Shown: one piece after another, positions 1 through 27,078 of the stretch
Layout of the letters: each line of letters begins with the position of its first letter
Position numbering within the stretch: position 1 is the stretch's first letter
Assembly (NCBI GenBank): GCA_964447165.1
Contig: CAYURS010000001.1
Span: forward strand, 1 to 27,078
Direction: 5' to 3'
Length of the DNA: 27,078 bases
From: an uncultured Thiotrichales bacterium
GTDB lineage: Bacteria > Pseudomonadota > Gammaproteobacteria > GCA-2400775
Made by a program: the position numbers and the translations under genes
Notes under the pieces: model-generated
Seen by the model: only the letters and a program-made list of their open reading frames with translations
The model's database searches: none
What the model was told of the DNA's origin: nothing

Positions 1-31
1 ACCAATTTTCCAGGATATTTTCTAACGACAT
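1..31 (-). CDS. 5' end of the next gene in the act-like operon (partial, MSLENILENW...); expected by context to be the 4Fe-4S subunit ActB2/QrcC
   Basis: ATG at 31..29 on the minus strand, preceded by AAGGGG (46..41) 9 nt upstream, directly after the TAA of the 47..2335 gene. The frame is open to the window edge. Identity is inferred from operon logic only. Confidence 0.45.
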   Translation of the reverse strand, partial: MSLENILENW

Positions 32-46
32 AAATAGAAACCCCTT

Positions 47-2335
47 TTATACGCGCCGCAACTGATCGGCAGTAATGGTAGCCACCAATTTGCGGCCAAC
101 CTGGGATTCGCTACCTCCCATTTTAACCAACTCTTCATTACGTCCAGTGCTTTTCACTGTGACTCGTGTTGCACATAGCGCCAATTCGCCAGTATGCGCA
201 TCGGTTGCAGCCACAACCATCTTCAATGGATTAACACCGCGGCCCGTGGCATAACGACCATATTCGCTATGACCCTGCCCCATTGGCACAGCAATAGCGT
301 CTTTGTTAATACCCTTGTGCAAATAAACTTGTGCTTTAACACTGCCTGCTGCACTACTCACCTCAACAAAGTCACCCTGCTTAATTCTGTATTGCAACGC
401 CGTTGCTGGATGCATTTCCACCCAAGAGTTCCAAACGATCTTGGTAATCGCGTCAGGCGCTTCTTGCAACCAAGGCAGGTTAGCAAAACGACCATCACCA
501 AGACGACTACTCGCTGCCGGAATAAGACGCAGCGGGAAATCTTTATCTCTCTCGTACACAGGCAAAGCGAAGGTAACACCATCTTCTGGCTCAACATTAT
601 CGGCCATCTTTGTTGCTTCATCATCGCTAGCTGCATCTGCATCATTAGCCGCTTCAATCACCGGTGCTAATATTATTGCTGGCGCAGCCATTTTTAACAT
701 GCCTTGCTGCAAGCCAGCTTGCCAATAGGCTTCGTCGCTAGCACCTTCTTTAGCCACGGCAGGCACAGCAGCAATCACGTTGCGTAGATAGCCATAGTAA
801 TCGGCGAAGGGACCATATTGCTCTGAGTTGTACAGTTTCATAATCGCCAGCAAAGCATCACCAAAGCTACGTGTCTCAGCATACAATGGCTCCATCAGTG
901 GCTGCTGCAAGCTAATGATTGGCTCTGCGCCAGCGGGCTGATAGCTGGAAACATGAGTGCCCCATGATTCTAGATCAGAATGTAATGGCAGAATAATATC
1001 TGCCATTACCGTTGTTTCATCAATGAACTCGGCAAAGGCAATCTTGATTTTGACCGCATCAAGCGCGCCGGCCATATCAAGCTGTTCAGGCGCGGTATAA
1101 ACGGGGTTGGTGCCAGCAATCAACGCAACACTAATGTCACCGGCATGAGCAGCCTTGGCAAAAGCAGCCAGCTGCGCAGTGTCACCTTTTTTCGGTGCCA
1201 AAGCGGGATAAGGGAAGTCAGCCACTGCAATGACCGTCTTGCCAACGTTACCCAATAACACATTCAACATCGCTGCAGCAGTGACCGCTTCGTAACCATG
1301 CTCATGTCCAGCAGCAGTGCCACCCGCAATCACTAGGCTTGGGCTACGCGTTGCAAGGAAATTTGTTGCCTTTTTAACCAAGTCTGCTGCAACACCGGTT
1401 TGCTCTTCAGCGCTCGCCAAGCTGTATTGACCAAGCTGGTCAGCAATGGCTTTAGGCAGAGCCTTGCTGTCAGCACCATGGCTAGCAACCAGCTCCGCGG
1501 CAATGGTCATTGCCAAAGCGCCTTCGGCACCAGGGCGTACTGGCAACCAAAGATCAGCACTACCACCAGTGACGGTCATTTTAGGTTCGGCTTGAATCAA
1601 CACACCACGTGGCGCATCACGAAACTGGCCATACTGCACAGAATGATGTACCGGCGAGCCCCAGGTGCTTAAAAAGTCAGCCCCGAACGAAAGCACTACT
1701 TGTGCATCAGCAATTTTATATTGCACATTGGCGCTGCCATATACTTCGGCATTAACCTTATCAACGATGGCATCGTTAAGGGTTTCGTGAGCGTAGTGAC
1801 TGGCGCCACCGACTGCTGCAGAAACGGCATCTATCAGCACACGCTGATGGCCACTTACCGTGCCACTCAACCAAGCTATACGTGAACCATCGATGCCTGA
1901 ATCAGGACCAATGCTTGACTTAAGCAGGTCAAAGGCTTCGTCCCAGCTAGCATCAACCAACCTACCGCTCTGGCGAATCTTTGGCTGTTTCAGACGATCT
2001 GGATTGTAGTGTACTTGCAGTGCAGCCTGACCAATTTGGCACAGCGCACCCTGATTCACAGGCGATGCTGGGTTGCCTTCCAGCTTCAGTACGCGACCTT
2101 CACGGACGCGACCAACGATACCGCAACCGGCATCACATTGTTGGCAGGTTGACGCATACCAAACACCAATGCCTGGAATAACATACTCTTCCGGCATCAG
2201 GTAGGAAACCACATCTTCCTCACCTTCTTCCAGCGTCACGGTGCTTGGCATATCGCAGGCAGCTAAGGCCACCGAGGCACCACTTAACCCAGTAATTTTC
2301 AGAAAGTCTCTACGTTTGACTTTATACATGCTCAT
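47..2335 (-). CDS. actB1: Molybdopterin-oxidoreductase-fold subunit, ACIII ActB1/QrcB-like; Tat-exported lipoprotein with an N-terminal 4Fe-4S (FS0) motif
   Basis: Tat motif KRRDFLK; lipobox LAA-C27; C64-x2-C67-x3-C71-x27-C99; ActB-like segments SWDEAF, GADFLSTW, TGGSAD and ANLPWLQEAPDAITKIVWN; C-terminal dinucleotide-binding-type domain (VEMHPATA...VPMGQGH). Lies directly downstream of a pentaheme cytochrome. SD GAGGG upstream. Confidence 0.8.
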   Translation of the reverse strand: MSMYKVKRRDFLKITGLSGASVALAACDMPSTVTLEEGEEDVVSYLMPEEYVIPGIGVWYASTCQQCDAGCGIVGRVREGRVLKLEGNPASPVNQGALCQIGQAALQVHYNPDRLKQPKIRQSGRLVDASWDEAFDLLKSSIGPDSGIDGSRIAWLSGTVSGHQRVLIDAVSAAVGGASHYAHETLNDAIVDKVNAEVYGSANVQYKIADAQVVLSFGADFLSTWGSPVHHSVQYGQFRDAPRGVLIQAEPKMTVTGGSADLWLPVRPGAEGALAMTIAAELVASHGADSKALPKAIADQLGQYSLASAEEQTGVAADLVKKATNFLATRSPSLVIAGGTAAGHEHGYEAVTAAAMLNVLLGNVGKTVIAVADFPYPALAPKKGDTAQLAAFAKAAHAGDISVALIAGTNPVYTAPEQLDMAGALDAVKIKIAFAEFIDETTVMADIILPLHSDLESWGTHVSSYQPAGAEPIISLQQPLMEPLYAETRSFGDALLAIMKLYNSEQYGPFADYYGYLRNVIAAVPAVAKEGASDEAYWQAGLQQGMLKMAAPAIILAPVIEAANDADAASDDEATKMADNVEPEDGVTFALPVYERDKDFPLRLIPAASSRLGDGRFANLPWLQEAPDAITKIVWNSWVEMHPATALQYRIKQGDFVEVSSAAGSVKAQVYLHKGINKDAIAVPMGQGHSEYGRYATGRGVNPLKMVVAATDAHTGELALCATRVTVKSTGRNEELVKMGGSESQVGRKLVATITADQLRRV

Positions 2336-2400
2336 TTAGCAAATGCCCTCTACGCTTGTCATTTATACTGGCCATCAACACTTAACGTCAAACACCGCGC

Positions 2401-3081
2401 TTATTTATGACACTTCCAACAATCGAACGGGCCGTCGTTGGCTTCGTGACATTCGCGACAAAAGCCCATAGTTAGCGACTTTACCTTACGTGCAACAGTC
2501 ATTTCCTTGAGATCACCGTGACAAAAAGAACACACTTCGTCGGCACGCTCAACTTCCATACCTTCATTATCAAAGATAAAGCGCTTGAGATGCTTCTCAT
2601 GGTTAAAATGCACGAAGTCTGGCAAATCATAGACTTTCTTCCACTTCGGAGATTCACCTTTTTCCCAGTACTCTGTCAACTTCTTGATACGCGGCTTGTC
2701 TGTCGCAATAACAGTGTGACAACCCATGCACTTACTGGTTGGCGGTATGCCTGCAACATTACCGCGGCGGGCATAGGTATGGCAGTACATGCAGTTAATC
2801 TTGTTATCCCGCGCATGAATATCATGGGGGAACTCGATAGGTTGTTCGACGTGTTTGCCGTCAAAATCGCCCTTGGGCGGAACGGCATTAGGTACTTCCG
2901 CATAAGCGCTGCCAACAAAAAACAGCAGCAAACACAGCAGGCCGAATGCCAAATTGAAACGCGGCGCAAGGGGGGGCAAAATCGAGCCTCGGAGGGCTAC
3001 GTGCCCTCGGGATACAATATTGCTATTGCTCTGTGTTCGATTGCTTGGTGACGCCTTCCCAGGAATCAGTCCATACGTCAT
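2401..3081 (-). CDS. actA: Pentaheme cytochrome c, cytochrome c3-like, ACIII ActA/QrcA-like (alternative start TTG at 2979)
   Basis: Five CxxCH motifs (CMYCH, CMGCH, CSFCH, CRECH, CWKCH); ActA-like QPIEFPHDIH, LPDFVHFNHEKH and LTMGFCRECH; hydrophobic segment ending AYA|E. GAGG SD before both ATG 3081 and TTG 2979. Confidence 0.85.
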   Translation of the reverse strand: MTYGLIPGKASPSNRTQSNSNIVSRGHVALRGSILPPLAPRFNLAFGLLCLLLFFVGSAYAEVPNAVPPKGDFDGKHVEQPIEFPHDIHARDNKINCMYCHTYARRGNVAGIPPTSKCMGCHTVIATDKPRIKKLTEYWEKGESPKWKKVYDLPDFVHFNHEKHLKRFIFDNEGMEVERADEVCSFCHGDLKEMTVARKVKSLTMGFCRECHEANDGPFDCWKCHK

Positions 3082-3387
3082 AAACGTTACCTCAAATTCT
3101 CACGCAGGTGATGCGAGTATTATCTAACAAATTCAGAAAATGCAGACTTACGGAGGAAGAGAATAAACCACGCCGAGCAGCCATTCGCCCGGAAAAAATA
3201 TTGTCTAACGCCGCTGTTAAGCAGAGCCAACTGCATACAGCGATCACTATTGGTAACAACACTTTTGGCTTAAACCAAATAAAACCTGCCCCCGCGCCGG
3301 TATCGTGCCACCAGCATTTCTGATGTGCGCGTTCACTGAACTCCGAAGCTAAAGGCAGTCGCCTTCGCAGCGGTGATAGAGGGCGGC

Positions 3388-3417
3388 ATCCTAGACTAAT
3401 TCAGCCTGGGCTGTCAA
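3388..3417 (-). promoter_or_regulatory. Sigma70-type promoter for the act-like operon
   Basis: Minus strand TTGACA (3417..3412), 18 nt spacer, TAGGAT (3393..3388), then a GC-rich discriminator GCCGCCC. Predicted start about 3381. Confidence 0.65.
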
Positions 3418-3573
3418 TCTTAACTCCGCATGAACAGCCATCTCTGAACCCGCTACATTGAGCTTATAACATGCCGTGGACAATATGTGATTTTTCACAA
3501 AACTGCGGAAGGTATTGTTTCTCAAACAAAATCACTGGGGCACAATGCGCTTGCGCCATAAAAAAGCATCTCA

Positions 3574-4335
3574 TTAAATCGGATTATCAATGTCTATAAA
3601 TTCGTGATCGAGACTAAACTGCTTTGCTAAATGTCGCCCTAAGGCCTGAACACCATAACGCTCGGTAGCATGATGACCCGCCGCCAAATAATGAATGCCC
3701 AACTCTTTTGCCGCATGAAATGTGCGTTCTGATGCCTCGCCGCTGATATAAACATCAGCGCCCGCTGCTGCGGCCAGTTCAATATAATCTTGCGCAGCGC
3801 CGGTACACCAGGCGATACGCATCAGCGGCCTATCGTGCCCCATAATTAACAAAGGCTGGCGACTTAATGTGGCGCTAACATGCTGGGCAAAATCAGCAAT
3901 ACTCCTGACGGGTTTCGATAATTGCGCACAACGCACCAGCTCTGGGTTGTTAGCTGGCCCAATGGCTGCGCCAAAATCAAGGCCCAGTCGCTGGGCAAGT
4001 TGGGCGTTATTGCCCAGTTTTGGGTGTACATCCAGTGGTAGATGATAGGCGTAGAGACTGATATCAGCGCCGATCAATGCTTTGATACGACGATATTTTT
4101 GGCCGACAATACAAGGGCTTTCACCTTTCCAGAAATAACCATGATGCACCAACAAGGCATCGGCATTAACAGCCACGGCGGCATCAATCAAGGCCTGGCT
4201 TGCTGTCACACCACTGACGATTTTTTGAATCTCGCGCTTGCCAGCAAGCTGCAAGCCATTAGGGCAATAATCATGCTGCGCCGAAACAGTCAGTAATTCA
4301 CTGCAATAGCTTGCCAATTGCTCTCGTTCTACCAT
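3574..4335 (-). CDS. ybgI: Nif3-like dinuclear metal center hexameric protein (YbgI family)
   Basis: DYCPNGLQ, LLVHHG, YHLPLDVH and AGHHATERYG motifs; 253 aa; SD AAGGA upstream of the ATG. Confidence 0.93.
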   Translation of the reverse strand: MVEREQLASYCSELLTVSAQHDYCPNGLQLAGKREIQKIVSGVTASQALIDAAVAVNADALLVHHGYFWKGESPCIVGQKYRRIKALIGADISLYAYHLPLDVHPKLGNNAQLAQRLGLDFGAAIGPANNPELVRCAQLSKPVRSIADFAQHVSATLSRQPLLIMGHDRPLMRIAWCTGAAQDYIELAAAAGADVYISGEASERTFHAAKELGIHYLAAGHHATERYGVQALGRHLAKQFSLDHEFIDIDNPI

Positions 4336-4399
4336 GCGATCATCCTTTTATGTTATATCATTCACACATCATTTTGTCTTTAACGACACACCTGTATCT

Positions 4400-5563
4400 A
4401 TGCGTAAGTTTCTGCTCTATCTCGCCCAAGGCGCGTTTATCGGCCTTATTGTGGCATTCATCTATTTACTGCTGTTTCAACCCCATGTCTTTGAACACAA
4501 AGTCATCACGCTGAGCCAGGAGGCAAAGCCTACTATTGGCCAATTTGAACAACGTCATGGCACCATCGGTGGCCCAATATCTTACGCCAACGCCGTTAAC
4601 TTGGCCGCCCCTGCCGTTGTCAATATCCACACCACAAAAATCATACGCCAACGGCGTAATCCAATGTTGGACGATCCTTTCTTTCGCCGTTTTTTTGGTG
4701 ACAAATTCAATTCGCGACCACGGCAACGTGCTGAAAGCAGTTTAGGCTCAGGCGTTATTGTCAGCCCAGAGGGCTATGTGCTGACCAATAACCATGTGAT
4801 TGAAGGTGCTGATGAGATTATCGTCGCCCTGGCCGATGGTCGCACCTCTAAAGCGACGGTTATTGGCACTGACCCAGATACCGACCTCGCTGCGCTGAAG
4901 ATTCATATCGATGATGTACCGGTGATTACTGTCGGCCAATCTGACTTACTTGCCGTCGGTGATGTCGTGCTGGCCATAGGCAACCCATTTGGCGTTGGCC
5001 AAACAGTCACTATGGGCATTGTCAGTGCTACAGGACGCAGCGGGCTCAACATCACCACTTTTGAAAACTTTATTCAAACCGATGCGGCCATTAACCCAGG
5101 CAACTCGGGCGGCGCACTCATTAATGCCTTTGGCCAGCTGGTGGGCGTCAATACGGCAATATTCTCCAAGAGCGGTGGTTCTCAGGGAATTGGCTTTGCC
5201 ATCCCTACCAGTGTGGCGATAACGGTATTGGAGCAACTGATTGCCACCGGCCATGCGATACGTGGCTGGCTTGGTATCGAAGTTCAGGACATCACGCCAC
5301 GTCTAGCCCAATCATTCCGCCTTGACAGCCCTAACGGTATTCTTGTCGCAGGCGTATTGGAAAACGGCCCAGCTCACCGCGCAGGCTTTCGTTCAGGCGA
5401 TATTATCGTCGGCATAACAGGCATTAATTTTTCTAATGGTCACGAGATGATGAATCAAATCGCGCAAACAGCACCAGGCGAAACGCTGGTCATCGAATTA
5501 ATCCGTGAACGCCAGGCTATACGATTAAAGACCGTTATTGGTCAACGACCACAGCGCGACTAG
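4400..5563 (+). CDS. degS: HtrA-family serine protease, DegS/AlgW type (N-terminal membrane anchor, trypsin domain, one PDZ domain)
   Basis: Triad motifs TNNHVI, DTDLA and GNSGG; GSGVIV; one PDZ domain (GWLGIEVQ); hydrophobic anchor right after MRKF. Start moved from 4334 to ATG 4400 because 4334 overlaps the start of the divergent nif3 gene. Confidence 0.88.
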   Translation: MRKFLLYLAQGAFIGLIVAFIYLLLFQPHVFEHKVITLSQEAKPTIGQFEQRHGTIGGPISYANAVNLAAPAVVNIHTTKIIRQRRNPMLDDPFFRRFFGDKFNSRPRQRAESSLGSGVIVSPEGYVLTNNHVIEGADEIIVALADGRTSKATVIGTDPDTDLAALKIHIDDVPVITVGQSDLLAVGDVVLAIGNPFGVGQTVTMGIVSATGRSGLNITTFENFIQTDAAINPGNSGGALINAFGQLVGVNTAIFSKSGGSQGIGFAIPTSVAITVLEQLIATGHAIRGWLGIEVQDITPRLAQSFRLDSPNGILVAGVLENGPAHRAGFRSGDIIVGITGINFSNGHEMMNQIAQTAPGETLVIELIRERQAIRLKTVIGQRPQRD

Positions 5564-5605
5564 CGCCCACCTCGCGCGCGCTGGCAGAGAAATGCGGGCT
5601 AAGAC

Positions 5606-6403
5606 CTATTTCTGGCCATCATTACCACTTTGCTCAACAGTTTTATCTTCAGCCAACTCTTCTTCGGGCTTTATTGCCGTAAAGTATTTAGACAAAACAA
5701 GGCCTATCTCGAACAATAGCCACATAGGAATGGCTAACAGGGTTTGCGAAATAATATCGGGTGGCGTCAACAGCATACCGAAGACAAATGCTCCGACAAA
5801 AACGTAAGGGCGCTTTTCACGCAGGCTATCGGCTGTCGTCATGCCTGTCTTGATGACAAGAATAGTGGCAATGGGCACTTCAAAGGCGATACCAAAAGCG
5901 AAAAATATTTTAATGACAAAGCCAAGATACGAATTGATATCCGGCATCACCGAAACACCCTCCGGCGCCGTGCCCTGTAAAAAAGCAAAAACCAGAGGAA
6001 ATACAATGAAATAGGCGAACGCCATACCGAGGTAAAAAAGTAAGGTGCTGGACAACACCAACGGAAAAGCCAGGCGCTTTTCATTCTTATAAAGCCCAGG
6101 GGATATAAATGCCCAGGCGTGATAAAGCAATACCGGCACACCAATAAATATGGCTAATACCAGCGTCAATTTCAATGGCGTTAAGAAAGGATCGATAACA
6201 CCAATCGAAATCATCTTGGCATCTTGCGGCATTTGCGCCAGCAATGGCTCAGCCAAAATACCGTAGAGATCATTGGAAAAGGGCAACAAACAAACAAATA
6301 TGACAAGAATAGTAATGACCGCTCTGACCAGGCGATCACGTACCTCCTTCAAATGCTCCATGAAAGGTGATTCTTGTTCTGGTGGGAAATTCTTTGTGGT
6401 CAT
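5606..6403 (-). CDS. tatC: Twin-arginine translocase subunit TatC
   Basis: FMEHLKEVRDRL, PGLYKNEKR, FGIAFEVP and LTPPDIISQ motifs; six hydrophobic segments; follows tatA and tatB. Confidence 0.97.
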   Translation of the reverse strand: MTTKNFPPEQESPFMEHLKEVRDRLVRAVITILVIFVCLLPFSNDLYGILAEPLLAQMPQDAKMISIGVIDPFLTPLKLTLVLAIFIGVPVLLYHAWAFISPGLYKNEKRLAFPLVLSSTLLFYLGMAFAYFIVFPLVFAFLQGTAPEGVSVMPDINSYLGFVIKIFFAFGIAFEVPIATILVIKTGMTTADSLREKRPYVFVGAFVFGMLLTPPDIISQTLLAIPMWLLFEIGLVLSKYFTAIKPEEELAEDKTVEQSGNDGQK

Positions 6404-6448
6404 AAGAAATCTAAGAGTTTACTTTATGCAAGCGCGGCAAACAGACAG

Positions 6449-6760
6449 CTAACTTGATGAGGTCTTGTTATTAGTGGGCACAGAACTACTTGTGCCACTA
6501 TCAACCGGTATAGAATCCTTAAGTTGATTTACAGTATCGTGTAATTCAGCTAGCCCCTCTTGGTCTGAAGCAAGATTTTTTAGTTCTTCGGCCTTATCCA
6601 TCTCGCTTTTGATTTCTTGTTTGACACTGGCAGCAACCTTCCTCGCTTTGCCAACCCATTGCCCAACATTGCGTATCAGACCAGCGAATTTGTCTGGGCC
6701 AACGACAATTAAAGCAATGGCAGCAACAACCAGGATTTCCCAAGAACTGATATCAAACAT
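6449..6760 (-). CDS. tatB: Twin-arginine translocase subunit TatB
   Basis: MFDISSWEILVVAAIALIVVGPDK N-terminus followed by an amphipathic helix; lies between tatA and tatC. Confidence 0.93.
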   Translation of the reverse strand: MFDISSWEILVVAAIALIVVGPDKFAGLIRNVGQWVGKARKVAASVKQEIKSEMDKAEELKNLASDQEGLAELHDTVNQLKDSIPVDSGTSSSVPTNNKTSSS

Positions 6761-6771
6761 ATGCGGGCCTG

Positions 6772-7026
6772 TTAGGCTTTATCTTTTTCCGCCGAAACAT
6801 TTTTCTCGGCGACACTTTTCTCAGAGACCTCACCTTCAATCACGTCATCGGCATCCGCTTTTTCAAGTTTGGCGTCAACGCCTGCTTCACCATCTTTTAT
6901 GGCGCTCTTAAAGCCTTTAACCGCACTACCTAAATCACCGCCGACATTACGCAAACGTTTTGCGCCAAACAAAAGCAGCACAATCACTAATATAATCAAT
7001 AACTGCCAAACACCGATACCACCCAT
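6772..7026 (-). CDS. tatA: Twin-arginine translocase subunit TatA
   Basis: [19 protein letters not shown]...[11 protein letters not shown] signature and an acidic tail. Confidence 0.95.
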
Positions 7027-7068
7027 TATTTCTCTCCAACAACCTGTTTTTTAGTTAATCACCACTCG

Positions 7069-7389
7069 CTATTTTTCAGCGCGCGACACCTTCTCTTCAA
7101 TACCGGAAACACCAAAACGCCGCGACAACTCGTCGGTCACTGCCGACACTGGTATACCTTTATGAACCAGTAAAATCAAAGCGTGAAACCATAAATCTGC
7201 CATTTCATGGATCACCTGCTCACGCGTTTCGCTCTGACTGGCAATGATCACTTCAACGGCCTCTTCACCCAACTTCTTTAGAATTTTATTCTGCCCTGCT
7301 TGGTAAAGACTAGCGACATAAGACGTGTCAGCATCAGCTGTTTTACGACCTTCTAGTACTTTTTCCAGCTTGGTGAGAATATCACTCAT
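7069..7389 (-). CDS. hisE: Phosphoribosyl-ATP diphosphatase (monofunctional HisE)
   Basis: SYVASLY, KKLGEEAVE and EMADLWFH motifs; 106 aa; no HisI domain. Confidence 0.95.
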   Translation of the reverse strand: MSDILTKLEKVLEGRKTADADTSYVASLYQAGQNKILKKLGEEAVEVIIASQSETREQVIHEMADLWFHALILLVHKGIPVSAVTDELSRRFGVSGIEEKVSRAEK

Positions 7390-7503
7390 TGTAACAAATC
7401 ACGCCTAATCAGCCCCATAATGGCCGCTTTTATAATGGTTTTCAACCAAAGTTTATGCAGAAAACTGTCCATTTAAATGACCGATCATTAGCAAGATTGG
7501 GGC

Positions 7504-8277
7504 TTAGAGACGAACTTCAATACCCGCAGCAGCCATAAATTGCTTGGCTTCACCGATACTGTACTTGCCATAATGAAAAATACTCGCCGCCAGTACCGCG
7601 TCTGCATGGCCCAACTCAACACCAGCAACCAAATGTGATAATGAACCAACACCACCCGAGGCAATCACAGGCATAGCAATAGCATCACTCACTGCACGAG
7701 TCAGCTCGAGATCAAAACCCGCTTTAGTGCCATCACGATCCATACTGGTCAGCAGGATTTCGCCGGCACCATAATGTTGCATGCGCTGCACCCAGTCAAT
7801 CACGTCAATGCCTGTCTCTTTGCGTCCACCATGAGTATAAATCTGCCAACGGTGAGGTTCGCCTTGTGCGCTAACACAACGCGCATCAACCGCAACAACA
7901 ATACATTGTGCTCCGTATTTATCGGCAGCACGGCGCACCAGGTCTGGGTCAGCAATTGCGGCGGTATTAATACCAACCTTGTCGGCACCTGCTTTGAGCA
8001 TACGACCAACATCTGCAACGCTGCGAATGCCGCCACCGACGGTCAAGGGGATGAAAATCTCGCTGGCCACTTGCTCAACAACATGCACCATGGTATCTCG
8101 CCCTTCATGGCTGGCGCTGATATCAAGGAAGACCAGTTCATCAGCGCCCTGCGTATCGTAACGACGCGCCACCTCGACGGGGTCACCGGCATCACGAATA
8201 TCGACAAATTGCACGCCTTTAACAACGCGACCGTTGTCCACATCAAGGCAGGGAATAATACGTTTGGCTAAGGCCAT
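7504..8277 (-). CDS. hisF: Imidazole glycerol phosphate synthase cyclase subunit
   Basis: [29 protein letters not shown] and IASGGVG motifs. Its ATG overlaps the hisA stop codon (TAATG). Confidence 0.98.
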
Positions 8278-9017
8278 TATTTTTGCGAAAATTCGTCGGC
8301 CACTTTTTGTGCGGCGGCTAAATCGAGTGTGCCTTCATAAAGTGCACGGCCACTGATGGCGCCAACAATTCCTTCGCCTTCGACGGCGCATAACTTACGC
8401 ACATCATCCATATTGGTGATACCGCCTGAAGCAATCACTGGAATGTTTATGGATTGCGCAAGTTTGACTGTTGCTTCGATATTGACACCGCCCATCATGC
8501 CGTCACGACTGATATCGGTATAAATAATTGCCTCAACGCCATCACGCTGAAAATGCTGCGCCATATCGATAACATCATGGTGTGATAATTTAGACCATCC
8601 ATTAATGGCAACTTTACCGTCTTTAGCATCGAGGCCAACGATGATGTGGCCTGGGAACTCAACACAAACCTCGGAAACAAAATGTGGTTCAGTCACTGCG
8701 CTAGTACCAATAATGACATAGCTAACACCGCTGTCGAGGTAGGCCTGAATAGTGTCGTCATCGCGAATACCACCACCGACCTGAATCGGAATATCGGGCA
8801 CTGCATCAACAATACGATGAATCACTTCGGCATTGGCAGGTCGCCCCTGGATTGCGCCATCAAGATCGACAATATGTAAACGGCGTGCGCCGGCCTCAAC
8901 CCACCGTTGCGCCATGGCCACCGGATCGTCTGAGAAAATGGTCTCATCGTCCATATTGCCCTGGCGCAGGCGCACACACTTGCCATCCTTGAGATCAATC
9001 GCTGGTATTAGCAGCAT
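8277..9017 (-). CDS. hisA: ProFAR isomerase HisA
   Basis: [33 protein letters not shown] and YTDISRDG motifs. Confidence 0.98.
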
Positions 9018-9047
9018 AATATTTTCCTCACCTCTTTACGTATCGCC

Positions 9048-9689
9048 TTATTGTCCATTCCATTGCATAAAATTATCGAGCAGTCGCAAGCCCAAATCTT
9101 GGCTTTTTTCGGGATGAAACTGCACTGCAAAAATATTTGGTGCAGCCACTGCCGCACAAAAATCGCCGCCGTAATCACAGACGCCTACGACATGCTTTGC
9201 ATCATTAGCGGCGACATAATAACTGTGCACAAAATAAAAACGACTACCTGACGTAACGCCATGCCACATTGGATGATCTTGCTTAAGATCAAGCATGCTC
9301 CAACCCATATGCGGCACTTTGAGCCTTTGGCCTGTTTTATCGACACGGCTGCGGCCAAAATAATCTACCGTACCTGGCAAAATTCCTAACCCATCGCAAC
9401 CGCCATTTTCTTCGCCCGAATCGAACAAGGCCTGCATCCCCAAACAAATCCCTAAAAAGGGCTTTTCTTTAACAAGATCTTTAATCAAGCTGTCTAACGA
9501 CAAGCGCTTTAACTCAGACATCGCCTCACGTAACGCGCCAACGCCGGGGAAAACCACACGATCTGCCTCAGCAATCAGCTTAGGGTCATTAGTCACGTGA
9601 ACTGATGCATTGGGACTCACATGTTCTAATGCCTTTGACACAGAGCGTAAATTGCCCATACCGTAATCTATCACTGCGACCGAATTCAT
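9048..9689 (-). CDS. hisH: Imidazole glycerol phosphate synthase glutaminase subunit
   Basis: IDYGMGNLRSV, GICLGMQ (catalytic Cys), VPHMGW and QFHPEKS motifs. Confidence 0.98.
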   Translation of the reverse strand: MNSVAVIDYGMGNLRSVSKALEHVSPNASVHVTNDPKLIAEADRVVFPGVGALREAMSELKRLSLDSLIKDLVKEKPFLGICLGMQALFDSGEENGGCDGLGILPGTVDYFGRSRVDKTGQRLKVPHMGWSMLDLKQDHPMWHGVTSGSRFYFVHSYYVAANDAKHVVGVCDYGGDFCAAVAAPNIFAVQFHPEKSQDLGLRLLDNFMQWNGQ

Positions 9690-9716
9690 AATTAATCTAT
9701 CTTTGTGGCGAATGTA

Positions 9717-10310
9717 TTAGAGCTTGCCTTTGGTTGAGGGAATCGTGCCTGCACTGCGCTCATCAAACTCAATCGCCATACGCAGGGCACGACCGAAGGC
9801 CTTGAACACGGTTTCAATAATGTGATGGGCATTATCGCCGCGAATATTGTCGATATGCAGCGTAATCCAGGCATGGTTAACCAGGCCACCAAAAAATTCG
9901 CGGAACAGGTCAACATCAAAACCACCAACGCTGGAACGCGGAAAATTAATGGCGTATTCAAGGCCTGGACGCCCTGAAAAATCAATGACAACACGTGACA
10001 AGGCTTCATCAAGCGGCACATAGGCATGACCGTAACGACGAATACCACGTTTGTCACCAATTGCTTTAGCCAATGCTTGACCCAAGGTGATACCGATATC
10101 TTCAACCGTGTGATGATCATCAATCTCAGTGTCACCTTTAGCGCTCACCGTAAGATCAACCAAGCCATGCCTGGCAATTTGATCCATCATATGATCAAGA
10201 AAAGGAATACCACTATCCAGTTTAGCCTGACCGCTGCCATCGAGGTTAATGCTGACTTCAATTTGGGTTTCTAGCGTATCGCGTTTTACCGACGCCCTAC
10301 GATCTGTCAT
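9717..10310 (-). CDS. hisB: Imidazoleglycerol-phosphate dehydratase (monofunctional HisB)
   Basis: DDHHTVED and NAHHIIE metal motifs; C-terminal PSTKGKL; no phosphatase domain. Start placed at ATG 10310 (GGAG SD upstream) rather than 10328. Confidence 0.96.
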
Positions 10311-10337
10311 GATTTTCTCCAAGCACAACTATAACAA

Positions 10338-11639
10338 TTAATCTTGAATTCGGTATTCGGCTGAGCGTGCATGCGCGGTCAAGCCTTCGCCACGTGCTAG
10401 CGTTGCAGCAATTTTACCCAGTTTAGATGCACCTTCGGGCGAACACATAATGAGGCTAGAACGTTTTTGAAAATCATAAACACCCAGCGGCGATGAAAAG
10501 CGTGCGGTACCTGCTGTTGGTAAAACATGGTTCGGCCCGGCGCAATAATCGCCCAGCACTTCAGTGGTTGATTGCCCCATAAAAATCGCTCCCGCGTGGC
10601 GCACTTTGGGCAGTAACGATTGAGGATTGGCCACCGACAGTTGTAAATGCTCAGGCGCAATGGTGTTAATTACGGTCATCGCAGTATCAATGCTGTCAGC
10701 TTCTATCATTGCGGCGCGACGGTTTAACGATGCGGTAATAATCTCGCGGCGCTCCATTTCGGGCAGCAAACGGTTAATACTTTGTTCAACCTGTTCAATA
10801 TAGGCGGTATCTGTGCTGATTAGAATGGCTTGCGCATTTTCATCGTGTTCAGACTGTGAGAACAAATCCATCGCCACCCAGTCTGCCGGCATACTGTTAT
10901 CTGCTAACACCACTATTTCTGACGGGCCAGCAATCATATCGATCCCGACGGTGCCAAATACCAAGCGCTTGGCTGTTGCTACATAAATATTGCCTGGACC
11001 AACAATCTTATCGACGGCGGGCACGGTGTCGGTACCATAGGCTAGCGCGGCAATGGCTTGCGCACCACCAACGGTAAAGACGCGATTAACACCGCTAATG
11101 GCGGCCGCCGCTAATACCAATTCGTTGAGCACACCATTGGGTGTCGGCACCACCATAATCAATTCATCAACACCAGCGACTTTGGCTGGAATAGCATTCA
11201 TTAATACCGATGAGGGATAAGCAGCTTTGCCGCCCGGCACATAAAGCCCGACACGATCCAGCGGCGTGATTTTTTGACCGAGCAAGGTGCCATCTTCCTC
11301 GGTATATTGCCAAGACTCACTTTTTTGTTTAACGTGATAATCGCGTAATCGTTGTGCCGCTTGTTGCAGGGCGCTTCTTTGTGCTTGCGGAATAGTCTTT
11401 AAAGCCTGTTGCAAACGTGATGCGGGTAATTCTAATTCAGTGGCACTGGCAACCTTTAAGTGATCAAAGCGCTCGGTATACTCGGTAAGCGCTGCATCAC
11501 CACGTTGGCGCACATCCATTAAGATTTCGCGTACGGTATTATTGATCGCCAGATCATCGGCATCATCAAAGTCGCGCAGCGTTTTAAGTTGCTGCCAAAA
11601 ATCTGCAGACCCGGTGTTTAATCGTCGTATTACAACCAT
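10338..11639 (-). CDS. hisD: Histidinol dehydrogenase
   Basis: [51 protein letters not shown] and AHARS motifs. Confidence 0.98.
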
Positions 11640-11648
11640 GAGTCTGAT

Positions 11649-12284
11649 TTAGCGCGCTTCTACTGCTGAGCTAATCTGTTCAATTAATTGCTTAATGCGA
11701 GACTGTTTCATTTTCATCGAACCCTTATTCACCACCAAGCGCGAGCTGACATCCATAATATGCTCCATTGGCACTAGACCATTAGCGCGCAAGGTATTGC
11801 CAGTATCAACCAGGTCAACAATCAAATCAGACAAACCGACCATAGGCGCCAGCTCCATAGAGCCATAGAGTTTGATGATTTCAACCTGGACACCTTGCTT
11901 GGCATAATATTGCTGTGTCGTACGGACGTATTTAGTGGCTATACGCATACGTGCCTGGCGCTGAGTGTAGTCAGGCACACCCGCGAGCATCAAAGCACAA
12001 CTAGCGATTTTTAAATCCAGCAGTTCGTATAAACCATTGCCGTCATACTCAACCAACACGTCTTTACCTGCGATGCCAACATCAGCAGCACCATACTCAA
12101 CAAAGGTGGGGACATCAGCAGCACGAATAATAACGAGCTTAACGCTAGGCTCGTTAGTATCGATAATGAGCTTGCGGCTGATATCAGGGTCTTCTGTTGG
12201 CACGATGCCAGCGGCGGCCAACAAAGGTAAGGCTTCTTGGTAAATACGCCCTTTAGAAACGGCAATAGTGAGATTATCGTTCAA
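11649..12284 (-). CDS. hisG: ATP phosphoribosyltransferase, short form (needs HisZ, which is not in this window)
   Basis: [25 protein letters not shown] and YGSMELAP...[14 protein letters not shown] motifs; 211 aa, lacking the C-terminal regulatory domain. Start placed at TTG 12284 with GGAG 5 nt upstream. Confidence 0.95.
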
Positions 12285-12298
12285 AGTCACTCCAGGCT

Positions 12299-13573
<1,275 letters not shown>

Positions 13574-13627
13574 TTACTCGACCAAAGGAAGGGTTCTTAT
13601 GTTTAAGAAAACGCGAGCTAACGATGT

Positions 13628-13858
13628 TTACGCCGTCTTAGGCACCTGCGTTTTGAGAGCTAATGCATGGATCGCTGCATTTTCAACATTGTCACCTAAA
13701 GTTGCATAGACCATACGATGTTGTTCGAGAATAGATTTGTCACGAAAAATTTCTGCGACAACCACTGCTTCAAAATGAACACCATCATCACCCTTAACCT
13801 TAACATCGGCACCGGGGAGTCCGCTTAATATCATTTGTTCAATCTGGGGAGCTTGCAT
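13628..13858 (-). CDS. ibaG: BolA/IbaG family protein
   Basis: GDDGVHFEAVVV, QHRMVY and IHAL motifs; conserved position between mlaB and murA. Confidence 0.9.
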   Translation of the reverse strand: MQAPQIEQMILSGLPGADVKVKGDDGVHFEAVVVAEIFRDKSILEQHRMVYATLGDNVENAAIHALALKTQVPKTA

Positions 13859-13881
13859 ATTTTAAATCCGCAAATGATGTC

Positions 13882-13890
13882 ATTCTAGCA
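13882..13890 (-). promoter_or_regulatory. Candidate extended -10 internal promoter for ibaG-murA-his-tat
   Basis: Minus strand TG-C-TAGAAT about 24 nt upstream of the ibaG ATG, in a spacer of 145 bp. No good -35 hexamer, as is tolerated for extended -10 promoters. Confidence 0.45.
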
Positions 13891-14003
13891 TAAGGAAACT
13901 TCCATTAATCACTTATAACTCTACGTGATTGAAACGTGCAGAGGGGCGCAACCCTTGATTGACAGACAACCTGCATACCTTCGCAGCGAAACATTGAAAG
14001 CAG

Positions 14004-14306
14004 CTAAGCTGCAATAGGTAAAATACTATCGAGACGTGTCATCGCTAACACAGAGAGTATATGAGCAGGCACGTCAACAAAACTCAATTCGCCTCCAGCC
14101 AAATCCACTTGGCGATAAAGCTCAACCATAAACGCGGTTGCCGCACTATCGGCATAGCTAATTTGAGCAAGGTTAACCGAGAGATTATTTGCATGTAATA
14201 CCAACGTTGCAATTAATGCCTCTGATTGCGCCGCGCTATCAAAGCTCAACTCACCACTGAGATAACAATGGTTACCATCAAAGCGATGCTCAAGCTGAGC
14301 CATCAT
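14004..14306 (-). CDS. mlaB: STAS-domain subunit MlaB
   Basis: LSGELSF, NLAQISYADSAA and the L..VLAMTRLD end typical of STAS/MlaB; position after mlaC. Start placed at ATG 14306 (or 14303) rather than 14378. Confidence 0.88.
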   Translation of the reverse strand: MMAQLEHRFDGNHCYLSGELSFDSAAQSEALIATLVLHANNLSVNLAQISYADSAATAFMVELYRQVDLAGGELSFVDVPAHILSVLAMTRLDSILPIAA

Positions 14307-14934
14307 CACCATCAGCCGCACGTTTGTTACGACGCTCAAGATCTGCAACCAAAGCATCGATGCCTTTTTTGCCAACAAAAGTGGAAAAGGTGCTGCGATA
14401 ATTGGTAATCAGGCTAATGCCCTCAATGGTGATGTTAAACACCTTCCAGCTATCCTTTTTTTCGTACAAACGATAAGTCACTGCAACCGACTCATCGCCT
14501 GTGTCCACTTCGCTAGCCACATCAACATATCTGTCGCCCTCTTCAAAGCGCACGGGCTTGTAGCGCACCTCAGCATCAGCAAAACGATAGAGCGCCTTGG
14601 CATAAGTATTCAATAATAGCTCACGAAACTGTTCAGTAAAGGCTTTACGCTGAGGCACCGTGGCGCGCCGCCAGTGCTTACCTAATGCCAGTTTCGACAT
14701 GCGTACAAAATCAAAGTAAGGCAATATTTTGTCACTGACAATTTTGCGTAATACGGCATTGTCAGCTTCAATCGCTGCTTTTTCTGACTGAAATGCTGAC
14801 AACAAATCCGCCGTGGTCTTGGCCACCAGTTGCTGGGCAGGGTGATCCTCGGCTGTTGCGGCATTCGCCAACGAACCATTAACGAATAAACAACCAGCAA
14901 TAAAAGCCAATAATAAACCTTGTCTTTTCAACAC
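14290..14934 (-). CDS. mlaC: Periplasmic phospholipid-binding protein MlaC
   Basis: Signal peptide; DFVRMSKLALGKHWR, WKVFNITIEGISLITNYRSTF and GIDAL motifs. Start placed at GTG 14934 (or TTG 14931), downstream of a GGAG SD. Confidence 0.93.
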   Translation of the reverse strand: MLKRQGLLLAFIAGCLFVNGSLANAATAEDHPAQQLVAKTTADLLSAFQSEKAAIEADNAVLRKIVSDKILPYFDFVRMSKLALGKHWRRATVPQRKAFTEQFRELLLNTYAKALYRFADAEVRYKPVRFEEGDRYVDVASEVDTGDESVAVTYRLYEKKDSWKVFNITIEGISLITNYRSTFSTFVGKKGIDALVADLERRNKRAADGDDGSA

Positions 14935-15015
14935 TGAAATCTCCTGGGTCAAACCTAATATATATTGCTTAATATTGACATAAACAACCCAAACAACAGC
15001 TTAAGGGAGCTCTGA

Positions 15016-15471
15016 TTACTCTGCTTCGTTTAGCAAAAACTGGCCGATTAATTGCTCTATTACGATAGCAGACTGGGTTAACTGAATCACATCGCCCGGG
15101 TTCAAGTACTCTTCCTCTGCCCCCGGCTCTAAACCAATATATTGCTCACCTAACAAACCTGAGGTAAAAATGTTCGCCGAGGTATCAATCGGCAAGCGAT
15201 CATAACCGCGACTAATCGTCATCTCAACCACCGCCTGATACCTGTCCTGGTCATAGTTAATGGCATTGACGCGACCCACTCTGACACCACCCAAACGCAC
15301 TGGTGAGCGCACTTTAAGTCCACCAATGTTATCGAACCGTGCATTGATGGTATAACCTTCGGTATCGGCAAAGGCGCCAAGGCTGCTCACCTTCATCGCC
15401 AACATAACCAGCGCAGCCAAGCCTGCCACGACAAAGAGCCCCACCGCAATTTCGGTCATTCTATGATACAT
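15016..15471 (-). CDS. mlaD: MCE-domain protein MlaD
   Basis: EIAVGLFVVAG transmembrane segment; FDNIGGLKVRSPV.LGGVRVGRV and TSGLLGEQYIGLEPG motifs. Confidence 0.96.
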   Translation of the reverse strand: MYHRMTEIAVGLFVVAGLAALVMLAMKVSSLGAFADTEGYTINARFDNIGGLKVRSPVRLGGVRVGRVNAINYDQDRYQAVVEMTISRGYDRLPIDTSANIFTSGLLGEQYIGLEPGAEEEYLNPGDVIQLTQSAIVIEQLIGQFLLNEAE

Positions 15472-15472
15472 A

Positions 15473-16255
15473 CTAGCTCCCTGAAAACATCAGCGCAGTT
15501 AATATAAAGTCAAAACCCAGCACAGCAAACGCGCTATGAACCACTGTCCGCATCGTCGCACGGCTAACACCCTCTGCCGTTGGCTTGGCATCATAACCTT
15601 CGAACACGGCGATCCAGGTGATAATAATACCGAATACTACACTCTTGATAACGCCATTGAGAATATCGTCATACAGATCCACATTAGCCTGCATCAAAGA
15701 CCAAAAGGCACCACTATCAACACCTAGCATGCCAACACCCACCAAATAGCCACCAATAATACCCACAGCACTAAACATCGCCGCCAATAAGGGCATAGAC
15801 AACACACCAGCGAGAAAGCGTGGCGCCACCACCCGCTTTATCGGGTCAACTGCCATCATCTCCATGCTTGATAGCTGCTCGGTCGCTTTCATTAAGCCAA
15901 TCTCTGCGGTCAATGCAGATCCCGCACGCCCAGCAAATAACAAACCTGCCAAGACTGGGCCCAGCTCACGTACCAACGACAAAGCAATCACCTGGCCAAG
16001 TAATTGCTCTGAGCCAAAATCACGTAAGGTATAAAACATTTGCAAACTGAGTACCATGCCAACCGCTAAGGCAGAGATCACAATAATCGCAATCGATAGC
16101 ACCCCCACCTCGTAGATCTGGGTGATGACCAAAGAAAAACGACGCAACAACATCGGCAAAGCGGCAATGACCTGAGCAATAAATAATGTCGCTTGGCCGA
16201 GACGGGCTAATACGCGCAACGCCGCCTCGCCAATAAATCGTATTGACTCAAACAT
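15473..16255 (-). CDS. mlaE: Mla ABC transporter permease MlaE
   Basis: RELGPVLAGLLFAGRAGSALTAEIGLMKATEQ and VAPRF motifs. Start placed at ATG 16255. Confidence 0.97.
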   Translation of the reverse strand: MFESIRFIGEAALRVLARLGQATLFIAQVIAALPMLLRRFSLVITQIYEVGVLSIAIIVISALAVGMVLSLQMFYTLRDFGSEQLLGQVIALSLVRELGPVLAGLLFAGRAGSALTAEIGLMKATEQLSSMEMMAVDPIKRVVAPRFLAGVLSMPLLAAMFSAVGIIGGYLVGVGMLGVDSGAFWSLMQANVDLYDDILNGVIKSVVFGIIITWIAVFEGYDAKPTAEGVSRATMRTVVHSAFAVLGFDFILTALMFSGS

Positions 16256-16361
16256 CAACAGCGCCCTGAGTAGAGCGTAAATAACGCACTATAAGGAAAC
16301 GCTCTTGGGCGACACTTTTATTAGTCAACGTGTCCTTAGAATACAAGGCCATCACCACACT

Positions 16362-17168
16362 TTATTTAACGCTAGCAAATAAATCATTTTTATAGTCTGT
16401 CGCTGGATACTGAAACGATACTGGGCCATCTGGCTCGGCACGTAAAAACTGTCGTGCCCAGGGCGAATCTGATTGTTGAAGTTGTTTTGGTGTGCCACTC
16501 GCAATCACTTTGCCAGCTGAAATTATATAGACAAAATCTGATACCTCCATGGCCTCATGCACATCATGCGACACAATAATGCTGGTCATACCTAAACTGT
16601 CATTCAACAATTTAATCAAACGTGTGATTACCGCCTTAGTGATCGGATCCTGGCCAACAAACGGTTCGTCGTACATCATTAAGCGCGGATCAAGCGCAAT
16701 GGCTCGAGCAAGCGCAACCCGCCTAGCCATACCACCAGACAATTCCACAGGCATTAGTTCTGCGGCACCACGCAAGCCAACCGCCTCTAATTTTGACAAC
16801 ACCAAATGCCGCACCATTTGTTCGGATAACTGAGTATGCTCGCGTATTGGGAATGCAACATTGTCGTAAACACTAAGCCCAGTAAACAATGCACTGGCTT
16901 GAAACAATAGCCCCATGTTTTTCCGTGCTGCCAACAATTGACGCTTATTCAAGCTAGGGATACTCTTTCCCTCAAAAATAATATCTCCTGCGTGCGGTCT
17001 GACTTGACCGCCAATCATGCGCAGCAATGTCGTCTTACCCGTGCCGCTGGGGCCCATTATCGTGGTGATTTTTCCGCGCTCAATTTCCATATCAAGCCCA
17101 TCAGCAATAACACGCGCGCCATAACTGAATTGCAGATCGCTAAGCGTCAAAATTACATCTGAAGACAA
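16362..17168 (-). CDS. mlaF: Mla ABC transporter ATPase MlaF
   Basis: Walker A GPSGTGKT, LSGGMARR signature, YDEPF Walker B and VSHD H-loop. TTG start with a strong GGAGGT SD. Confidence 0.97.
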   Translation of the reverse strand: MSSDVILTLSDLQFSYGARVIADGLDMEIERGKITTIMGPSGTGKTTLLRMIGGQVRPHAGDIIFEGKSIPSLNKRQLLAARKNMGLLFQASALFTGLSVYDNVAFPIREHTQLSEQMVRHLVLSKLEAVGLRGAAELMPVELSGGMARRVALARAIALDPRLMMYDEPFVGQDPITKAVITRLIKLLNDSLGMTSIIVSHDVHEAMEVSDFVYIISAGKVIASGTPKQLQQSDSPWARQFLRAEPDGPVSFQYPATDYKNDLFASVK

Positions 17169-17195
17169 GATCCACCTCCGTAACGAATCATGAAG

Positions 17196-18044
17196 TTAAA
17201 CTAAAAGCTGGCAGCCTAGGCGCCGATGCTCAAGCACTGGGAAATTCTTTCTCACGCGCGCAATAACACTGTGATCAACTTCTGCCACCACAACACCCGA
17301 ACCGCTTGCCAAGCAATCGACAATACCACCCCACGGATCAACAATCATCGAATGGCCATAACTTTCACGACCATTAATGTGATAACCACCTTGGTTCGGC
17401 GCGATGAGATAGCATAAATTCTCAATGGCTCTAGCACATACCAAATGCTGCCAATGCGCTTTACCCGTAACAGCTGTAAATGCGGAAGGAAGGAGGATGA
17501 TATCAATTCCGCCCTCTGCCATTTGCCTAAACTGTTCTGGGAATCGCAAGTCATAACAGACTGCCAAGCCAAGACGACCAAAAGAGGTGTCAACACAACA
17601 AACCTCATTTCCTGGCTCAATGGTTTGCGATTCAGCATACTGCTCGTTGCTCTCTTCAATATTGGCATCAAACAAATGCATTTTGTCATACCGTGCGAGG
17701 CGCCGTCCTGCGCTATCAAACATTAAGCAAGCAGCACGAATAAGCTTAGGGTTATTACTGGTTAACGGTATCGTACCACCGACCAAACATATACCGTGCT
17801 TACTCGCCTGATTAGCAAGAAAATCTTGCACTGGCCCTGTGCCATCGACCTCAGCCACGCACAGTTTATCTTCCTCAACAACGCCCATAAACGAAAAATT
17901 TTCTGGCAAAACAACTAATTTAGCAGCATGCTCCACGGCGATATTGATTAACCTTTCCGCCTCCATTAAGTTTGCGCTGATGGTAGGGCCTGATGCCATC
18001 TGAATGGCCGCTACGTTAAACTTAATTTGTTTTGTCTGATTCAT
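17196..18044 (-). CDS. Carbon-nitrogen hydrolase (nitrilase superfamily, Nit1/YbeM-like)
   Basis: E-K-C triad motifs LPENF, YDKMHLFD and VCYDLRFPE; GHSMIVDPWG. Start is ATG 18044 or GTG 18053, overlapping the end of yhdP. Confidence 0.93.
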   Translation of the reverse strand: MNQTKQIKFNVAAIQMASGPTISANLMEAERLINIAVEHAAKLVVLPENFSFMGVVEEDKLCVAEVDGTGPVQDFLANQASKHGICLVGGTIPLTSNNPKLIRAACLMFDSAGRRLARYDKMHLFDANIEESNEQYAESQTIEPGNEVCCVDTSFGRLGLAVCYDLRFPEQFRQMAEGGIDIILLPSAFTAVTGKAHWQHLVCARAIENLCYLIAPNQGGYHINGRESYGHSMIVDPWGGIVDCLASGSGVVVAEVDHSVIARVRKNFPVLEHRRLGCQLLV

Positions 18045-21000
18045 CTCTGCCACTATTAGTGCGCTGCGCTGCTGCGTTTTTTAATAAAATCACCTCAGGA
18101 TCCGCCCAAGGGCCACTAACGTGATATTTGTAGTGTAATATTTTTGGATTAAACAGCTTATGCAAAAATAGAATAGCTGTGCCAATTCCTGCCCCTGCCG
18201 GCCCAGCAACGGCGGCTCCAAGCAATGGCAAGCTCGAACTCACTGCTGGTGTCACTGCCATAATCTGATCATAATCTTGTTTCGCTAAGCCAATTCTCCC
18301 TGCAATATCGATGCGCGCTGCTGGCCCTTGCAGTGACAAATCATCTGTCACCGCATCGCCATTCTTTACTGAAAAACTCCCTTCAATGGTATTAATTTGT
18401 AACCCTTTTTTAAATAAATCAGAAAAATCTAAGCTTAAGCGTTGCGGCAAAGCTTGGATACTTAACAAACCAAATACTCTACCCGCACCCGGGTCAATAT
18501 CACTAAAATTGATATCTTCCATCGACAAACCAATTTGTCCATTTAATTTTTCGTGGCTGTAGTCAAACGGTATCCCACGCCAAAAAACATTCGCATTGAT
18601 AGCACTCACCCCACCATCAACATTATCTGCTGCGTAACCAAAATGGCTTAACATATCACCCAAATCAGTCGTTTCTGCTACAACATTAAATGAAGATCGC
18701 TGCGTATTAGCCGTCTGAGTCCAATTGCCCGCACCTGCTAACAGCAAGACAGGCAATCGTATTGCAATACCTTCAATGTGCTGCCCTTGCTTGATCTTGC
18801 TCGTCTTAAATGCTAATTCACCTAAATCGAGACTACCATAGTTAAACTGTTTAATTTTCACGTTAACCGTTGGAACTTTACGCGGGTCTAGATTGTTTTC
18901 TGTAGGCGTTTTTGCTAATGAATTTTCTCTGTCAGCGTTTAATGCCAAGCTTTCCATGTTAAGGGTAATATGAGCTCCTGTGCCAACACCTTCTGTCACA
19001 ACCGCACCATTAATACCTTCTCCATTCAGCAGCACCCGCCAATCTCCTTGCCGTTGCTGTGCATCGACTTTCACGTTGTTCCAGTGATAGCCAAACACTT
19101 CCAGACGATCCAAGTCCAACATCGCCTCAATAGAGAGTGCATCGTCAGATTGCTCGTTATCAACCAGTGTTGTTGCTGCGATTATCCAATCTGCCAAGAC
19201 GAGTCGATCAAGCTCGCCATGAATAACAATTCCTTTTGCCGTCGCTGCAAGTTTTTCTGGTGCCCGGCCTAAGCCGACATTTAACAAAGCAAGTTTGTTA
19301 CCCTTTTCTGCCTTCTCCAAGTCAAGATCTGCATAAACATTGTCACCAAACGACAACGCCACTGATGTGTTACCGAAAGGCAGTGCTGTTGCTAAGGAAA
19401 AATGCTCAACAGTTGTCGCTTCCTTAGCAAAAGGATGAGGAAATTGGCTGGCAATACCAACAAGATCTGACTCGATGTAGAGTTCAGCGCTGCCTCCCAA
19501 TACAAGCACTTCGGCTTTCCATGTTGACTCGCCCTGCGCAAACTGCGCTAGCCAAGGTAAGCCACTAAGCTGTGCATACTTGGCCACATCACCCTCGCCT
19601 TGCGCTGAAAATTTAGTGCCACGCTTGTCACCCTTGACCACTGGCTCGAGGTCAACCAATGCACGCATACCAAGTATGTCGGCAGCAATTGCCTTGCCAT
19701 GCAAACCTTGATTGTCAAAGCTCAGCGTGCCATCGATATTTTCTGCGACAAATGCATCATTGGCCACACTCAAACGATTATCAATCAGGGCCAGTTCGCC
19801 ATATACGTTAACTGGCCCCGGTATGGCTATATCTAATTCCAGCGAGAGTTCACTATTACCTTCTACAGCTAATACCTTAAGCGAATCGGCAAACCTTTTT
19901 TGCAGCGGGCTTTGCTCAAGAAACAATAACGCATCTGAGCTGGCTCCTTGCATTGTCCCCGCTATGGTCATAGCAACGGGCTTAACCGTAAAGTCAGACA
20001 CCAACATTTTCGCTGCATTAATTTTGCTATCTATCACTGTGCCATCGTTTAGCAGTAACTCAATACTGGCATTATGTATATGCAAATCAGCATGAATGTT
20101 TTCGATAGCCGGCCAAGCACTGACATATTCAAGTTTGCCATTGCTAATGTGTATATTAAGCGCAAATAAACCTTCGCCACCCTTAAAAGGAAATTGCTTT
20201 ATCGGCCCTTTTAATTCGACACTCCCCGCCGATACCATACCTTGCTGGAGCGCACGGTCATACCAGCGCACTGCTTTTGGGTGCATCAGCTTTGCCGGCA
20301 TATAAAGCGAACGTTTAGAAATGTCCGCCCGCTCTAGCGCCAAGGCGAGATCAATATACGGTGATACATTTTTATCAGACGGTAGACGAACAGCCAGGTC
20401 GCCTTTGATAGCAAGATCTGCATTATTAATGGCTATATCGTTGGCTTCGATAAGCAACTCAGAATTCGACTTTGCCCAAGCGATATCCACCGCCAATTCA
20501 TCAAATTGTAGCGAATCTCGAAACCACTGTGGCGCATCAAGTCTGCTGTCAGATCCCGTTAACACAAGTTGGCCAGCATTACCCCCGGCACCACCTTGGT
20601 AACGAACAAAACCACTTAGGTTATCAGCACCAGGAAAAATACTCGATTCATCAATAAAGGCATTGTCAAATTCTATATAGGCCGCAAACGGTGCCTTGTT
20701 GCCGGGTTGCTCACTGGACTGCCAAAACAAAGTCGTGTGACGAACATCACCACCAAGCTGAATCTGATCAAGCTGTGATAGTTGCTTACCCAACAGTTTA
20801 CCAGGGATAAATGAACTGGCCTTAATCAAATCCAGCATCTCACTGACACGATAAGCTCCTGCTTGCAAAAGCAGAGAACGCGCTTGTGCATCGTGGTTAT
20901 AACGCACTTGTATATCGAGCACCTGCTCCGATGCGCCGACACGAGCAATACGTAATGGTGCAAACCCCACTGCCCATTCGTCATTATTTTTTTCTAGAGA

Positions 21001-21936
21001 AAAATCTGCGGATAGCAAACTAATGATGAGTTCATTGCCAACGTTTGTTGCAGTATCTTTAGGAGCTTTACTGGTAAACCTTAAATTTTCTGCCGTAATA
21101 CGCCCTTGTGCCACTACTGATTGGTTGGCGCCGATACTCGCCCATAACTCTAAATCAACATCCCCACCTTTCACCTGCTGAGCACTAGACTCAAAGCCAA
21201 TAAACTCTTTAGCAAAACCAGCCGCAGAAAGGCGCTTAAGCTTGATATAACTATCAACCAACCAATCTTCCGTCAGCAACGGTAAACCATCAAAATTGGC
21301 AACTAATTCAATGCCCACACCTAAGGCAGCCGGCACACCGGCTTGCACCGCAAGCTGATGACCTACATCGGAGGCAACAAAATAAATACTCATCCTAGGA
21401 AATATATGCAATAACTCAGGCCGTTGCTCGCTCGTAAGATATACGGTGCCATTTTCTACGATCACTTGCTGTTGTCCCGACAACCATTGCACCAGGGCGC
21501 GCTGTTGTTCAATATTCATTGGCTCAACGGATGCTGGCAAACCCGCCACTGCAAAGCGACCATCAAGTGTTTGAACAACATTCAACTCGAAACCAGCCAA
21601 ACGGATCTCACTCGTTACCAGGCGCCACTGTCTCACTGAGCTAATGATATCAACACCGAGAGACACTCTGTCGAATTCCAGCACTTGCTCATCGCTAAGC
21701 GTAATAACAACATTGGCTATCTCGATCTGGGGTTTGAAATGGTGCCAAGAGGCATCAATCTTACCAATCAGTATCTCACGGCCAATATTATCGTTAATTG
21801 TCGATTGGATTTGATAGCGAAAGTCATCAACGTAAGGAATGGCTAGGCGCACTAAACTCAATGCTATCGCAGCGACAATAACAATCACTGCAAGCACGTA
21901 CAGCAGTAGTGAGGAGGAATACCTCAATGCACTCAT
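18022..21936 (-). CDS. yhdP: YhdP, AsmA-like bridge protein for intermembrane phospholipid transport
   Basis: 1304 aa; one N-terminal transmembrane segment; beta-rich body; C-terminal GRVFGLLSIQALPQRLSLDFSDLF and Y.VSGPWADP motifs; conserved position after rng. Confidence 0.93.
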   Translation of the reverse strand: MSALRYSSSLLLYVLAVIVIVAAIALSLVRLAIPYVDDFRYQIQSTINDNIGREILIGKIDASWHHFKPQIEIANVVITLSDEQVLEFDRVSLGVDIISSVRQWRLVTSEIRLAGFELNVVQTLDGRFAVAGLPASVEPMNIEQQRALVQWLSGQQQVIVENGTVYLTSEQRPELLHIFPRMSIYFVASDVGHQLAVQAGVPAALGVGIELVANFDGLPLLTEDWLVDSYIKLKRLSAAGFAKEFIGFESSAQQVKGGDVDLELWASIGANQSVVAQGRITAENLRFTSKAPKDTATNVGNELIISLLSADFSLEKNNDEWAVGFAPLRIARVGASEQVLDIQVRYNHDAQARSLLLQAGAYRVSEMLDLIKASSFIPGKLLGKQLSQLDQIQLGGDVRHTTLFWQSSEQPGNKAPFAAYIEFDNAFIDESSIFPGADNLSGFVRYQGGAGGNAGQLVLTGSDSRLDAPQWFRDSLQFDELAVDIAWAKSNSELLIEANDIAINNADLAIKGDLAVRLPSDKNVSPYIDLALALERADISKRSLYMPAKLMHPKAVRWYDRALQQGMVSAGSVELKGPIKQFPFKGGEGLFALNIHISNGKLEYVSAWPAIENIHADLHIHNASIELLLNDGTVIDSKINAAKMLVSDFTVKPVAMTIAGTMQGASSDALLFLEQSPLQKRFADSLKVLAVEGNSELSLELDIAIPGPVNVYGELALIDNRLSVANDAFVAENIDGTLSFDNQGLHGKAIAADILGMRALVDLEPVVKGDKRGTKFSAQGEGDVAKYAQLSGLPWLAQFAQGESTWKAEVLVLGGSAELYIESDLVGIASQFPHPFAKEATTVEHFSLATALPFGNTSVALSFGDNVYADLDLEKAEKGNKLALLNVGLGRAPEKLAATAKGIVIHGELDRLVLADWIIAATTLVDNEQSDDALSIEAMLDLDRLEVFGYHWNNVKVDAQQRQGDWRVLLNGEGINGAVVTEGVGTGAHITLNMESLALNADRENSLAKTPTENNLDPRKVPTVNVKIKQFNYGSLDLGELAFKTSKIKQGQHIEGIAIRLPVLLLAGAGNWTQTANTQRSSFNVVAETTDLGDMLSHFGYAADNVDGGVSAINANVFWRGIPFDYSHEKLNGQIGLSMEDINFSDIDPGAGRVFGLLSIQALPQRLSLDFSDLFKKGLQINTIEGSFSVKNGDAVTDDLSLQGPAARIDIAGRIGLAKQDYDQIMAVTPAVSSSLPLLGAAVAGPAGAGIGTAILFLHKLFNPKILHYKYHVSGPWADPEVILLKNAAAQRTNSGRDESDKTN

Positions 21937-22063
21937 ATCGCTAACACCAAAAGAAACCCTATCAGGGCGGGCCGATTAGGCATATCACATCACAACAAGC
22001 TTAGAGCCTGTTAATCCAATCTAGATTACAGCGACAGGAGGCATTTATTTGCATTGCAAATGC

Positions 22064-23584
22064 TCACATTAATACAACATCAAACTGATCCCTAAAATAG
22101 AGTGGCTCAGTTTGAAAGCGAATAGGCTTACCGATAAATTCTTCCAGATCGGCAATACTGGCCGCTTCTTCATCATGAAACAGCTCAATTACCTCACTCG
22201 ATGCCAAGACCAAATACTGTTTAACATCATATTGCCGTGCTTCACGCAAAATATCACGCAGAATTTCGTAACAAACCGTCTTCGCAGTCTTGACTGTGCC
22301 ACGACCATCGCAGGCAGGGCAAGATTCACAAAGCAATTGGCTCAAACTCTCGCGCGTGCGCTTACGTGACATTTCAACCAGGCCTAATGGCGACACTTCT
22401 GTAATGGCACATTTCGCAGTGTCCAGAACCACTGCCTTTTCTAAGGCGCGCAAGACTTGCCTCTTGTGTTCTTCTTCTTCCATATCAATAAAATCAATAA
22501 TGATAATGCCGCCTAAATTTCGTAGCCGCAGTTGCCGCATAAGCGTATGCACTGCTTCAAGATTGGTTTTGTATATGGTTTCTTCAAAGTTACGGCTGCC
22601 AACATAAGCACCGGTATTAATATCGATGGTGATCATGGCTTCAGTCTGGTCAATAACCAGATAACCACCTGACTTGAGCGAAACTTTGCGATCTAAGGCG
22701 CGCTGTATTTCGTCTTCTACCGAATAGAGATCAAATATTGGCCGCTCGCCAGGATAGTATTCAATACGCGCCAATAATTCGGGAATAAATTTCTTAGCAA
22801 CTTCACCTGCAGTTTTGTAAGCCTCGCGCGAATCAATACGAATTTTATTGACTTGCGTCCAGGTTAAATCACGGATAGTGCGAACTACTAAAGGCAAGTC
22901 TTCATGGACTACTTTTTTGACCGCGGTCTCTTTCGCTTGTCGTTGTACTGAACGCCATAGGCGTTGCAAAAAGTCCATATCAGCACGCAGTTGCTCAGCG
23001 CTAGCGCCTTCCGCCGCTGTACGCACAATATATCCACCAGCAATATCATCGTTCTCTTGGCGCACTAGCTCACGTAAGCGATCACGCTCATCGTCGTCTT
23101 CGATGCGCTGCGATATGCCAACCGTTTTCATGTTTTCCATATACACTAAGAAGCGCGACGCAACGGATAAATGCATGGTCAAACGTGCGCCCTTGGTACC
23201 AATAGGATCTTTAGTTATCTGCACCAAGATCTCGTCGCCTTCTTTTAGTAATCCAGCAATATCGCATTCCATATCGCTATTACTATTATTACCTCTACCG
23301 CCATTGTGGTTGCCTACTTCAGCCTCGGCATCACCATTGACATGTGCGCGAACAGGCGCACCTGCAACATCAGACACGTGCAGAAATGCTGTACGATCGA
23401 GCCCGACCTCAACAAAAGCAGCCTGCATGCCAGGCAAAACACGGCAGACCTTTCCTTTATAAATATTGCCAACTAAACTTTGCTTGCCAGAACGCTCAAT
23501 AAAAACATCTTGCAAAAGCCCATTTTCAACATAGGCGATGCGCGTTTCTCGCGGCGTGACATTAATCAATAATTCGTTATTCAT
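22064..23584 (-). CDS. rng: Ribonuclease G (CafA)
   Basis: GNIYKGKV.RVLPGMQAAFV, KGARLT, IDINTG, QLRLRNLGGIIIIDFID and C-terminal CPACDGRG motifs; 506 aa with no RNase E scaffold tail. Confidence 0.97.
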   Translation of the reverse strand: MNNELLINVTPRETRIAYVENGLLQDVFIERSGKQSLVGNIYKGKVCRVLPGMQAAFVEVGLDRTAFLHVSDVAGAPVRAHVNGDAEAEVGNHNGGRGNNSNSDMECDIAGLLKEGDEILVQITKDPIGTKGARLTMHLSVASRFLVYMENMKTVGISQRIEDDDERDRLRELVRQENDDIAGGYIVRTAAEGASAEQLRADMDFLQRLWRSVQRQAKETAVKKVVHEDLPLVVRTIRDLTWTQVNKIRIDSREAYKTAGEVAKKFIPELLARIEYYPGERPIFDLYSVEDEIQRALDRKVSLKSGGYLVIDQTEAMITIDINTGAYVGSRNFEETIYKTNLEAVHTLMRQLRLRNLGGIIIIDFIDMEEEEHKRQVLRALEKAVVLDTAKCAITEVSPLGLVEMSRKRTRESLSQLLCESCPACDGRGTVKTAKTVCYEILRDILREARQYDVKQYLVLASSEVIELFHDEEAASIADLEEFIGKPIRFQTEPLYFRDQFDVVLM

Positions 23585-23587
23585 TAT

Positions 23588-24220
23588 TTATTTTCTTAGG
23601 GAACTGTCTAATAACACATTAATACCAAATCGCTTTAATAATTCGCTCGTCTCATAAAGCGGCAAGCCCATAACCCCGGAATAACTGCCTTCAATGCGAT
23701 CAATAAAACTTGCAGCAATACCCTGTATTGCGTAACCACCTGCTTTATCCATGACCTTCTCATGGCGACCATAAAACCCCATCTCAGCGCTAGTCAATAA
23801 GCGCATATGAACCCGCGTCACATTGCAAAGCAGCTCAACTGTAATCTTTCCAGTATCGACAACTTCACCGACCACCGCAACCGCCGTCAACACCTCATGC
23901 CAATTATTCGATAAGCGCGACAACATTTTCTGTGCATCGTCATGATCTATCGGCTTGCCCAGCACCTCGCCATTCACTACAACGATGGTATCAGCACCCA
24001 ATACTGGGAGTTGCCCTCCACCTTGCGCTCTGAGAGTGCGTAACACTGACGATGCTTTTTCTGTGGCAAACCGACAGACAGTGTCACGCGGTGCCTCACC
24101 CAATCGTGGTTGCTCATCAATATTGCTGACACAGACCTCAAAGTTGACCCCAATCTGCTGTAATAATTCAGCGCGCCGGGGTGACGCTGAGGCAAGAATG
24201 ATACCTGGCGGTGCAGACAT
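23588..24220 (-). CDS. maf: Maf/YhdE nucleoside triphosphate pyrophosphatase
   Basis: ILASASPRRAELL, GADTIV, KAGGYAIQG and GSYSGVMGLP motifs; position upstream of rng. Confidence 0.95.
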   Translation of the reverse strand: MSAPPGIILASASPRRAELLQQIGVNFEVCVSNIDEQPRLGEAPRDTVCRFATEKASSVLRTLRAQGGGQLPVLGADTIVVVNGEVLGKPIDHDDAQKMLSRLSNNWHEVLTAVAVVGEVVDTGKITVELLCNVTRVHMRLLTSAEMGFYGRHEKVMDKAGGYAIQGIAASFIDRIEGSYSGVMGLPLYETSELLKRFGINVLLDSSLRK

Positions 24221-24229
24221 CAGTGATGT

Positions 24230-24700
24230 TTAACCACGGTGGTACGGCAAACCACGGCCAATACTCCAGGCACGGTAAAGCTGCTCGGCGAGCACAACGC
24301 GCACTAACATATGTGGCAAAGTCAGTTGCGATAAAGACCAGCGTAAGTGTGCCCGTTGTAAACAGGACTGCGCCAGACCATCGGCACCACCCACCAATAA
24401 GGCGACATCATCGCCACTTGCCATCCACTCGGTTAATGAGCTGGCAAGCGTTTCACTACTGTATTGCTTACCCTCAACATCCAGCGCAACACACAAAGCA
24501 TTTTTGGGTATCGCCGCTAACATTTTCTCACCTTCAGCGGTTATCAGCCGCTTTATATCTGTATTTTTTCCACGCTTACCAGCTTCGATCTCGCGCAGCG
24601 ATAAACTGCATTCATGCGGCAATCGCTTGGCGAAGTCATGATAGGCATCATTCACCCAAGCGGGCATGCGGGTACCGACACTGATAAGGTGAATACGCAT
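24230..24700 (-). CDS. rlmH: 23S rRNA (pseudouridine1915-N3)-methyltransferase
   Basis: LLVGGADGL, LSQLTLPHMLVRVVLAEQLYRA and PYHR SPOUT motifs. Confidence 0.97.
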   Translation of the reverse strand: MRIHLISVGTRMPAWVNDAYHDFAKRLPHECSLSLREIEAGKRGKNTDIKRLITAEGEKMLAAIPKNALCVALDVEGKQYSSETLASSLTEWMASGDDVALLVGGADGLAQSCLQRAHLRWSLSQLTLPHMLVRVVLAEQLYRAWSIGRGLPYHRG

Positions 24701-24743
24701 AAATCAGCAAACAATAAATAAAAACGTACGTTTCAGTTGCTCT

Positions 24744-25103
24744 CTAAACCTGTTCACGCTCTTCCTGGTTATCAATATCCCACAAGCCTTCCAGGTTATA
24801 AAACTCTCTTGCTTGCGGCAGCATGACATGAACAATCACATCACCAAAATCAACCAATACCCATTCACTCTCAATTTCACCTTCCATACCTGATGAACGA
24901 TGACCTGCTTTTTTTAAGGTGTCGATCATATTGGATGCCAGCGACTTAACATGACGACTCGATGTGCCGCTGGCGATAACCATATAGTCGGTAATCGAGG
25001 TTAAACCACGCACATCCAATACTAAAATATTTAGCGCCTTCAAATCATCGAGCGCAGCTACAACTTGTTTTTTTATGTTCTCTGCTTCTATACAAGATTC
25101 CAT
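24744..25103 (-). CDS. rsfS: Ribosome silencing factor
   Basis: DLKALNI, DYMVIASGTSSRHV, WVLVDFGDVIVH and REFYNLEGLW motifs. Confidence 0.97.
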   Translation of the reverse strand: MESCIEAENIKKQVVAALDDLKALNILVLDVRGLTSITDYMVIASGTSSRHVKSLASNMIDTLKKAGHRSSGMEGEIESEWVLVDFGDVIVHVMLPQAREFYNLEGLWDIDNQEEREQV

Positions 25104-25106
25104 GAT

Positions 25107-25757
25107 TTACCTATGTTGTACTCCAGGAGTATGTTGATATAATTTATTTTGTTTGATATACGCCAATACGCTATCGGGAATTAGATACCTAACTGCTTTG
25201 TTGTCCAATAATCGTTGGCGAACATTCGTCGCTGATATGTGCAAAGGCGTTACATTTAACTCGCAGATTAGCCCTGCGGAGACAGCCGACAGTTGCGATA
25301 CATCATTCACCCTGGCAGCGCCATAATGCTGCTTTACTTTATCATTCCACTGCACCGGGTCACCGCCACGCCGCATCACTACAATATGCACCAAATCACG
25401 TAGCTCTTGCCAACGATGCCAACTCGCTAAATCTGCAAAAACATCACCACCCTGAATCAAGCAAAGTGGTGTATCAACAAACTCTTGCCGCAAAACCTCT
25501 AACGTATCGTAGGTATATGATGGGCCATCACGCATGATTTCATGATCATCGGCAACCAAATGAGACTGGCCTAACAAGGCCAATTGCAACATTTTCCAGC
25601 GGTCTTGTGCTGACACTTTGGGTGTTTGACGGTGCGGCGGTTGTGCGCTGGGAATCATCAAAACTTTAGATAACGAAAGTTGTTCAGCGACTTCTAACGC
25701 TGAACGCAAATGACCGAAATGGATAGGGTCAAAGGTGCCGCCATAAACGCCTATCAT
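25107..25757 (-). CDS. nadD: Nicotinate-nucleotide adenylyltransferase
   Basis: GGTFDPIHFGH, PSYTYDTL, WHRW and ISATNVR motifs. Confidence 0.97.
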   Translation of the reverse strand: MIGVYGGTFDPIHFGHLRSALEVAEQLSLSKVLMIPSAQPPHRQTPKVSAQDRWKMLQLALLGQSHLVADDHEIMRDGPSYTYDTLEVLRQEFVDTPLCLIQGGDVFADLASWHRWQELRDLVHIVVMRRGGDPVQWNDKVKQHYGAARVNDVSQLSAVSAGLICELNVTPLHISATNVRQRLLDNKAVRYLIPDSVLAYIKQNKLYQHTPGVQHR

Positions 25758-25760
25758 CCG

Positions 25761-27059
25761 TTAACAACGAATATGGCCATCACCCAGCACTATATACTTT
25801 TGCGAGGTTAGGCCTTGCAAACCGACAGGGCCGCGCACATGAAGTTTGTCAGTACTAATGCCAATTTCAGCACCCAGGCCATATTCAAAACCGTCAGCAA
25901 ACCGTGTTGACGTATTAACCATGACAGAACTTGAATCCACTTCACGCAAAAAACGTTGTGTCGCTGAATAATTTTCACTAACAATCGATTCGGTATGGTT
26001 CGAGCTGTATTGATGGATATGATCTAGCGCCTGGTCAAGCCCATCAACGATACGAATAGACAAAATGGGTGCTAGATATTCCTCGTGCCAATCATCTTCG
26101 GTTGCCGCTTTAGCCTTAGTAATAATCTTTAATGTACGAGCACAACCACGTAGCTCAACGTCTTTGGCAGCATATTCTTTTGCCAACAAAGGCAATACTT
26201 GCGTAGCGATGGAATCGGCAACCAATAATGTCTCCATCGTATTGCACGTGCCATAACGTTGGGTCTTTGCATTCACCGCAATGGCAACAGCCTTATCAAT
26301 ATTGGCATCGCCATCGATATAGACATGGCAGACGCCATGCAAATGTTTAATCACTGGCACGCGGGCATCGGTACTGACACGTTCAATCAAGCCCTTGCCA
26401 CCGCGTGGCACGATAACGTCAACATAATCTTTCATGCGTACCAATGCGCTCACCGCTGCGCGATCAGTCGTCGGCACAACTTGCACTGCGGCTAACGGTA
26501 AGCCTGCCTGACGCAAGCCATCATGAATGCAACGTGCAATCGCCTGATTAGAATGCAGCGCTTCTGAACCGCCGCGCAATATCGCCGCATTGCCTGATTT
26601 CAAACACAAAGCCGCTGCATCGGCCGTGACATTAGGGCGCGATTCGTAAATGATGCCAACAACACCCAGCGGCACACGCATATGCCCGACCTGAATGCCC
26701 GAGGGCTGGTAACTCATACCACTGATTTCGCCAACAGGGTCAGGCAGTGCTGCAACCTGACGCAAACCATCTGCCATTGTCTCGATGCGCTCGGCGTTCA
26801 GCTCAAGCCGATCCATCAAGGCAGCGCTCAAACCACGGGCACGACCAGCATCAAGGTCTTTCTTGTTTTCGGCAATCAAATCAGCCTGACGCCCAACAAT
26901 CGCTTCGGCAATAGCGATCAATGCAGTATTTTTATCCGCCGTACTGGCAGACATCAGCACACGCGAAGCCGCTTTAGCATTGCGGCCCAGCTCGTTCATT
27001 AGTGCTTCGATACTGTCCGTACCCATATTAGTGGTGATATCTGTGGCTGTGGAGACCAT
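25761..27059 (-). CDS. proA: Gamma-glutamyl phosphate reductase
   Basis: [38 protein letters not shown] and [13 protein letters not shown] motifs. Confidence 0.98.
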
Positions 27060-27078
27060 GGCGAACCTTATTTAGCGG

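What the first reader, a model, noticed from the sequence alone, without database searches (positions are those of the whole stretch)
1..3573. ACIII/Qrc-like operon occupies the chromosomal slot where the bc1 operon petABC normally sits
Seen: murA-his-tatABC, a convergent degS, nif3, and then, in the same orientation as nif3, a pentaheme cytochrome, an ActB1-like gene and a third coupled gene. Established: in Burkholderiales such as Cupriavidus and Burkholderia, the order murA-his-tatABC-degQ/S(opposite)-nif3-(mscL) is followed by petABC-sspAB. ACIII is a structurally unrelated functional substitute for bc1. Inference: this lineage may carry an in-situ, non-orthologous replacement of complex III, in which a foreign quinol:acceptor oxidoreductase operon took over the locus and possibly the promoter. 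This is the best candidate here for an undescribed system.
Basis: partly seen in the sequence, partly recalled or inferred. Interest (0 to 1): 0.72.

Follow-up and report, generated by a model that had tools for sequence, protein, structure and literature searches.

The report
Alternative complex III operon beside nif3
The window holds the start of an ordinary, already described type of alternative complex III (ACIII) respiratory operon.

Summary
On the minus strand, murA-his-tatABC, a convergent degS and nif3 are followed by actA (pentaheme cytochrome c, 2401-3081), actB1 (47-2335) and the first 10 codons of actB2.

A 96%-identical relative and more than 90 other loci show the complete seven-gene operon actA-B1-B2-C-D-E-F. 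Every subunit matches solved ACIII structures. It is the split-ActB type with a CX2CX3CX27C motif, already described in iron oxidisers. It is therefore not an undescribed system, and it is not Qrc.

The host is an uncultured gammaproteobacterium from hydrothermal vents, not a member of Burkholderiales. The operon has native base composition, was inherited vertically, and carries its own conserved promoter.

The "bc1 slot" idea is well supported by related loci:
- nif3-ACIII-sspAB with no petABC: 14 loci.
- ACIII-petABC-sspAB: 10 loci.
- nif3-petABC-ACIII: 1 locus, whose nearest relatives differ from it at this spot by an indel of the petABC block.

The window type, nif3-ACIII-rpe-gph-trpE, has lost both petABC and sspAB from this locus. 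Whether bc1 survives elsewhere in the genome could not be tested.

Verdict: a new member of a known kind, with an interesting synteny story. Interest 0.45.

The parts
1..31 (-). First 10 codons of actB2, the four-cluster iron-sulfur subunit. The gene is cut by the window end.
   Evidence: MSLENILENW is identical to the start of the 282-aa ActB2 of L044. That protein matches the C-terminal half of ACIII ActB in 6F0K, 8K9E, 6LOD and 6BTM at E 1e-55 to 1e-75.
47..2335 (-). actB1. A Tat-exported subunit with a molybdopterin-oxidoreductase fold. It keeps the FS0 [4Fe-4S] motif (Cys64, 67, 71, 99) but has no canonical Mo ligand (Asn187).
   Evidence: Pfam PF04879, PF00384 and PF01568. PDB hits to ACIII ActB at E 1e-36 to 4e-40 and to ArrA at 4e-40. 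The four Cys are invariant in 121 of 124 family members, and Asn occupies the ArrA Mo-Cys position in 108 of 124.
2401..3081 (-). actA. A membrane-anchored pentaheme cytochrome c.
   Evidence: Five CXXCH motifs at aa 97, 118, 184, 208 and 221, and one membrane helix at aa 38-56. PDB hits to ACIII ActA in 8K9E, 6F0K, 6BTM and 6LOD at E 3e-27 to 7e-24.
3082..3387 (-). Leader of about 300 nt between the promoter and actA. Its 5' end, GCCGCCCUCU, can pair with the Shine-Dalgarno region UGAGGUAACG.
   Evidence: Nearly invariant in relatives at 70-96% protein identity. RNAalifold predicts 63 pairs, 13 with changes on both sides against about 5 in the controls, but the single-sequence z-score is 0.01. 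There is no Rfam match. Its function is unknown.
3388..3417 (-). Sigma-70-type promoter-like element of the act operon: TTGACA, 18 nt, TAGGAT.
   Evidence: Consensus scan scores 10 of 12. The core TTGACA...TCTAG[G/C]AT is kept in 39 loci with different upstream genes.
3506..3535 (-). Conserved block GTGATTTTGTTTGAGAAACAATACCTTCCG, which contains the inverted repeat TTGTTT-GAG-AAACAA. It may be an operator.
   Evidence: Near-invariant in window, L001, L002, L004, L005, L044 and L045. No binding factor was identified.
3574..4335 (-). nif3 (DUF34, GTP cyclohydrolase I type 2 homologue). It is the conserved upstream flank of the act operon.
   Evidence: Pfam PF01784 at 2e-67. nif3 is the upstream neighbour of actA in 40 of 70 informative loci.
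4334..5563 (+). degS/htrA-family protease. It is divergent from nif3 and convergent with tatC.
   Evidence: Pfam Trypsin_2 plus PDZ, and NCBIfam DegS at 335 bits, which is below that model's cutoff.
5606..7026 (-). tatC, tatB and tatA, which are flanking core genes.
   Evidence: Pfam TatC at 2e-69. TatA_B_E was found in the relatives.

Best explanation
Window positions 1-3573 hold the promoter, a long leader and the first two and a bit genes (actA, actB1, the start of actB2) of a seven-gene alternative complex III operon, actA-B1-B2-C-D-E-F. It is of the split-ActB type first described in neutrophilic iron oxidisers.

How it most likely works (inferred from homology to solved ACIII complexes and from established knowledge of that family):
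- Quinol is oxidised at the NrfD-type subunit ActC.
- Electrons pass along the iron-sulfur clusters of ActB2 to the five hemes of membrane-anchored ActA and the single heme of ActE.
- From there they go to a periplasmic cytochrome c or an oxidase.
- ActC and ActF provide possible proton paths.
- ActB1 is exported by Tat and probably carries the signal-less ActB2 with it. It keeps an extra [4Fe-4S] site but not a molybdenum ligand.
- The direction of electron flow could be reversed in a lithotroph.

Evolution (shown by comparing loci): the operon is a long-standing, vertically inherited resident of the chromosomal neighbourhood nif3 ... petABC-sspAB. Relatives show the following states:
- bc1 and ACIII side by side.
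- ACIII flanked by the two genes, nif3 and sspAB, that flank the bc1-ACIII neighbourhood in relatives, with petABC gone.
- The window's state, nif3-ACIII-rpe-gph-trpE, in which both petABC and sspAB are gone from the locus.

At this locus ACIII therefore stands where bc1 stood. Whether bc1 has gone from the whole genome is not known.
For: Identity of the operon:
- The complete operon is present in the 96% relatives L044 and L045 and in L002-L006 and L046-L049.
- Matches to solved ACIII structures: ActA 3e-27, ActB1 4e-40, ActB2 6e-75, ActC 3e-104, ActD 3e-4 (plus Pfam ActD at 2e-28), ActE 2e-9, ActF 3e-18.
- The CX2CX3CX27C motif and the split actB are as described in PMC4643136.

Residency in this lineage:
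- Act protein identities fall in step with those of the flanking His, Tat, DegS and Nif3 proteins across the clade.
- GC, GC3 and codon usage of actA and actB1 lie inside the range of the 25 flanking genes.
- The operon's own promoter is conserved in 39 loci.

The slot:
- Of 51 loci with an informative downstream flank, sspA follows in 19, petA in 12 and rpe in 13.
- Of 70 with an informative upstream flank, nif3 precedes in 40 and petC in 3.
- In the nif3-ACIII-sspAB loci the actF-sspA gap is 94-181 nt, and no pet remnants are found.
- L134 reads nif3-cytc-petABC-orf219-ACIII, and its nearest relatives read nif3-orf219-ACIII-sspAB.
- Outgroups L052 and L054 read nif3-zapG-zapE-rplM-rpsI-petA-petBC-sspAB.
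Against: - No activity, cofactor or expression data exist. No RNA run holds the sequence.
- ActC to ActF are seen only in relatives, because the window ends in actB2.
- In the window's own type only the upstream flank (nif3) is shared with the bc1 slot. The downstream flank is rpe-gph-trpE, so a plain rearrangement that moved petABC-sspAB elsewhere intact would give the same picture.
- No locus shows nif3-ACIII-petABC in one row (0 of 44 with both flanks known).
- The ActB1 tree is a single-protein neighbour-joining tree without support values, and it is not a species tree. Loss versus gain of petABC is therefore inferred, not shown.
- In published lineages with this ACIII type, bc1 usually coexists with it.
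Confidence: 0.8

Rival explanations
1. Full non-orthologous displacement. The window's organism has no petABC anywhere, and ACIII is its only quinol:cytochrome c oxidoreductase.
For: - petABC is absent from the window's 27 kb and from 10 kb either side of the operon in all loci of the window type. No Pet, Ssp, ZapE or RplM remnants are found.
- Related lineages have sspAB directly after ACIII (14 loci) or divergent from it (L085), with no petABC in front of sspA, its usual place.
- There are precedents. Gallionella ES-2 has this ACIII type and no bc1 in a complete genome. Nitrotoga-type Gallionellaceae carry ACIII in 100% of genomes and bc1 in 7.7%.
Against: - The rest of the genome was never examined. 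A cytochrome b search was swamped by Cellvibrionales and linked no hit to an ACIII-bearing contig.
- sspAB is also missing from this locus, so the petABC-sspAB block may simply have moved as a unit.
- Most iron oxidisers and Tenderiales with this ACIII also keep bc1.
Confidence: 0.4
2. Coexistence. A rearrangement between actF and petA separated ACIII from an intact petABC-sspAB block that survives elsewhere. ACIII then serves as a second branch, for example at low oxygen or for reverse (cytochrome c to quinone) electron flow in iron or sulfur lithotrophy.
For: - The downstream flank in the window type is unrelated (rpe-gph-trpE), and the region after nif3 varies among Gammaproteobacteria.
- Tandem ACIII-petABC-sspAB loci exist in the same ActB1 clade.
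- The literature reports frequent overlap of bc1 and ACIII and proposes forward and reverse roles.
Against: - Nothing direct supports it.
- L085 and 14 loci of the nif3-ACIII-sspAB type show that pet-less sspAB is common in this family.
Confidence: 0.45
3. ActB1 is a catalytic molybdoenzyme of the Arr, Psr or Phs type, and the complex is a substrate reductase or oxidase rather than a complex III analogue.
For: - The best PDB hit by a hair is arsenate reductase ArrA (3.9e-40).
- The FS0 cysteine motif, which canonical ACIII ActB lacks, is invariant.
Against: - The ArrA molybdenum-ligand cysteine aligns with Asn187. That position is Asn in 108 of 124 family members and is never consistently Cys, Ser or Asp.
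- All NCBIfam molybdoenzyme models score far below their cutoffs.
- The partner genes are ActA, C, D, E and F, with ActC at E 1e-104 to ACIII ActC.
Confidence: 0.05
4. It is a Qrc-type menaquinone reductase (QrcABCD), as in sulfate reducers.
For: The best NCBIfam names are QrcB (273 bits), QrcA (74 bits) and QrcC (213 bits), and the B and C subunits are separate genes as in Qrc.
Against: - All three scores are well below the curated cutoffs of 440, 180 and 400.
- ActA has five hemes, not six.
- ActD (PF11821), the monoheme ActE and ActF are present, and Qrc lacks them.
Confidence: 0.03

Closest known systems
ACIII-like actAB1B2CDEF cluster of neutrophilic iron oxidisers (Ferriphaselus, Sideroxydans, Gallionella, Mariprofundus; Kato et al. 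2015, PMC4643136). It is also reported in Tenderiales.
   Same: Seven genes in the same order. actB is split into actB1 and actB2. ActB1 carries the same CX2CX3CX27C [4Fe-4S] motif. No actG was seen.
   Different: - The host is an uncultured, unclassified gammaproteobacterial clade from vents and crustal fluids. Iron oxidation and cyc2 were not examined.
- The linkage to nif3, petABC and sspAB was not found in the literature searched.
Canonical alternative complex III with solved structures: Rhodothermus marinus 6F0K, Flavobacterium johnsoniae 6BTM, Roseiflexus 6LOD and entry 8K9E.
   Same: Homologues of ActA, B, C, D, E and F are all present (E 1e-104 to 3e-4). ActB has a Tat signal. ActA is pentaheme and ActE is monoheme.
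   Different: - In those complexes ActB is one fused polypeptide whose B1 part has no cysteine motif.
- Here ActF is shorter, at 345 aa against 411-464.
- ActE has no cysteine for a lipid anchor.
- No caa3 oxidase genes follow the operon.
Qrc menaquinone reductase (QrcABCD) of Desulfovibrio
   Same: The molybdopterin-like and ferredoxin subunits are separate genes. There is a multiheme cytochrome and an NrfD subunit.
   Different: Scores fall below the family cutoffs. There are five hemes, not six. ActD, ActE and ActF are extra subunits.
Cytochrome bc1 complex (petABC)
   Same: The presumed job is the same, quinol:cytochrome c oxidoreduction. The chromosomal neighbourhood is also the same in relatives (nif3 upstream, sspAB downstream).
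   Different: There is no sequence or structural relationship. No pet gene lies in the window or in the window-type loci.
Arsenate, polysulfide and thiosulfate reductase catalytic subunits (ArrA 6CZ7, PsrA 2VPW)
   Same: The fold, the Tat signal and the FS0 cluster motif of ActB1.
   Different: The molybdenum-ligand residue is not conserved (Asn187). The partner subunits differ.

Membership tests
Alternative complex III (ActABCDEF) | ActA: pentaheme cytochrome c with an N-terminal membrane anchor | tested here: met
   Five CXXCH motifs and one membrane helix. ACIII ActA chains match at E 3e-27 to 7e-24.
Alternative complex III (ActABCDEF) | ActB: a Tat-exported molybdopterin-like module without Mo, plus a four-cluster ferredoxin module | tested here: met
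   RRDFLK signal and Pfam molybdopterin domains. Asn sits at the Mo-ligand position. ActB2 has 16 Cys and matches the ActB C-terminal half at 6e-75. The variant features are two genes instead of one and retention of FS0.
Alternative complex III (ActABCDEF) | ActC: NrfD-type quinol-binding membrane subunit | tested here: met
   It lies outside the window, but it is present in the 96% relative and in all others. Pfam NrfD, and ACIII ActC matches at 2e-91 to 3e-104.
Alternative complex III (ActABCDEF) | ActD, ActE (monoheme) and ActF (second NrfD-like subunit) | tested here: met
   PF11821 at 2e-28. ActE has one CXXCH and matches 6BTM_E at 2e-9. ActF matches 6F0K_F at 3e-18. All were tested in relatives only.
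Alternative complex III (ActABCDEF) | Quinol:cytochrome c (or auracyanin) oxidoreductase activity | not testable with these tools
   This needs biochemistry.
Iron-oxidiser-type ACIII-like cluster (Kato et al. 2015) | actB split into actB1 and actB2, ActB1 with CX2CX3CX27C, gene order actAB1B2CDEF | tested here: met
   The motif C64-X2-C67-X3-C71-X27-C99 is invariant in 121 of 124 members. The order is seen.
Iron-oxidiser-type ACIII-like cluster (Kato et al. 2015) | Membership of the monophyletic iron-oxidiser act clade, in a host with cyc2 | not tested
   No iron-oxidiser sequences could be fetched. The genome beyond the window was not available.
Qrc (QrcABCD) | Scores above the NCBIfam equivalog cutoffs, a hexaheme QrcA, and a four-subunit complex | tested here: not met
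   QrcB scores 273 against a cutoff of 440, QrcA 74 against 180 and QrcC 213 against 400. There are five hemes, and ActD, E and F are present.
Catalytic Mo/W-bisPGD oxidoreductases (Arr, Psr, Phs, Fdh) | A Cys, Sec, Ser or Asp ligand to molybdenum, and scores above the family cutoffs | tested here: not met
   Asn187 aligns with the ArrA ligand cysteine, and the position is Asn in 108 of 124 members. All NCBIfam scores are far below their cutoffs.
In-situ non-orthologous displacement of bc1 | The replacing operon lies between the same flanking genes as the replaced one | tested here: inconclusive
   Met in relatives: 14 loci are nif3-ACIII-sspAB, and L134 shows the petABC indel. In the window only the upstream flank (nif3) is shared, and relatives of the window type have rpe downstream.
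In-situ non-orthologous displacement of bc1 | Intermediates exist that carry both operons side by side | tested here: met
   ACIII-petABC-sspAB in L078, L088, L096, L098, L099 and L101. petABC-ACIII in L124, L133 and L134.
In-situ non-orthologous displacement of bc1 | The replaced genes (petABC) are absent from the whole genome | not testable with these tools
   Only 27 kb of this genome and 10 kb either side in relatives could be read. The cytochrome b search was uninformative.

The most novel reading that the evidence does not exclude
In a large uncultured gammaproteobacterial radiation, ACIII settled next to petABC in the nif3...sspAB neighbourhood. It then displaced bc1 repeatedly, step by step and at the same spot, leaving ACIII as the only complex III in several lineages, the window's organism among them.
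Probability: 0.4. Interest if true: 0.6.

Novelty: new member of a known kind. Interest (0 to 1): 0.45.

Why it matters
ACIII was discovered as a stand-in for bc1, but how one complex replaces the other during evolution is not documented at the level of a locus.

The loci gathered here form a series:
- bc1 alone near nif3.
- bc1 and ACIII in tandem, on either side of each other.
- ACIII alone between nif3 and sspAB.
- ACIII with a new downstream flank.

If whole genomes confirm that bc1 is lost, this would be a natural experiment in exchanging a core respiratory enzyme without disturbing its chromosomal surroundings. It would also point to uncultured vent and crustal Gammaproteobacteria that respire with ACIII only.

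The iron-sulfur site kept in ActB1 and the conserved promoter and leader are handles for asking what this ACIII subtype does differently from the solved ones.

Tried and rejected
Searches that led nowhere:
- Exact look-ups of the window's ActB1 and ActA proteins, to extend the contig to the left, found nothing on record.
- A cytochrome b search seeded with PetB of outgroup L054 was meant to catch hits on the same long contigs as ActB1 (1,832,339, 257,799, 315,344 bp and others). All 120 listed hits were Cellvibrionales fused b-c1 proteins, and no contig length coincided.
- A metagenome scan for the leader motif found nothing.
- No RNA-seq run holds the region.
- Rfam gave no match to the leader or anywhere else in the window, even at E up to 10 for the leader.
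- tblastn for remnants of ZapG, ZapE, RplM, RpsI, PetA, PetBC, SspA and SspB in the window and the 53 loci held at that point gave no hits.
- Literature searches for ACIII together with sspA or with petABC synteny found no prior description.
- Searches by MAG names gave only 'class Gammaproteobacteria' for NORP163.

Readings considered and rejected:
- Recent horizontal acquisition, rejected on composition and co-divergence.
- Qrc and a catalytic molybdoenzyme, rejected by the membership tests.
- A leader peptide in the 5' region, rejected because the reading frame is not conserved among relatives.
- A widely conserved leader RNA, rejected because only the promoter core, not the leader sequence, is kept outside the close subclade.

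Full report
**What is in the window.** On the minus strand lie murA, hisG-D-B-H-A-F-E, tatA, tatB and tatC. degS is on the plus strand, tail-to-tail with tatC. nif3 follows at 3574-4335. After a 492-nt gap, on the same strand, comes a 226-aa cytochrome (2401-3081) with five CXXCH motifs and one N-terminal membrane helix. Next is a 762-aa protein (47-2335) with a twin-arginine signal and the three Pfam domains of molybdopterin oxidoreductases. Fifteen nucleotides later, behind an AAGGGG ribosome-binding site, a third gene starts at position 31. The rest of the window (proA, nadD, rsfS, rlmH, maf, rng, yhdP, a nitrilase-family gene, mlaFEDCB) is housekeeping.

**Whose genome it is.** The closest genomic matches are MAGs labelled Gammaproteobacteria or Thiotrichales, at 96, 86, 84, 82 and 70% ActB1 identity. 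The next group is Gemmatimonadota at about 35%. Cluster names add nothing more precise. One relative, NORP163 from North Pond crustal fluid, is classified only to class level. The window's own DNA is held by hydrothermal-vent metagenome runs at about 10x depth, with two strain variants and no joints across the nif3-actA junction.

**What lies beyond the window.** The ten visible codons of the third gene, MSLENILENW, equal the N-terminus of the 282-aa ferredoxin that follows ActB1 in the 96% relative L044. In that relative, and in every other relative, the operon is actA, actB1, actB2, actC (NrfD), actD (PF11821), actE (monoheme cytochrome c) and actF. All subunits match the chains of solved ACIII complexes:

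| Subunit | Best E-value to a solved ACIII chain |
|---|---|
| ActA | 3e-27 |
| ActB1 | 4e-40 |
| ActB2 (against the C-terminal half of ActB) | 6e-75 |
| ActC | 3e-104 |
| ActD | 3e-4 |
| ActE | 2e-9 |
| ActF | 3e-18 |

The Qrc models of NCBIfam score well below their cutoffs, and Qrc lacks ActD, E and F. This is ACIII, not Qrc.

**Which ACIII.** Canonical ActB is a single polypeptide whose molybdopterin-like half has lost the cluster-binding cysteines. The alignment to 8K9E, 6BTM and 6F0K shows this directly. Here ActB is split, and ActB1 keeps C64-X2-C67-X3-C71-X27-C99, invariant in 121 of 124 family members. That is exactly the 'actAB1B2CDEF, actB split, CX2CX3CX27C' cluster described for Ferriphaselus, Sideroxydans, Gallionella and Mariprofundus (PMC4643136). 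ArrA is nominally the best PDB hit of ActB1, but its molybdenum-ligand cysteine aligns with Asn187, which is Asn in 108 of 124 members. A catalytic molybdoenzyme is therefore unlikely. The family is large. There are 1599 hits at E of 1e-20 or better among the candidates scored, and the best 120 clusters are all 49-96% identical, about 720-780 aa long, and come from gammaproteobacterial MAGs. It is not an undescribed system.

**Foreign or native.** Across relatives, Act protein identities fall in step with those of the flanking proteins. At the far end of the clade, for example, ActB1 is 51-55% identical, Nif3 45-55%, TatC 53-54%, ActC 78-79% and HisA 74-75%. GC, GC3 and codon usage of actA and actB1 lie within the spread of the 25 other genes in the window. 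The operon is an old, vertically inherited resident.

**Promoter and leader.**
- A TTGACA-18 nt-TAGGAT element at 3417-3388 is invariant in the close relatives.
- Its core, TTGACA...TCTAG[G/C]AT, is found 300-600 nt upstream of actA in 39 loci, whatever gene lies upstream.
- The operon thus carries its own promoter and did not take over one.
- The leader of about 300 nt is almost invariant within the close subclade. It has three hairpins with compensatory changes, and its 5' end can pair with the ribosome-binding site.
- The evidence for structure is modest: 7 sequences, 13 pairs with changes on both sides against about 5 in the controls, and a single-sequence z-score of 0.01. There is no Rfam match.

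**The slot question: outgroups.** The nearest Nif3 homologues outside the clade are from Pseudomonadales and Cellvibrionales.
- In Zhongshania and another MAG the order is murA-hisGD(C)-degS(opposite)-nif3-zapG(opposite)-zapE-rplM-rpsI-petA-petB/C1-sspA-sspB.
- In a Pseudomonas-like contig, cysD and cysNC follow nif3.
- Two other contigs have an unrelated context.

bc1 is therefore a near neighbour of nif3 in some other Gammaproteobacteria, though not adjacent to it.

**The slot question: the ACIII family itself.** A metagenome scan with an ActB1 alignment gave 80 further loci at 42-54% identity. Marker mapping shows four locus types:

| Type | Gene order | Loci with both flanks known |
|---|---|---|
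| T1 (the window's type) | hisF-tatC-degS-nif3-ACIII-rpe-gph-trpE | 11 |
| T2 | the same upstream genes, then ACIII-sspA-sspB | 14 |
| T3 | other genes, then ACIII-petA-petB-petC(-sspAB) | 10 |
| T4 | petABC, then ACIII (L124, L133, L134) | 1 (L124) |

- In T2 the actF-sspA gap is only 94-181 nt (509-590 nt in two loci), and there is no pet remnant.
- Overall, the gene after the operon is sspA in 19, petA in 12 and rpe in 13 of 51 informative loci.
- The gene before the operon is nif3 in 40 of 70 informative loci.
- L134 reads tatC-degS-nif3-cytc-petA-petB-petC-orf219(opposite)-ACIII. Its nearest ActB1 relatives read nif3-orf219(opposite)-ACIII-sspAB, and their orf219 is 48-60% identical. The only difference is the block cytc-petABC.
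- L085 has sspB-sspA divergent from actA, with no pet genes in front of sspA.

ACIII and bc1 therefore share one chromosomal neighbourhood in this family. In many lineages ACIII now sits between the two genes, nif3 and sspAB, that bound that shared neighbourhood in relatives.

**What this does and does not show for the window.**
- The window type has only the upstream flank in common with that slot. Both petABC and sspAB are missing, and no remnants are detectable.
- Two histories fit. In one, petABC was lost and a later rearrangement removed sspAB. In the other, a rearrangement between actF and petA moved an intact petABC-sspAB block elsewhere.
- I could not read the rest of any of these genomes.
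- Published data cut both ways. Most iron oxidisers and Tenderiales have both complexes, while Gallionella ES-2 and nearly all Nitrotoga-type Gallionellaceae have ACIII without bc1.
- I put absence of bc1 from this genome at about 0.4.
- The ActB1 tree is a single-protein neighbour-joining tree, so the direction of the indels is an inference.

**Mechanism.** Shown: the gene content, the motifs and the homology. Inferred from the solved ACIII complexes and from established knowledge of the family:
- Quinol is oxidised at ActC.
- Electrons pass through the clusters of ActB2 to the hemes of ActA and ActE, and on to a periplasmic acceptor.
- Proton paths may run through ActC and ActF.
- ActB1 is exported by Tat. 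ActB2, which has no signal peptide, probably travels with it.
- The extra cluster site in ActB1 and the possible reversal of electron flow in a lithotroph are open points.

**Verdict.** The operon is a new member of a known kind. Genome-wide replacement of bc1 remains to be tested. I found no earlier description of the ACIII-petABC-sspAB linkage in the literature searched.

Noticed in passing
window 3082-3417 (minus strand): An invariant promoter-like element is followed by a leader of about 300 nt that is almost unchanged among relatives at 70-96% protein identity. The leader has three hairpins with compensatory changes, a terminator-like hairpin at 3192-3173, and a 5' end complementary to the actA ribosome-binding site. 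It has no Rfam match, and its function is unknown.
   Followed up: partly
window 3506-3535: A conserved block just after the nif3 stop codon contains the inverted repeat TTGTTT-GAG-AAACAA. It is kept in seven close relatives and may be a regulator-binding site.
   Followed up: partly
L044 7304-7669 and L045 (96% relatives): A 366-bp insert lies between actB2 and actC. It has terminal inverted repeats of about 30 bp and an internal repeated CCTTGTACCCCAAGGGCAC, which looks like a miniature inverted-repeat element. It is absent from L005, where the gap is 57 bp. Whether the window's genome has it is unknown.
   Followed up: no
L052 14367-16424 and L054 14656-16890: In Cellvibrionales (Spongiibacteraceae, Halieaceae) cytochrome b and cytochrome c1 are encoded as one fused protein of 680-750 aa. 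Most of the 120 listed homologue clusters show this fusion. A paper read in passing already notes such fusions in a few Gammaproteobacteria.
   Followed up: no
window 7069-12302: The his cluster of the window and its close relatives lacks hisC and hisI (order hisG-D-B-H-A-F-E). More distant clade members L047 and L049 have both genes in place.
   Followed up: no
L134 8270-8929 and the nif3-actA gap of L106, L108-L110, L113, L121, L122, L130: A conserved 219-aa protein with no Pfam family is encoded on the opposite strand immediately upstream of actA in one branch of the family.
   Followed up: partly
L044 9627-11300 (ActE, ActF): ActE has a signal peptide but no cysteine for a lipid anchor. 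ActF is 345 aa, about 70-120 residues shorter than ActF in the solved complexes, and aligns from about residue 55-105 of those chains onward.
   Followed up: no
L062 9095-10501: An extra 468-aa ActC-like (NrfD-type) gene lies between actF and rpe in one locus of the window type.
   Followed up: no
L006 1-7000: In one relative the act operon follows degS directly, without nif3. The upstream genes are mpl, ubiX, a Lon N-terminal domain protein and a UbiH-like monooxygenase, with an ISL3 transposase fragment at the contig end.
   Followed up: partly
window 4334-4335: The longest degS ORF (409 aa) starts 2 nt inside the divergent nif3 start. Relatives-404 aa, so the true degS start is probably further downstream.
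   Followed up: no
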